Assembly (NCBI GenBank): GCA_963701855.1
Contig: CAVPBK010000006.1
Span: 1,344,001 to 1,408,000, forward strand
Origin: Nitrospirota bacterium
GTDB lineage: Bacteria > Nitrospirota > Nitrospiria > Nitrospirales > Nitrospiraceae
Length of the DNA stretch: 64,000 bases
Reading direction: 5' to 3'
Shown here: piece by piece, positions 1 through 64,000 of the stretch
Layout: every line of letters starts with the position of its first letter
How positions within the stretch are numbered: the first letter of the stretch is position 1
Notes under the pieces: model-generated
What the model was told of the DNA's origin: nothing
Databases searched by the model: none
The model's input: only the letters and a program-made list of their open reading frames with translations
Made by a program: the position numbers and the translations under genes

Positions 1-524
1 GCGATGCCTATCAGAAATTTCTCCGGGCCACGAAGCTCGCGAAGACAGACAGAACTCGTCCCGCCGTTTTGTCATCCGCGCTCCATCTGGCGACGGAGGT
101 TCCGCTTGAAATTGCCGAACAGGCGACGGAGGCCGGAGCCCTTCTTCATGCCTGCTCGGCAGGGGTGAAGCCGCGCGTTCGGTCTGATCTCACCGTTGGA
201 CTGGTGCTGGCGGTTGCCGCAGCCGATGCAGGACGTCATACCGTTGGAGAAAATATAAAAATTCAGCACAATCAACGGCTTAAGCTCTCTCTTCTCGACC
301 GGATTCAGCAAATGACAATCCGTCTTGAGGAACTCAGGAGGCTATGTTACATTACGCCCCTTAGTCGGGGTCGGGCTGGTACGAGAAAAAAACCTCTACA
401 GGCATTGCCTGGGAAAGCACGCAGACGGAAAGAATGGAAATCAAAGTCTTCAATAATAACGTCGAGAAAGCCCTCAAAGTTGCCAAGAAGAAGCTTGCGG
501 GGGAAGGACTCTTCCGCGAACTAA
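1..524 (+). CDS. Formiminotransferase-cyclodeaminase (FTCD C-terminal/cyclohydrolase)-like protein, 5'-truncated
   Basis: Frame is open from base 3 (DAYQKFLRATKL...) to the stop at 522-524. ATEVPLEIA...SDLTVGLVLA...NI resembles the cyclodeaminase helical domain. The 3' tail overlaps rpsU. Confidence 0.6.
   Translation, partial: DAYQKFLRATKLAKTDRTRPAVLSSALHLATEVPLEIAEQATEAGALLHACSAGVKPRVRSDLTVGLVLAVAAADAGRHTVGENIKIQHNQRLKLSLLDRIQQMTIRLEELRRLCYITPLSRGRAGTRKKPLQALPGKARRRKEWKSKSSIITSRKPSKLPRRSLRGKDSSAN
325..353 (+). promoter_or_regulatory. Putative sigma70 promoter for rpsU, inside the upstream gene
   Basis: TTGAGG-17 nt-TACATT, with TG in the extended -10 position, about 80 nt before the rpsU ATG. 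Confidence 0.4.
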
Positions 525-628
525 AGCGGCGGCGGTTTTACGAAAAGCCGAGTGTCAGGAAGAAAGCCAAGCAGCGCGAGGCACAGCGGCGGCGTCAAAA
601 GTGGTTGTCGAAGCGCAAGCCAGAGTAA
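434..628 (+). CDS. rpsU: 30S ribosomal protein S21
   Basis: 64-aa basic protein with EKALK...ELKRRRFYEKPS, the bS21 signature. Confidence 0.95.
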   Translation: MEIKVFNNNVEKALKVAKKKLAGEGLFRELKRRRFYEKPSVRKKAKQREAQRRRQKWLSKRKPE

Positions 629-699
629 GCGTCCTTCCGCGGGCTCGCCCGTCCGGTTGATCGCATTCCTCCCAAGGCCTTCATATTCCTTACTCGTCC

Positions 700-1359
700 A
701 TGCGCCAGGATCAGATCACTGCTGCGCTTCGAATCGTAAAGCGCGAAATTCAGCAGTGGGAGGAGCCGGTCCTCGGTGTGGTGGCACGCGAGACGAATCG
801 AGACCCCTTCCGCATCCTCATATCGTGCCTCCTCAGCCTCCGGACCAAAGACAAGACGACCAGTGAAGCCAGCGCCAGGCTGTTCGCGCTGGCGCATCAG
901 CCGGCCATGATGCTGACCCTTCCACTCCGGAAGATCGAACGCGCGATCTATCCCGTCGGGTTTTACCGGACGAAAGCCAAATCTATCCATGCCATTTGCC
1001 GTCGCCTGCTGGACGTCTATGGAGGCGCAGTTCCCGACTCCATTGAGGAGCTGGTCACGCTGTCGGGGGTAGGCCGGAAGACGGCGAACTTGGTGGTAAC
1101 AGTCGCTTATAGCAAGCCCGGCATCTGCGTGGATATCCACGTGCATCGGATCAGCAATCGCTGGGGCTACGTGAAAACGAAGACACCGGAAGAAACCGAG
1201 CAGGCGCTGCGCCGGAAATTGCCGGCACAGCATTGGATTACCCTCAACGATTTGCTTGTTCCGTACGGGCAGCACCTCTGCCAACCAGTCTCACCCTACT
1301 GCAGCATATGCAAACTCAGGGATTTTTGTGACCGAGTAGGGGTAAAGAAGTCGCGCTAG
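700..1359 (+). CDS. nth: Endonuclease III (HhH-GPD, 4Fe-4S)
   Basis: LSGVGRKTAN HhH motif, VDIHVHRISNR, C-terminal C-x6-C-x2-C-x5-C cluster motif. Confidence 0.93.
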   Translation: MRQDQITAALRIVKREIQQWEEPVLGVVARETNRDPFRILISCLLSLRTKDKTTSEASARLFALAHQPAMMLTLPLRKIERAIYPVGFYRTKAKSIHAICRRLLDVYGGAVPDSIEELVTLSGVGRKTANLVVTVAYSKPGICVDIHVHRISNRWGYVKTKTPEETEQALRRKLPAQHWITLNDLLVPYGQHLCQPVSPYCSICKLRDFCDRVGVKKSR

Positions 1360-1387
1360 GAGAAGAAGTGGAAACCAGCGGGGATTT

Positions 1388-2071
1388 ATGAGCTGCCGAC
1401 GAAGAAACACGCAGGCATTTGTGGCCATGAGTCTTTTGGGAGTGCTGCTCTCGATTCACGAAGAGGGGTACGCAATTTATCGCTGCTATGACAAGGAAGG
1501 CCGTCAAGTGCTCACAGACCAGCCGGCGCAGCTTGAACAATGCACCCTTCTCGGCGTAGCGGCGCCACCGAAGTCGAATTCGAGTAAGCTCCCAGTTGCG
1601 CCAATTCCTGCCGTGCCGGGTCCAATAGAAGACCGCAAAGTGTTGCCCGGAGAACAGAGCACAAGTCCGGCGAATCCTACCGTAGCCGTGCCTCTTCAGC
1701 AGGTCGGCCACCTGTTCGTGGTAACGGTGAGGCTCAATGGAGAGCAGGATGCCCCGTTGATCGTGGATACTGGTGCTTCCCACAGCATTGTGTCCCATAG
1801 GCTTGCCACAGAGCTTGGGTTGTACTCAGACTTAACGATGGGGACAGTCACGATGAATACTGTTGGGGGATCGGTTCAGGCACCGTTGGCTCGAATGAAG
1901 TCGATTCGCTTGGCAGAGGCTGAAGTCAGAGACAGCGTTGTGGTTATTTATGACCTACCAGACTCTCCGAAGGGCGTAGAGGGATTATTGGGGCTTAGTG
2001 CGTTGCGGCAATTCCAGGTGACGCTGGATCCCACCAGAAAAGTGTTATCTCTCCAGCCGACAATGAAATAG
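1388..2071 (+). CDS. Exported retropepsin-like aspartyl protease with N-terminal DUF4124-like domain
   Basis: IYRCYDKEGRQVLTDQP (DUF4124-like), IVDTGAS catalytic motif, GLLGLSAL. Confidence 0.8.
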   Translation: MSCRRRNTQAFVAMSLLGVLLSIHEEGYAIYRCYDKEGRQVLTDQPAQLEQCTLLGVAAPPKSNSSKLPVAPIPAVPGPIEDRKVLPGEQSTSPANPTVAVPLQQVGHLFVVTVRLNGEQDAPLIVDTGASHSIVSHRLATELGLYSDLTMGTVTMNTVGGSVQAPLARMKSIRLAEAEVRDSVVVIYDLPDSPKGVEGLLGLSALRQFQVTLDPTRKVLSLQPTMK

Positions 2072-2090
2072 GCCATGTCGGTTATCACAG

Positions 2091-2118
2091 ATTACCTTGC
2101 ATGAATATGCAAGGTAAT
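2091..2118. terminator. Perfect 12-bp hairpin between convergent genes
   Basis: ATTACCTTGCAT-GAAT-ATGCAAGGTAAT; no clear U-tract. Confidence 0.5.
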
Positions 2119-2159
2119 GAGGGCAGGTGATGAGCAGAAGAAAAGTGGAGGAAAAACAA

Positions 2160-2579
2160 TCAGATGAACAGCTTCGTTTCCGCATCAGAGGTCAGCGCAA
2201 TAATGGCAGGTAGTCCCATGACTTCGTCGACGTTTTTTTCGACGACGGCACTGTCCACGCCCATATATTCCAGTCCGGCACTGCAAGCGATCAGGCGAAA
2301 CTTCCCGACGTGTTTGGCGTCCTGAAACATTTCCGAAATCTTCGGTACTTTCTTTTCTTTCAAAAGCCGCGCCACTTCGTCGGCTGAGGCGGCATACTCA
2401 GGGGGAAAGTCTACCTGATCGATCCTTCCCTCGGCCAGCTTCTTGATCGTCCAGAACAAGAGGATCACGATCACGTCTTTCCCCATCGCTGCGGCGGTGA
2501 GTCCAAGGGTTGCGACCTGATGCAGCGTGTCGTAGGTGGCGTGATGGGCGAAGATGACAAACTTGGGTTGAGCCGGCAT
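2160..2579 (-). CDS. DsrE/DsrF/DrsH-like family protein
   Basis: TAAAMGKDVIV...FW, RLIACSAGLEYMG with conserved Cys, ends KLFI. Confidence 0.75.
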   Translation of the reverse strand: MPAQPKFVIFAHHATYDTLHQVATLGLTAAAMGKDVIVILLFWTIKKLAEGRIDQVDFPPEYAASADEVARLLKEKKVPKISEMFQDAKHVGKFRLIACSAGLEYMGVDSAVVEKNVDEVMGLPAIIALTSDAETKLFI

Positions 2580-2588
2580 GGTCGGTAG

Positions 2589-2942
2589 CTACTCCTTTGT
2601 GGCGCGCGCCTTGACGCTGTTCACATAATCGGTAATGGCCGCATCGACTTCGCCCGTGGTCATGGGACGGTCATGCGTTTCACTTTCGTCCACGAGATAG
2701 GTGCCGTGCTTTTTTTCCTGCCGGAGGACCACGGAATTCTCCGGCGTTACCTCGATCAGCATGAACCACTCGCGTGTCCCCTGCGTGATGACGACCTCCT
2801 TGCCCAGGCCTTTCTTCGTAATTTCGATATGAAGATCATCGGACGCGCGGACAGTGGCGGGACAGGTAAGGAGCCCCATGCCTAGGCCTGCAATCCCTAG
2901 CAAGGTGCAGATACGAGGTGTGAAGAGCGAGCGACACGACAT
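2589..2942 (-). CDS. Exported hypothetical protein
   Basis: ATG at 2942, signal-peptide-like N terminus (...ATVRA|SDD), 9 nt upstream of the DsrE-like gene. Confidence 0.65.
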   Translation of the reverse strand: MSCRSLFTPRICTLLGIAGLGMGLLTCPATVRASDDLHIEITKKGLGKEVVITQGTREWFMLIEVTPENSVVLRQEKKHGTYLVDESETHDRPMTTGEVDAAITDYVNSVKARATKE

Positions 2943-3046
2943 AGTAGCGCGATTATAGCCCGTCGAGAAACATGCCGTAAACCATTCGATGCCGCCTAGC
3001 CATTGGCTTGGAGTGCCCCTGGGTCGCATGCTAGGATGCGAAGCGC

Positions 3047-3478
3047 ATGGATGACTTACTCGCATCAGTCCAGCAATGGATTCCGGTCGATGTGCTCATC
3101 GGTCTTACCGTGGCCTCGGTCGTCGGATTTGTCGGTTCTCTGATTGCCATCCCGTTGATTCTGGTCCGCTTGCCGGCCGACTACTTTGACACGCGTACTC
3201 CCCGCCATTGGATGAAAGACCATCATCCAGTGCTGCGCATGTTGGGCTTAGCTGCCAAGAACATTGTCGGCGTCGTGTTCCTCGTGGTCGGATTTGCCAT
3301 GCTTTTCTTGCCGGGACAGGGCCTGTTGACGATGCTGATTGGGATCTCACTCATGGATTTCCCAAGAAAGCGTGAGATCGAGGCAAAAATGGTCGGTCAG
3401 CCGACCCTGCTGGGTGTCATTAACGGCATGCGCCGCAAGTTCGATAAACCACCCTTGACCCTGGCCCCCGGCCCTTAG
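3047..3478 (+). CDS. PGPGW-type small membrane protein
   Basis: Hydrophobic helices with LPADYF and MLFLPGQGLLTMLIG motifs. Confidence 0.75.
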   Translation: MDDLLASVQQWIPVDVLIGLTVASVVGFVGSLIAIPLILVRLPADYFDTRTPRHWMKDHHPVLRMLGLAAKNIVGVVFLVVGFAMLFLPGQGLLTMLIGISLMDFPRKREIEAKMVGQPTLLGVINGMRRKFDKPPLTLAPGP

Positions 3479-3484
3479 CATCCC

Positions 3485-6142
3485 ATGCCGACCACAGAGC
3501 CCAGCCGCAAGACACTCTACTTGATCGATGGGAGCGCCTATATCTATCGTGCCTTCTTTGCCCTGCCGGCCCTGAATAATTCCCAAGGCCTCCAGACCAA
3601 CGCTATCCTCGGCTTTACGACGACGTTGCTGAAGATTATTCGGGAGAAGAAGCCGGATGGCCTTGTCGTGGCATTCGACGAAAAGGGTCCGACGTTGCGC
3701 CATGCGGAGTTCACGGCCTACAAGGCGCAGCGTCCGCCGATGCCGGAAGGCATGAGTGCTCAGATTCCCTACATCCATCGTGTGGTGGATGCCCTCAACA
3801 TTCCCGCTGTCCGGCAAGTCGGATATGAAGCGGACGATTTGATCGGTACGCTGGCGCACCAGGCAGAACAGGCAGGGTTCGACGTCGTGATCGTCACCGG
3901 CGACAAGGACATGCTCCAGCTCCTGACGCCCCACGTGCGCATCTACGATCCGGTGAAAGACAAGTGGCTTGGCGAAGTGGAATGCCGCGAACGTTTCGGC
4001 GTGGAGCCGGCGCGCGTGGTGGAGATCATGGGGCTCATGGGCGACGTAGCGGACAATATTCCCGGGGTGAAAGGCATCGGTGAGAAAACCGCAATGAAGC
4101 TGATCGCCCAGTTCGGCACGATAGAAGAACTCTTGCGCCGCGTTGAAGAGGTCACGCCGCCTCGGATCAAAGCGATGTTGATCGAGCAGGCTGAAAATGC
4201 CCGCCTCAGCCGAAGGCTGGCGACCATCCAGCTGGATAGCCCTGTGACATTCGATGCCGCGACGTATCACGTGAAGCCGCCGCATCAGGACCAGCTCATC
4301 GATTTGTTGCGTGAGCTGGGGTTTACCACGATCCTCAAATCATTTCAGCCATCGTCTAAACCAGCAGAAACGAATGCGATTGGAACGGAACTCCTTCAGG
4401 ATGAACCGTCTGCACAGCGATTTGTAGAGGGATTACCGAAGGGCGGCGCCCTCGGCCTGCAATGTCTGCTCTCTCCCGGGCCAGGCGCCCAGGCGGATGT
4501 GCGGGGGATAGCACTGTCCACGGGAGACAAGACCGCGTTCGTCCCGCTCGACGTTCACGCCTACATGCGACCCATCATTGCGTTGCTGCATGATTCCACG
4601 AGAATCAAAGTTGTTCATGACCTAAAGGCGGCCTTGCTGGTTTTTCACCGCATTGGACTGACCCTCGCAGGCCCCTATCTGGATACCATGGTGGCGGACT
4701 ATCTGCTCAATCCCAACCGCCGTGATCACCAGCTTGAGACCATCGCGCTAGAAATGCTGGACCATCGGCTTGGGACAGGACTCAAAAACAGCGCCGCGCC
4801 ACAATCCCTTTTCGACGAGGGCACAGGGTCACGAGAGGAGATAGCGGAGGCCGCGTCAGTGTTGGCCAAGCTCGCCCAGCCGATGACGGACCGATTGTCG
4901 GAACAGGGAAGCCTCACGCTCTTTGCCGACGTGGAAATGCCGCTGGTACCCGTGTTGGCCGAGATTGAACGGAACGGGTTCTTATTGGATGTCGAGGGCC
5001 TGCGCATACTCAGCAAAGAGTTGGAGCGAGATCTCGACAAGATAATGGAGACTATCGCTGTGGCGGCCGGCGGCGAGTTCAACATCAATTCGCCGAAGCA
5101 GCTTGCCACGGTGCTGTTCGAGAAGTTGGGCCTCAAGCCGATCAGGAAAACCAAGACCGGGTACTCGACCGATGAAGACACGCTGACCCAGCTCGCCACA
5201 CAACACGAATTGCCCGCGCAGATTGTGAACTATCGAAGCCTCAGCAAACTCAAATCCACTTATGTAGATGCACTGCCGGAATTGGTGAATCCGGAGACCA
5301 AGCGGCTCCATACGTCGCTCAATCAGACCGTCGCGGCGACCGGACGGCTCTCCTCGACCGATCCGAACTTGCAAAATATTCCGGTGAAGGGCGAGTACGG
5401 ATTACGCATCAGAGAGGCCTTTATCGCGCCGGCAGGCCATACCCTGCTCTGCGCCGACTACAGCCAGATCGAACCGCGCATCCTCGCGCATCTCTCGCAA
5501 GATCCGCGCTTGCTCGCCGTATTTTCGAAGGGCGAGGATATCCACATGGCGACGGCCATGGAGATTTTCGGTTTGTCTTCCAGTCAGATCACGCGAGACA
5601 TGCGCCGTGTGGCCAAGACAGTCGTCTTCGGCATTGTGTATGGGATCAGTCCGTTCGGCCTCTCACAGAACATCGGCGTATCTCAAGCGGATGCAAAGAA
5701 ATACATCGAGACATTCTTTGAAAAGTTTTCGGCAGTGCGCGCGTTGATGGATCGGAATATCGAAGAAGGCAAAACAAAAGGCTACACGACGACGATCCTA
5801 GGCCGGCGGCGCCCGATTCCCGAATTGCAGAGCGGCGATCCCGTGCAGCGTGGATTCGGCGAACGCATGGCGGTGAACAGTCCAATCCAGGGCTCAGCCG
5901 CGGATTTGATTAAAGTGGCAATGATCAACGTGAATAACATGTTGTGCCACGAGATGCCGCATACGAAAATGATCCTGCAAGTCCACGACGAATTGATTTT
6001 CGAGGTGCCGGAGAAGGACTTGGACGAAACAAAGCGTCTCGTGAAAACAGAGATGGAAGCGACGGGGAAGAAGCTGGGATTGTCGGTGCCGCTGAAAGTG
6101 GATCTGGGTACAGGCCATAATTGGCGAGTGGCGCATCCATAG
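3485..6142 (+). CDS. polA: DNA polymerase I
   Basis: 5'-3' exonuclease LIDGSAYIYRAFFA and YEADD; polymerase motifs TGRLSS.DPNLQNIP, ADYSQIE, QVHDEL. Confidence 0.98.
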   Translation: MPTTEPSRKTLYLIDGSAYIYRAFFALPALNNSQGLQTNAILGFTTTLLKIIREKKPDGLVVAFDEKGPTLRHAEFTAYKAQRPPMPEGMSAQIPYIHRVVDALNIPAVRQVGYEADDLIGTLAHQAEQAGFDVVIVTGDKDMLQLLTPHVRIYDPVKDKWLGEVECRERFGVEPARVVEIMGLMGDVADNIPGVKGIGEKTAMKLIAQFGTIEELLRRVEEVTPPRIKAMLIEQAENARLSRRLATIQLDSPVTFDAATYHVKPPHQDQLIDLLRELGFTTILKSFQPSSKPAETNAIGTELLQDEPSAQRFVEGLPKGGALGLQCLLSPGPGAQADVRGIALSTGDKTAFVPLDVHAYMRPIIALLHDSTRIKVVHDLKAALLVFHRIGLTLAGPYLDTMVADYLLNPNRRDHQLETIALEMLDHRLGTGLKNSAAPQSLFDEGTGSREEIAEAASVLAKLAQPMTDRLSEQGSLTLFADVEMPLVPVLAEIERNGFLLDVEGLRILSKELERDLDKIMETIAVAAGGEFNINSPKQLATVLFEKLGLKPIRKTKTGYSTDEDTLTQLATQHELPAQIVNYRSLSKLKSTYVDALPELVNPETKRLHTSLNQTVAATGRLSSTDPNLQNIPVKGEYGLRIREAFIAPAGHTLLCADYSQIEPRILAHLSQDPRLLAVFSKGEDIHMATAMEIFGLSSSQITRDMRRVAKTVVFGIVYGISPFGLSQNIGVSQADAKKYIETFFEKFSAVRALMDRNIEEGKTKGYTTTILGRRRPIPELQSGDPVQRGFGERMAVNSPIQGSAADLIKVAMINVNNMLCHEMPHTKMILQVHDELIFEVPEKDLDETKRLVKTEMEATGKKLGLSVPLKVDLGTGHNWRVAHP

Positions 6143-6149
6143 CAGAGGA

Positions 6150-6467
6150 GGGATGGAGGCTGATGATCTTCTGTGTTCGCGCAACGCGCGGCCTGGGAAG
6201 GATGGGGAGGGAGCGGCCAGGTGCCCTTCTTGCTCGCAGAACGCGCACGGTGAAACTGTGCTCGTTCGATGCGCGCAGGAAAGGGCAGCCTTGGCCACTC
6301 CATTGAAATGAGGTTTGGCGAACTGGAAGGCCCTCGCCAGGGCTACTGGCACGTCTCGGGAAATCGATTGCGAAGCAATCGGAGGGAAGGGCGGGTGAAA
6401 ATATCTGCCAGTGGGTGGGCGGGTGAGAAAGCCGCGCGCAGTGGAAGATCAATCAGCCCCCATTCCC
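6150..6467. repeat. Palindromic intergenic element, family 2, long copy with nested inserts
   Basis: GGGATGGAGGCTGATGATCTTC...GAAGATCAATCAGCCCCCATTCCC inverted arms; first ~52 nt nearly identical to the copy at 6860. Confidence 0.8.
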
Positions 6468-6595
6468 TGAAGAGATCACGGGCAAGCAAGGGCGGTTGGC
6501 GTTTGCGTAGCCTTTCCTCGAACGTCGTGTGTTCGCAGACGAACCTTTCATTGGCGTGTGATGCATCCATAACAGAAACCTGAGTGAGGTGACCT

Positions 6596-6853
6596 ATGCA
6601 GAATGTACGTCTCTCAGTCGCGTGGGTGTTAGCGGGCATTTGTCTTGGTGCGTTGGGGTTCCTGCTTCTCATGGGGCAGCCGTTCGCAGCGAAGGCTCAA
6701 GAGGCGAAACGGTTTCAGTACAAAATCGTCGAGGTCCTTCCTGATACCCAGAATATGCAAACCAAGCTGAACGAGTTTGGAGCAGGCGGGTGGGAATTGG
6801 TGGCGGTCTCGATGGGGAATATGACGGAGCCGAGGCTGATCTTTAAGAAGTGA
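6596..6853 (+). CDS. DUF4177-domain small exported/membrane-anchored protein
   Basis: N-terminal hydrophobic segment, FQYKIV...LNEFGAGGWELVAV...LIFKK; GAGGTG RBS. Confidence 0.8.
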   Translation: MQNVRLSVAWVLAGICLGALGFLLLMGQPFAAKAQEAKRFQYKIVEVLPDTQNMQTKLNEFGAGGWELVAVSMGNMTEPRLIFKK

Positions 6854-6859
6854 GGGAAG

Positions 6860-6956
6860 GGGATGGAGGCTGATGATCTTCTGTGCTCGCGCAACGCGCG
6901 GCCTGGGAAGGCCCTCGTTGGACGCGCGCAGTGGAAGATCAATCAGCCCCCATCCC
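6860..6956. repeat. Palindromic intergenic element, family 2, short copy
   Basis: Same inverted arms as 6150-6467 without the inserts; degenerate half-units (GA(T/C)GCGCGCAGT) follow at about 7003, 7073 and 7144. Confidence 0.8.
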
Positions 6957-7237
6957 TGAGAGATAGCGAGCGCGCTTGGAGGGATCATCTGTAATCTCGT
7001 TTGACGGCCGCAGTCGGAATCACCTCACTAACCCGCACGAGATGGGAGAGGTGGAAGGGAGGGAGAGCGCTCGATGCGCGCAGTAAAGGACAGTCTGGCT
7101 GCTCCCGGTGAAGGATGAGGTGGTGGATAGGAGTCGTGGGATCGACGCGCGCAGTTGGGATCATCTCAACCACTTCAAGTAAAAGGTAGGGGTAGAAGCG
7201 CATCGGACTCTTGGTCTCGTTGAAAAAGGAGGAACGC

Positions 7238-7696
7238 ATGTCGACCATTGAAAAGTCCATTGACGTCAACGTGCCGGAATATACCGCCTACGCTCAATGG
7301 ATGAAATTTGAGGAATTTCCCCAGTTCATGGAGGGTGTGAAAGAAGTCACACGGCTGGATGCCAAACGGTTTCATTGGAAAGCAGAGATCGCGGACCAGG
7401 AGAAAGAGTGGGATACGGAGATCACAGAGAAGACGGCGGACCAGCGTCTTGCGTGGACGAGTCGAGGCAGCGACATCAAGGGATGGGTCGTGACGTTTCA
7501 CCAGCTCTCGAATGCCAGGTCAAAAATCATGCTGCAAGTAGAGTATGACCCTCAGGGTGTCGCCGAACATGTAGGAGATGCAGTAGGAGTGGTGTCTCAG
7601 CGCGTCCAGGGGGACCTGGAGCGATTTAAGGCACTCATCGAAAAGCGTTGGCACCCGCCTGGCCGCGACACAATCTTCGACAATTTTCCCATGTAG
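7238..7696 (+). CDS. SRPBCC (polyketide cyclase/START-like) family protein
   Basis: AAGGAGGA RBS before ATG 7238; IEKSIDVNVP...YAQW..FEEFPQFMEGV...DLERFK. Confidence 0.88.
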   Translation: MSTIEKSIDVNVPEYTAYAQWMKFEEFPQFMEGVKEVTRLDAKRFHWKAEIADQEKEWDTEITEKTADQRLAWTSRGSDIKGWVVTFHQLSNARSKIMLQVEYDPQGVAEHVGDAVGVVSQRVQGDLERFKALIEKRWHPPGRDTIFDNFPM

Positions 7697-7738
7697 CAGG
7701 ATGCGGGAACACTGCTGGCGGACTTTTCCAGCATCCTG
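7697..7738 (-). mobile_element. Family 1 MITE-like element, minimal 42-bp derivative
   Basis: CAGGATGC...GCATCCTG ends; reverse complement matches the left ~40 nt of the 8770 copy; abuts a TAG stop. Confidence 0.65.
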
Positions 7739-7903
7739 GCACAGGCGCGTTCAAGCCTGTGCCTCAAGTCGGTACTTACCTTCAGCTATCCTTTACCCAG
7801 AGCCACTTTGCGCGTGGTTAGGAGGGCACCCATCTTGCTGATCTCCTCGTGGTTTCCATGTGCGGTGTAGAGGGCATTACATGAACATGAAAAGGGGGAT
7901 CCG

Positions 7904-8770
7904 ATGGCGCCAGTATTGGAACTCGATCGGCAGACAGCCTCGTTTGTGCGGCAACTCGAAGAGCAACGGAAACTCGAAAAGACTCTTCTGGTCGAACGGG
8001 TTCGCGGAACGAAGGAAGGGCTGGAGTCGGTCTTTAGCGACATCAAGAGCCGTGTGGCGTTGCTGGAGAAGCTGAACGGGTCGGCGAGTGCCAGCTGCAT
8101 TGCGCCGATCGGCTGGAGCAAGCTGATCTTTACCGGAGCGGACAGTGTCTCGGCGCCGAACACCATCGGATTCGGCGATCGGGATGAAACGTTGTGCAAG
8201 CTCGATCAGATCAAATACCTCGAAGATACGCACTATCTCCGTCTTGCCGCGAATCCCCACTATGTGGAACATGTACTGCCGAATAAATCGCTCCAGGCGC
8301 GCGTCGGAGCAAATCCTTCTCTCTGGGATACGCTCGGGTATGTCCATGCGGGCTACACGACCCTGCTGCAGATTCCTCCCTCGTTAGAACCGACGACGGT
8401 GTCGATTATGTCGCGGGTGAACACCTTGTTTAATTGGGTTGAAGTGAACGCGGTCGGAGACGAGTGGTACGCCCATGTGTCGGCTGCTGTGCGGCTGTGG
8501 GTGACCTATGATGGCGAGTTTCGGCAGGCGCCGCCTGCCCAGTTCGTGAACCTGCTTGCGTCACCCAAACAATTGCGGACGCATCAGGATATAGCGTCAC
8601 CCGCGCCGAGCGCGGCAGTGACGATGCAAGTTTCCGCCTCAGCCGGCAGCGGCACGACGATCAATGTGTACGAATCCATCGAACTCGTCGCTACCACCCC
8701 GAACGGCCATGCCTACCTTGACGGCATATTTTCATGGGAACCTTTAGCGGTGCAGTTACGCGAAGGGTAG
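7904..8770 (+). CDS. Hypothetical protein (coiled-coil-like N terminus, beta-rich C terminus)
   Basis: 288-aa ORF with AGGGGG RBS; no recognised motif. Confidence 0.7.
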   Translation: MAPVLELDRQTASFVRQLEEQRKLEKTLLVERVRGTKEGLESVFSDIKSRVALLEKLNGSASASCIAPIGWSKLIFTGADSVSAPNTIGFGDRDETLCKLDQIKYLEDTHYLRLAANPHYVEHVLPNKSLQARVGANPSLWDTLGYVHAGYTTLLQIPPSLEPTTVSIMSRVNTLFNWVEVNAVGDEWYAHVSAAVRLWVTYDGEFRQAPPAQFVNLLASPKQLRTHQDIASPAPSAAVTMQVSASAGSGTTINVYESIELVATTPNGHAYLDGIFSWEPLAVQLREG

Positions 8771-8973
8771 CAGGATGCTGAAAAAGTCCGCCAGCGTCGT
8801 TCTCGCATCGTTCAGATCCTCAACATACCCCAGAGGGTACGCCTCCGGTCTTCACTCGTTGCGGCCTTGCTGGACAGCCTTTTTGAGCATCCTGCGATTA
8901 TTTTGACATCGGCGCCCATGGAAGATTCCATCGACGATTTGTGTATAGAATGAGTTTCTCCGAAGCCTGCCAG
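8770..8973 (+). mobile_element. Family 1 MITE-like element, copy A
   Basis: GCAGGATGCTGAAAAAG...CTTTTTGAGCATCCTGC (8770-8895, 16/17 inverted), a 59-nt segment, then TTTCTCCGAAGCCTGCCAG. Confidence 0.8.
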
Positions 8974-9016
8974 CTCTTTTGAACATCCTTTGGGATTAGT
9001 GGTCGAGGATGGCTCT

Positions 9017-10282
9017 CTATGAATAGAGTGTGTGCACGATTTCTGTCGTGTTGAACAGCATCGCATTCAGGCGGGTGTAGGCCGCGTGGCCGTAGTAGTG
9101 GTCGCGCACATTGGTTGATCCGGTGGAGTCTTTGTAGTCGGTGAGAATCCCCAGCCCCTCACTCGGGATACGGACGGCGCGGCGGGCACATTCCAGCCAA
9201 CGCTCGAATCCGTCGTAGGGCTCGAACAGCTCCCACACTGCTTTGTTCGCCGCTTTGGCCGCCTCGGTCGTCGGCATCGCGTCGCTCCCTGCGACTGCGA
9301 GTTCTTGCACGTAGTCGCCACCCCACGCAATTGGCATCTCCATCGTGATCTGGGGTAATTCCATTTTCGAGAGCCATGTCTTGCCGTCGGTCCGCATATT
9401 GCGGTGGTTGACGATGTGCAAGAGCTTACCGATTCCCGACAGGTCCCATCCATATCGCACCGCCGTCCCGTATGTGACGATATCCAGCGTCGCTCCATTG
9501 AGGAGGGCGCCATTCGACAGCAGCGGAGCGAGACGCTGGATCGTCAAGACGATGTCTGGTCGATTGATCTGTGAGGCAAAAGCCGACAAGAGGTCGAGCA
9601 GCCGTTTCCTGCTACTATTCGCGTTTACACATAAGAGGTTCGAGACGAGGGCGAGGACTAACCCGGCCTGCCCATGCGCTTGCACGAGGATTCGATCTCC
9701 TTGGCCCAGCTTGTAGGCCTCGACCCAGTCGCGAAGCCGACCGAGCATCAAGACAGCCGCCATGGCACGACCTAGATGATGGTGTTCACAGGACCAGAGA
9801 TCGCGGATGCAGTGGATCGGACGATCCAGGCCTTGGTTGAGCGACTGTTTCATTAGTTCCATATAGGCGTTTGTGAAATTGCCGGCATCCCCGATCTGTT
9901 CATCAAGCAATCTCTTGGTGGCGTCATCATTTTCGAGGGGTGTCTTCAACCCACCGAGAAGCGGTGAAATGCCGTTACTGCTTTCACGCATCAGGGCCAA
10001 TAAAGCATCGAGGCCTGCCACGCCGCGCGAGTAGCCACGTTTGAGACCACCCAGCTCATCCAATCGTTGCACTCCAAAGACGTCGGTCCCCATGATGGAG
10101 CCGTGCAGCAAGACGATCACGCGGACACCGGTTTGTGCGAGGCGCTTGCCGAGGGCAGCCATGGTGTCCTGTCCGGCGGGTGATTCCGATAGGTCAGTCA
10201 GGGTGACCTCCCGAATGGCGAGGCGCTCGCCGGGATTCTTTCGTGACAACTCGTCATGTTGAAAACTATTTTCGATTGGCAT
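9017..10282 (-). CDS. Hypothetical protein, alpha/beta-hydrolase-like
   Basis: 421-aa ORF; VLLHGS, LVQAHGQAGLV elbow-like motif, DIVTYGT, C-terminal GHAAY. Confidence 0.6.
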   Translation of the reverse strand: MPIENSFQHDELSRKNPGERLAIREVTLTDLSESPAGQDTMAALGKRLAQTGVRVIVLLHGSIMGTDVFGVQRLDELGGLKRGYSRGVAGLDALLALMRESSNGISPLLGGLKTPLENDDATKRLLDEQIGDAGNFTNAYMELMKQSLNQGLDRPIHCIRDLWSCEHHHLGRAMAAVLMLGRLRDWVEAYKLGQGDRILVQAHGQAGLVLALVSNLLCVNANSSRKRLLDLLSAFASQINRPDIVLTIQRLAPLLSNGALLNGATLDIVTYGTAVRYGWDLSGIGKLLHIVNHRNMRTDGKTWLSKMELPQITMEMPIAWGGDYVQELAVAGSDAMPTTEAAKAANKAVWELFEPYDGFERWLECARRAVRIPSEGLGILTDYKDSTGSTNVRDHYYGHAAYTRLNAMLFNTTEIVHTLYS

Positions 10283-10330
10283 GGGAAGGTTACATACCCG
10301 ATGTAGGTGACGGACTGCAACGGAAGATCG

Positions 10331-10620
10331 GCAGGATGCTGAAAAAGCCCGCCAGCATCGTTCTCGCTTCGCTCAGAGGCTCAACGTACCGAATGAGACG
10401 CCGGAGGTCGGAAGCACTAGCGGGGCTTATCCATTCGCCAAGATCCATCGCAAGGGCGAACGGCCCACACGAAGTGCGGTTTGTACCTCCTCGCCTCTTC
10501 GCTCGCTGCGGCCTTGCTGGACGGCCTTTTTGAGCATCCTGCGAGGACTCCTTTTCTTGTCCCAGACTCGTAGGCCATCGAGGCTTTGCGATGCCGAAAT
10601 GGTTTTTCCGTAGCCTGTTA
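10331..10620 (+). mobile_element. Family 1 MITE-like element, copy B
   Basis: GCAGGATGCTGAAAAAG...CTTTTTGAGCATCCTGC (10331-10542), 60 nt, then TTTTTCCGTAGCCTGTTA; ~190 nt nearly identical to the copy at 15563. Confidence 0.85.
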
Positions 10621-10633
10621 TAGGGAAGACTGT

Positions 10634-11200
10634 TTATCGAATGGCTGTCGGGGTGGATTCTTGGTGTTCGGGTGCTGGTTTGGGCTGGATCTGGCTTTTG
10701 GGCATGATGGCGGTGGCGGTGCAGATCTTATTCTCTTCGTCGATTTGGCGATCTACGATCTTCACGCCCTGAAGATATTCCTGGACGATTTCTTCCCTGG
10801 TGAGTTCGATGTCCTGTTCCGTCTCTCGGCCTGTCCTCTCGCGAACTCGGTCGACCGTGTGCTCTTTCACCAGAATACGGATCTGTTTGGCCAAGTCGGT
10901 GCGGGCAGAGAGTTCCGACACCCGCCGGCAGATGATTGGGCCTTTCGCCATGTCCCCCTGGCCCTTGCCAATCAAGTAGAGATCGTTTGAATAGTTGTTG
11001 CGATCTTCAACCTTGTGGCGCAACCCGGACGGCACGCTCGAAGAGTTTTGTTGTCCTGTTTGCTGCTTGAGTCGATCGAAGGATTGTTCAGCGTGGCTGC
11101 GAGCATCGCCTGAGTCCGCAGCAAACGCATACAGCGGCAACAAGACCGAACAGCCGGCGGCGATCAACGCAACAATCAATCGACTGCCTCTGTTCCTCAT
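10634..11200 (-). CDS. Exported LPP20-like protein
   Basis: Signal peptide (AFA|AD); YLIGKG...ARTDLAKQI...LQGVKIVDR pattern. Confidence 0.6.
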   Translation of the reverse strand: MRNRGSRLIVALIAAGCSVLLPLYAFAADSGDARSHAEQSFDRLKQQTGQQNSSSVPSGLRHKVEDRNNYSNDLYLIGKGQGDMAKGPIICRRVSELSARTDLAKQIRILVKEHTVDRVRERTGRETEQDIELTREEIVQEYLQGVKIVDRQIDEENKICTATAIMPKSQIQPKPAPEHQESTPTAIR

Positions 11201-11203
11201 TCG

Positions 11204-12514
11204 CTACCTCCCTTGTCCTCTGCCCCCACCATCCCCTCCTCCGTGGCCTGCACTGTTGTGTCCTCCGCCACCAAATCCCCTTGGTGCAATCTGATGGGGC
11301 ACGTGTGGAACATGATGGAGGGTCGGCGGATGGACCTGATGCATCGTCGGGGGTAATTGTCTTGTCGCAGGTGGTGTGCCCGCCCCTGCCTGCGAGGGCT
11401 GTAAAAACTGCTGAAGCGTTTGACCTGACCGAGAGCCGTGAACCGGAGTCTGTTGCGAGCCGTGCGGAACAGCGCTCGGTGGCGGCAAGAAGGGGTTCAA
11501 CTGGCGGACATCGGTCAATGTTCTCGACCCCGTTGAGGGCGGCATATGATGTATCTCGCCTGGTTGATTGCCGATGTGCGGTGGTGCCGTCGGTGTGCTG
11601 TGCGTGATCTCATTCAACGTTCGTGGAACAGTCTGCGATCCCGGTGCCGGCATGATCAGATGGCGCGGCATGGTCGGTTGCCTCGTCCCCGGTGCAGGGG
11701 GAACGGGCGGTTGTGGCGGTGACGGCGGCTGTCTTGAGGTAATCACTTGTTGCGCCACATGGACATGCTGGCTTGTGGGATATAAGCCCTGTGCGACGTT
11801 CAGGAGAGCCTGGAGACGGTACAACCCCACCAAGGAAGAAGAGGAATAACCAGCCGGCGAGACGAGCACCCAATCCGTCCAGACTTGCGAGACCATGGCG
11901 TTCGATTGCACCCGATTCAAGATATCTTGGCGTTGTTGGGTCGCCTGCTGTGTTTGCTCGGCGGTCGAAGCTTGCGCCAAGGCCTGATTCGCTGCATCGA
12001 GATCCTGTTGTAGTTGATCATTTTCCTGTTGCAGTGAAACGAGTTGATGCCTGGCGTCCTCGTTCTCCCGCAAGGCCGCGATGGCCTGTCGCACTTCTTC
12101 CGTATCGATCTGGGCCACTAGATCTGTGCGGACAACAATGCTATCTCCATTGAGCGTCGTGTCGGTCTTTTGCTCCAGGACAAGGACCAAGCCAGCGGTA
12201 TAGGTCCGGATTTCGTCTTTCGTTACATCCATGCCATCCACAATTGTGATGCTTTCGAGGTAGATGGCGACCTGCTCCAGGGCATTTCGTTTGGCTGCTT
12301 CGGTGGCCAGACGGATGGCGTCTACTCTGGTGTCACGGTCTCCCATCCGATATTCACCCTGAGCGGTCACGACTCGGACCTCTGCCAGTGTTACTGTGGG
12401 CCACAAAGACAGGATGACGAACAGCGCAAGGTGGCGCAGGCTCGGCGATGGGATGAGCTGGAATACCAGTTGAGTGATCGTTTGCGGAGGAGAAATCTGT
12501 GGCATCGCCAACAC
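11204..12514 (-). CDS. Exported protein with LPP20/FlgT-N-like domain, coiled coil and Pro/His/Gly-rich tail
   Basis: Signal-like segment, then VTAQGEYRMGD...AKRNALEQ; Gln-rich heptads; low-complexity C terminus. Start may be 12505. Confidence 0.65.
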   Translation of the reverse strand: MLAMPQISPPQTITQLVFQLIPSPSLRHLALFVILSLWPTVTLAEVRVVTAQGEYRMGDRDTRVDAIRLATEAAKRNALEQVAIYLESITIVDGMDVTKDEIRTYTAGLVLVLEQKTDTTLNGDSIVVRTDLVAQIDTEEVRQAIAALRENEDARHQLVSLQQENDQLQQDLDAANQALAQASTAEQTQQATQQRQDILNRVQSNAMVSQVWTDWVLVSPAGYSSSSLVGLYRLQALLNVAQGLYPTSQHVHVAQQVITSRQPPSPPQPPVPPAPGTRQPTMPRHLIMPAPGSQTVPRTLNEITHSTPTAPPHIGNQPGEIHHMPPSTGSRTLTDVRQLNPFLPPPSAVPHGSQQTPVHGSRSGQTLQQFLQPSQAGAGTPPATRQLPPTMHQVHPPTLHHVPHVPHQIAPRGFGGGGHNSAGHGGGDGGGRGQGR

Positions 12515-12722
12515 TCTCTATATAGGACAACCGTGCCAGGGGCCAATTCGCCGGCCCCCACGGAGTTACGAATAAGCATAACACCGCATCGACTGTTGTG
12601 CCAGGAAACGTCACGCCCGCATGAATTCTAATTGATCGTGCGAGCGAGGCCTTGCCTCGCTTGCCTTGGCGGAAAACGCCATGATAGCGTAGACGTCCCC
12701 TTGGAATAGAAAGAACTGATCT

Positions 12723-13742
12723 GTGCAGATGTTAATGAGCCTTGATCGTGGGTGGTCGGTTCGGATACTGGCCGTATCTCTTTTCGCTCTCTGTCTGGTC
12801 CTTCCGAGAGACGCGGCGGTTGCCGCTGTATCGGTGCCGGCTCCCGCCTCAATGGCTCAGACCGAGCACGTTATTCTCTTTGTCCTCGAAGGATTCGGCC
12901 AAGACTCCCTGAAAGGCGGCACGATGCCGACCCTCAGCCGGTTGATCAAGGAAGGGGCGGTTACCTGGTCTGCCACGGCGGTGAAGCCTGCGTTACGGCT
13001 GCCGACCATGGCGTCATTGATTACGGGCATGCCGGTCGAGAAACACGGCATTACCTGGAACACCTTTGAGTTTAGCCGAGGTTATCCACGCGCTCCGAGC
13101 GTGTTCGACTATCTCGATCTCAGCGGGGGGCGGGACAGCGCGATTTTTCTCATGGATGAGTCGCTGTATCAGTTGGCGCGACCCGAGCCCTATACGGATT
13201 ATCAGATGTGCGGGCCACTGAAGCCTGAATGTAGTACGGATCGAATCGTGTCCTACATCCGTCAATACTTCAAGAAAGCGACCAGCGGCCATGGCTACGG
13301 GCATGCCATTCTTTCGCTGCCGCACTTCCTGGTCGTGCATCTTCCTGAGGCGGGTCGAGTAGGCGTGTCTAAGGGCTGGACTTCGAAGGAGTACCGTGAC
13401 GCGCTTCGCACAGTGGATAAGGCCATGCGCTCCGTGTTGGATATCTATCAAGAGGAGGGTCTGATCAAGCGGACAACCCTGTTCGTGACATCGCTTAGCG
13501 CCGAAGGCAGGGATGCAAACCAAGAACAGGCTGACGTGGACGTTCCGATGGTGCCATGGATTGCCTCGGGAGTGGGGATTAAACCTGGCCACGCGATTCA
13601 CCAGCCGGTTTCTATTATAGATACCGGCGCGACGGTGATGCGGACGTTGGGGTTGCAGACCCATACTGAATGGGAGAGTCGTGCCGTGGAAGAAATCTTT
13701 CAGGCTGCCTTTACCGCGGCCCCACGGGGATCTTCGGAGTAG
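12723..13742 (+). CDS. Exported alkaline phosphatase/nucleotide pyrophosphatase-fold protein, catalytic residues degenerate
   Basis: HVILFVLEG, MPTLSRLIKEG, SLITG.P.KHGI, VPWI.SG.GIK, IIDTGAT. Start may be 12735. Confidence 0.8.
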   Translation: MQMLMSLDRGWSVRILAVSLFALCLVLPRDAAVAAVSVPAPASMAQTEHVILFVLEGFGQDSLKGGTMPTLSRLIKEGAVTWSATAVKPALRLPTMASLITGMPVEKHGITWNTFEFSRGYPRAPSVFDYLDLSGGRDSAIFLMDESLYQLARPEPYTDYQMCGPLKPECSTDRIVSYIRQYFKKATSGHGYGHAILSLPHFLVVHLPEAGRVGVSKGWTSKEYRDALRTVDKAMRSVLDIYQEEGLIKRTTLFVTSLSAEGRDANQEQADVDVPMVPWIASGVGIKPGHAIHQPVSIIDTGATVMRTLGLQTHTEWESRAVEEIFQAAFTAAPRGSSE

Positions 13743-13749
13743 GTCAGCG

Positions 13750-14184
13750 ATGCAGAATGTGAAATGGTGCATAGGTTGCTGTCTACTCGGAGGGTTACTG
13801 GGCTCCGCAACGGTCATCCAGCTAGCCGCAGCCGGTCAGCCGGCTGCCTATACAAGGGAACATGCGATCACGATTGATGCGACCACCATTACTCCTCAGT
13901 CCTGGTGGCAGGTGCCCGGCGTCACCCCGTCGATTTATGCCTCGGATCCTGAGTCTCTGGATGCCTATAAGACGACCGAGTCTCGTGCCCTTAAACTGAA
14001 GCCGGGAAAATATAAATTTGTGAGCTTCACGTACGATTTTCCGTTCGCGGTGAATTTAGAGGGGAAGCTGGAGTTTGACAAGTCGCTCGACCAATGCGTG
14101 GAGGGACGAGGGACCCAGACCTTAACTGTCCGCTGCAGCCGGACCTATCCGTATAGCGGCCAGCGCGATTACCAGTATCAGTAG
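13750..14184 (+). CDS. Exported hypothetical protein
   Basis: ATG 7 nt after the upstream stop; signal-like N terminus; beta-rich, with two C-terminal Cys. Confidence 0.7.
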   Translation: MQNVKWCIGCCLLGGLLGSATVIQLAAAGQPAAYTREHAITIDATTITPQSWWQVPGVTPSIYASDPESLDAYKTTESRALKLKPGKYKFVSFTYDFPFAVNLEGKLEFDKSLDQCVEGRGTQTLTVRCSRTYPYSGQRDYQYQ

Positions 14185-14197
14185 AGGAGCGGTACCA

Positions 14198-15562
14198 ATG
14201 GCCCAGGCGCTTGACGATCTCTTAGAAGCACTCGAGGATGTCGACGACGCGACCCGCGAGGAGGCGTCCAAAGCTCTTGCCGAACTTGCTGACCCCATCA
14301 CATTGGACGCGCTTGTCGGCGCCTGCGGAGATGAGTATTGGACTGTACGCGCCCATGCAGGCTGGGGCGTGGCTAGGATCGGCGGGGCCAAGGCGGTAGA
14401 AGCGCTCATTGTCCTATTTAACGATTCCATCATGGATGTGCGAAACGATGCCGTGGCGGCCATGGCCTCGATGGGAACCGCGGTCGTCGACCGCTTGATT
14501 GTGGCATTGAAGGATGAGCGGTGGCGTGTTCGCGAACATGCCGCGAAAACCTGTGGTGAAATAAAGGACCGGAAAGCTGTCGAGGCCCTCATGTTCGTTT
14601 GTCGAGATCGTGACGGCGCCGTGAAGAGTGCAGTGGCAGAGGCGTTGGGCAAGATCGGCGATCCGAGAGCGATCCCGGCTCTGAGTAAACTCTTCCGCGA
14701 TCCTTCGAAAACGGTGCGAGAGACAGCCGGAACCGCACTCATCTCTATCGGTCAGCCTTCCGTCGATCCGCTGATCGAATGTCTCAAGGATAAAGATTTT
14801 GTGGTCCGGTGCCATGCCGCACGCGCACTCGGTGGCATGACGACCGACTATCAAATCGGCAGAACCTGGGTGCGGGACGCGAAGGTTGTCGATGTTCTGA
14901 TTGTCGCGCTGAAAGATCCGGATCGTGCCGTGCGCGAAGATGCTACGATTGCTCTGGGCCAGATCGGAGATCCACGGGCCATCGATGCCTTGATCGAGGC
15001 GATGAAGGATGGCGTGGTGAAGCGGCATGCCATTGCGTCGCTCGGCATGATCGGCGATCCTCGCGCCTTGCCTCCGGTGCTGGACGCATTGAAGGGCAAG
15101 GGTATTCGACAGGATGGGACTCCGACGCCCGGCTGTATCGTCAGCGAAGACGCCTTTATCAAGGAAGCGGCGGCGACGGCGCTCGGCCAATTCCGCGACC
15201 CGCGTGTCATTCCCGACTTGATCATGCTGTTGAAGGACGGTGTATTGCGCGAGAAGGCCAGTGCCGCCTTGGCCACCATCGGCGATACGGCGATCGAGCC
15301 ATTGATCGCCTTTCTCTATGATCCGAAAGCGTCCGAAGTCGTCGCGGAGGGGGAGCGGGTGCTCTCCTATGCGTCGGTCCGGCTCACGGCGAAAGATGCC
15401 TTGCGGCAATTGGCGCTTGAAACGCTTGAAAAGCTGGGGTGGATGCCTGCGCCGGAAGATATCACCGTCAATTCAAGCGTGGCCGACAATGCCAGAGTGG
15501 ACATGCCTCTTGGCGACACAGGCCGATTCGGTCCTTCGGGAGATTTCGCCAAAAGAGGATAA
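14198..15562 (+). CDS. HEAT (PBS-lyase-like) repeat protein 1
   Basis: Many LxDxDxxVRxxAAxALGxIGDPRA repeats; GAGGAG RBS. Confidence 0.92.
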   Translation: MAQALDDLLEALEDVDDATREEASKALAELADPITLDALVGACGDEYWTVRAHAGWGVARIGGAKAVEALIVLFNDSIMDVRNDAVAAMASMGTAVVDRLIVALKDERWRVREHAAKTCGEIKDRKAVEALMFVCRDRDGAVKSAVAEALGKIGDPRAIPALSKLFRDPSKTVRETAGTALISIGQPSVDPLIECLKDKDFVVRCHAARALGGMTTDYQIGRTWVRDAKVVDVLIVALKDPDRAVREDATIALGQIGDPRAIDALIEAMKDGVVKRHAIASLGMIGDPRALPPVLDALKGKGIRQDGTPTPGCIVSEDAFIKEAAATALGQFRDPRVIPDLIMLLKDGVLREKASAALATIGDTAIEPLIAFLYDPKASEVVAEGERVLSYASVRLTAKDALRQLALETLEKLGWMPAPEDITVNSSVADNARVDMPLGDTGRFGPSGDFAKRG

Positions 15563-15818
15563 CAGGATGCTGAAAAAGACCGCCAGCATCGTTCTCGCAT
15601 CCCTCAGAAGCTCAACGTACCGAATGAGACGCCGGAGGTCGGAAGCACTAGCGGGGCTGATCCATTCGCCAAGATCCATCGCAAGGGCGAACGGCCCACA
15701 CGAAGTGCGGTTTGTACCTCCTCACCTCTTCGCTCGCTGCGGCCTTGCTTGGGGCAAGGCGCATCTCGGCGTGCCAGGGTTGGGCGGGTTGAGGGGTCTG
15801 GCATTTTTTAGCATCCTG
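15563..15818 (+). mobile_element. Family 1 MITE-like element, copy C
   Basis: Starts directly after a TAA stop: CAGGATGCTGAAAAAG...TTTTTAGCATCCTG; near-identical to copy B plus an extra ~50-nt insert. Confidence 0.85.
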
Positions 15819-15898
15819 CTGACAGTTCAGACACTGTCATTTAAGAGGGACGTCCATTGATCCGTGAGACGTGAAACATTCTTGGGATTGAGGTTTGC

Positions 15899-16981
15899 AT
15901 GGCCGACGCAGTAGCCGAACAGATTGCTGCGCTCAAAGACAAGGATTGGGCGATTCGCGAAGAGGCTGCCATGATGCTTGGCACACTTCGGGATCCGAGG
16001 GCTGTGGCGCCGTTGGTTTCCGTGCTTCATGACGGCGATCGCGCGGTTCGCGATGCAGCGATCAGTGCGCTCTTGGCCATCGGGGAGCCGGCCATGACGA
16101 CGTTGGGCGCCTGTCTCTCGGATCCAGTGCTCACGGTTCAGGAATTGGCCTCGTCGGTGTTGGCCACCATTGCGGATGCGCGTGTGCTCGCGCCACTCGT
16201 CAAGGCGCTCGCGAGCCCCGATTGGATTGTGCGGATGCATGCCGCTAAGGCAATAGGCCGGATTCAAGACCCTGGAGCGGTGGCGCCATTGGTGCCATTG
16301 CTGCAAGACAAAGTGAAGGCCGTGCGCGAGGAGACGTCGACAGCCCTCGCGGCTATCGGGGAGGCGGCCTTGCCCTCGCTGCTCGCCGCGCTGACCCATA
16401 CTGAATGGCTGGTGCGGCTGCATGCGGTAGAGGCCTTGGGAAAAACGCGGTCGCCGGAGGCGGTGAATCCGCTCTTGTCAGTGCTCTTCAACGATCCTGA
16501 CAGGGCGGTTCGTGAAGATGCCGTCCGTGCGCTCGGCCAGATTGGTGATGCGCGCGCAGTGGAGTTTCTTGTGACGGTGATGAAAGAGCCGGGGCTGCGG
16601 CCGCTAGTGGTTGAGGCGCTGGGCCGGATCGGCGATCGCAGTGCCGTGCCGATGCTGATCAACGTGCTCAAGGGCATGGAGCGGCCGGAGGTCTCGCAGC
16701 CGCTCGATGGCTGCGGCGATCGTTGGGATGAAGAAATAGTGACGTTGAGCGTGGCAGCTAGAGCATTGGGCGCGATCCGAGACGAGGCGGCCATCCCGTC
16801 GCTCATGAAGGCGCTCCATTATACGGTGACGCGCGTGGACGCTGCCGAGGCGCTGACTCGATTCGGCAGCACCGTGATTGTGCCGTTGCTGGCACTACTG
16901 GCACGCGAGTCGGATGACAACATCCGGTACCATATCAAGGAGACGTTGGGCAGGGTGGGCTGGCGGGCGGGGCGTATCTAA
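15899..16981 (+). CDS. HEAT repeat protein 2
   Basis: Repeats such as LKDKDWAIREEAA and DPDRAVREDAVRALGQIGDARA. Confidence 0.92.
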   Translation: MADAVAEQIAALKDKDWAIREEAAMMLGTLRDPRAVAPLVSVLHDGDRAVRDAAISALLAIGEPAMTTLGACLSDPVLTVQELASSVLATIADARVLAPLVKALASPDWIVRMHAAKAIGRIQDPGAVAPLVPLLQDKVKAVREETSTALAAIGEAALPSLLAALTHTEWLVRLHAVEALGKTRSPEAVNPLLSVLFNDPDRAVREDAVRALGQIGDARAVEFLVTVMKEPGLRPLVVEALGRIGDRSAVPMLINVLKGMERPEVSQPLDGCGDRWDEEIVTLSVAARALGAIRDEAAIPSLMKALHYTVTRVDAAEALTRFGSTVIVPLLALLARESDDNIRYHIKETLGRVGWRAGRI

Positions 16982-17057
16982 CAGGCCAATGCTCAATGCT
17001 GAATATACAATTTTGAAATTATGACTCGGTGCTCACGGTGTTTTTGGTCATAGCGAC

Positions 17058-18158
17058 ATGCCAAAAGAAACGATCGAAACGCTGATTTCTGAGCTGGTCC
17101 ATGAAGAAGACTGGCGACGAATGCGGGCGACCGCAGCCTGTTTGTCGGGCGGGCCTCGCGCGGTGCAGGCGTTGGTGCAAGCGTTAGAGAAAGGATCGCC
17201 GGCGTTGAAAGCTGAGGCTGCGGCTATGTTGGCGCGTGTGAACGATCCTCAGGCCGGCGTGCCGCTAGTCGGCTTACTCCGCGACGACGATGAGGCCGTC
17301 CGCAAGGCCGGCGCGTCAGCCTTGGAACACATGGCGGGGGTGCTGGAGGAGACGACCGCGGCGGCGCTGGCCTCGCTGCTCTATGAATCGAAGGATGAGG
17401 GGATTCGTGTGGCGGCCTCGCAGTTGTTAGGGGTCATTCCGAATGCGATCGCGCCGCTCTGCGAGATGTTGACACATCAGGACCCGGAAGCACAGATCAT
17501 GGCTGCGACGATGCTGGAGCATTTGCTTGACCCCCGTTCGTCGGATTCGTTTATCAATGCGATGGGGCAGCCGGCTGTTCGCGATATTGCTGTGCGGACG
17601 CTCAAAAAGTTGAGCGCGATTCGTGAACGCATTGACGAGGTGTTCGACGAGCTTCGTGCGATCGAGGAGTTGAGCGAACGGGAAGAGGCTCGTATGAGTA
17701 CTGTGATCAATCTTCTGGCCATCGGGCGTCCGAGCGTGGAGATTTTGATCGAGTATCTGGACGATGACGATTGGCTGGTCCGTGAAGCCGCCGCCGATTT
17801 GCTGGGGAAGATCGGCGATGTCCGCGCGGTTGAGCCCTTGATGCAACGGTTGCGGGTCGATAAAGATACGGGCGTGAAGGAGCTGGCGATGAAATCATTG
17901 GGTTTGATCGGCGATGCCAGGCCGGCCCAACTCTATATCGAGGCCATTCCCATTCGACCCTTGAGGGTCTATGCCATGGAAGCTTTGGCCAAAGTGAAAG
18001 ATGTGGACGTGTTGCGGCCGTACAAAGAACTTTTCGATCGGTTGAGAACGGACCGTGACGGCCTGGTCGCGTACAACTCCGGGTTGATCGCCGACAAACT
18101 GGAGGCGCTCGATGGGACGCCTGTCGGGAGTCAGGGAGGGCAGGACGACGATGAGTGA
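17058..18158 (+). CDS. HEAT repeat protein 3
   Basis: LDDDDWLVREAAADLLGKIGDVRA and similar repeats. Confidence 0.9.
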   Translation: MPKETIETLISELVHEEDWRRMRATAACLSGGPRAVQALVQALEKGSPALKAEAAAMLARVNDPQAGVPLVGLLRDDDEAVRKAGASALEHMAGVLEETTAAALASLLYESKDEGIRVAASQLLGVIPNAIAPLCEMLTHQDPEAQIMAATMLEHLLDPRSSDSFINAMGQPAVRDIAVRTLKKLSAIRERIDEVFDELRAIEELSEREEARMSTVINLLAIGRPSVEILIEYLDDDDWLVREAAADLLGKIGDVRAVEPLMQRLRVDKDTGVKELAMKSLGLIGDARPAQLYIEAIPIRPLRVYAMEALAKVKDVDVLRPYKELFDRLRTDRDGLVAYNSGLIADKLEALDGTPVGSQGGQDDDE

Positions 18159-18915
18159 CGAGATGCAGGCTGAACGGATTGAACAATTGATCGGGGCCCT
18201 GCGGGACGACAATGATGCGCTCCGTGACCATGCAATTGCCAGTTTGAGTCAAGTGGGTGAGGAGGCGGTAGGGCCGCTGATCGGGCTGATGGCGGACGAA
18301 GATGTTCTGATTCGGGAAGCGGCGACCAGTGCCATCGTACGGATCGGTCCATCCGTCGTCGGTCCGTTGATCGAAGCGTTGGAGGACGATGAGTGGGCGA
18401 TTCGCGAGCAGGCTGCATCGGGATTGGGGAAGCTGAAGGATCCTCGGGGCGTCGATCCCCTCGTGAAGGCGCTCAAAGATAAAGACGGCGCAGTGCGAAC
18501 CGCCGCCGTGTGGGCGCTGGAGCGTGTCGGCGATGCGCGCGCCGTGCCTGGATTGGTTGAGGCGCTGACCGATCATACGGTGCATGAGGATGTGGCACGC
18601 GTGCTGAAGAAAATCGGCGATGCGCGCGCTGTGGACGCCTTGATCGATGGGTTGTTGGGTAGTAACTGGATGGTGCGGCGACATGCGGCTGAAGCCTTGG
18701 GTAAGATCGGCGATGCCCGCGGAGTCGGCCCGTTGATCGAGGCGCTCAAGGATGAAGACTGGCTTGTGCGGCGGAATGCCGCGGAGTCGCTCGCGCGGCT
18801 CGGGGCAAAGCAGGCCATCGACCCCTTGCTTCCGCTGCTTGAAGATGAGAATACGATGGTGCAGGAAACGGTCGAAGGTGTGTTGGCAAGTCTCGGATGG
18901 ATCGCGAAGCCGTAA
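18151..18915 (+). CDS. HEAT repeat protein 4
   Basis: ATG 18151 overlaps the upstream stop (ATGAGTGA); LKDEDWLVRRNAAESL repeats. Confidence 0.92.
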   Translation: MSDEMQAERIEQLIGALRDDNDALRDHAIASLSQVGEEAVGPLIGLMADEDVLIREAATSAIVRIGPSVVGPLIEALEDDEWAIREQAASGLGKLKDPRGVDPLVKALKDKDGAVRTAAVWALERVGDARAVPGLVEALTDHTVHEDVARVLKKIGDARAVDALIDGLLGSNWMVRRHAAEALGKIGDARGVGPLIEALKDEDWLVRRNAAESLARLGAKQAIDPLLPLLEDENTMVQETVEGVLASLGWIAKP

Positions 18916-18945
18916 TCTTTATTTCGATGCAAAAGGATATATCTC

Positions 18946-19656
18946 ATGGCGGATGAAGTTCCTCCAAAGCTTATTCAGATCGGTCCGAAGGGCGGCGCGA
19001 AGAAGGACGGATTCAATCTCGTCACGGAACGAGTCGTCGCGGTGAACCCTGAAGCGAAACAGCTCGAAGTCGAACTGTTGGCCTACGATGGGAAGACGGT
19101 CGTATTAGATGTGGATGACGAGGCGCTCGAAGAGCTGAAGCGCCTTAAGATAGGGGATGGCGCCACCATCCGTGTCGTCGAAGAAGGCGGGCGCCGGATC
19201 GCCAAAAGCATTCGGATTCGCGCGAAGGATCCCAATGCGGCGCGAGCCGATGCGATGCTTTTGGATCTCAAGGATAGCCATTGGCTCAACCGCAAGTATG
19301 CGGCTGAAGTGCTGGGTGAGCTGAGAGAGGTTCGCGCCATACAGCCGCTGGTCGATGCTTTGGCGGATGAAGTCGGTGATGTCCGGCAGCGCGCCTATGA
19401 TTCCTTGATCAAGATCGGCGGGCCGGCGGTGTCGGTGCTCGTGCCCTTGCTGGTGTCGGAGGAAGACGAAATCAGGCAATCTGTCACGGAAATTATCCGT
19501 AAAATCGGAAAGCCCGCTGTTGAGCCGCTGGCCACGGCGCTCGCCGAGGCCGACGACCGTCTGAAGACGAGGGTGATGAAGGTGTTGGACCGGATGGGCT
19601 ACAAGCCGAAAGTCAAAGATGAGGGCAAGGCTGTTGACGTGCCGCGACTCGCGTAA
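18946..19656 (+). CDS. HEAT repeat protein 5 with N-terminal small beta-barrel (OB-like) domain
   Basis: RVVAVNP...LKIGDGATIRV...IAKSIRI, followed by HEAT repeats. Confidence 0.85.
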   Translation: MADEVPPKLIQIGPKGGAKKDGFNLVTERVVAVNPEAKQLEVELLAYDGKTVVLDVDDEALEELKRLKIGDGATIRVVEEGGRRIAKSIRIRAKDPNAARADAMLLDLKDSHWLNRKYAAEVLGELREVRAIQPLVDALADEVGDVRQRAYDSLIKIGGPAVSVLVPLLVSEEDEIRQSVTEIIRKIGKPAVEPLATALAEADDRLKTRVMKVLDRMGYKPKVKDEGKAVDVPRLA

Positions 19657-19857
19657 CAGGCTGCGGAAAAACTAGTTTAGCATGCGAGACCTTCGTTGGT
19701 CTGCATGTCTGGCACAACAGGAATACCTTTCGCAAGATGCTCAAAAAGGCCATCCGGCAAGGCCGTAGCGAGTGAAGGGCCGAAGCGTATCCTCTGGGAT
19801 ACGTTGAGGGTCTGAACGATGCGAGCACGCTGCTGGCAGACGTTTTCAGATTCCTGC
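19654..19857 (-). mobile_element. Family 1 MITE-like element, copy D (reverse orientation)
   Basis: TAACAGGCTGCGGAAAAA, 60 nt, then GCAAGATGCTCAAAAAGG...TTTTCAGATTCCTGC; core is the reverse complement of the copy A type. Confidence 0.8.
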
Positions 19858-19868
19858 TAATGCCGCTG

Positions 19869-21194
19869 TTACTTCGCCTGGGAAGGAGATTTACTCGGTC
19901 TCCCGACCGAAATGTGACGGAAGCCAAAGGCTGCGACCCGGTCTGGTTCATAGACGTTGCGCAAGTCGAAAAAGATGGACTGGCGCAATGCGGCTTTCAG
20001 TCTGTCGAAGTCGAGGGTTCGGAACTGGTTCCATTCGGTCATGAGGATGAGCGCGTCGGCTCCCTGTGCCGACTCATAGGCGTCTTTGCAGGGAACGAGG
20101 CCCGACACGATCTGGCAGGCTTCTTCGAGCGCGGCGGGGTCATAGGCGCGAACTGTTGCGCCCTGGTTTATGAGTTCTTGCGCGATCGCCAGGGCCGGCG
20201 CATCCCGCAGGTCGTTCGTATTGGGTTTGAAGGACAGGCCCAACATCGCGAACGTCTTCCCCTTGAGTCCCCCAACCTCTTTCGTGATCTTTTCAATCAT
20301 CCGGACGCGTTGCTGTTCGTTAATAAGGGCGGCGGCGCCGGCGATTTGCATGGGATAGCCAACTCGCTCCCCCGTCTGTACAAGGGCGGCCAGATCTTTC
20401 GGAAAGCACGATCCGCCGAACCCCGGTCCTGCGTGGAGAAACTTCGATCCAATCCGGTTGTCGAGTCCCATGCCTTTCGCCACCATCTGCACGTCGGCGC
20501 CGACCCGTTCACAAACTGTCGCGATTTCGTTGATGAACGAAATTTTTGTGGCAAGGAAGGCATTAGAGGCATATTTGATCATCTCGGCAGTTGGGATGTC
20601 GGTCACAACAAACGGAGTTTCGATGAGGTATAGCGGACGATAGAGATCTTTCATGATGGCAATCGCTTGGTCGCTGTCTGCGCCTATGACGACCCGGTTC
20701 GGTCGCATGAAATCTTCGATGGCGGACCCTTCACGAAGAAACTCCGGATTAGAAACGATGTCGAATCGGAACTTGCCTGATTGATTGGCGTTGATCACTT
20801 CACGCAGTTTTGTCCCTGTTCCAACCGGAACAGTCGACTTGGTGACGATGACCTTATATCCGGTCATCGTTTTGGCGATGCCACGGCCGACTTCTTCTAC
20901 GTATGAGAGATCGGCAGATCCGTCAGGGCTCGGTGGGGTTCCAACCGCGATGAAGATGACCAGGGCCTTGTCGACGGCTTTAGCGATGTCGGTGGTAAAG
21001 CTGATCCGGTTCTCCCTGATTCCTTTGGCGACGAGCTCTGTGATCCCCGGTTCGTAGAATGGCACATCACCCTTCTCAAGCCTGGCGATCCGTTTGGCGT
21101 CGGTATCCATGCAGGTCACGTTGACCCCGAATTCCGAAAAGCAGGCACCTGTTACTAGCCCGACATAGCCGGTTCCGATCACACTGATATTCAT
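19869..21194 (-). CDS. ugd: UDP-glucose 6-dehydrogenase
   Basis: IGTGYVGL, KSTVPVGT, NPEFLREG, GFGGSCFPKD, FKPNTND.R. Confidence 0.95.
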   Translation of the reverse strand: MNISVIGTGYVGLVTGACFSEFGVNVTCMDTDAKRIARLEKGDVPFYEPGITELVAKGIRENRISFTTDIAKAVDKALVIFIAVGTPPSPDGSADLSYVEEVGRGIAKTMTGYKVIVTKSTVPVGTGTKLREVINANQSGKFRFDIVSNPEFLREGSAIEDFMRPNRVVIGADSDQAIAIMKDLYRPLYLIETPFVVTDIPTAEMIKYASNAFLATKISFINEIATVCERVGADVQMVAKGMGLDNRIGSKFLHAGPGFGGSCFPKDLAALVQTGERVGYPMQIAGAAALINEQQRVRMIEKITKEVGGLKGKTFAMLGLSFKPNTNDLRDAPALAIAQELINQGATVRAYDPAALEEACQIVSGLVPCKDAYESAQGADALILMTEWNQFRTLDFDRLKAALRQSIFFDLRNVYEPDRVAAFGFRHISVGRPSKSPSQAK

Positions 21195-21311
21195 GGGCCG
21201 CTATCCTCCTAAAGCTAAGAACGACTTGGCCGAGTATAGCAATGGTACCGGGGGTGAGCAACGAAGTTTTGGAAAGCCATATTCACAGGGAGAAATTACC
21301 CGGGCCGCTCG

Positions 21312-21340
21312 TTGACAGGTGTGCAAGGGCTGGGTACTAT
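21312..21340 (+). promoter_or_regulatory. sigma70 promoter for the CBS gene
   Basis: TTGACA-17 nt-TACTAT. Confidence 0.65.
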
Positions 21341-21370
21341 TTGCTCCCTTCATCGGACGGATTCTATCGT

Positions 21371-21781
21371 ATGGTGATTCAGAGCACACCTCTTCAGCGG
21401 CCTCTTGCCGTAATGATGCGCCGGACCTTGCGCATGATTAGCCCAGACACAACGTTGTTTGAGGCAGCCAAGCTCATGCGTGACGCGAGGGTCGGCGCTT
21501 TGTTGGTGGAAGAGGCCGGTCGCTATAGTGGCATCGTCAGCGAATCGGACTTGGTTCGCAAGGGGATGGCCGAATCATGCCCGGCGCACGAGACGTCGGT
21601 TCGTGCCGTCATGAGCAGCCCGCTGCTGTCGATTGAGATTACAAGCTCGGCCCACGAGGCGAGTGAGAAGATGGCGGAACATGGGATTCGGCATCTGGCA
21701 ATCTCGGAGGAGGGGCAGATCGTCGGGATGATCTCCGTCCGAGACCTCTTACGCTATTTCAAAAACTGGGGCGGTTTGTGA
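21371..21781 (+). CDS. CBS-domain pair protein
   Basis: EAAKLM...GIVSESDL; VMSSP...IRHL...GMISVRDL. ATG 21371 chosen because it lies downstream of the promoter. Confidence 0.88.
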   Translation: MVIQSTPLQRPLAVMMRRTLRMISPDTTLFEAAKLMRDARVGALLVEEAGRYSGIVSESDLVRKGMAESCPAHETSVRAVMSSPLLSIEITSSAHEASEKMAEHGIRHLAISEEGQIVGMISVRDLLRYFKNWGGL

Positions 21782-21824
21782 CTCTGTGGGCTCGTGAGGC
21801 AGTACCAGATCGTTTCCCTACTCT

Positions 21825-23414
21825 GTGTCATGTTTCCGCATGGGTTTCGTGAACCGGCCAGCTCATATCCCTCAGTGGTTTCTGCTGATAACGGCGCTGG
21901 CGACCGGTGCGGTGGTGATGGCGCTCGAGATTGTGGGAAGCCGGCTCCTGGCTCCTGTCTTTGGAAACTCCCTGTTTGTCTGGGGCGCATTAATCGGAGT
22001 GATTCTTGCGGCCATGAGCAGCGGGTATGCGTTTGGAGGCTGGCTCTCGGACCGGCGTCCTGGCGCGCAGGTGTTGGCCGGTCTGCTCCTGTTCTCCGGA
22101 GCCTGGACCTTTCTGATCGCGTGGCTGGGCCAGCCGGTGCTTTTTAAGGTGGCGGGAATCATTGAGGACCCTCGGTGGGGACCCTGTGTCGCTGCGGCAC
22201 TGCTCCTGGGTCCGCCGGCTTTCGGTTTGAGCGGCGTGCTGCCGGCCCTATTGCGATTGGCCGTGTTGGATCTTGAGTATTTCGGCCGGCATACCGGTCG
22301 AATGATCGCGCTCTCGACTATGGGGAGCTTGGCGGGAACGTGGGGGACGGCATTTTTCTTTTTGTCCTGGGTCGGCAGCCAGGCGCTTGTTGCGTGGCTC
22401 GGCGCCATTCAAGTGGGGCTTGGTCTCTGGTGGTTGATCGGCAGGACATCCGTGCGGCCCTTGGTGATCGGTGTGCTTTTCTTATGTGTTGGAGGCCTGG
22501 GGGCTGGTGCGTGGTTTCCGATCCAGACGTTGAAAGATCCTGTTTATCAGGAAGACAGCCCGTACCAGCAAGTACGAATTCGCGATGACGATCTGTTTCG
22601 CTATCTTGTCTTGGACCGGACATTCCACGCAGTCATGTGGAAGGTGGATCCTGTCGCCCTATTTCTCCCCTACAGTCAACTGATGGTCGCGTCGCTGGCG
22701 TTGGTGCCAGAACCGAAACAGGGTCTGATCCTCGGCCATGGAGGCGGATCGCTGGCAAAGTGGCTTGCCCATCGATGGCCTGAACTCGAGCTGGACGTGG
22801 TTGAGTTTGATCCCACGGTCGTCCGCATGGCTGAAGAATATTTCTTCTATCAGCCGCCACCCCAGCATCATGTGCACGTCCGGGATGCTCGGGTCTTTCT
22901 GAATTCCACGGGGCAGAGGTACGATCTTATTTGGGTCGATGCGTTTGCCCGACACATGATTCCGTTTCACCTGACCACGGCGGAGTTCTTTGCGGAGCTG
23001 CGCGCCCATCTTGCACCGAACGGCATCCTGGCCGTGAATTTGGCCTCGTCGGGCGAAGGTGGAGATCTGTTGCGGGCCAATGCGGTCGTGCAGACGATGA
23101 GACGATCGTTTCCCCACATTGAGTCCTTTGCGGTCAAGGGGCCCTGGACGTCTTCTCAGGTGCGATCGGAGAATCTGATTTTTTTTGCCGGTGCGCCGCT
23201 CGAACGGCACATGTTTACGACTATTGTGGCGAATGCGAACAGATTGGTTGAGCAGCAGCGTCTTCCCTTCGAGACCATTGCCTTGTTGACTGCCCATCGG
23301 ACGCAACCCTGGGAGGCTGGTGTCGTCTTGACCGACAACTATGCGCCGTACGATCTCTTGATCGGATCCACGGCTCAAGAGGCGCAACCTGAGGCGGATA
23401 AACGATTGAAGTAA
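21825..23414 (+). CDS. Fused membrane domain/spermidine synthase-like methyltransferase
   Basis: MALEIVGSRLLAPVFG TM region; DSPYQ, LILGHGGG, VEFDP, DAF, LTDNYAP. Start may be 21840. Confidence 0.88.
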   Translation: MSCFRMGFVNRPAHIPQWFLLITALATGAVVMALEIVGSRLLAPVFGNSLFVWGALIGVILAAMSSGYAFGGWLSDRRPGAQVLAGLLLFSGAWTFLIAWLGQPVLFKVAGIIEDPRWGPCVAAALLLGPPAFGLSGVLPALLRLAVLDLEYFGRHTGRMIALSTMGSLAGTWGTAFFFLSWVGSQALVAWLGAIQVGLGLWWLIGRTSVRPLVIGVLFLCVGGLGAGAWFPIQTLKDPVYQEDSPYQQVRIRDDDLFRYLVLDRTFHAVMWKVDPVALFLPYSQLMVASLALVPEPKQGLILGHGGGSLAKWLAHRWPELELDVVEFDPTVVRMAEEYFFYQPPPQHHVHVRDARVFLNSTGQRYDLIWVDAFARHMIPFHLTTAEFFAELRAHLAPNGILAVNLASSGEGGDLLRANAVVQTMRRSFPHIESFAVKGPWTSSQVRSENLIFFAGAPLERHMFTTIVANANRLVEQQRLPFETIALLTAHRTQPWEAGVVLTDNYAPYDLLIGSTAQEAQPEADKRLK

Positions 23415-23675
23415 CTCTGAAGAGTTTGTTAGTGTAGCGTGGCCACAGTACAGGTGGTCCCGGAAAAGATCCAGAATAACGCTCTTGCTTCCGATTTCGT
23501 TGCGGTGCTATTTATAAGACCACACTCGAAGCGCAGCCATGCTGTGTGGGTATGGATGGGGAAACTCAAGGTATAAAGGTATAATAGTGGTCGGCGAGAT
23601 CAGGGTTCACGGAGCTTGGCGGAGGTATTCACCAACCTAATCGTATCTCTTCTTCTTTCTATAAGGAGGTAGGTC

Positions 23676-24155
23676 ATGGGTAAGACGGTGTTGAGGGTCT
23701 TCTTCGGCCTCATGATGGTTGTGGTTGGGGCGTCGACAGCATTTGCGCTCCAGGCAGGCGGAGTCGAAGTCGGGGATTTGGAGACTGGCTCCGTTGTGGG
23801 GCAGTCGTTCAAGGAATTGGATGTTGATGCCCAACTGTTCGCGGTCGAGATAGGGGACCTCAAGACGTGGTATCCGCCTATTACCATCCTCGATTTCAAA
23901 GTTCGCCCTGGTCGTCCAGTCTTGCTCAAGGTGACGAATAAATCTACGGCCGAGCATGGATTCCAGATGACGGATGCCACGAACGCTGGTTCACCGTTTG
24001 TCATGAAAGCGGAAGTGGTCTTGAAGCCTGGTGAAACGAAGTACATTGGGATTCCCACCAGCGATATGTTCTATGCGACCCAGGGGAATACACTGACCTA
24101 TCGCTGCCATTTGCATCCGGGACATGTCGGCGGCAAGATTCTTATGCTCAAGTAA
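23676..24155 (+). CDS. Periplasmic cupredoxin, nitrosocyanin-like
   Basis: TAAGGAGGT RBS, signal peptide (AFA|LQ), VTNKSTAEHGF...LKPGETK...YRCHLHPGHVGG. Confidence 0.8.
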   Translation: MGKTVLRVFFGLMMVVVGASTAFALQAGGVEVGDLETGSVVGQSFKELDVDAQLFAVEIGDLKTWYPPITILDFKVRPGRPVLLKVTNKSTAEHGFQMTDATNAGSPFVMKAEVVLKPGETKYIGIPTSDMFYATQGNTLTYRCHLHPGHVGGKILMLK

Positions 24156-24178
24156 CAGTTCTTGGAAGATGTGAGTGT

Positions 24179-24223
24179 CCACCGCCCTCTCCGCGATACC
24201 GTGGAGAGGGCGGTGGCTTTTTT
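24179..24223 (+). terminator. Rho-independent terminator
   Basis: CCACCGCCCTCTCC...GGAGAGGGCGGTGG 14-bp stem followed by T6. Confidence 0.9.
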
Positions 24224-24301
24224 AGTAGGACGCGAGAAGCAGGAAGGCCCCGCCTCTCGCAAGAAAAGCAGGGCCTTCTTGCTTGAACGAGGAACGGATG
24301 A

Positions 24302-24767
<466 letters not shown>

Positions 24768-24852
24768 CAGAGGGGCACTTGCTCAGAAGGCCCAGATTCC
24801 CTGTGTTAATGGGCCTTTGGGCCCAGGGGTTCGTAATGAGTCGTGACGGAGA

Positions 24853-25353
24853 ATGTCTATGGCTACCTTGCCGGCAAGTGATCGGGGGCAGAAAAAGAAG
24901 CGCATTGTCACGCTCGCTCTCATGGCGATTTTCTTGATGAGCGCTTCATTCTTTCTCATCGATCGAAAAGAGGAAACCATCATTGTCGTCTCCTTTCCGA
25001 ACGGTCGTGAGCTCGAGGCGGAAGTGGCGGACACACCGGAGAAGTTGCTCGTCGGTCTTGCCTTTCGAGAGGCGTTGCCGGTGAATGGTGGATTGCTGTA
25101 TATCTTCGAGTCAACTGGCCAGAATCACCTCTGGACGAAGGAGTATCGGTTTCCGGTGGACATGATGTGGGTTGATGAAAGTCATCATATTGTTGGGTTG
25201 AAAGAAAATGTCGCTCCCTGCCTGGAAGCTGATTGCCCCAAGTATAGTTCCTCTCCCGAAGCGGTCCGCTATGCGATTCAAACAGAAGCGGGTTTCATCA
25301 AGCGGGAAGGGGTTACCATCGGGCTGGAGTTGAAATATACGCTTCGGATGTAA
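24853..25353 (+). CDS. DUF192 family protein
   Basis: AEVADTPE...GL.FRE.L...GLLYIF...WTK...FPVDM. Confidence 0.85.
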   Translation: MSMATLPASDRGQKKKRIVTLALMAIFLMSASFFLIDRKEETIIVVSFPNGRELEAEVADTPEKLLVGLAFREALPVNGGLLYIFESTGQNHLWTKEYRFPVDMMWVDESHHIVGLKENVAPCLEADCPKYSSSPEAVRYAIQTEAGFIKREGVTIGLELKYTLRM

Positions 25354-25402
25354 TGCGTGTTGGAGATTTTTCGAGATGCATGAGGAGAGGAGTCGGTGTA
25401 GC

Positions 25403-25723
25403 ATGCTAGAGGGGTTTCAATCTGTTGCCTTGGTCGCTGAGCTGCCACCCGGGACATCAAAAGCCGTCATGGTAAATAATCGGGAAATCGCGCTCTTCAA
25501 TATTGAAGGGAAGTATTTTGCGATTCATAATCTTTGCCCCCATGAAGGCGGTCCTTTGTGTGAAGGGCGCGTGAAGGGCTTTGTCGTAGCCTGTCCATGG
25601 CATGATTTGGCATTTGATGTTCGTAACGGGCGAGGGACGGACGGTGGTGGATATTGTGTAGGGAGTTATGATGTGCAGGTGGAAGGAGCGGAGATTTTTG
25701 TCGGGCCTCGGCGAAAATCGTAG
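25403..25723 (+). CDS. Small Rieske [2Fe-2S] ferredoxin
   Basis: CPHEGGPL...CPWH motifs. Confidence 0.9.
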   Translation: MLEGFQSVALVAELPPGTSKAVMVNNREIALFNIEGKYFAIHNLCPHEGGPLCEGRVKGFVVACPWHDLAFDVRNGRGTDGGGYCVGSYDVQVEGAEIFVGPRRKS

Positions 25724-25763
25724 CACGAACAAGTAAATCATAAGGAACGGGCTGCTGTGCCTA

Positions 25764-26123
25764 ATGACGATGAGTACGACACCTAGTCACGACCATGATG
25801 GCGCCACACAAGATGGGACCAAGGTCATTGAGACGACTCTTGAGCATCCCATACAGATTCATCTCTGGGAAGACAGGACCAGAGGGGAACTCTGGGTTCC
25901 GACCTATGACCCTACGGGTCTCGAGTTGCTGGCCGACGACTATCTTCGCATCGCCGGGAATAACGCGGTCGATAATGGGCAGCGGACTTTCGAGTTTAAA
26001 GCAGTTAAGCCGGGAACCCATCGGGTGCTGTTTGAAAAACGCATGGGGTGGAAATTCACCGCCGAAGATCGGCGCGTCTTCGACGTGATTGCCTCTGATG
26101 TTTCGTCTCGGAGAAGTGCGTAA
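25764..26123 (+). CDS. Protease inhibitor I42 (chagasin)-like protein
   Basis: I.L.E..T.G..W...GQRTFEFKAVKPG...F...W pattern. Confidence 0.65.
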   Translation: MTMSTTPSHDHDGATQDGTKVIETTLEHPIQIHLWEDRTRGELWVPTYDPTGLELLADDYLRIAGNNAVDNGQRTFEFKAVKPGTHRVLFEKRMGWKFTAEDRRVFDVIASDVSSRRSA

Positions 26124-26125
26124 TC

Positions 26126-26965
26126 GTGCCGAATGTGGCTTTCATTAACGGAGCATTCGTGCCGCTGGCCGAGGCGAAAGTTTCGATCGAAGATCGAGGC
26201 TTTCAGTTTGGCGACGGTGTCTATGAAGTGATCCGTACGTACAAGGGGCATCCCTTCTCACTCGATGCCCATTTGGCCCGACTGGATCGTAGCGCTGCAG
26301 CGCTTGAACTGACGCAGCCGTATTCTCGCGCCGAGTGGACGTGCCATGTCATGGAAGGGGTTAAACGGGCCGCCTATCCTGAAGCCAAAATCTATATTCA
26401 GATCACCAGGGGTGTCGCTCCTCGTGATCACGCCTTCTCGGATGACGTAACGCCGACGGTCGTCATGACGGTTCGTGAGTTTCACCCGCTCGACCGGTTG
26501 ATACAAGCGACCGGTGTGGAAGCGATGACGACCGAGGATATTCGATGGGGGCGCTGTGACATCAAGAGCGTGAATCTGTTGGCTAACGTGCTAGCACGTC
26601 AACAAGTAAAGCGGGCTCGTGTCTTCGAGGCCATATTAATCAACGCGGGATTGGTCACTGAAGGGGCGGTTAGCAACGTGATGGTGGTCCAGGGGGGAAC
26701 GGTGGTGACGGCTCCCGAAGGGCCGCGCATTCTGTCCGGGATCACAAGGGCCGTCGTGTTGGATTTGGCTCTGAGCGAGGGTCTGTCGTTTCAGGAACGC
26801 TTTGTCTCTCAGGCAGATCTCCATGAGGCTGACGAAGTATTTCTCACAGGGACCACAGTCGAGGTCTTGGCCGTCATCCGCATAGATGGGAAAATCATTG
26901 GAGATGGACGGCCTGGTCCGATTACCCAACGACTCGCCGCGAGTTTCACGAGTCTGGTCGGCTAG
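26126..26965 (+). CDS. dat: D-amino acid aminotransferase (class IV)
   Basis: DRGFQFGDGVYE, QITRGVAPRDH, RWGRCDIKS.NLL.N, ILSGITR. Confidence 0.88.
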   Translation: MPNVAFINGAFVPLAEAKVSIEDRGFQFGDGVYEVIRTYKGHPFSLDAHLARLDRSAAALELTQPYSRAEWTCHVMEGVKRAAYPEAKIYIQITRGVAPRDHAFSDDVTPTVVMTVREFHPLDRLIQATGVEAMTTEDIRWGRCDIKSVNLLANVLARQQVKRARVFEAILINAGLVTEGAVSNVMVVQGGTVVTAPEGPRILSGITRAVVLDLALSEGLSFQERFVSQADLHEADEVFLTGTTVEVLAVIRIDGKIIGDGRPGPITQRLAASFTSLVG

Positions 26966-26969
26966 CCCC

Positions 26970-26998
26970 TTGCTTTGGTATAGGTGGCGTGCTATGGT
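26970..26998 (+). promoter_or_regulatory. sigma70 promoter of the rimP-nusA-infB operon
   Basis: TTGCTT-17 nt-TATGGT with extended -10 TG. Confidence 0.55.
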
Positions 26999-27009
26999 CC
27001 TCGGACTGG

Positions 27010-27037
27010 AAGTGGGCTCAGGCCCACTTTTTTGTTT
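27010..27037 (+). promoter_or_regulatory. rimP leader hairpin (attenuator-like)
   Basis: AAGTGGGC-TCAG-GCCCACTT followed by a U-tract, between the promoter and rimP. Confidence 0.75.
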
Positions 27038-27076
27038 GATCTCTTGAATGGACCATCCAAAGATACGGGGCCAGGG

Positions 27077-27559
27077 GTGTCGGTGAAGGAGTCCCGACCG
27101 GTCGTTGATCGCATCAGCGAAGTGGTGTCGCCCATCCTCTGGGCATTGGGCTTAGAATTGGTCGACGTCGTGTGTGTGGGGCAAGGTGCGCGGTCAGTCG
27201 TACGTGTGTATATCGATAAGACAGGCGGCGTCACAGTAGATGATTGTGGGCGTGCACACCTCGGGATCGGTCCAGCCTTGGATGTGGCCGATCCATTCCC
27301 CCATGCCTATACGCTGGAAGTTTCCTCGCCGGGTCTGGATCGGGCCTTCAAACGGATTCAGGATTATCGCCGAGCATTGGGGAAACCAGTGAGCGTGAAG
27401 CTCCGGCAACCGATCGAGGGACAGTGGCGTGTGGTCGGTGTGCTGACGGAAGTAAATGAACAAGGAGTCACGGTTGAGGTGAACGATCAACGTTCCGAGC
27501 AGACGCGTATCCTTAAGTTCGACTCAATCGCTGAAACCCGGCTCGTCATCAGGTTTTAG
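27077..27559 (+). CDS. rimP: Ribosome maturation factor RimP
   Basis: RVYIDK.GGVTVDDC, YTLEVSSPGLDR. Start uncertain (27044, 27077 or 27083). Confidence 0.92.
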   Translation: MSVKESRPVVDRISEVVSPILWALGLELVDVVCVGQGARSVVRVYIDKTGGVTVDDCGRAHLGIGPALDVADPFPHAYTLEVSSPGLDRAFKRIQDYRRALGKPVSVKLRQPIEGQWRVVGVLTEVNEQGVTVEVNDQRSEQTRILKFDSIAETRLVIRF

Positions 27560-27626
27560 GCCGTATCGGAATCGATTAACGGGGTATGAGCATACCGCCA
27601 CAGTGGCAATCGACGGAGAGTGAGCT

Positions 27627-28802
27627 ATGAATCGAGAATTGATTTCAGTCATCGATGAACTTGGCCGGCAAAAGGGCATCGACAAGAGCCGGGTGATCGG
27701 AGCGATCGAAGCCGCCCTTCAAATGGCCGCCAAAAAACGTTTCGGCCAGGCTGAGAACATTCAAGTCGAGATCGATTCCAAAACCGGTGAGATCTCCGTC
27801 GTATCGAAGAAAACCATCGTTGATGCGGTCGCCAATCCCAAAACCGAAGTCTCACTTCATGAAGCTCGCCAGTTCGACAGCGAGGCGGAGGTCGGTGACG
27901 AAATCGGGTCGGTTATCGAGATGAGCGATTTGGGACGGATCGCTGCGCAAACTGCCAAGCAAGTCATCTTTCAGAAGGTTCGGGAGGCCGAATGGGAGGC
28001 GGTTCAAAAAGAATACTCCACGCGGCAAGGAGATCTGGTCAACGGCATTATTCTTGGGGTTGAGCGCCGAAACTATCTGGTGGATCTGGGCAAGACGGAG
28101 GCGGTCCTGCCGATTCAGGAGCAGATTCCGCGAGAGACCTATCGTTGCGGTGATCGGGTGAAGGCCATGCTTTTAGAAGTGCGCCGGACTCCGAAAGATG
28201 TCCAGGTCATCTTGACGCGGAGCCATCCCCAGTTTGTGTCGAAGCTCTTCGAGTTGGAAGTGCCCGAGGTGCTCGAAAAAATCGTGGAAATCAAGTCCAT
28301 CGTGCGGGAACCCGGTGATCGGACCAAGATTGCCGTGACGTCTCGCGAGAAAGCAGTCGATCCGGTCGGAGCCTGTGTGGGAATCAAGGGATCGCGGGTT
28401 CAAGCGGTGGTCCGTGAACTGCGCGGAGAAAAAATCGATATCATTACCTGGACCTCAGACCCGCGTGTCTTTATCGCCGAGGCCTTGAACCCTGCGAGCA
28501 TTGAAAAGGTCGGTGTCGATGAGGAAAAGAAATCCGCTTTGGTCGTTGTGGCAGATTCCCAGCTGTCGTTAGCGATCGGGAAGAATGGCCAGAATGTGCG
28601 GCTGGCGGCTCGCTTGACAGGCTGGAAGATCGATATCATCAGCGCGACTGAATACGAAAAGGAAAAGGCCGAACGGGATAAAGAAATCAAAGCGGCGTTG
28701 GCGGAGGAAACAGAAGCGCTGCATCAGCAAGAAGAAGCCAGAGAGCAGGAATTAAAAGCCCGGGCAGAGTCGGAACCGGATAAGCCGGATACAGAGGAAT
28801 AG
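27627..28802 (+). CDS. nusA: Transcription factor NusA
   Basis: [38 protein letters not shown]. Confidence 0.97.
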
Positions 28803-28815
28803 GTGTCGATTTCTC

Positions 28816-31368
28816 ATGCGTGTGTATGTATTGGCTAAGCAACTCGGGATGGAAAACCGTGACCTCATTCCGGAATTGAAGCGGATGGGGATTACCGTCG
28901 CATCGCACAGTAGCGTTTTGGATGACGATGTAGTGCAGAAGGTTCTGGAGAAGCTCGGCCCGAAGCTCAAGGCATCGGGCAGGGATGCCGATGCTGGCCG
29001 GGGTGAACGGAGCAAGGTCGGTCTGACGTCCGATCATGCAGTGGGAGCGAAGGCCGGATCGTCCCATGCAGTTCCGGCGGCCGAGGACTCTCCCAAGTCC
29101 GACAAGCGCCGCATTCTGATCAAGCGCAAGAGAGCCGATGACGCTCCAGTAGAAGAGGCCGCCTCCCTGCCCCCAGTTGAATCGGCAGGCAAAGGTGGAG
29201 TGCTCATCGATACCATCATAGTGAGCCCGACGTCTCCGGCGCATCCGCAAGTTGAGACTCCAGCCGTTGCGCATGTTGACCTGACGGCGACGCCCGATCA
29301 ACCGCATTCCATAGGAGCCACGACTGACCCTGTTCCCATGGCTGCCGTCAAACTTCCTGCTGCACCGAGTGTCGATGTGCCAGGAAAAAAGAAAGCTCCC
29401 TCCATTGAAGAGATGCAAGCCGAGGGTCTGAAAGAGAAGGGAAAGAAAGCTCGTAAGCCGGGCCGTACACGGGAAGAAGAAGAGCTTCGGCTTCGTGAGG
29501 ATGCGGCTCGCTGGCAGGATCTTCGTGCCATTCCGGTGCAGCAGCGCCGTGACGACCGCAGCAAGCACATGCATCACAGTACGCCGGGTGAAGTGACCAA
29601 GCCAAGGAGGAAGAGCTTCAAGCTTGTGCCCGGCATGACGGTGAAGGAGTTTGCGGAGTTGATCGGGCAGCGCCCGGCCGACATCATGCGCAAGCTGATG
29701 GATATGGGCCAGATGCTCACATTCAATCAGACAATGAACGTTGATGCAGCCGTGATCATTGCGGAAGAGAACGGGATCAAGATGGATCTCTCGACGGAGA
29801 AGGTCGGAGAAGAGTTATTAGAATCCGCCGTGCAGACAGAGGAAGATGCCCAGCTTGAGTCACGGCCACCGGTTGTGACGATCATGGGCCATGTTGACCA
29901 CGGCAAGACCTCGCTACTCGATGCCATCAGACAAACCAAGGTTGCGGAAGGCGAGGCCGGAGGGATTACACAGCATATCGGCGCCTACACGGTTGCGGTC
30001 CGTGGGAAGCAGGTGACGTTTCTGGACACGCCGGGACACGAAGCCTTCACCGCCATGCGAGGTCGTGGCGCCAAGATCACCGATATTGTCATCCTGGTCG
30101 TCGCAGCAGACGACGGAGTGATGCCGCAAACGATCGAAGCGATTCATCACGCCAAAGCGGCGTCCGTTCCTATTATTGTGGCCATCAACAAGATCGACAA
30201 GCCCGGCGCCAATTCCGATCGTGTGAAGAACGCGTTGTCTGAGCATGGACTCATATCCGAGTCCTGGGGCGGTGACACGATCATGGTTGAGGTTTCGGCC
30301 AAAGAGAAGATCGGTCTGGACACCTTGCTTGAAATGATTCTTCTGCAATCCGAAGTGCTGGAGCTCAAGGCCGACCCGCATCGGTTGGCGAAGGGCGTTG
30401 TAGTGGAAGCCAAGCTGGAGCGAGGACGTGGCCCAGTAGCGACGGTGCTGGTTCAGAGCGGGACGCTCCGCGTCGGCGATGTGTTCGTCGTCGGGATTTT
30501 CAGCGGGAAAGTTCGCGCGCTGATTACTCATACAGGAGCAAAGGTGCAAGAAGCCGGTCCTTCTATTCCGGTAGAAGTGGCGGGGCTTCCAGGAGTGCCG
30601 TCTGCCGGCGATGTATTTCAGGTCGTCAAAGACGAACGGGTCGCGCGCGAGATTGCTGAAGATCGAGCCCGCAAGCAGCGAACGGCTGATTTGTCCGGGT
30701 CGGCGAAGGTCACGCTGGACGATCTGTTTGCCAAGATCAAGGAAGGATCGGTCAAGGAGCTGGCGCTGGTGATCAAGTCCGATGTTCAGGGGTCGGCTGA
30801 AGCACTGACGGCAGGCGTCGAAAAACTTGCCACCGATGCAGTCAAACTGCGAGTCATCCATAGCGGCGTTGGCGGGATTACTGAATCCGACGTGCTGCTG
30901 GCTGCCGCGTCGAACGCCATTGTTGTCGGGTTCAATGTCAGGCCGGAGCCGAAGGCTGCTGCCCTGGCGGAACAGCAAGGCGTCGACATCCGCCTGTACA
31001 CCATTATTTACGATGCATTGGCTGAAATTAAGGCTGCGATGGAAGGGCTGCTCGAACCGACGCTCAAGGAGCGGACGTTGGGTCGGGCCGAAGTTCGACA
31101 AGTCTTTACGGTGTCCAAAGCCGGCGTCATTGCAGGGTCTTATGTGGTAGACGGTACGATCACCCGTGCGGCAGTCGGAGTACGGGTGATTCGAGACAAT
31201 GTGGTGGTCTATGAAGGGAAGCTGGGGTCGTTGCGTCGCTTCAAAGACGACGTCCGTGAAGTGCAGCAGGGCTATGAATGCGGGATCAGTGTCGAAAATT
31301 TTAACGATATCAAGGCTGGGGACATCATCGAAGCCTACGCGATCGATAAGATTGCCGCTAAGCTCTGA
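28816..31368 (+). CDS. infB: Translation initiation factor IF-2
   Basis: [32 protein letters not shown]. Confidence 0.98.
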
Positions 31369-31383
31369 ACGTGAGTTTGTCCT

Positions 31384-31671
31384 GTGGGCATCATCGTCGG
31401 GCTCTGCACAGTCGAGCTGTTCATCCCAGAGAGTCAGTCGTTAAAGGACAAGCGGCAGGTGCTGTTGAGTCTTAAAGATCGACTGCGGGAAAAGTTCAAT
31501 CTCTCCGTAGCCGAGGTCGATGGGCAGGATCTGTGGCAGAAGGCTGTATTGGGGCTTGCCTGCGTGGCTAACGAAGGACGGTTCGTCAATCAAGTGTGCG
31601 ACCAGGCACTGAATTTGATTCGGAGCGTCCCAGCGGTGGAAGTCGTCCAGTCCCGAATAGAACTGTTGTGA
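31384..31671 (+). CDS. DUF503 (YlxP-like) protein
   Basis: SLKDKR...FNLSVAEV..QD.WQ; position between infB and rbfA. Confidence 0.9.
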   Translation: MGIIVGLCTVELFIPESQSLKDKRQVLLSLKDRLREKFNLSVAEVDGQDLWQKAVLGLACVANEGRFVNQVCDQALNLIRSVPAVEVVQSRIELL

Positions 31672-31686
31672 CGGCGGCATATCTGG

Positions 31687-32094
31687 ATGGAGCGCGCGGT
31701 GGCCAAGACAGGATATCATCGGGCCGATCGTGTGGCCGATCAAATCCGTATGGAAGTGGCGGATATCCTCATGCGGAAGATCAAAGACCCGCGTGTGCAG
31801 TCTGTGACTGTGACCGACGTGAAATTGACCAGCGATCTGCGGATTGCACGCGTGTTCGTGACGGCTATGGGTACGGAAGAAGAAGAGCGACACGTATTCG
31901 CCGGGCTGGCTCAAGCCAGCGGGTTTGTGCGAGGTGAGTTGGGCCGTCGGCTCTCACTCCGGTATCTACCCGAGATCGTTTTTGCCAAGGATGTCAGTGG
32001 GCCGAGAGGTGATCGTGTGCTGAAGTTATTGGACGATCTCCACGTCAACACGGAGGCCGAGGGCGGGTCGTCCGAAGAGCAGTCGAGTTTGTAG
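31687..32094 (+). CDS. rbfA: Ribosome-binding factor A
   Basis: RADRVADQI, IKDPR, DLRIARVF, LRYLPEI.F..D.S. Confidence 0.95.
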   Translation: MERAVAKTGYHRADRVADQIRMEVADILMRKIKDPRVQSVTVTDVKLTSDLRIARVFVTAMGTEEEERHVFAGLAQASGFVRGELGRRLSLRYLPEIVFAKDVSGPRGDRVLKLLDDLHVNTEAEGGSSEEQSSL

Positions 32095-32107
32095 CATCGG
32101 GGACATA

Positions 32108-33064
32108 ATGATGGGTCTCGCACAGAGTTGCGCCGTCGTCGACGGCGTGCTGATAATGAAGAAAGAGTCCGGGTGGACCTCCCATGACGTCGTGGCGAAG
32201 ATTCGGCATCTTCTCGGAGGAGTCAAGGTCGGTCATGCCGGCACACTCGATCCTGCCGCAACAGGAGTCTTGCCCGTGCTGATTGGGCGGGGAACCCGCA
32301 TTGCGGAATATCTTGTTGAGTGGGATAAAGAATATCGTGCCGTGCTTCGCCTCGGAGAAACGACAGATACGCAGGATGCGACGGGAACGGTCCTGGCGCG
32401 CCACACAACGGACTCTGTGACGCCGGAGACGATTCATGAGGTGGTCGGTCGATTTCACGGGCCGATTGAGCAAGTTCCTCCGATGTATTCGGCGGTGAAA
32501 GTCGGGGGTGTTCCGCTATATAAGTCCGCTCGGGCGGGCAAAACGATTGCCCGGGACGCGCGAAAGATCGTTATCCATGCCCTTGAGGTGGAGGCGATTC
32601 AGGAGCGGGATGTAACGTTACGCATCGTCTGCTCGAAGGGGACCTATGTGCGGACGCTTTGTGCCGACATTGGAGAAGCGTTGGGTGTCGGCGGACACAT
32701 GTTGGCGTTGGAGCGCAGGCGGGTGGGCCCCTTGACGATCGATCAAGCGCTGACGGTCGATGAGGTGGTCACCCGTCATGCCCTCGGTCGGTTGGGAGAT
32801 GATCTGTTGTCACTTGATCGTGCGTTGGACGAACTGGGGATTGTGGTGGTGGATGAACTAACCGCCGGCCGCGTGCGACATGGGGCTCCGGTGCCTGCGG
32901 ACAAGATTCTTCGTTGGGAGGGGGCAGCCAATGTCGAACGCAGGTCACACCGGCCGGTTCGTATCCACGATACCGGCGGATGTCTGGTGGCGATCGGGAA
33001 ATATCCGGACAATTCTGGAGATGCACTCAAGGTTGAGAAGGTGTTGATCGATCAGGACGTATGA
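32108..33064 (+). CDS. truB: tRNA pseudouridine(55) synthase
   Basis: KVGHAGTLDP.ATGVL, PPMYSAVK, CSKGTYVRTL. Confidence 0.96.
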   Translation: MMGLAQSCAVVDGVLIMKKESGWTSHDVVAKIRHLLGGVKVGHAGTLDPAATGVLPVLIGRGTRIAEYLVEWDKEYRAVLRLGETTDTQDATGTVLARHTTDSVTPETIHEVVGRFHGPIEQVPPMYSAVKVGGVPLYKSARAGKTIARDARKIVIHALEVEAIQERDVTLRIVCSKGTYVRTLCADIGEALGVGGHMLALERRRVGPLTIDQALTVDEVVTRHALGRLGDDLLSLDRALDELGIVVVDELTAGRVRHGAPVPADKILRWEGAANVERRSHRPVRIHDTGGCLVAIGKYPDNSGDALKVEKVLIDQDV

Positions 33065-33108
33065 GACTTCGTTGCGGATGAAGGAAAGGAACAGGAAGGA
33101 AGAAGCCC

Positions 33109-33378
33109 ATGGCATTACTCAAGGAAGCAAAGACCGAGTTGATCAAGCAGTACCGGCAGCATGAGACGGATTCCGGCTCGCCGGAAGTCCAGATCGCGGT
33201 GCTGACTAACCGAATCACGTATTTGACAGAACATTTCAAGCTCCACAAGAAAGATCATCACTCTCGGCGCGGCCTGCTTCTTTTGGTCGGGCGTCGGCGG
33301 CGTTTGCTCGACTATCTTCGTGGCGTCAGCGATGCACGCTATCGTGCCGTGATCGAACGATTGGGCATCAGAAAGTAG
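33109..33378 (+). CDS. rpsO: 30S ribosomal protein S15
   Basis: [12 protein letters not shown]...[11 protein letters not shown]. Confidence 0.98.
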
Positions 33379-33388
33379 CATCCCATCT

Positions 33389-33498
33389 CGCTGTTGCGCC
33401 AGGGTGCACAACAGCGGGTAGTAGTCAGTCGCACAGGTGAACACTGACAGAGGCTGGAGTGCGCCAATCGCTCGAGTCTCTCTCTGTGGACATCTGTG
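33389..33498 (+). promoter_or_regulatory. Structured rpsO-pnp intergenic leader
   Basis: Hairpin CGCTGTTG...CAACAGCG (33389-33416), then a long imperfect stem CACAGGTG...CATCTGTG (33432-33498). Confidence 0.5.
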
Positions 33499-33521
33499 GG
33501 GCCTAACCAGAGGAGACTCAG

Positions 33522-35639
33522 ATGGTACACACAGTTGAAATAGAGGTTGCCGGGCGCATTCTGCGGCTCGAGACCGGTCGTGTAGCACGACAAGCAGACG
33601 GTTCGATTTGGGCTTCATACGGCGACACCGTCGTGCTGGCGACGGCCGTCGCGTCACAGGTTGCCAAGGCGGGCATCGATTTTCTTCCCCTCACGGTCGA
33701 TTATCAGGAAAAATCCTTCGCCGCCGGGAAGATTCCCGGCGGGTATTTCAAGCGGGAAGCGCGTCCATCGGAAAAAGCTGTGCTGACCAGCCGTCAGATC
33801 GACCGGGGGCTTCGTCCTCTCTTCCCTGAGGGCTACTACTTCGAGACACAGGTCATTGCCTCAGTCCTCTCGGCCGATCAGACCGGCTCGTCCGACATAC
33901 TCGCCATTATCGCCTCCTCTGCTGCCCTGACTATCTCGAACATTCCGTTCGACAATCCCATTGCGGGCGTAAGAATCGGCCGGCTGGACGGCAAGCTCGT
34001 CGTCAACCCGGACCTTGAGACGGTGGCGAAGAGCGAACTGCACCTTGTTGTGGCGGGGACGGCTGATGCGGTCATGATGGTCGAAGCGGGCGCGAACGAA
34101 CTGTCCGAAGCCATCATGCTCGAGGCGATCGAGCTCGCCCATGCCGAGATCAAGAAGATTGTGGCCAAGATTCGTGAGTTGCAAGCCGTCGCCGGCAAGC
34201 CCAAGCGAAAAGTGGCGAAAGAGCAGATCGACTCAACGCTCGCCGCTCAAGTGAAGGCCTTGGTGGCGCAAGGGATCCGTGATGCCATCATGATTCCGAA
34301 CAAAGCGGCCAGGCAGGAGCGGTTGGATGAGGTCAAGGATGGTGCCGTTCAAAAACTCAAGAGCGCGGACGATCCGAATCGGGAGCGGCACGTCAAGTTG
34401 GTGTTCCATGAGTTGGAATATACGGAAGTTCGGAACATGATCCTGGAGAAAGGGTCGCGGGCGGATGGACGCGGCCCGGCTGATATTCGTTCGATCACCT
34501 GCCAAGTCAGCGCATTACCACGGACACACGGCTCCGCGATTTTTACCAGGGGCGAGACCCAAAGTTTGGCTGTGGTCACGTTGGGGACCACGGACGACGA
34601 ACAGCGGATCGATGCGTTGGAAGGGGAGTACATGAGGACGTTCATGCTCCATTACAATTTTCCGCCGTTCAGCGTCGGCGAGGCGCGGCCGCTTCGCTCA
34701 CCGGGACGCCGGGAAGTCGGCCATGGCGCATTGGCCGAACGGGCGTTGGCCCCGGTGGTACCCAGCAAGGAAGTTTTCCCCTACACGCTCCGCATCGTGT
34801 CCGACATCCTTGAATCCAACGGATCCTCTTCGATGGCGACTGTGTGTGGTGGAAGCCTTGCCATGATGGACGCCGGCGTGCCGATCAGAGAAGCCGTGGC
34901 CGGAATCGCAATGGGATTAATCAAGGAAGGCGATCGGGTTATGATCCTTTCCGATATTCTTGGGCTGGAGGATCACCTGGGTGACATGGACTTTAAGGTC
35001 TGTGGCACCAAACAGGGCGTGACCGCGTTACAGATGGATATCAAGATCGGCGGCATCACGTCGGCCTTGATGCAGAAGGCCTTGGAACAAGCCAAGGCCG
35101 GCCGTTTGCACATTTTGAGTTGTATGGAGAAGGCGCTCCAAGCGCCAAGGACCACGCTGTCTGCTTACGCGCCACGGATCTTCACGATGAAGGTCAAGCA
35201 GGACAAGATCCGCGAGATCATCGGTCCGGGCGGGAAAACGATCCGCGGCATCATTGCGGATTGTGGAGTCAAGATCAATGTCGACGACAGCGGAACCGTG
35301 ACGATCGCGTCGGTCGACGGAGCCTCGGCCGAGAAGGCCAAAGAGATGATCAGTCGGATTACCGAAGAGGTTGAGATCGGGAAGATCTACATGGGCACGG
35401 TTCGGAAAATCATGGACTTTGGGGCATTTGTCGAGGTTCTTCCGGGAACCGACGGACTGGTGCATATCTCGCAGCTGGCGCATCATCGAGTTCAAGCGGT
35501 GTCTGACGAGGTGAAGGAAGGCGATCAAATTCTGGTGAAGGTCTTGGAGGTGGATCGACAAGGAAAAATCCGTCTCAGTCGCAAGGAAGCCATGCCGGCT
35601 CCGATCGGGGGCGGTTCTCCGGATCCGTCCGCCAGGTAG
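33522..35639 (+). CDS. pnp: Polyribonucleotide nucleotidyltransferase
   Basis: DFLPLTVDY, FTRGETQ, ESNGSSSMA, GDMDFKV; KH and S1 domains. Confidence 0.98.
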   Translation: MVHTVEIEVAGRILRLETGRVARQADGSIWASYGDTVVLATAVASQVAKAGIDFLPLTVDYQEKSFAAGKIPGGYFKREARPSEKAVLTSRQIDRGLRPLFPEGYYFETQVIASVLSADQTGSSDILAIIASSAALTISNIPFDNPIAGVRIGRLDGKLVVNPDLETVAKSELHLVVAGTADAVMMVEAGANELSEAIMLEAIELAHAEIKKIVAKIRELQAVAGKPKRKVAKEQIDSTLAAQVKALVAQGIRDAIMIPNKAARQERLDEVKDGAVQKLKSADDPNRERHVKLVFHELEYTEVRNMILEKGSRADGRGPADIRSITCQVSALPRTHGSAIFTRGETQSLAVVTLGTTDDEQRIDALEGEYMRTFMLHYNFPPFSVGEARPLRSPGRREVGHGALAERALAPVVPSKEVFPYTLRIVSDILESNGSSSMATVCGGSLAMMDAGVPIREAVAGIAMGLIKEGDRVMILSDILGLEDHLGDMDFKVCGTKQGVTALQMDIKIGGITSALMQKALEQAKAGRLHILSCMEKALQAPRTTLSAYAPRIFTMKVKQDKIREIIGPGGKTIRGIIADCGVKINVDDSGTVTIASVDGASAEKAKEMISRITEEVEIGKIYMGTVRKIMDFGAFVEVLPGTDGLVHISQLAHHRVQAVSDEVKEGDQILVKVLEVDRQGKIRLSRKEAMPAPIGGGSPDPSAR

Positions 35640-35644
35640 CTGTC

Positions 35645-36898
35645 TTGTATCGCAAGCTCGTCCTGGACAACGGGGTGCGGGTGGTGACCGAACGGATGCC
35701 GACGCTCAAGTCGGTTACCGTGGGCGTGTGGGTCAACACCGGGTCACGGGACGAGCAGCCTTCCCAGGCAGGGTATTCTCACTTCATCGAGCACATGCTC
35801 TTCAAGGGAACGCGCAAGCGTTCTTCCGCCGAAATCTCTCGCGAAATCGATGTGCTTGGCGGAGAAATGAATGCGTTCACCTCGCGTGAGACGACGACCT
35901 ATTACGTGAAGGTGTTGGATCAGCAACTGGAGCGAGCGCTCGAACTCCTTTCGGATCTGTTCCATCATTCCTGTTTCGCACCCAAAGAAATCCAAAAAGA
36001 AAAACAGGTTGTCCTGGAAGAAATTCGCATGGTCCAGGATGATCCGGAAGATCTCGTGCAAGAGCTTCACATGGGCCAAGTGCTGGGGCGTCATCCGCTT
36101 GGTCGCTCTATTCTAGGCCGAGAGAAGACGATCAGAGGGCTGCGCCGCCAGGATCTGCTGAACTATATAGAAACGCACTACAATCCGGGGCAAACCGTGG
36201 TTTCAATTGCCGGGAACTTTGAGCAGGCCAAGCTTGATCCAATGGTCGCGCGGTATTTTGGCAAGGGCCGAGCCACAAAGTCGATCCACGACAACGGGCG
36301 TCGCGTTCCTGACGTGCATGGCGGTGTCTTGCTGAAGAAGAAACGGTTGGAACAGGTGCATCTCTGTCTCGGGCTCAAAGGCGTGGCGGCCAGCCATCAT
36401 GATCGGTATGCGTTGTATGCGCTCAACAGCGTGTTGGGCGGCAGTGTAAGTTCGAGATTGTTCCAGGAGGTTCGAGAGAAGCGGGGTCTCGTCTATTCGA
36501 TCTATTCCTTCTTGTCCGGTTATTCGGACGGCGGCATGATCACGGTGTACGCGGCGACGAGGCCGAAAGAGGTGGATCGCGTCGTGGATCTTGTCTGCAG
36601 AGAGATCCGGAAGATCGGCATCAAAGGCGTTGAGCAGAAAGAACTTGAGAGGGCAAAAACCCAAATGAAGGGCAGCTTAATGCTGAGCCTGGAGAGTTCG
36701 CACAGCCGTATGAGCAAATTGGCGAAGGACGAGCTCACATACGGACGGCATACGTCGCTGGACGATATGCTGGTTCATATCGATCGTGTGAATGTGGAGC
36801 AGGTTTTCAATGTGGGCCGCCAATTTTTCGTGTTGGACTCCCTCGCGATCACAGGGCTCGGACCTCTCGCCCCACGCAGTCTTCAGGCTTATAGATAA
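35645..36898 (+). CDS. M16 (pitrilysin) family zinc peptidase
   Basis: HFIEHMLFKGT inverted zinc motif, SSRLFQEVRE; usual position after pnp. Confidence 0.92.
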   Translation: MYRKLVLDNGVRVVTERMPTLKSVTVGVWVNTGSRDEQPSQAGYSHFIEHMLFKGTRKRSSAEISREIDVLGGEMNAFTSRETTTYYVKVLDQQLERALELLSDLFHHSCFAPKEIQKEKQVVLEEIRMVQDDPEDLVQELHMGQVLGRHPLGRSILGREKTIRGLRRQDLLNYIETHYNPGQTVVSIAGNFEQAKLDPMVARYFGKGRATKSIHDNGRRVPDVHGGVLLKKKRLEQVHLCLGLKGVAASHHDRYALYALNSVLGGSVSSRLFQEVREKRGLVYSIYSFLSGYSDGGMITVYAATRPKEVDRVVDLVCREIRKIGIKGVEQKELERAKTQMKGSLMLSLESSHSRMSKLAKDELTYGRHTSLDDMLVHIDRVNVEQVFNVGRQFFVLDSLAITGLGPLAPRSLQAYR

Positions 36899-37028
36899 GA
36901 GCTTTTGTGAAAGTTTATCAAACGCTGAAAAGTGGATTAAGAAAAAATCGAAGCATCTATCCATAATACATTGATTATTTAATGCATTTCATATCATATT
37001 CGAAACTGTCCACAGGGCAAAGAAATTC

Positions 37029-37057
37029 TTGACACGGTTTCATGGTTTCAGTACCAT
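37029..37057 (+). promoter_or_regulatory. sigma70 promoter with overlapping inverted repeats
   Basis: TTGACA-17 nt-TACCAT, downstream of an AT-rich tract. Confidence 0.65.
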
Positions 37058-37242
37058 GAGAAAAATTTTTCATGCGATTCTTGATCGAAGGGACGGAGTA
37101 CGAAGAAATACAAATAGATGTGGCCAAAGTAGCATCACTCATGGCTGCATGATCCCTAAGACTGTTTTATAGCGTTCATCGTCCTTAGAAGTAAGTATCA
37201 TCGGGTATTGTGGTTGCTATTTTTATGAAGGAGGGACTAGGT

Positions 37243-37764
37243 ATGCCAAAGGTCATACTTATCGCCGCCGTGGCAGTGTTTTCTATGCTCGGTTTACTGA
37301 CGGCCCAGTTAGCCGTTGCTGAAGCCCCACCGCCGCCTTCGACTTTGACGGGGCCCACTGACAACATCGTCGGTGGAAAGCCTATGAAGGGAGAAGTCAC
37401 CAAGACTCTCAAAGGTCGGGTATGGTCACAGTGGGCCGATAATCCGGATGGAGAGTTGCTTTTTGGCATTCAATATTGGAACGCTGGGGAGCCTGGTTCA
37501 GGAACTCCAAATGGTCGTTCGTCTTCCGATCTCGACGTGAAGCCTCCGGATCCATTGTTCAGCTGCTGTGGCTGGGGCTTTGTCGGTGGAACGGATAAGA
37601 ACAACCCTTATTCAGGGTGGTACCATGCCGCCACGACCGTCCGGTTGGCGGTAAAGGACAAGGCTCTTATGGACCAGATCATCAAGGCCTCCCAGGAACT
37701 CATCGCGATGGAAGTGAGTTTGGATGGTCGGACGATCACCGGCTTCAAGGTTATTAAGGAATAG
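37243..37764 (+). CDS. Exported hypothetical protein
   Basis: AAGGAGG RBS, signal peptide (AVA|EA), 173 aa. Confidence 0.8.
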   Translation: MPKVILIAAVAVFSMLGLLTAQLAVAEAPPPPSTLTGPTDNIVGGKPMKGEVTKTLKGRVWSQWADNPDGELLFGIQYWNAGEPGSGTPNGRSSSDLDVKPPDPLFSCCGWGFVGGTDKNNPYSGWYHAATTVRLAVKDKALMDQIIKASQELIAMEVSLDGRTITGFKVIKE

Positions 37765-37813
37765 ACCTTAATCAGTTTTAACTCTTTCATGTCCTGTTAA
37801 GGAGGACGCGAAC

Positions 37814-38482
37814 ATGAAGTTTCATACGAAAGGCTGGGCTGTGACGGCCGCGGTGGCGCTGGCGGTTTCTGCGGCCTCCACCGCACTGGCGATCGAATCA
37901 TTCCAAGAGCGGTTTGAGTGGGGGGATATGAGCAAGCCGACGACATTGCAGGGTCGCGTGATCGTGCTCGATCCCTACGATGAAGCAGTCTGGATAAACG
38001 TTTCTGTGTTCGGCGGGGCTGCAGAGAGTGGTCTCTTCTGGCAGAAGATCCATCCGGGGAAAAACCTAAAGTTCTACGCAGACAAAGGTGCCTGGGAAGA
38101 ACTCAAGAAGATGGGCCGTCCTCATGCGGGACCAGCTGCCGCGAAGGAAGTGCCACCGTCCAGCACGACTGACCTGATCGAATTTACTGTGACCGAACCG
38201 GAGCAGAATCATCGTGTCATTTCTTCGGTCAAGAAGCTTCCTGAAGTGGCCGGTTCCATGGGGAAGCCTCTGAGCATCTCAGGTCTGCGATTGAAGGAGT
38301 GCGCGGGGAAGAGCGAAATTGAGGCTGGCTGCGCAGCAGCAAAGCAAGGACTCAATACTTCACCGAAGTCTCCTGACGGGGCCGCTTTACCTATGCAGTA
38401 TGATGTGTTGCTTCCAGGTGGTAAGCCCGTTGCAGGGCTAATCCCCTGGACCGCGAAGTACAACCTTGGGTCTGGTCACTGA
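37814..38482 (+). CDS. Exported hypothetical protein
   Basis: TAAGGAGG RBS, signal peptide (ALA|IE), 222 aa. Confidence 0.82.
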   Translation: MKFHTKGWAVTAAVALAVSAASTALAIESFQERFEWGDMSKPTTLQGRVIVLDPYDEAVWINVSVFGGAAESGLFWQKIHPGKNLKFYADKGAWEELKKMGRPHAGPAAAKEVPPSSTTDLIEFTVTEPEQNHRVISSVKKLPEVAGSMGKPLSISGLRLKECAGKSEIEAGCAAAKQGLNTSPKSPDGAALPMQYDVLLPGGKPVAGLIPWTAKYNLGSGH

Positions 38483-38505
38483 CCCGAGAAAGTCAATGAC
38501 TTCTG

Positions 38506-38539
38506 AGGCGGCATTTCCGAAAGGGGATGCCGCCTTTTT
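38506..38539 (+). terminator. Rho-independent terminator between convergent genes
   Basis: AGGCGGCATTTCC-GAAA-GGGGATGCCGCCT followed by a T-tract. Confidence 0.85.
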
Positions 38540-41204
38540 ATTTCTCGTGATTGTCTTGCCCGGTTGGACCGATCCGGTGCTGTAGGTCGGCGAGGCGATT
38601 GAGCGCATCGAGCGGAGTCATGGAGAAGAGGTCGATCTGTTTCACTTCTTCGATGATTGGATGTGGTTGGGGGAGCGAGGCACGCGACGGTTCTTTCTCT
38701 GAAGATATTGACATGTCGTCGATGGTGGTATCCGGTCGTTCCAACTGGGCCAGGACTTGTTGAGCTCGGGCAATCACCGTAGAAGGGAGCCCCGCTAGTT
38801 TTGCGACATGAATACCATAGCTGCGATCTGCGCCGCCCGGCACAATTTTACGCAAGAAGACCACGTCTCCATCCCGTTCCTGGACTGCTACGCAATAGTT
38901 TCTGATCCCCTCCCGCAACCCTTCCAGTTGCGTCATTTCGTGATAGTGAGTGGCGAACAGCGTCCTGGCCCCCAGATGCCGGCGGTCTTGGATGTGCTCC
39001 GCAATTGCCCATGCAATGCTCAGTCCATCATAGGTGCTGGTCCCTCGGCCGATCTCATCCAGAAGAATTAAGCTGCGGGAGGTCGCACTGTTCAAAATAT
39101 GCGCCGATTCGATCATCTCCACCATGAAGGTACTCTGTCCAGCAGCCAAGTTGTCCGAGGCCCCCACGCGTGTGAAAATCCGATCGACCAATCCAATGCG
39201 GGCTTCGGTCGCCGGCACAAAACTTCCGATCTGCGCCAACAATACGATCAGCGCGACCTGACGGAGGTAGGTACTCTTTCCAGCCATATTAGGCCCTGTG
39301 AGGATCACAAGCCGGTTGCCCTCACAGTCGAGAGAAGTGTCATTGGGCACGAAGGTCAGATCGTTGCCGAGTTGCTCAACGACAGGATGTCGGCCTTCTC
39401 GAATGAGAATTGTGTGGCTCTCATCGACGAGGGGTTTGACGTAGCGATGTAATGCGGCGGTTTCGGCCAGACCGGCAAGGACGTCGAGCAACGCCACGGT
39501 CTGGGCCATGGCTTGAAGACGAGGCATCTCGTTCGCCAAGCGCCCACACAATTGCTCGAACAGCTCCTGCTCGAGCGCCAACAGTTTAATTTCTGCCCCT
39601 GTGACACGCTCTTCCAGTTCTTTCAGTTCCGGCGTCATGAATCGTTCGGCATTGACCAGCGTCTGCTTGCGAATGTAATCGGGCGGGATGCGGGAGAAGT
39701 GCGTCTTGGTGATTTCGATGTAGTAGCCGAACACCTGATTATAACGAACCTTCAACGAGTCGATTCCCGTTCGCTCCCGTTCTTTGGCCTCCAACGAGGC
39801 GATCCAGCCTTTGCCCTCCGTGCTTGCCTTGCGCAGTTCATCGACCTCGGCATGGTACCCTTCTCGAATCATGCCGCCGTCACGAAGCGACAGCGGGGCA
39901 TCCGCCTTGACGGCCTGCTCAATCGTGTCATGCACGTCGCGGCAGTCGTCCCACGACTCACGGACAGCGGCCAGTAACGAGGCGCCGAACGGTTTGAGAT
40001 GGGACCGTAACTCAGGCAGGGCGCTCACGGACTGTTTCAAGGCGAGTAGTTCGCGAGGTCCCGCGACGCCGAGCGTCACGCGACTGCTCAAACGGGCGAT
40101 GTCTTGTACATCACGGAGCGTAGTCCGGAACGACACGCGTTGTTGAATCCGGTCTTTCAACTCCCCGACCGCATCGAGTCGAGCTTGAATGGCGCTGCGA
40201 TCGAGGAGCGGTCTGATGAGCCAATCGCGTAACAAGCGACTACCCATGGCCGTCGCGGTGCGGTCCAGCACCGACAAAACCGTGGGCTGGTCCTGCCCTG
40301 ATCGGTGCTCACCGGCTCCCAACGGTCGTATGAGTTCGAGATTGCGAATCGTCGCGCTATCCAAATGCATCGCGTCGCTGCTCCAGCGAGTTTGCAGACG
40401 GCGGAGGTGTGCGAGGGAGGCGGTCGGCTGGGTTTCACGAACATATCGCAGGACCGCTCCGGCGGCTCCGATCCCGGCGGTCAAGCCGCGACAGCCGAAT
40501 CCGTCAAGCGAGTGCACCGCAAACTGTGTCTGGAGTAGATGCGTGGCGTCCTTGGGATTGAAGGAGGCCGAGGGTTGTGCGCAGAGGCGTGGCCCACGCA
40601 GGCGAGTCAGGCACAATCCGGCATTCGTAGCGGAATCGGGGTGGAGCAGTTCACGCGGTTCCAGCCTAGCCAGCTCATCCATGAGCTGGAGCTCTGCCCG
40701 TGCTCCCTGGAACTCTGTCATCCAAAACTCCCCGGTGGAGACGTCCAGACAGGCCAGTCCAATGACGGATTGCCCCTTGGCAGATGGGGCCATGGTGTCG
40801 GAGAAGGCGACAGCCGTCAAGAAGTGCGACTCTCCCGGTGCAAGGAATTCAGTATCGATCAGCGTGCCCGGCGTATACAAACGAACGACTTCGCGTCGCA
40901 CGAGACCCTTCGCGAGTTTCGGGTCCTCCACCTGTTCGCAGAGTGCGACGGTTCGCCCAGCCTTGAGGAGCTTTGCGATATAACCTTGAGCCGCATGGTA
41001 GGGCACTCCGCAGAGCGGAACTGGGTTGGGGCTGGATTTGTCGCGAGAGGTGAGGGCAATGGAGAGCAGTTTGGAGGCGATCTGCGCATCCTCGTAAAAC
41101 ATTTCGTAGAAGTCGCCGACGCGGAATAACAGAACGGCATCGGGATAGCCGCGCTTGATCTCGCGGTATTGCCGCATCAAGGGTGAGGCGCCTGCGTCAC
41201 TCAT
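38538..41204 (-). CDS. mutS: DNA mismatch repair protein MutS
   Basis: PLMRQY...FRVGDFYE, TGPNMAGKST, STFMVEM, DEIGRGT, SYGIHVA. Confidence 0.98.
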   Translation of the reverse strand: MSDAGASPLMRQYREIKRGYPDAVLLFRVGDFYEMFYEDAQIASKLLSIALTSRDKSSPNPVPLCGVPYHAAQGYIAKLLKAGRTVALCEQVEDPKLAKGLVRREVVRLYTPGTLIDTEFLAPGESHFLTAVAFSDTMAPSAKGQSVIGLACLDVSTGEFWMTEFQGARAELQLMDELARLEPRELLHPDSATNAGLCLTRLRGPRLCAQPSASFNPKDATHLLQTQFAVHSLDGFGCRGLTAGIGAAGAVLRYVRETQPTASLAHLRRLQTRWSSDAMHLDSATIRNLELIRPLGAGEHRSGQDQPTVLSVLDRTATAMGSRLLRDWLIRPLLDRSAIQARLDAVGELKDRIQQRVSFRTTLRDVQDIARLSSRVTLGVAGPRELLALKQSVSALPELRSHLKPFGASLLAAVRESWDDCRDVHDTIEQAVKADAPLSLRDGGMIREGYHAEVDELRKASTEGKGWIASLEAKERERTGIDSLKVRYNQVFGYYIEITKTHFSRIPPDYIRKQTLVNAERFMTPELKELEERVTGAEIKLLALEQELFEQLCGRLANEMPRLQAMAQTVALLDVLAGLAETAALHRYVKPLVDESHTILIREGRHPVVEQLGNDLTFVPNDTSLDCEGNRLVILTGPNMAGKSTYLRQVALIVLLAQIGSFVPATEARIGLVDRIFTRVGASDNLAAGQSTFMVEMIESAHILNSATSRSLILLDEIGRGTSTYDGLSIAWAIAEHIQDRRHLGARTLFATHYHEMTQLEGLREGIRNYCVAVQERDGDVVFLRKIVPGGADRSYGIHVAKLAGLPSTVIARAQQVLAQLERPDTTIDDMSISSEKEPSRASLPQPHPIIEEVKQIDLFSMTPLDALNRLADLQHRIGPTGQDNHEK

Positions 41205-41541
41205 TGCGTCGGTCTCGATGTGATTCACCGGTGCGGGTGGGGGATACACGATCGGTGGCTGTATCGAGCGAGACGCGTAGCCGCTCTAAGTCTACTTCGG
41301 CTTCTTGCAGCGCTTTGGTTTTTCTGCGGAGTTCGATACGGCTCCGCACCCATGGAGGGAAAAGAAGAATACCGGAGACGAGTAGCCCAACCGCAAATCC
41401 TGCCAGGATGGGTTTATAGATCGGCGTCGAGGCTTCAAAGAGACCAAAGAAGTACCGGAGCGTGACTTCCTGTTCCTGGTTCTGAAGGAAAAAAGCCAGG
41501 GAGAGGAGCAGCAGAACTCCGACCAAAATCAGTCTAATCAT
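41197..41541 (-). CDS. LapA family membrane protein
   Basis: TM-QN...V.L..FF-TM-coiled coil layout; overlaps both neighbours. Confidence 0.75.
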   Translation of the reverse strand: MIRLILVGVLLLLSLAFFLQNQEQEVTLRYFFGLFEASTPIYKPILAGFAVGLLVSGILLFPPWVRSRIELRRKTKALQEAEVDLERLRVSLDTATDRVSPTRTGESHRDRRNE

Positions 41542-42086
41542 GACCTCGTTGTTGCCTTTCTCTTCAAGGTCTGGCGTGGTGATGTTCGATGCATCCTGCT
41601 CGTCTTGCGTGACTGCATGCGCAAGCGGGCGAGAACCTGGTCAGAATTCGGCCCTGTTGCGAGCAACTGAATTGTTCGGCTCCGCACGGCACGATGGTGT
41701 AGAGCAATTTCGATCCGGTCATGCGGCAGCGCGGCAAGGCCCTTGTCGGCCCATTCTATGGCCGTCACAGACAGGCCCGAGAAATACTCAGATAATCCTA
41801 TCGATTCAAGTTCGCGGAATGTGCGAATACGATACAGATCCACATGGACAAGCGGCAGGCGCCCTTGATCGTATTCGTGAATCATGACGAATGTGGGACT
41901 GGTCACCGCCAGTGGCGATGCGCCAAGGCCTTGTGCGATTCCGCGAACGAGCGCCGTCTTGCCTGATCCGAGCGGTCCATAGAGCGCGATCGTTTCTCCT
42001 CCGCGAAGTTCGTGGCCGATCGCTTGGCCTAGCCGATTGGTGTGCTGGTGAGATGTGGACACCAGCTTCCACGGCAGACTCGACAT
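41538..42086 (-). CDS. tsaE: t6A biosynthesis ATPase TsaE
   Basis: G.LGSGKT, VTSPTF, H.DLYR, IEWAD. Start may be 42164. Confidence 0.93.
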   Translation of the reverse strand: MSSLPWKLVSTSHQHTNRLGQAIGHELRGGETIALYGPLGSGKTALVRGIAQGLGASPLAVTSPTFVMIHEYDQGRLPLVHVDLYRIRTFRELESIGLSEYFSGLSVTAIEWADKGLAALPHDRIEIALHHRAVRSRTIQLLATGPNSDQVLARLRMQSRKTSRMHRTSPRQTLKRKATTRS

Positions 42087-42135
42087 AGTGTTATGGCGAG
42101 CGGCAGGCCGGTTCGCCTTGACTGGTCGGGTGACG

Positions 42136-43689
42136 TTAGGTCGTTTTCGTTCGTTGGAGCGCATAAGGAATTTGAGAGATGAGGTCGCTGGCGAGCATCC
42201 CGGGCTGTCCGAGGTGTTGAGAGGCTAAGTCGCCAGCCAATCCATGAAAATAGGTTGCGGCACAGGCAGCCTCCCAAGCGGGAACTCTTTGCGCCAGTAA
42301 GCCGACGATCATGCCGGTCAACACGTCGCCGGTTCCGGCTGTGGCCATGCCGGGATTACCGGTCGGGCAAATAGCAACAAGCCCATCGGGTCGGGCAATA
42401 ACGGTTCGTGCGCCTTTTAAGACGACGAACACGCCGCGTTCTCGTGCAAATCGTCTGGCCGTGCCGATTCGGTCTGTGTTGACACTCTGTATGGTGGCAT
42501 CGACTTCGAGCCGGGCCATCTCACCAGGGTGTGGGGTGAGAATGGGCGGAGTTTTACACTCGGTCAGCAACGAGACCCGGCCGGCCAAGGCGTTCAGCGC
42601 ATCGGCATCGAGAACCGAGGGCCGATCCAGATGCTTCATGAGCAACTGCACGAGTTCGACGGTCTCGTGATGTGTCGAGAGCCCAGGACCAATGGCGATA
42701 GCAGTGCGTCCTTGGATAAAGGCTACGACACGATCGAGTCCTGAGCGGGCGAGAGTACGTGCCTTTGTTTCGGGGAGAGGCATCGTCATCGCTTCCAGTA
42801 ACTTGGCTTCCAGTACATCGTTGACGCTGCTGGGGGTGGCCACAGTCACCAGGCCGGTTCCAACGCGGAGTGCTGCACGGGCCGCCAGCGCCGCGGCGCC
42901 TGTTTTTCCCACGGACCCCGCAAGAATTCCCGCATGGCCAAACGTTCCCTTATGGGAGGAGGGCAGGCGTTCGGGCAGAGACTGAAACGCGCTATCGCTT
43001 GTCAGGAGCAAGGTCCGGCTCTCGATGGCATTCACATAGGACGGTGGAATGCCGATATCTACGACGCGGATAATGCCGGCTTGGTTGATCCCGGCATCGA
43101 GATAGAGGCCGAGCTTCGGGAGGCCACATGTGATGGTCAATGTGGCGCGGATCGCTTGTCCTAGGATGGCGCCGGTATCGGCATGGAGACCGGATGGAAT
43201 ATCGATTGCGATGACAGGTTTCCCGGCATTGTTAATGAGTTCGATGGCCTCACGATAGGCTCCGGTCACTACGGAAGACAATCCGGTGCCAAGGAGGGCA
43301 TCGACGAGAATGTCGCTGGAGGCAAGAAGGGGCCGCGCCTGGTCGGCAGACCGGAATCGAATGATCGCTGTTCGTCCGGCGACCCGAACGAGCCGGCGAT
43401 ACATCGTCGCAGCATCGCGACTCAGGTCGGTGATCGGTGTGAGGAGCTGCACATGAATTCGTGCACGTCGGCGGTGGAGCAGTCGGGCCACAACCAATCC
43501 ATCTCCTCCATTGTTCCCTTTTCCGCAGAGGATGGTAATGGTCTTGCCTCGTACTGGTCCACAGTGTTCCTCCAGATACCTGACAATGCCTTCGCCGGCC
43601 CGTTCCATCAAGACGGTACTGGGGACATGTGCTTCGGTGATGGTGCGGCGATCGAGCGTCTGCATTTCGGTCCCGGTCACGATCTTCAT
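42136..43689 (-). CDS. nnr: Bifunctional NAD(P)H-hydrate epimerase/dehydratase
   Basis: LMERAG, GKGNNGGDG, DIPSG, HKGTFG, TPHPGEM, GTGDVL. Confidence 0.95.
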   Translation of the reverse strand: MKIVTGTEMQTLDRRTITEAHVPSTVLMERAGEGIVRYLEEHCGPVRGKTITILCGKGNNGGDGLVVARLLHRRRARIHVQLLTPITDLSRDAATMYRRLVRVAGRTAIIRFRSADQARPLLASSDILVDALLGTGLSSVVTGAYREAIELINNAGKPVIAIDIPSGLHADTGAILGQAIRATLTITCGLPKLGLYLDAGINQAGIIRVVDIGIPPSYVNAIESRTLLLTSDSAFQSLPERLPSSHKGTFGHAGILAGSVGKTGAAALAARAALRVGTGLVTVATPSSVNDVLEAKLLEAMTMPLPETKARTLARSGLDRVVAFIQGRTAIAIGPGLSTHHETVELVQLLMKHLDRPSVLDADALNALAGRVSLLTECKTPPILTPHPGEMARLEVDATIQSVNTDRIGTARRFARERGVFVVLKGARTVIARPDGLVAICPTGNPGMATAGTGDVLTGMIVGLLAQRVPAWEAACAATYFHGLAGDLASQHLGQPGMLASDLISQIPYALQRTKTT

Positions 43690-43837
43690 CGGTGCCCTTG
43701 CGTGCGGGATCGACCCCGGATAAGGAATCGGGTGAGCGCGGGGAGAAAAGAGATCTGTTGCCTGCGTCGCAATGTCATGACAGGGGCGAATCGCGTTGTC
43801 CACAGGGGGACACAGAGTGCCGTACCGGCGCGATGGT

Positions 43838-44551
43838 TCAACTCAGCAACGCTTTCATCTCCCTTACGGCCTGGTCGAGGCCCACCAGCACCGCTCGGGC
43901 AATGATGCTATGGCCGATATTGTATTCGACGATTTCCTGAATGTGAGTCAATCGCGTGACGTTGCGATAGTCCAAGCCGTGCCCGGCATTGACGCCCATT
44001 CCGAGTTTATAGGAGAGTTTCGCGGCCTGCGTAATGGCCTCTACTTCCGCGTCGGCTTCTTTCGAGCGTTTGGCATTCGCATAACGGCCTGTGTGGATCT
44101 CGATGAAATCGGCTGAGACTCGATGCGCGGCTTTGACCTGGGCCAAATCCGGTTCGATAAAGAGGCTGACGGGAATATTTGACTCGTGGAGCAGGGTTAC
44201 GATCTGCTGAATACGATCTTTATGGCCGGCTACGTCCAGGCCTCCTTCAGTCGTGAGTTCCTGACGCTGCTCCGGGACGAGCGTAACCATGTCTGGCTTG
44301 ACGGTCAGGGCGATCTTGGCCATCGTTTCATCAGCGGCCATCTCCAGATCGAGCTTGGTGCGGATGAGTTCCCGCAAGAGGCGAAGATCGTGGTCTTGAA
44401 TATGGCGCCGATCTTCTCTGAGGTGAACGACAATGCCGTCGGCCCCGGCTAATTCCACCAATACGGCAGCGGCAAGAGGATCCGGGTCGGTTCCACCACG
44501 AGCCTGCCGCAACGTGGCCACATGGTCGATGTTCACCCCAAGTCGTGGCAC
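43838..44551 (-). CDS. pdxJ: Pyridoxine 5'-phosphate synthase
   Basis: [31 protein letters not shown]. Confidence 0.97.
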
Positions 44552-44733
44552 AGACCCTCCATTCTACTATGTGGAGCAAGGAGAAACTGAGTTGAGTGAT
44601 GAGAGCGAAAGGCGTTGCAGTTGTAACAGAAATCAGCAGGGTGGGGCAAGGACCGGGATGTGGAATTGAGGGGGTGTTGTCCTGGCCAATCAAAGGGGTC
44701 GGGCTACCGAACCCCATAGAATCACGACATAAT

Positions 44734-44763
44734 TTGACTCGATACGCTCTGCGCCATTAGAAT
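44734..44763 (+). promoter_or_regulatory. sigma70 promoter of the alaC-hom-thrC operon
   Basis: TTGACT-18 nt-TAGAAT. Confidence 0.55.
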
Positions 44764-44836
44764 AGGCCCCCTAACGTGGCGGAGAGCGATCACGCGATCG
44801 CTTCCGCGCGTGTGAGGATTACGGACAGGAAACCTC

Positions 44837-46033
44837 ATGGGATTAGGCGACGGATTTTATCGCATCAAACGGTTACCGCCTTATGTATTCGCCCAGGTGC
44901 AGAGTCTCAAGCTCGAAGCTCGTCAACAGGGCGAAGACATTATCGACTTTGGAATGGGAAATCCTGACCAACCGACACCGAGCCATATCGTCGAGAAGAT
45001 GATCGAGGCGGCGCGGAAAGGAAAAAATCATCGCTACTCGGCTTCGCGCGGGATTACCAAGTTGCGGCACGCGATCGCTGGTTGGTACAAGCGGAATTAC
45101 AATGTCGATTTGGATCCTGAGACCGAGACCATTGTCACGATCGGTTCCAAAGAAGGATTGGCACACCTGGCGCTGGCCTTGATCGGCCCCGGCGACGTCG
45201 TCCTGACGCCGACGCCGACTTATCCCATTCATATGTATAGTTTCATCATTGCGGGCGGAGAAGTCCGTGGGGTTGAGTTGCGCCCGGACAGTGATTTCTT
45301 CGACGATTTACAGCGGGTCTATCGCCAGACCTTCCCAAGGCCGAAGATCTTGGTCATCAATTTTCCGCATAATCCTACCACCGCCGTAGTGGATCTTGAG
45401 TTCTTTAAGAAGATCGTCGTCTTTGCCAAAGAACATAACGTGATTGTCATTCATGACCTGGCTTACGCCGACTTGGTGTTCGATGGATATAAAGCGCCGA
45501 GCTTTCTGCAGGTTCCCGGGGCGAAGGATGTCGGCGTCGAGTTCTACACTCTTTCCAAGGCCTACAACATGCCTGGTTGGCGCGTGGGATTTTGTTGCGG
45601 CAATCGCGAGGTGGTTGGAGCCCTGGCGAAGATCAAGAGTTATCTCGATTACGGTATTTTTCAGCCCCTTCAGATTGCCAGCGTCATTGCCCTCAATGGG
45701 CCGCAAGATTGTGTCAAGGAGACGGTGCTCCGTTACCAGAAGCGTCGAGATGTGTTGGTGAGCGGGCTGAATCGCATCGGGTGGCAGGTGAACAAGCCTG
45801 TGGCTACCATGTTTGTCTGGGCCAGAATCCCGTTGCCCTATCGGTCTTCAGGGTCGTTGGAATTTTCGAAGCTTCTGCTCCGCGAGGCGAAAGTGGCCGT
45901 GTCTCCTGGGATCGGATTCGGTGAGGGCGGGGACGAGTATGTGCGGTTCGGTCTTGTCGAAAATGAACATCGCACGAGGCAAGCCGTGCGAGGCATTCGC
46001 AAGGCTCTGAAGCTTGAGGGGTCAGAAGAGTGA
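44837..46033 (+). CDS. alaC: Class I PLP aminotransferase (AlaC-like)
   Basis: [42 protein letters not shown]. Confidence 0.8.
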
Positions 46034-47343
46034 TCTCGCGTGTGGGCGTCGGCATCATTGGGTTCGGAACGGTCGGAACGGGCGTCGTGAAGATTCTCTT
46101 GGAGAATGCTGCTTTAATCAGCCGCCGGGTCGGCGTACCGATCGAGATCGTTCGGATTGTGGACCTCGATGTGACGCGTGACCGAGGTCTTGCCCTTCCA
46201 CCAGGCCTCCTTACGACCGATGCGAAGCAGATTCTTGCCGATCCGTCGATCGACATCGTCGTGGAGTTGATCGGGGGCTGCGATGTTGCCAAACGCATAA
46301 TTCTTGAGGCCCTTGCGGCAGGCAAACATGTCGTTACCGCCAATAAGGCCTTGCTCGCGCTACACGGAGAAGAAATATTTGCCGCGGCTTCCCGCGAGGG
46401 TGTCGACCTAGGGTTCGAAGCGAGCGTGGGCGGGGGGATTCCCGTCATCCAGGCTTTGAGGGAAGGGCTGGCTGCAAACACTATCCAATCTATTTATGGG
46501 ATCATCAACGGGACAGCCAATTACATTCTTTCGCGCATGACCCATGAAGGCCAGAGTTTTGAGGCGGTACTCGACGAAGCAAAGCAAGCCGGCTATGCCG
46601 AAGCGGATCCGACATTCGATGTGGCCGGTATCGATTCGGCGCACAAGCTAGCGATCCTGGTGGCGCTAGCCTATGGGATGCCGGTCAATGTGAAAGAGGT
46701 GTATACCGAGGGGATTACCCACATTACGCCGCTCGACATCGCGTATGCCAAAGAGTTCGGTTGTACGATCAAGTTGCTGGGCATCGCGAAGCTGGTCGGC
46801 AATGAAGTCGAAGCACGAGTGCATCCCACGATGCTGCCCTCCTCATCTCTGATCGCCCAAGTCGAAGGAGTCTACAACGCGATTCAACTTGTCGGCGATG
46901 CCGTGGGCGACGTGGTGCTCTATGGCCGGGGAGCGGGGTCCATGCCGACCGGCAGTGCGGTGGTCGGCGACCTCATCACCATCGCGCGCAATCTGTTGAA
47001 AGGAGCGGTTGGGCGAGTGCCGCCCGCTTCGTTCCAGCAAGACCAGCGTCGTCCGCTTCGGATGCGGACGATGGAAGAAATCAGCTCGCTCTACTACCTC
47101 CGGTTTATGGTGTTGGACCGCCCCGGCGTCTTGTCTCAAATTGCAGGGGAGCTGGGCCGGTGCGGCATCAGTATCTCATCCGTCCTCCAACAGGGACGGC
47201 GCGAAGGGCAGACGGTTCCGGTCGTGATCAAGACTCATACTGCCATGGAGCGTGATGTCCAAACGGCATTGCGAGCGATCAATCACATGGCCTTCATTTC
47301 CGAGCCCACTACCTTGATTCGGGTCGAGGGTAAGGACGAGTAA
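46030..47343 (+). CDS. hom: Homoserine dehydrogenase
   Basis: [32 protein letters not shown]-terminal ACT domain. Confidence 0.96.
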
Positions 47344-47347
47344 CGCA

Positions 47348-48406
47348 ATGAATCGCTGGCGTGGTGTGATCGAAGAATATCGGAAGTTTCTGCCGGTGAC
47401 CGACCGTACACCCGTGGTGACGCTCGGCGAAGGCAACACGCCGCTCATAAGGGCGACGCGGCTGGCCAAACAGATCGCGCCCGGCATTGATCTCTATCTC
47501 AAATTCGAAGGCATGAATCCGACGGGATCCTTCAAGGATCGCGGCATGACGATGGCCATCTCAAAGGCCGTTGAGTCCGGCTCCAAGGCGGTGATCTGTG
47601 CCTCCACGGGGAATACCTCTGCCTCCGCTGCAGCCTATGGCGCGCGGGCAGGACTGGCAGTCTATGTGTTGATTCCTGCCGGGAAGATCGCGATGGGTAA
47701 GCTGTCACAGGCTATGATGCATCAAGCCACAGTCATCCAGATCGAAGGAAACTTCGACCAGGCGTTGACCATCGTCAAAGAATTGTCTGCGACCTATCAC
47801 ATCGAGTTGGTCAACTCGATCAATCCCTATCGGATCGAGGGGCAGAAGACCGCCGCGATGGAGGTCTGCGATGAACTCGGCGATGCCCCGACTGTTCATG
47901 TGCTGCCGGTTGGAAATGCCGGCAACATTACTGCCTATTGGAAGGGGTATCAGGAATACCGTGCAGCCAATCAATCCACGAAGTTGCCTCGAATGGTCGG
48001 ATTTCAGGCGGCCGGCGCCGCGCCTATTGTGCTCGGACACATCGTGGAACATCCGCAGACGGTGGCCTCGGCGATCCGTATCGGCAATCCGGCCAGCTGG
48101 GAAGCGGCTTTGAAGGCTGTGAAGGAATCCGTGGGAGCGATCGACTCGGTGACGGACGAAGAAATTCTCCAGGCTTATAGGGTGGTGGCAGCGACGGAAG
48201 GGGTCTTCTGCGAGCCGGCGTCCGCTGCGTCGGTTGCCGGCGTGATGAAGTTGAGCAAACAGGGCGGGCTTCACGAAGGCGAGACGGTGGTCTGCACCTT
48301 GACCGGCCACGGATTGAAAGATGCCGACACAGCCATTAGTGTATCGGCTCAACCAAAAACCGTTAGAGCGACGCGGGAGGATGTCGCTCGTCTTTTAAAG
48401 GTGTAG
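47348..48406 (+). CDS. thrC: Threonine synthase
   Basis: [25 protein letters not shown]. Confidence 0.96.
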
Positions 48407-48428
48407 CCACCATGCGAGCAAGGCTTCG

Positions 48429-49670
48429 ATGAAACATGTGATTCTTCATGCCGATGGGATGGCAGACCATCCCCGGAAGGAATTGAGCGGATGGACCCCT
48501 CTTCAAGCAGCTTCGACCCCTCACCTGGACCGCCTCGCGCAGGGTGGGGAGCTTGGGCTTCTGACTGCGGCGCCTGAGAACGTGCGGCAGGGGAGCGGTC
48601 TGATGGGAACTGCCATCCTCGGATACGACCCCAAGAAGTACTACCAGGGTCCCGGTCCGCTCGAAGCGGCCAGTCTGGGGGTCGCCATCGGCGAGCATGA
48701 TGTGGTCTATCGCTGTACGATGGTCACGTTGCGGGCAGACGCTCAGTCCGGAAATAAAGGCGGATTGAACGAGATCAAGAAGCTCGGACCGCACATGGTG
48801 ATGGATGATGCGACTGCAGGCCTGATTTCGACGGAAGAGGCCCGCGAATTGATCGAGGCGATCAATGAACAGCTCGGATCGGAGATGATTCAGTTCTATC
48901 CAGGATTAGGCCATCGGCATCTCATGGTGTGGGTCAACGGGAAGTCGCGAGCGGTCTGTACCGATCCACAGTTATTGGTCGGCCGGCCGATCGCCGATGT
49001 ATTGCCGACGGGAGACGGATCCGACATTCTCTGGAAACTCATGGACGCCTCGTTTCAGATTCTGCGCGATCATCCCCTCAACGATGAACGTCTGGGGGCA
49101 GGTCAGAAGCCTGCCAATTGTCTCTGGCTCTGGGGCCAGGGCCGGGCCATTCTCTGGCCAAGCCTTTCTGAGCGATTGAAGATGTCCGGTGTGGTGGTTT
49201 CACAGAGCGATGTTCATCGCGGACTCGGCATCATGGCCGGGCTCGAAGCTGTTGATGGCGCGCGATTAACCGGTTCGGATTTTCGCACCCAAGCGGCAGT
49301 TGCTCTGGAGGAACTGAAGAAGAAAGATTTTGCATACGTGCATGTGGAGTTACCGGACGAGGTCATTTACGGATCCGATGTCGCGGCCAAGGTGAAGGGC
49401 ATCGAAGCGGTTGATCGCGAGCTGGTAGGGCCGCTGCTCGAAGGACTGGCCAAATTGGGCTCCCATCGCATCGTGGCCTTCTGCGATTCGGGCAGCCTGC
49501 ATCATGGCCAAGCGGAGGAAGGTCCGGGATTCTTCGCCTATCGTGACAGTGCCGCAGCCTCCGCGGCCGGGACCGGACGGAGATTTATCGAGGCTGATGC
49601 TAGAGCTTCGACCGTGCCTCCTCGCGATGCGACAAAGTTCGTCGTGCGGCTGTTTGCGAAAGGATCCTGA
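48429..49670 (+). CDS. ApgM-like phosphoglycerate mutase family protein (candidate homoserine kinase)
   Basis: ADGMAD, TPL..A.TP.LD, GPLEAA.LG, W.WGQG; located between thrC and lysC. Confidence 0.8.
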
Positions 49671-49675
49671 CGGTC

Positions 49676-50917
49676 GTGGCGCTGATTGTCCAGAAATATG
49701 GGGGGACGTCGGTGGGCACGATCGAGAGGATCCACTGCGTGGCCGACCGCGTTGAGAAGGCTCACAAGGATGGCTATCGTGTCGTGGTTGTCCTGTCCGC
49801 GATGAGCGGAGAAACAGATCGGTTGCTTCGGTTGGCGCACGAAGTCACGCCGCTGCCGGACGATCGTGAACTCGATATGCTCCTGTCGACTGGAGAGCGG
49901 GTGACCATTGCATTATTGGCGATGGCCTTGCGGGCCAGGGGACTCGATGCTCGATCCTTTACGGGGCGCCAAGTCGGGATCATGACCGACAGTGCTCATA
50001 CGAAAGCGCGTATTACTCGGGTAAGTGCTGATCGAATCCGTGAGGCTCTGCTTAAGGGGATCATTCCAGTAGTCGCCGGTTTTCAAGGAATCAACGAGCA
50101 GTCGGATGTCACAACATTGGGGCGTGGCGGATCCGATCTCACGGCAGTCGCATTGGCGGCGGCGCTGAAGGCCGATCGGTGCATCATTTTTACCGACGTT
50201 GATGGCGTCTATACGTCGGACCCCAACATTGTACCGGCGGCTCGACGAATCGACAAGATCTCTTATGAGGAAATGTTGGAAATGGCCAGTCTGGGTGCCA
50301 AAGTGCTGCAGAGCCGCTCCGTCGAATTTGCTGCGAAGTTCAACGTGCCGGTGGAGGTGAACTCCAGCTTCAAAGAAGGAAAGGGGACACTCGTGACGCG
50401 TGAAGATGAGGATATGGAAGCGGTCGCAGTGTCGGGAGTCACCGGCGATCGAAATCAGGCCAAGATCACGATTGTGGGCGTGCCGGACAAACCAGGGATT
50501 GCATCTAAACTCTTTGGGCCCGTGGCCAAGGCAAACATCAATGTCGACATGATCATCCAGAATATGAGTCAGTCTGGCATGACGGACATTTCCTTCACGA
50601 TTCCACGGGCGGACATCAAGAAAGCCTTGCCGCTGATTAAGGACGTGGCGAAAGGCATCGACGCCAAATCGGTTGCCGTAACCGAGGCGATCGCGAAGGT
50701 CTCGCTGGTCGGCGTAGGGATGCGATCCCATTCTGGGGTCGCTGCCAAGATGTTTGAAGTCTTATCTCAGGAAGGCGTGAATATTCTCATGATCAGCACG
50801 TCGGAGATCAAGATCTCCTGTGTCATCGATGAAAAGTATGCTGAACTCGCGATGCGTTCGCTCCATGCTGCGTTCGGGTTGGATCAATCGCCTGCAGGAG
50901 ACCGAAGCCCGAAGTAG
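49676..50917 (+). CDS. lysC: Aspartate kinase
   Basis: [19 protein letters not shown], two ACT domains. Confidence 0.96.
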
Positions 50918-50975
50918 AGGATTTCGGCAAGGTGAATCTCGACAGGCTCGTCCGGATCCTGGTATCGTTTTCATT

Positions 50976-52628
50976 ATGGCTCAAAAATCTTCACAGTCGC
51001 GATCCTCGCAAGGCAAGTCGGTTGGCTCTGCGTCGTCCGGCGCACTTCCGTCTGCCGCCCGTCCGGCAACGCTGGAGATTTATGACACGACCTTACGGGA
51101 CGGGGCTCAGGCTGAGGATGTCACCTTTTCGGCCGAAGACAAGGTTCGGGTCGCCCAACAGCTGGATGGGCTGGGCGTACAGTTCATTGAAGGTGGGTGG
51201 CCCGGAGCGAATCCCAAAGACATCGAGTTCTTTCGGATGATCAAAACCGTTCCGTTGCAGACGGCGACGGTGGTAGCGTTCGGGTCGACCAGAAAATCGA
51301 GCAACGCGGTGCAGAAGGATCCGAATATCCGGGCGTTGCTGGACGCAGAGACCAAGATCATTACGCTCTTCGGGAAAACCTGGTCACTGCACGTCACCGA
51401 TGCGCTCGGAATTTCCCTGGTGAAGAATCTAGAACTCATCAGCGATTCCGTGGCCCATCTCCGCTCGAAAAGCCGAAGGGTGTTCTACGATGCGGAGCAT
51501 TTCTTCGATGGATACAAGACCAATCCAGACTACGCGCTGGAGACCATTCGTCACGCTGTCGCGGCCGGGGCCGAGCGGGTGATTCTCTGCGACACCAACG
51601 GCGGATCGATGCCCTGGGAGATCAAAGAGATCTGCGAGGTCGTTCGGCGGGAGTGCGCGGTGCCCTTGGGGATTCACGCCCATAACGATTGCGAAATGGC
51701 TGTCGCGAATTCGCTGGTGGCGATCGAAACCGGCGTGGTACAGGTGCAGGGGACGATTAACGGGATCGGTGAACGGTGCGGCAATGCCAATCTTTGCTCG
51801 ATTATTCCCAATCTTGAACTGAAGATGAAACGTCCGGCGTTGAAAGACCGTTTGAGCCATCTCAAACGGGTTTCTGGATTTGTGACCGAGATCGCGAACC
51901 TCATGCCCAATAAGCACCAGCCTTATGTGGGAGATTCGGCGTTTGCCCACAAGGGCGGAGTCCATATTCATGCGGTGCTCAAGAATCCCGCGACCTATGA
52001 ACATGTGATTCCTGAGCTGGTCGGCAACCGCCAGCGTGTGCTGGTATCGGATGCTGCAGGTCGGAGTGGGTTGCTGGAGAAGGTCGAGGCCTACGGGATC
52101 AAACTGGACAAGGGGCATGTCAAGTTGCAGGAGTTGATCGGCATGTTGAAGGAGCGTGAAAGTCAAGGATACCAATTTGAGGCGGCGGAGGGCTCCTTCG
52201 AATTGCTCATGCGGAAGGCGATGGGGACGCATAGGCCGGCGTTCCAACTCCTGGGGTTTCGGGTGATTGTCGAGAAAAAACAAGACCATGGCACTTCGTC
52301 GTCAGAAGCTACAGTGATGGTGAAGGTCGGTGAAGTGGTGGAGCATGCGGCAGCAGTCGGAGCCGGCCCGGTCAATGCGCTTGACCATGCGCTGCGAAAA
52401 GCGTTGGAAAATTTCTATCCCCAACTCCGAGAAGTCAAACTGCTCGACTACAAAGTGCGAGTGCTGTCGGCCAATCATGGGACGGAGTCCAAGGTCCGAG
52501 TATTGATTGAATCAGGCGATCATAAGGATAAATGGGGTACCGTCGGTGTGTCTGAGAACATCATGGAAGCAAGCTGGCAAGCGCTTGCGGACAGCATTGA
52601 ATACAAGTTACTTGCCAGAGATGAATGA
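50976..52628 (+). CDS. cimA: Citramalate synthase
   Basis: YDTTLRDG.Q, GGWPG.NPKD, DAEHFFDG, H.HND, AFAHKGG. Confidence 0.9.
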   Translation: MAQKSSQSRSSQGKSVGSASSGALPSAARPATLEIYDTTLRDGAQAEDVTFSAEDKVRVAQQLDGLGVQFIEGGWPGANPKDIEFFRMIKTVPLQTATVVAFGSTRKSSNAVQKDPNIRALLDAETKIITLFGKTWSLHVTDALGISLVKNLELISDSVAHLRSKSRRVFYDAEHFFDGYKTNPDYALETIRHAVAAGAERVILCDTNGGSMPWEIKEICEVVRRECAVPLGIHAHNDCEMAVANSLVAIETGVVQVQGTINGIGERCGNANLCSIIPNLELKMKRPALKDRLSHLKRVSGFVTEIANLMPNKHQPYVGDSAFAHKGGVHIHAVLKNPATYEHVIPELVGNRQRVLVSDAAGRSGLLEKVEAYGIKLDKGHVKLQELIGMLKERESQGYQFEAAEGSFELLMRKAMGTHRPAFQLLGFRVIVEKKQDHGTSSSEATVMVKVGEVVEHAAAVGAGPVNALDHALRKALENFYPQLREVKLLDYKVRVLSANHGTESKVRVLIESGDHKDKWGTVGVSENIMEASWQALADSIEYKLLARDE

Positions 52629-52658
52629 GTGAGAAGTCTGATCCGACATTTTTTCCTC

Positions 52659-52687
52659 TTGACAGGCCTTATAACCTCACGTAACTT
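52659..52687 (+). promoter_or_regulatory. sigma70 promoter for ihfA
   Basis: TTGACA-17 nt-TAACTT. Confidence 0.6.
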
Positions 52688-52768
52688 ATAGCGAAACTGC
52701 TAATCGTGCGCGGTGAAGTTTACGGGTGATCATTCGATGATGTTTGCGCAGGTGTCGGAGGGGAAAGC

Positions 52769-53044
52769 ATGAGGAAGGCAGATATCGCGAACGAAATCTA
52801 CAAGCAGGTCGGTATTTCGAAAAATGAAGCCGCTGATATCGTCGAACTCGTGCTGAATATGTTGAAAGATGTGTTGCGCAAGGGAGAGTCGGTCAAGATT
52901 GCCGGATTCGGAAACTTTGTGGTACGAAGCAAAGGGGCGCGGAAGGGCCGGAACCCTCGAACCGGCGAAGAAATAGGCATCACGCCTCGCCGCGTGGTGA
53001 CGTTTCGTCCCAGTCAAGTGTTTAAGAAATACGTCAATTCATAG
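52769..53044 (+). CDS. ihfA: Integration host factor subunit alpha
   Basis: GFGNF..R.K..R.GRNPRTGE...RRVVTFRPS; followed by merR and tRNA-Pro. Confidence 0.9.
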   Translation: MRKADIANEIYKQVGISKNEAADIVELVLNMLKDVLRKGESVKIAGFGNFVVRSKGARKGRNPRTGEEIGITPRRVVTFRPSQVFKKYVNS

Positions 53045-53087
53045 CCTCGTTCAATCACCTTAACTCATCCCACCACGAGGACCGGTC

Positions 53088-53438
53088 ATGGGGAAAGAGC
53101 CCAGGCTGGGCAGCAAGATCTTTTATAAGATCGGCGAAGTTAGCCAGATTGCCGAGCTACCGGCTTACGTGTTGCGATTCTGGGAATCAGAGTTCCCGTT
53201 TCTCAAGCCCAAGAAAAGTCGTGGGAACCAGCGGCTTTATGTCAAGCGAGAAGTCGAGACTGTGCTGGAGATCAAGCGGATGCTCTATGAAGAGGGACAT
53301 ACGCTCGCAGGTGTCAAACGATATTGGGCCAGGCGAGGCCGTGTGGCAAGCCAACGGGTACGCCCCAAAGAACTTGCGCAGAAGCTTCGAGGGAATCTCC
53401 AGGCGATTCTCAAAATTATGGAGTCGCATTCCAACTAA
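53088..53438 (+). CDS. MerR family regulator
   Basis: YKIGEVS...YVLRFWESEF...GNQRLY. Confidence 0.92.
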   Translation: MGKEPRLGSKIFYKIGEVSQIAELPAYVLRFWESEFPFLKPKKSRGNQRLYVKREVETVLEIKRMLYEEGHTLAGVKRYWARRGRVASQRVRPKELAQKLRGNLQAILKIMESHSN

Positions 53439-53529
53439 CGATAGCTCTGCCTTGTCGATTCCGAGCCGGTTGCATTCCAGCTCCCTCCAGAGGACAATGC
53501 GGGAGAGGGTGAAATTGAATAGAATATGT

Positions 53530-53606
53530 CGGGGCGTGGCGCAGCCCGGTAGCGTACTCGCTTGGGGTGCGAGTGGTCGGCCGTTCAAATCGGCTCGCCC
53601 CGACCA
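53530..53606 (+). tRNA. tRNA-Pro (GGG)
   Basis: CGGGGCG/CGCCCCG acceptor stem, CTCGC-TTGGGGT-GCGAG anticodon arm, TTCAAAT T-loop, encoded CCA. Confidence 0.96.
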
Positions 53607-53682
53607 ATACATAGAGTGTTGAGGACTGGGACGAATAGGATAGTCGGGTACCTGGTTCTCAGCACTCAGTACTGAAACAGAG

Positions 53683-53705
53683 AGCTGCCGCCGGCAGCTT
53701 TTTTT
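53683..53705 (+). terminator. Rho-independent terminator after tRNA-Pro
   Basis: AGCTGCC-GCC-GGCAGCT followed by a T-tract; preceded by another long hairpin at about 53614-53667. Confidence 0.75.
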
Positions 53706-53720
53706 GTTCCTGACGGCCCC

Positions 53721-54524
53721 ATGCGTATTTTGGTCACGAATGATGATGGGATTCACTCGCCTGGGTTGACGGCGCTCGCCAAGGCTTTGTCGAGAGTGGG
53801 AGAAGTGTGGGTGGTCGCGCCGGATCGTGAGCGGACCGCGGTGGCGCATGCCGTGACGCTTCATAAACCGCTGCGAGTGCATCAGGTCGGAACACAGGTC
53901 TACGCGGTTAACGGAACGCCGGTCGATTGTGTGAATCTTGCCGTGCTGAAGCTTCTGCCTGCGCCGCCTGATCTCCTCGTGTCAGGAATCAATAAAGGCG
54001 TGAACCTCGGCGACGACGTGTTGTATTCCGGAACGGTCTCGGCAGCGATGGAAGGGACGATCCTCGGTGTCCCCTCTATGGCTGTGTCGCAAGAGGGGCA
54101 GAAGCATTTTTATTTTGACGCAGGGGCTCGGTATGCCGTTCGAATTGCTCGCTTGATTCTGAAAGAAGGTTTGCCGGACGAAACGCTCGTGAATTTGAAT
54201 ATTCCGAACCGGCCGTTCGGGTCTATCACCGGAGTTCGAGTCACCTGTCTCAGCCGCAGGCGTTTCGACAATCCAATCATTGAAAAGGTCGATCCGCATG
54301 GCCGGACCTACTATTGGATTGCCGGGACTCGTATCTCGTGGAGCCGAAGCAAGGATGCCGACCATGAAGCGCTTGAGGAAGGGGCGGTTTCGCTGACCCC
54401 CATTCATCTCGATACGACGAATCATGGGGCATTAGATCGTTTCCGGAAATGGGAAACGGTACGTCGACCCATCGCACGTCGGGCGGCTGGGTCGTCGAAA
54501 CCAAAGGGCAAACAGCGGAGTTAG
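53721..54524 (+). CDS. surE: 5'/3'-nucleotidase SurE
   Basis: ILVTNDDG, GTPVDCV, SGIN.G.NLG, YSGTV. Confidence 0.96.
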   Translation: MRILVTNDDGIHSPGLTALAKALSRVGEVWVVAPDRERTAVAHAVTLHKPLRVHQVGTQVYAVNGTPVDCVNLAVLKLLPAPPDLLVSGINKGVNLGDDVLYSGTVSAAMEGTILGVPSMAVSQEGQKHFYFDAGARYAVRIARLILKEGLPDETLVNLNIPNRPFGSITGVRVTCLSRRRFDNPIIEKVDPHGRTYYWIAGTRISWSRSKDADHEALEEGAVSLTPIHLDTTNHGALDRFRKWETVRRPIARRAAGSSKPKGKQRS

Positions 54525-54530
54525 CGTGCT

Positions 54531-55169
54531 GTGGGAAATCTGATCGAAGCAATTATCACAGAGCTTAGCCGGTTTGTTGTGTCGACGATCTCGACATTCG
54601 GCTACACCGGTATTTTTATCACCATGGCCATTGAGAGCGCCTGCATTCCCCTACCCAGCGAAATCATCATGCCCTTTTCCGGGTATCTTGTGACGACGGG
54701 ACAGTTCACGATGCTGGGCGTGACATTGGCCGGCGCTCTCGGGAACGTCGCTGGGTCGGTTGTAGCCTACTACGCCGGCGTGTGGGGAGGCCGGCCTTTC
54801 GTCGAGCGATACGGACCCTATGTGCTGGTGTCGAGAAAAGACATCGAGATGGCGGATCGATGGTTCGCGAAATATGGCGATGCAGCGGTATTTTTCAGCC
54901 GGATGCTTCCGGTTGTCCGGACCTTCATCTCGTTGCCGGCCGGCATCGCCAGAGTGAATATTTATCGGTTTATGCTCTACACGTTTCTCGGGGCATTGCC
55001 ATGGTGCTATCTTCTGGCCTACATCGGCGTGAAAATGGGAGAGCAGTGGGAGCATCTGAGAGACTATTTCCATCAGTTCGATATCGTGATCGGCATCTGC
55101 CTAGCGCTTGCCGTGGGGTATTTTCTCTGGTCCCATTGGCCGAAGCGCCGCATTTCTCCGGAGTTGTAA
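54531..55169 (+). CDS. DedA family membrane protein
   Basis: ESACIPLPSEI, R.LPVVRTFISLPAG. Confidence 0.93.
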   Translation: MGNLIEAIITELSRFVVSTISTFGYTGIFITMAIESACIPLPSEIIMPFSGYLVTTGQFTMLGVTLAGALGNVAGSVVAYYAGVWGGRPFVERYGPYVLVSRKDIEMADRWFAKYGDAAVFFSRMLPVVRTFISLPAGIARVNIYRFMLYTFLGALPWCYLLAYIGVKMGEQWEHLRDYFHQFDIVIGICLALAVGYFLWSHWPKRRISPEL

Positions 55170-55176
55170 CTCACCC

Positions 55177-56610
55177 ATGCTCTCGATCTACAACACGCTC
55201 ACAGGGAAAAAGGAGCCATTCCACCCGCTCCAGCCAAAGACCGTTCGGATGTATGTCTGCGGTGTGACCGTCTACGACTACTGCCATATCGGTCATGCGC
55301 GTAGTGCGCTTGTGTTCGATGTGATCCGACGCTATCTGGAATTCAGCGACTATAAGGTTGAATTTGTGAAGAACTTCACCGACGTGGATGACAAGATCAT
55401 CAAGCGGGCGAATGAGCAGGGCGTCAGCTGTGACACGATCACCGCGAAGTATATCCAAGCCTACTTCGAAGATATGGGGAGACTGGGCATTCGCCAAGCT
55501 TCCATTGAGCCCAAGGCCACAGAACACATGACCGACATCATTCGTTTGACCGAGACCTTGGTGAAGAAGGGATTGGCCTATCAAGTCGATGGAGACGTGT
55601 ATTTTGAAGTGGCCAAGTATTCTGCCTATGGCCGTCTCGCAAAGCGGCGATTGGACGACATGCAGGCCGGCGCACGCGTGGATGTGGATGAACGAAAACG
55701 CCATCCAATGGATTTCGCACTCTGGAAGAGCAGCAAGCCTGGCGAGCCGTCATGGGAGAGCCCCTGGGGTCCTGGCCGTCCGGGCTGGCACATCGAATGT
55801 TCCGCCATGGCGATGCGCCATTTGGGTGAGACCTTCGATATTCACGGCGGAGGGATGGACCTGATTTTCCCGCACCATGAAAATGAAATCGCGCAGTCAT
55901 GTGGGGCGACCGGCAAAGAGTTTGCGCGCTACTGGGTCCACAACGGCTTTGTGCAGATCAACCAGGAGAAGATGTCCAAGTCCCTGGGGAACTTCTTCAC
56001 AATTCGCGAGATCTTTGAGAAATCAAAATGGGCTGAAGCGGAAACCGGAGAGACGTTGCGGTATTTCCTGCTCGGGACCCATTACCGTGGTCCATTGGAA
56101 TTTTCCGATCGGAGCCTGCAAGAGGCCAAGAACGCAGTGGATGGATTCTATGACTTGTTCATGCGACTGCGTGAGCCCAATACGAATTCCACGGCGGATA
56201 AGGAACTGGCAGGGATGATCGAGCAATGCCGGTCGGCATTTCGGGATGCGATGGAGGAAGATTTTAATACGCCCGTGGCAATCGCAGAGTTGCAAAGACT
56301 GAGAACTGATGTGAACAAGCTGCTGGTACAAGGTCTTTCGACTGAGGCGCGACTGAGTGCCAGGGAGGAATTTCGGTCTCTAGGAAACGTGCTGGGCTTG
56401 TTTAGCTTGGACAAATGGCACTACACCCTCAAGGCTGAGACAGGTAGCTATCAACTTTCAGATGTGGATATAGACCGTAAGGTTGCGGAACGCAATGAAG
56501 CCAGAAAACAGAAAGACTTCACGAAGGCCGACGAGATTCGTCAGTCCCTCGCGGCCCACGGCATCGTCATCGAGGACAAGCCCGATGGCACCAGCCGGTG
56601 GAAGCGATAG
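55177..56610 (+). CDS. cysS: Cysteine--tRNA ligase
   Basis: YVCG.TVYD..HIGH, GRPGWHIECS, KMSKS. Confidence 0.98.
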   Translation: MLSIYNTLTGKKEPFHPLQPKTVRMYVCGVTVYDYCHIGHARSALVFDVIRRYLEFSDYKVEFVKNFTDVDDKIIKRANEQGVSCDTITAKYIQAYFEDMGRLGIRQASIEPKATEHMTDIIRLTETLVKKGLAYQVDGDVYFEVAKYSAYGRLAKRRLDDMQAGARVDVDERKRHPMDFALWKSSKPGEPSWESPWGPGRPGWHIECSAMAMRHLGETFDIHGGGMDLIFPHHENEIAQSCGATGKEFARYWVHNGFVQINQEKMSKSLGNFFTIREIFEKSKWAEAETGETLRYFLLGTHYRGPLEFSDRSLQEAKNAVDGFYDLFMRLREPNTNSTADKELAGMIEQCRSAFRDAMEEDFNTPVAIAELQRLRTDVNKLLVQGLSTEARLSAREEFRSLGNVLGLFSLDKWHYTLKAETGSYQLSDVDIDRKVAERNEARKQKDFTKADEIRQSLAAHGIVIEDKPDGTSRWKR

Positions 56611-57370
56611 TCCCCCGGAGCTGATTTACGGGCTGCATGCTGTGCGCGAAGCCTTGCGAGCCAGTACGCGTCCGCTTCAGCGGCTGCTCATGCTGCGAAC
56701 CGATCGACAATTTGCTGATCTCGTCCAGCTGGCGAAGGCGCAGCGAGTCCCAGTTCACATCGAGCCTCCGTTTGCCTTCAATCGCTTGGTGCCGGGAGGA
56801 CATCACCAGGGCGTGATCGCGCTCATCGCCTCGAAATCCTACGATACGACGGAGCAGATTTTCGAGCGGGCGAAGACCAGAGGTGAGAAGCCGTTTCTCG
56901 TACTCCTTGATGGGGTCGAAGATCCGCACAACTTGGGAGCGGTCTTGCGGACGGCCGAAGCGGCGGGTGTCCATGGGGTATTTATCCCGGAACGCCGCGC
57001 AGTCGGCCTGACATCGGTGGTGGCGAAAGTCTCAGCCGGAGCGCTCGATCATATCTCCGTCGGGCGCGTGGGCAATCTGATTCGTCTGATTCAGGATCTC
57101 AAAGAGGCAGGCCTGTGGATCTACGGCGTGGACCCACAGGCGGCGAAACTCTATACCGACATCGATATGACTGGTCCGATTGCGCTGGTGCTTGGAGGAG
57201 AAGGGGAAGGCCTTCGCCCTGGTGTGTTGAAGGAGTGCGACGACCGCATCAGGATTCCAATGCAGGGCCGTATACAGTCGCTGAATGTCTCAGCTGCAGC
57301 AGCCGTTACGTTGTTCGAAGCGGTTCGCCAGCGTCGCAGGAATGTCGTGCCGCCGCCTAGCGAATCTTGA
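56585..57370 (+). CDS. rlmB: 23S rRNA Gm2251 methyltransferase RlmB
   Basis: DPHNLGA..RTA, G.EGEG, IPMQG...SLNVS. Confidence 0.93.
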   Translation: MAPAGGSDSPPELIYGLHAVREALRASTRPLQRLLMLRTDRQFADLVQLAKAQRVPVHIEPPFAFNRLVPGGHHQGVIALIASKSYDTTEQIFERAKTRGEKPFLVLLDGVEDPHNLGAVLRTAEAAGVHGVFIPERRAVGLTSVVAKVSAGALDHISVGRVGNLIRLIQDLKEAGLWIYGVDPQAAKLYTDIDMTGPIALVLGGEGEGLRPGVLKECDDRIRIPMQGRIQSLNVSAAAAVTLFEAVRQRRRNVVPPPSES

Positions 57371-57632
57371 TCGTCCCGTCTTGGATCGCGGTTTTGAGCA
57401 GCTGAGCCGTGTTCGACACGCGCATCTTTTTCATCATGTTGGCCCGATGCGCCTCGACGGTCTTGACGCTGATCTTGAGTCGTTGACCGATTTCCTTGTT
57501 TTTGAACCCGGCCCAAATCAGTTCGAGAATTTCTTTCTCCCGGCTGGTGAGCGATTCAGGGCGCTTCTTGCGGGGTGGCGGGGTCAGATCGGCCAGGGAA
57601 GGTTTATTTTTCGTCTTCGCAGTCCGTGCCAT
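57357..57632 (-). CDS. Stand-alone LuxR-type HTH regulator
   Basis: LTSREKEIL...G..NKEI...L.IS.KTVE.HR.N.M.K; AAGGAG RBS; no receiver domain. Confidence 0.88.
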   Translation of the reverse strand: MARTAKTKNKPSLADLTPPPRKKRPESLTSREKEILELIWAGFKNKEIGQRLKISVKTVEAHRANMMKKMRVSNTAQLLKTAIQDGTIKIR

Positions 57633-57850
57633 TATCATGTTCTCCTTTAACGAATAAAATAGTACGGTATAATTCACCGTGACGGAGATACGCCCAGAAC
57701 AAACCCTCGCCAAGAAGTCGGCGATTATAAGAACTTTCTTGCTATAAGTAAACTGTGAAAAATCGGCTCCAGTGAAGTTACCTAATTTATTTCATTTGGC
57801 ATGTAGAGCGACTCGGGTGTTCCGAGCCGCAGTCTGCTTCTGAGTCGATT

Positions 57851-58633
57851 ATGCATGAATGGTCTCTCTATCTTGTAGCCGGGATCCTAGGCGCGTTGAT
57901 CGGCAGTTTTCTCAACGTCTGCATCTTCAGACTGCCCCGAGGTGAATCGATCGTCTGGCCCGGCTCCCATTGTCCCTCGTGCACCCACGCTATCGAGTTC
58001 TACGACAATATTCCTCTGTTGAGCTATCTGTGGCTTGGTGGACGCTGCCGGGCATGCCGCACGCCAATTTCGATACGCTACCCCCTCGTCGAAGTCACCA
58101 ACGCCCTCGGTTATCTCACCATCTTATGGTACTTTGGCCCAACTTGGACGACTGCTCTCTATGCCCTGTTGTTTTCGGCGTTGGTTGTGGTGACGGGAAC
58201 AGATCTCACCCATAAGATGATCCCCAATGTCATTACACTCCCAGGAATGGTGGTCGGACTTCTGGGCGCAGTGACCGTGTTGCCGGTGGGTGTGATCAAT
58301 TCTGTGGTCGGTCTCACCGTGGGAGGCGGCATCCTCTGGTTCCTGGCTTGGCTGAGCCCCTATCTTTTCGGTAAAGAGGGAATGGGCGGTGGCGACATCA
58401 AGTTATTGGCGATGATCGGTGCGTTTCTTGGCTGGAAGCCGGCACTCCTCACCATCATGATCGGCTCGCTCACTGGTTCTATCATCGGCATCAGTTTGAT
58501 CGCCCTGCATATCACCAAGCGTGACGATTATATCCCCTTTGGCCCCTTCCTTGTGTTGGGAGCGCTCCTCTCCCTATTTTTCGCCCAACCGCTCCTCGAC
58601 TGGTATCAAGGATTTCTTGGCCCTACCTTCTAG
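57851..58633 (+). CDS. pilD: Prepilin peptidase/N-methyltransferase
   Basis: GSFLNVCI.RLP, two CxxC motifs, GMGGGDIKL, PFGPFL. Confidence 0.95.
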   Translation: MHEWSLYLVAGILGALIGSFLNVCIFRLPRGESIVWPGSHCPSCTHAIEFYDNIPLLSYLWLGGRCRACRTPISIRYPLVEVTNALGYLTILWYFGPTWTTALYALLFSALVVVTGTDLTHKMIPNVITLPGMVVGLLGAVTVLPVGVINSVVGLTVGGGILWFLAWLSPYLFGKEGMGGGDIKLLAMIGAFLGWKPALLTIMIGSLTGSIIGISLIALHITKRDDYIPFGPFLVLGALLSLFFAQPLLDWYQGFLGPTF

Positions 58634-58894
58634 CGTTCCCCTGTATCTCTTCGGGCAAATCCCTGTATCTAAATAGTGAGGTGCTTTTCTAGTTTTCCTC
58701 TGCTTTCTTGGCCAGTTCATAGGTCGGTCCTCTTCCATGTTTCCTCGTGACAACGCGAAACCGTGTGAACTTGCAAAGTATTCTGCTTCCGTTCCTCACC
58801 AATCATTCAGTTCTCTGGCCGTGGACCAGCGTGGGCACGGGTCTTGGAGACCGCGTTCATCATCGTGAGGTGAACTCTTCTGCGAGAGTGGAGC

Positions 58895-59344
58895 ATGCCG
58901 AGAGAATCACAACTACAGGAACAAGGCTGGAGCTTGACAGAACTTCTCGTCGTACTGGCGATCATGGGCATCATGGCGGCATTGGCCGTGCCGAGTTATC
59001 AGACATTGGCAGCAAGAGTGCAGGCGCGGAGCGCCACTGCAGAGATTGCTTCGGAGATCCGGTTCGCCAGACAACTGGCGATGGCCAGGCGAGAGCGCCT
59101 TCGGGTCATATTCGACCGAGAGGGCCGTACGATTACGCTTCGACGTGCAGATGCCGAGGGCATCCTGCACGTTTATCAGTATGGGGAAAAGGGGGTGCTC
59201 GTCGAGGAGCCAACCGCCGGCCCTGAACTGTTGTTTCATCCCAGTGGCCGGTCGGTGACCCCGACAACCATTCGCGTCCGCGACAGTCAGGGTGGAGAAA
59301 CCACGTTTACTGTAAACATCACCGGAAGAGTGTCCGTCTCATGA
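58895..59344 (+). CDS. GspH/FimT family minor pilin
   Basis: QG|WSLTELLVVLAI prepilin motif, AR..A, F.PSGR, TGRV. Confidence 0.85.
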   Translation: MPRESQLQEQGWSLTELLVVLAIMGIMAALAVPSYQTLAARVQARSATAEIASEIRFARQLAMARRERLRVIFDREGRTITLRRADAEGILHVYQYGEKGVLVEEPTAGPELLFHPSGRSVTPTTIRVRDSQGGETTFTVNITGRVSVS

Positions 59345-59832
59345 AGCGGGATCGATTATTTCATGCAGAGGGCGGAGCCAGTTTTTCCGAAGTGCTGGTG
59401 GCTATGACGCTGACAATGATCGGACTGGTCGGTGCTATGGGGGCGTTTCAGGCGGCAGAGCGAAGTTTTCGAACAGGAGCGTTGGCGACGCGTGCCCAGG
59501 CAATGGCGGAATCACGGATTGAAGCGAAGCGATCTGTGAGATGGGATCGTCTCTTGTTGGACGATCTGAATTACGATGGTGTCCCGGACCTTGTCATGCA
59601 TGACGATGGAGCAGGCGGCGATGTGCTGGCAGGTGATGGGGTGTACTCCGGTAGATTGGACCAGGATGGCGTCCAGTTGATCTGGACGGTGACGCCGAGC
59701 CGTTCCGGTTCGCTGTCGGCTTCAGGGCATGTCTTAATTGAAGCTCGTGCAGTCTATGCTGCCGGTGAGGGTCAGCGTGAAGTACGGATCGGCACACTAC
59801 GGGCCAATCCAGTATTCGTTGGGAGCCGGTAA
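59341..59832 (+). CDS. PilV-like minor pilin
   Basis: GG|ASFSEVLVAM prepilin motif; overlaps the upstream stop (ATGA). Confidence 0.75.
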   Translation: MKRDRLFHAEGGASFSEVLVAMTLTMIGLVGAMGAFQAAERSFRTGALATRAQAMAESRIEAKRSVRWDRLLLDDLNYDGVPDLVMHDDGAGGDVLAGDGVYSGRLDQDGVQLIWTVTPSRSGSLSASGHVLIEARAVYAAGEGQREVRIGTLRANPVFVGSR

Positions 59833-59857
59833 CGTGTCGTCACTCGGAGTAGACAGG

Positions 59858-60598
59858 ATGGGGACAGGACGGCATACAAGAGACACATACCATGGAATAG
59901 GGATGGAGGCAGGGACCAGTCTGACTGAGCTGATGTTTGCCATAGCGGTTGGGCTGGTCGTCTTGGGCGCCACGCTTCAGGCCTTGTCCTATTTCCAGCA
60001 ACAGTTTATGAGGCAACAACGTGAGGTTGCGCAACAACAAGATCTTCGCCTTGGATTAGAAGTTCTTGAGCAGGAATTGAGGCTCGCAGGGTCCGGCTCT
60101 CTCACCACGATGGCTTCAGACTCAGTGGAGTTTTCGGCGAATCTGCACGGCCTCTCGACAACGGTCACGGCAGCGGCGGCGATCGGCCAAACGGCTCTGT
60201 TGGTCGAAGATGGGCGAGGGTGGGAGGACCGGAAGACTATTGTGGTCTGTTGGGCCGAGCGATGCGAGACGCTGGCTCTGGCTCGTGATGGACAGCGACG
60301 GCTGCTTACGGTGACGCAGCCGCTGACAGGAGCGATCCCATCAGGAGCTTCTGTCTCCCTCATGAATCATGTCCGTTACTATAGCGGTCGCGATGATCAG
60401 GGTGTTCTGAGGTTACTGCGGAAGGTTGATGGCGGAGCAAGTGTCTTGGTCGGAGATATCAGAGAAGCACGGTTCTCCTACTGGGATGAAAACGGGCAGG
60501 CCGTGACACAGTCGGCGCTCGTCAAACGGGTCGTCGTTGAAGTGATGATACTCGACCGAGGGATTCGTGCGGTTCGAGAAATTAGCTTCCGGACATAG
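59858..60598 (+). CDS. PilW-like minor pilin
   Basis: AG|TSLTELMFAI; QDLR..L..L.QELR.AG. Confidence 0.78.
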   Translation: MGTGRHTRDTYHGIGMEAGTSLTELMFAIAVGLVVLGATLQALSYFQQQFMRQQREVAQQQDLRLGLEVLEQELRLAGSGSLTTMASDSVEFSANLHGLSTTVTAAAAIGQTALLVEDGRGWEDRKTIVVCWAERCETLALARDGQRRLLTVTQPLTGAIPSGASVSLMNHVRYYSGRDDQGVLRLLRKVDGGASVLVGDIREARFSYWDENGQAVTQSALVKRVVVEVMILDRGIRAVREISFRT

Positions 60599-60665
60599 CG
60601 GCGGCGCCACCAATAAACATGGGAGTGAGGATATGGAGATGGGGAAGCGGCGCGCATCAGAACTC

Positions 60666-62119
60666 ATGAATCTTTGCGACGAGGGGCATGTGCTTCTCGC
60701 GTCGCTCATGCTGATCTTTCTGCTTGGGGTCGCCGGCATGACGTCTCTTTATCTGGCCAGTCAGGATGGACCGGGCGTCAGCGCCATGAAAGAGGACAAC
60801 GTCGCGCAACAGTTGGCCGACGGTGCGGCGGATGTCGTGATGAGTTGGTTTCACGATCCGAGTGTCACCCCGACATCCCTTGCTGGATTGCTCATGAAAC
60901 GCCAGGGAGATTTCACCAGCGGGCCGTCGTTTTTCGACGCAGCTGGGCGTTCGCAGTTTGTTGGGACCGCTGACCATCCCGACATCCTCCTTGATGCAGC
61001 GAACCAAGCGGACAATCAGATGCTCAATGATTCCCCAAGCGGCTTCTCCCGTGCGCTGGGAGGACTTGGCCGAATTCTTAAGTTGAAAGTGTATGGTCCT
61101 CTGCAGCCAGGCTTGCTAAGCACGGTTGAGGTTACGGCCACGACGGTTGATCACCGCCGGTCACAAGAACGGTTCAGCTCCAGCTCGGGGCTCTGTCGAT
61201 TCCCGCGGTTCGCTCGGCGGTGCAAATTGTACAGACTCTTGGCGCCATGCAGCCAGGCGGTGAATCTCCCGTCATGGTCCATTGGGGTGATCAACGAGTA
61301 TTGGGCGATCTTGCGGTGCAGCGAGTCGAGGATCTGGTCCTTAAGAGCAGCGCGGCCCCAGTTACCGGTCAGTCGTATGACCAGATGTTGTATGCGCAAG
61401 ATCGCTGGGCTGAGTACTGGATTGGAGGTATTGTCTCAGTCATCGCACCTCCGCCAGGGCAAGGAGCCAATCTTCCGCTTTATGAAAATGTTCACCAGCA
61501 ACAATATCCGACGCCTGGGGTGAGGCTCGATCAGTGGGACTACGACTCGCTCAAGAAGATCGCGCTGCGTTGGGGGATCTATTATCGACTCGATCGTATG
61601 GGGCAGCTCCATCCACAAGGAGCCACGGATTCTGATCAGGGAATCATGCCCGCAGATGCGTTGGAATCTCACACCATCGGAGATCATCGTGGACTGGTCT
61701 TCATCGACACAGTCGATGGGCAATTACCGCGTATAGACAATATGGGAACGCTGGTGCTGGATACGGACTATTTTGAAGGTCTGCTGGTCGTTCAGGGTCA
61801 TGTGGTATGCAGGCCTCGCGCAGCAGGGAAATCTGTCCCAGCTCTCAGTCCATCTCAACCGGGGACAGAATCGCTAGGGGCAAGGGTACCAGTGCAATTG
61901 TCGGGCATCCACGTCAACGGTCTGTTGTATGCGGCTGGTGCGATCAGGATGGAACGATCTACTCGTCTGTACGGTGCGATGATGGCAGGACAGAGTGTGA
62001 CGTCGATCGGAGCTGGTACTGTGATCGAGGTCTGGTACAACGCCGATTTGGCGCAGGGACTGTTTCGAGGGGTTCCGGTTGTGTATCGGGCGCCGGGAAC
62101 CTGGCTGGCGAAGTACTAG
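60666..62119 (+). pseudogene. PilX-like protein split by a one-base frameshift near 61155
   Basis: EG|HVLLASL prepilin-like start without Glu5; two overlapping ORFs join as ...DHR/PVTRTVQLQLGA... Start may be 60632 or 60638. Confidence 0.7.
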
Positions 62120-62361
62120 CCGGATGCTGGAAAGCCCGCCAGCATCGTTCTCGCATCGCTCAGAGGCTCAATTAGAGTTTTTCCGAGGCCGGAAAGCACT
62201 GGATGGGCCTATCCGTTTGCCAAGAGCCATTCTAGGGGCGAACTCGCTGCGGCCTTGCTGGGCGGTCTTCTTGAGCATCCAGCCGGTGTGCACCTGTTAC
62301 TCCAAACGTACCGAAAAATGAAGTTTCGGTATCCCCACAGAGCTTTTCCATAGCCTGCCAG
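62120..62361 (+). mobile_element. Family 1 MITE-like element, copy E (diverged)
   Basis: After a TAG stop: CCGGATGCTGGAAAGCCCGCCAGCATCGTTCTCGCATCG...TTGAGCATCCAGC, 60 nt, then TTTTCCATAGCCTGCCAG. Confidence 0.75.
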
Positions 62362-62390
62362 CGGGAAGGCGAGCGTGAAAGGTTTTGTGC

Positions 62391-64000
62391 ATGATGGTTG
62401 AGACAGATCTGGTGGCTGGGGGGACTGGGGGGACTGGGGGGAAGAAGGGCAGCCGCGCGTCGAAACTCTCTCGTTGCACGATTGAGCAGAATGTGCTGGA
62501 TACGCTGACCTATCGCGGAATCATCAGTCAGGTCGACGTATTGGCGGCGGTCGATGATTCGAAAGACGGCGCATTCGATCTTGAAACAGTACTCCTCGAC
62601 CGCTATCGTGTTCCGAAGGACGCTTTAGGGTCTGCCTTGAGCGATTTTTACCAATGTCCCTACCTGCCGTATGACGAACGAACTGTCATCGATGCCGATC
62701 TGCTCAAAACGCTCAACCTCGACTATCTCCGGAAGAATCTCTGGTTGCCGATCACGCGTCGAGGCTCACTCATCGACGTGCTCACCAGCGATCCGCACGA
62801 TCTCGACAAGGGGTGGGATGTGCGGCGCACATTTCCGGGGATGACCATTCGTTATGCCGTAGGTCTTCGTCGGGACATCGAGCAGTTTCTCGATTTGGCC
62901 AAGGGTCAGGGAACCAGTGGATCCATCGGATCCATTCTCGGTGAGTTGATCAATGAAATCCATCTTGAGCCCGCCATCGATCCCGTATCTGGTGGGATCG
63001 ACGAGAACGACTCAGCCATTGTGCGGCTGACCAATCAAGTGATCGCCGAAGCCGACCGTCTTGGCGCATCGGACATTCACATCGAACCATACGCGGATCG
63101 TAAAGACGTGGCTGTGCGCCTGCGCATCGACGGTGCTTGCTCGACATTCATGAAGATTCCGGCGGCTTATCGGCGGGCCATCGTATCGCGCATCAAGGTC
63201 ATGGCCAATCTTGACATCGCGGAACGCCGCAAACCCCAAGACGGCAAGATCCGGTATCGATTGGCGAAGGATCGAGAGATCGAATTGCGTGTCGCGACCC
63301 TGCCCACCTCAGGACAGGACGAAGATGTCGTGCTGCGTCTTCTGACGGCCAAGCAACCGATGCCGCTCGACGCGATGGAATTTGCCCCCGCCACTTTGCA
63401 GGCTATTCTAGCCATCGCAGAGAAACCACACGGGATCATCTTGTGTGTCGGACCGACTGGGTCCGGCAAAACTACAACCTTGCACGCAATTCTCAAGCAC
63501 ATCAATACCGACGAACGAAAGATTTGGACAGCCGAAGATCCCATTGAAATCACCCAGGACGGTCTCCGCCAAGTGCAGGTCCATCCGAAGATCGGCCTGA
63601 TCTTCGCGACCGCGATGCGGGCGTTTCTGCGTGCCGACCCCGACGTCATCATGATCGGCGAAATGCGGGACAGAGAAACGGCCGACATTGCCATTGAAGC
63701 CTCGCTCACGGGCCACTTGGTGCTAAGCACCCTCCATACGAACAGTGCGGTCGAAACGATAGTCCGTTTGTTGGATCTCGGGTGCGACTCGTTCAACTTT
63801 GCCGATGCCATGTTGGGAGTGCTCGCCCAGCGCCTGTGCAAACGAATCTGCATCCAGTGCAAAGAGGCCTATCATCCGAGCCAACAGGAGTACGACGAAT
63901 TGGTGCAGGGGTACGGTACGCAGGACTGGTCCACCGTCGGCATCGAGTACACAGCCGATTGGAGTCTGTACCGTGGACGTGGCTGTGAGACCTGCAATCG
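62391..64000 (+). CDS. GspE/PilB family pilus assembly ATPase, 3'-truncated
   Basis: Frame read from ATG 62391: ASDIHIEP, LDIAERRKPQDG, GPTGSGKTTT at 63450, EDPIE, RADPDVIMIGEMRD, STLHTN, CxxC. Absent from the ORF track because there is no stop in the window. Confidence 0.93.
   Translation, partial: MMVETDLVAGGTGGTGGKKGSRASKLSRCTIEQNVLDTLTYRGIISQVDVLAAVDDSKDGAFDLETVLLDRYRVPKDALGSALSDFYQCPYLPYDERTVIDADLLKTLNLDYLRKNLWLPITRRGSLIDVLTSDPHDLDKGWDVRRTFPGMTIRYAVGLRRDIEQFLDLAKGQGTSGSIGSILGELINEIHLEPAIDPVSGGIDENDSAIVRLTNQVIAEADRLGASDIHIEPYADRKDVAVRLRIDGACSTFMKIPAAYRRAIVSRIKVMANLDIAERRKPQDGKIRYRLAKDREIELRVATLPTSGQDEDVVLRLLTAKQPMPLDAMEFAPATLQAILAIAEKPHGIILCVGPTGSGKTTTLHAILKHINTDERKIWTAEDPIEITQDGLRQVQVHPKIGLIFATAMRAFLRADPDVIMIGEMRDRETADIAIEASLTGHLVLSTLHTNSAVETIVRLLDLGCDSFNFADAMLGVLAQRLCKRICIQCKEAYHPSQQEYDELVQGYGTQDWSTVGIEYTADWSLYRGRGCETCN
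62416..62442 (+). repeat. 9-bp tandem repeat (CTGGGGGGA)x3
   Basis: Three perfect units near the 5' end of the ATPase gene. Confidence 0.85.

Follow-up and report, generated by a model that had tools for sequence, protein, structure and literature searches.

Five divergent HEAT-repeat genes follow two genes for putatively exported proteins in a genome of the Nitrospiraceae (Nitrospirota; assembly GCA_963701855.1, 97% complete). Do these genes encode one machine and, if so, which of the seven belong to it? The original prediction took all seven as a unit with a link to a periplasmic partner. The window, i.e. the whole stretch analysed, is 64,000 nt long (contig CAVPBK010000006.1, positions 1,344,001-1,408,000, forward strand), and all coordinates below are those of the window.

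Layout of the locus and its products

The seven genes (g1-g7), their neighbours and the repeats are as follows:

9017..10282, minus strand: u3, 421-aa putatively cytoplasmic protein, alpha/beta-hydrolase fold predicted from a structure model, no Ser nucleophile in the model
10332..10518 (contig 1354332-1354518), no strand assigned: second copy of the repeat in the window, 97% identical to element positions 1-187
12723..13742, plus strand: g1, putative exported pseudo-enzyme of the NPP/alkaline-phosphatase fold; PF01663, hydrophobic N terminus
13750..14184, plus strand: g2, small, probably exported, predicted beta-sandwich with a conserved Cys pair, assigned to no family
14198..15562, plus strand: g3, 454-aa HEAT paralogue; HEAT_2; second of the five in conservation
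15563..15898, no strand assigned: dispersed intergenic repeat, marking the variable g3-g4 junction
15899..16981, plus strand: g4, 360-aa HEAT paralogue; HEAT_2; lowest of the five in conservation and abundance
17058..18158, plus strand: g5, HEAT paralogue of 366 aa, repeats atypical; stop codon overlapping the start of g6
18151..18915, plus strand: g6, 254-aa HEAT paralogue; HEAT_2
18946..19656, plus strand: g7, 236 aa; unique beta domain at the N terminus, then about four HEAT repeats
19869..21194, minus strand: UDP-glucose/GDP-mannose dehydrogenase (Pfam), convergent with g7

As predicted, the ORF calls give seven co-directional genes on the plus strand between 12723 and 19656, with spacings from g1 to g7 of 7, 13, 336, 76, -8 and 30 nt. 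The one large gap had been described as mostly repeat: the 336 nt between g3 and g4 are indeed a dispersed repeat, with 55 listed matches within its own genome and no matching family in Rfam. Among relatives, the g3-g4 spacing ranges from 19 nt to 5.4 kb, and insertions occur at this junction.

The first two products, for which signal-like N termini had been noted, have the most hydrophobic N termini of the seven: the 15-residue Kyte-Doolittle maxima are 2.65 for g1 and 1.84 for g2, and 0.70-1.31 for g3-g7. These hydrophobic stretches suggest that g1 and g2 are exported. The HEAT proteins g3-g7 lack a signal peptide, and on this ground a cytoplasmic location is predicted for them. An invariant Cys pair is kept in the orthologue alignments of g1 and likewise of g2.

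The g1 protein had been called an exported pseudo-phosphatase, and its sequence agrees with this. It matches the nucleotide pyrophosphatase/phosphodiesterases (NPP) of the alkaline-phosphatase superfamily at the family level (PF01663, E 5.5e-21, 76 bits for a cut-off of 23; Xanthomonas NPP chains in the PDB, E 1.6e-13), with the catalytic residues replaced. At the positions that we take to be catalytic in Xanthomonas NPP (a metal-ligand Asp, the nucleophile Thr and later Asp/His ligands), alignment to the Xanthomonas chains places E, R, P/R and L/S in g1, i.e. neither a catalytic Thr/Ser nucleophile nor the two-metal ligand set at these presumed positions. In an alignment of 21 orthologues, E56 is invariant, the metal ligands are gone in 21/21, and the nucleophile position is Arg in family f1, Thr being found only in three of four sequences of family f2. 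Since the metal ligands are replaced in every orthologue aligned and the nucleophile position is Arg in f1, g1 is most likely a binding protein rather than an enzyme, as judged from these alignments. The g2 protein has no match in Pfam or NCBIfam; its structure model (pLDDT 80) resembles only generic Ig/CnaB/CBM-like folds (best Foldseek E 8e-3; Z at most 5.8), and Nitrospir* names predominate among those listed for its 690 homologues.

Upstream of g1 and divergent from it lies u3, which has no Pfam match and whose orthologues (n=22) align with a mean column identity of 66%. Foldseek returned nothing at E <=0.001 with its structure model (pLDDT 72). Nearly every one of the 50 best VIA-align matches is a lipase, esterase or thioesterase (Z 8.8-11.9, 150-216 residues aligned), on the basis of which u3 is predicted to have an alpha/beta-hydrolase fold. 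In the model, the presumed elbow position, after strand 197-203, reads A-H-G-Q-A-G, with Gly204 invariant in the 22 sequences, and the G-x-S-x-G elbow with its Ser nucleophile is not found there.

All five HEAT proteins match HEAT_2 in Pfam (E 4.3e-72, 2.4e-68, 2.8e-30, 3.6e-47 and 4.5e-14 for g3 to g7, respectively) and the PBS-lyase HEAT-like repeat PF03130 (9.9e-51, 4.6e-39, 4.4e-10, 9.7e-37 and 6.9e-07). In g7 the HEAT match is restricted to residues 108-182, residues 1-100 forming the separate beta domain, while g3 has invariant loops and a conserved GRFGxxGD tail at its C terminus. Identity among the paralogues is 29-37%, apart from 42% over a single 52-residue match between g5 and g7.

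Gene order and conservation among relatives

We compared four families of the order of Nitrospira, designated f1, f2, f27 and f28. In f1 all seven genes occur in order in 15/15 whole loci (13 genera), and among closer loci in 52/54; in the other two no gene is missing, but g4 is apparently frameshifted in both, and g1 and g3 in one. The set is thus not scattered. This synteny is largely common to the housekeeping flanks and is therefore weak evidence by itself.

The five paralogues, said to be divergent and held together, prove ancient and individually conserved, and they remain grouped in three families despite rearrangement. Orthologue identity is 54-95% across the 13 genera and 48-71% between f1 and f2 (64-66% for g3, 48-49% for g4). 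In the same f1 versus f2 comparison, NusA gives 70-75% and PolA 36-43%. In conservation the five are put on a par with NusA. The mean column identity reaches 81% for g7, the most conserved of the five (alignment A3), 80% for g3 (A6) and 76% for g6 (A5). By these comparisons, each HEAT paralogue is an old lineage under separate constraint.

Of 352 genomes of the order, 340 contain an orthologue of g7; it is present in three families (f1 236/243, f2 89/91, f27 14/14) and was not found in the fourth (f28 0/3). Both g2 and g5 are present in 28/28 f1 and 12/12 f2 genomes, and neither was found in the 160 genomes searched in 24 other families of the phylum; g1, g2 and g3 are each found in 3/3 f27 genomes and in 0/2 f28 genomes. 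Judged by these counts, the phyletic pattern of the set is all-or-none.

Rearrangements in two lineages delimit the unit. In f27, the HEAT genes are contiguous in the order g4-g3-g5-g6-g7 (2/2 loci), and g1, g2 and the HEAT block each occupy a separate contig, g2 being flanked by an ABC ATPase gene on one side and by dihydroorotate dehydrogenase and FtsX genes on the other. In genus g40, a member of f2, g1-g2-g3 are separated from g4-g7 by 7 kb to 839 kb in 10/10 genomes. No break in the g4-g7 block was seen in any genome inspected, among them 5/5 f2 genomes, and an 8-nt overlap of the g5 stop with the g6 start is kept in 18/25 loci, which is compatible with translational coupling. We conclude from the f27 and g40 rearrangements that the core is the five HEAT genes, not the seven. 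Of the neighbours, the dehydrogenase gene adjoins the g4-g7 end in f1, f2 and f27 (in f2 even where g1-g3 are distant), and u3 is conserved beside g1 in f1 and f2 only, being absent from the f27 and f28 genomes searched.

Expression in cultured species and the proposed scaffold

Three published data sets cover the putative orthologues in N. moscoviensis and N. marina, which were equated with g1-g7 by order, strand, length and product name. In the N. moscoviensis transcriptome, RPKM values are 232-338 for g4-g7 and 752 for g3, and the five HEAT genes stand at 2.4-7.7 times the median (PMC6606698). In its whole-cell proteome, which comprises about 2,789 detected proteins, all five HEAT proteins are present; four rank within the upper 40%, and g7 (rank 113) and g3 (rank 276) fall in the top tenth. 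Normalised spectral counts run from 184 for g4 to 12,381 for g7, the most abundant of the five (PMC8407350). In N. marina, NSAF values are 0.11-0.20 (mostly 0.12-0.15) for g3, g6 and g7 and 0.08-0.105 for g5, g4 being 4-10 times below the other HEAT proteins (PMC8115632). Expression of g1 and g2 in N. moscoviensis is recorded as well (PMC6606698, PMC8407350). On presumed orthology, the five are thus expressed as RNA in one species and as protein in both, and the protein levels depart strongly from equimolarity, g4 being scarce in each species. Overall, the five HEAT genes occur in three families of the order but not in the fourth, and their expression in these species is constitutive and of moderate-to-high level.

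We tentatively propose, at somewhat below even confidence, that the five HEAT proteins form a hetero-oligomeric cytoplasmic solenoid that serves as a scaffold or adaptor for a client. Proteins g3-g7 would act jointly as one alpha-solenoid in which each paralogue occupies its own position, g7 would contribute a small beta-barrel-like head domain, and the assembly would serve to hold, or act as a chaperone for, a client encoded outside the locus. Physical association and scaffold function are here what we infer from the old separate lineages, their togetherness through rearrangement, the g5/g6 overlap, the all-or-none pattern and the expression data.

The five proteins may instead be independent: separate adaptors, or cofactor chaperones of the E/F-lyase type, each with its own client, that lie side by side because they arose as tandem duplicates within a stable stretch of housekeeping genes. 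We consider this rather unlikely, although several observations favour it or count against the scaffold. The usual partners of HEAT proteins are clients without HEAT repeats, and paralogues in tandem may owe their position simply to duplication; the flanks are syntenic as well; in genus g40, g3 lies apart from g4-g7; and a mirror-tree test found co-evolution no greater than with an unrelated neighbour gene. The genome has 34 HEAT_2 matches, of which 16 lie outside the cluster and correspond to about nine further HEAT frames, and the protein levels in the N. moscoviensis proteome are unequal. Independence is harder to reconcile with a block that stays contiguous despite the g3/g4 order swap between families, with the conserved g5/g6 overlap, with the joint presence or absence of its members across four families and with the similar RNA levels of g4-g7 in the N. 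moscoviensis transcriptome.

The wider system, in which a cytoplasmic solenoid complex (e.g. a cofactor-insertion or chaperone machine) is coupled across the membrane to g1 and g2, is improbable. It would account for the tight g1-g2-g3 group, kept together in f1 and f2 and even in g40, where g3 has left g4-g7, for the co-presence of g1, g2 and the HEAT genes in f1, f2 and f27 and their co-absence in f28, and for the expression of g1 and g2 in N. moscoviensis. Against it, g1, g2 and the HEAT block are on different contigs in f27, the cluster contains no membrane-spanning component (over 19 residues, hydrophobicity in g3-g7 does not exceed 1.71), and the f28 co-absence counts as one event, seen in two to three genomes. 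Given the f27 and g40 separations and the g3-g4 insertions, the periplasmic link is weak and lineage-specific; under the scaffold reading, g1 and g2 would have joined the transcription unit of g3 only in two families, as lineage-specific accessories at most. What stands of the original prediction is the age, togetherness and expression of the paralogues and their distinctness from known operons; the seven-gene unit and the periplasmic link are not supported in their original form, and the unequal protein amounts count against it as well.

Nitrospira and its relatives oxidise nitrite in soils, waters and treatment plants, and much of their core genome still carries the annotation 'conserved protein of unknown function', as do these five. 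To our knowledge, bacteria rarely keep five HEAT paralogues as a stable set. The unit is now defined, and a strain that can be cultured already has locus tags for it. A client, if found, could expose a lineage-specific assembly step of nitrite oxidisers; if the proteins act singly, they are an ordinary expanded repeat family. A bolder version, to which we give little credence, is an abundant cytoplasmic solenoid machine of the five proteins, specific to the order, needed for a trait that defines these nitrite oxidisers and coupled to the g1/g2 pair in the Nitrospiraceae and their sister family. Example clients for such a machine would be the periplasmic nitrite oxidoreductase or the unusual terminal oxidase of these organisms, in their maturation or targeting.

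Comparison with known systems

No characterised operon matching the set was found, in agreement with the original prediction, and among the anti-phage defence models of PADLOC, g3-g7 draw rows that are all generic and at the level of repeats (HEAT-ARM_XIII, HEAT_CxxC_PDDEXK, WGR_XIII), whereas g1, g2 and u3 draw none. The cyanobacterial E/F-type lyases CpcE and CpcF, and NblB, share the PF03130 repeat type with g3-g7, and CpcE and CpcF, which act as a heterodimer, are likewise encoded by adjacent paralogous genes. They differ from the present set in number, two paralogues versus five, and the hosts here are non-photosynthetic nitrite oxidisers. Deoxyhypusine hydroxylase (DOHH), for its part, binds iron through four His-Glu motifs in symmetrically arranged HEAT repeats. 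That the HEAT proteins are such enzymes, either bilin lyases of the CpcE/F or NblB kind or a di-iron hydroxylase resembling DOHH, is highly improbable: CpcE, NblB and CpcF are the top NCBIfam rows, but their scores (121.3, 108.3 and 72) reach about a third of the equivalog cut-offs (330, 300 and 220); PF00502 has no match in the whole genome, as predicted for phycobiliprotein genes (Synechococcus control positive); PDB profile matches including 5n3u (CpcE/F) and 4d4z (DOHH), at E 1e-8 to 1e-11, are repeat-level, designed alphaRep proteins being the best; and His-Glu dipeptides number 0, 0, 1, 1 and 0 in g3 to g7, as against four in DOHH.

The idea of a solenoid as scaffold is common to multi-HEAT assemblies of eukaryotes: the PP2A A subunit, the HEAT subunits of condensin, the adaptins and Integrator 4. 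The corresponding Pfam and PDB rows (Cnd1, Adaptin_N, INTS4) are weak, below cut-off and of generic repeat similarity, and do not support homology of the assemblies. Finally, DOHH and also MTH187, YibA and 6veh, small PBS-HEAT proteins from archaea or bacteria, resemble g3-g7 in sequence at the repeat level; unlike MTH187, YibA and 6veh, which are single proteins of unknown function, g3-g7 constitute a conserved five-gene set.

Composition of the cluster and its exported products

Seven co-directional open reading frames, g1 to g7, were found as the original prediction had placed them, with intergenic spacings, from g1 to g7, of 7, 13, 336, 76, -8 and 30 nt. The features of the cluster and its upstream flank referred to below are the following (window coordinates).

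9017-10282, - strand: u3, 421 aa, highly conserved, without a Pfam family, divergent from g1 in the Nitrospiraceae (f1) and their sister family (f2)
10332-10518: second copy in the window of the gap repeat
10634-11200, - strand: LPP20-like lipoprotein gene, between u3 and g1
11204-12514, - strand: gene encoding an exported product with a long tail rich in Pro and Gln, between u3 and g1
12723-13742, + strand: g1, type I phosphodiesterase/NPP (PF01663, E 5.5e-21, 76 bits for a cut-off of 23)
13750-14184, + strand: g2, without Pfam or NCBIfam match
15563-15898: dispersed repeat element in the 336-nt g3-g4 gap, without Rfam family match

Each of g3-g7 matched the Pfam families HEAT_2 and PBS-lyase HEAT-like repeat. 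Because the match in g7 is limited to residues 108-182, its residues 1-100 form a separate domain; this domain had no sequence match in the PDB, and the ESM Atlas gave weak leads only, at 0.77, to small beta-barrel families (DUF5666 and DUF1344). A fusion of g2 and g3, hinted at by long open frames, was ruled out, since a TAG stop parts the two genes in genome G117. The large gap is indeed mostly repeat, as had been proposed: the element has at least 55 matches (74-100% identity) in the 4.30-Mb genome, two in the window and 53 elsewhere, and is modular, its positions 1-62, about 158-187 and about 158-257 recurring singly or jointly. It may be, among other kinds, a MITE or REP-like element. An Rfam scan of window positions 12000-20500 gave no match, and a promoter and terminator scan returned one promoter-like site (3.1 expected) and six terminator-like sites (5.5 expected).

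The description of g1 as an exported pseudo-phosphatase is fair, since the catalytic positions are replaced and the N terminus and a Cys pair fit export. In an alignment to Xanthomonas NPP chains, g1 carries E, R, P/R and L/S at the positions that we take to be the metal-ligand Asp, the nucleophile Thr and the later Asp/His ligands. The metal ligands are lost and the Glu is invariant in all 21 aligned orthologues; a Thr occupies the nucleophile position in three of the four f2 sequences. Sulfatases were a further, weak Pfam match. Hydrophobic N termini and, in orthologue alignments, invariant Cys pairs are shared by g1 and g2; these features are absent from g3-g7 and, at the level of sequence, fit export of the two proteins. 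The predicted model of g2 is a beta-sandwich (pLDDT 80), for which fold searches returned generic Ig/CnaB/CBM-like neighbours only.

The u3 product was predicted to adopt an alpha/beta-hydrolase fold (pLDDT 72; Z 9-12 to lipases/esterases). Foldseek with this model gave no match, and the ESM Atlas offered lipase-like families at 0.86-0.89, as leads only. The protein has dozens of invariant polar residues and an invariant Gly at the expected nucleophile position, as we placed it. The LPP20-like and Pro/Gln-tail genes occur in only part of the genera, being missing from 5 of 16 f1 loci and from all f2 loci, and their N. moscoviensis counterparts are poorly expressed in the published table (RPKM about 45; PMC6606698).

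The rest of the window is of housekeeping type, with polA, rimP-nusA-infB-truB-pnp, mutS and genes of amino-acid biosynthesis, and no nitrite-oxidoreductase gene lies near the cluster. Further genes observed in it are the following.

1388-2071, + strand: 227-aa frame with a retropepsin-like aspartyl protease domain (PF13975, E 2.6e-16), adjoining a HhH-GPD glycosylase gene
21825-23414, + strand: 529-aa protein that joins a hydrophobic N-terminal half to a spermidine-synthase-like methyltransferase domain; its gene is in synteny with the cluster in f1
24853-26123, + strand: small genes for DUF192, a Rieske [2Fe-2S] protein and a chagasin-family peptidase inhibitor (I42), with a class IV aminotransferase gene downstream

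Phyletic range and gene order

In the order that holds Nitrospira, the cluster genes occur in three of the four families. Among genomes at least 90% complete, the unpublished G006 and G076 included, 340 of 352 carry an orthologue of g7 (E at most 1e-40): 236/243 in f1, 89/91 in f2, 14/14 in family f27 and 0/3 in family f28. In the family sample, which takes in the unpublished G053, G006 and G076, g2 was found in 113 of 121 genomes and in 84 of the 86 of high quality. At E at most 1e-25, g2 and g5 each occur in all f1 (28/28) and f2 (12/12) genomes of the phylum sample and in none of its 160 genomes from 24 other families. Homologues of g1, g2 and g3 were each present in 3/3 f27 and 0/2 f28 genomes. 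Public names of g2 and g7 relatives read Nitrospira, Nitrospiraceae, Nitrospirales or Nitrospirota, with a Terriglobales label on one of 12 named g2 rows. A scan of one genome per species (185,579 species) found 403 stretches that code for g7 relatives; the top 80 of these are all Nitrospir* records except two titled 'uncultured bacterium'. When the g7 profile was run against a representative library, giant HEAT proteins dominated and the N-terminal domain was covered in five of the 150 rows listed (one full-length protein, P0145, and four fragments), so that this search speaks neither for nor against distant orthologues outside the order.

Within f1, the order of all seven genes seen in the window recurs in each of 15 whole loci (13 genera), a sixteenth being cut by a contig end, and in 52 of the 54 closer loci whose flanks are long enough. 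The remaining two (L057 and L114, on long MAG contigs) also have all seven genes, some of them apparently frameshifted: g4 is split in two frames in both, as are g1 and g3 in L114. Either errors of assembly or genuine pseudogenes may account for the split frames. The flanking u3, UDP-glucose dehydrogenase, CBS and spermidine-synthase-like genes are equally syntenic, so f1 synteny alone says little about function.

The g3|g4 junction is the one variable point within f1. Spacings there run from 19 nt to 1.7 kb in a set of 60 loci, 11 of which have a short spacer of 19-33 nt, and reach about 2 kb in another locus set. In 4 of 15 loci an opposite-strand gene lies exactly there (L013:7101-8351, L018:12330-13607, L024:11911-13164 and L025:11878-13212); it encodes a conserved exported beta-propeller-like protein (416-444 aa; identity between loci 70-84%), with a weak LVIVD/beta-propeller hint. 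The window genome carries this gene on another contig (C1:40845-42020), and NITMOv2_4499 is, by its place in the published N. moscoviensis table, the same gene (PMC6606698).

Rearrangements in the other families are more informative. In f2 genus g41, a 4.4-5.4 kb insert parts g1-g2-g3 from g4-g7. In f2 genus g40, u3 and the divergent g1-g2-g3 are kept in one place, and each of the 10 genomes has an intact g4-g7, together with the dehydrogenase, at a distance of 6.7 kb to 839 kb. The five HEAT genes of f27, each best-matching its own paralogue, are closely packed and run g4-g3-g5-g6-g7, with the convergent dehydrogenase next to g7; two further contigs carry g1 and g2, g2 being flanked by an ABC ATPase gene and by dihydroorotate dehydrogenase/FtsX genes. 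No u3 was found in f27 or f28. The unit held together by selection is therefore, judging from gene order, the five HEAT genes, to which g1-g2 (and u3) are attached, next to g3, only in f1 and f2. The predicted seven-gene unit thus holds for gene order in f1, but not for f27, where g1 and g2 are elsewhere, nor for g40, where g3 is apart from g4-g7.

As a separate observation, the g41 insert (L031:4807-8417, L032:4913-8443) encodes a BCCT betaine-type transporter and a two-domain (double) methyltransferase and resembles an osmolyte module; in G251, g3 is followed by a gene for a similar methyltransferase (L033:11902-13548).

Constraint and expression of the HEAT proteins

The HEAT paralogues are 29-37% identical (42% over one 52-residue g5-g7 match), and f1 and f2 orthologues are far more alike than the paralogues are among themselves. 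For comparison, NusA is 70-75% and PolA 36-43% identical in the same genomes. Mean column identity is 81% for g7, 80% for g3, 76% for g6 and 74% for g5. The g3 invariants comprise long loops and a Cys-His pair, and its C-terminal GRFGxxGD tail is conserved. The 8-nt overlap of the g5 stop and g6 start recurs in 18 of 25 loci. In a mirror-tree analysis of 11 taxa, residual correlations between cluster genes (0.11-0.78) were no higher than those with the unrelated spermidine-synthase-like neighbour (0.30-0.69).

Published N. moscoviensis tables contain a matching set of genes: by order, strand, length and name, NITMOv2_4495-4498, 4500, 4501 and 4502 (708, 765, 1098, 1182, 1365, 438 and 1029 nt; PMC6606698) correspond to g7, g6, g5, g4, g3, g2 and g1, and we infer orthology from these features. 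All five HEAT genes bear the RefSeq name 'HEAT repeat domain-containing protein'.

Table. Divergence between f1 and f2, and expression of the N. moscoviensis counterparts as given in PMC6606698 Table S1 (RNA, about 4,391 CDS) and PMC8407350 file 6 (whole-cell protein, about 2,789 proteins detected)
Gene; f1-f2 identity; mean RPKM; RNA rank; proteome rank
g7; about 70%; 232; 1071; 113
g6; 63%; 275; 876; 532
g5; 63%; 264; 917; 1083
g4; 48-49%; 338; 697; 2380 (7 spectra)
g3; 64-66%; 752; 207; 276
g2; -; 199; 1262; 1245
g1; -; 497; 389; 678
u3; -; -; -; 1018

As tabulated for the N. moscoviensis time course, none of the g1-g7 or u3 counterparts changes. Public sequencing runs covered small shares of the window, at most 0.12. 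In N. marina, all five genes taken as counterparts are detected (PMC8115632 file 4): consecutive IMG genes of 222, 256, 363 and 381 aa, plus one of 462 aa that lies six genes on. The listed NSAF values are 0.11-0.20 for g7, 0.12-0.15 for g6 and g3, 0.08-0.105 for g5 and 0.013-0.038 for g4, and the same source lists no significant response of the g3-g7 counterparts to low oxygen.

HEAT proteins seem to have expanded in this lineage: the N. marina proteome table includes 12 (PMC8115632). Besides the cluster, the window genome has about nine more HEAT-repeat frames, at a divergent pair (C4:201119-203567) and seven other places, and these account for 16 of its 34 HEAT_2 matches.

Possible roles and comparison with known systems

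As the best fit to the evidence, we tentatively read the five HEAT proteins as a cooperating scaffold or adaptor in the cytoplasm, a reading that we hold to be plausible though somewhat short of probable. Five sub-functionalised solenoid subunits would act together in the cytoplasm and would serve a client not encoded here. The unequal abundances and the separability of g3 in g40 argue against a simple equimolar complex. The original prediction had envisaged a solenoid complex linked to a periplasmic partner, which would make a machine of all seven genes across the envelope. The attachment of g1-g2 to g3 in f1 and f2 leaves room for such an arrangement solely as a lineage-specific elaboration, and the location of g1 and g2 elsewhere in f27 argues against its generality; we consider it improbable.

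Judged by titles and the starts of abstracts, with subscription journals outside coverage, no publication on the cluster was found. Identity with CpcE/F or NblB was rejected, scores being a third of the cut-offs and no phycobiliprotein gene having been found in the whole genome (97% complete), an absence already noted for the window. Identity with DOHH was likewise rejected (0 or 1 His-Glu dipeptide per HEAT protein). A listed defence system appears unlikely, PADLOC having given only generic HEAT rows. Among solved sequences, the nearest to the HEAT proteins are designed alphaRep proteins and small, functionally uncharacterised HEAT proteins.
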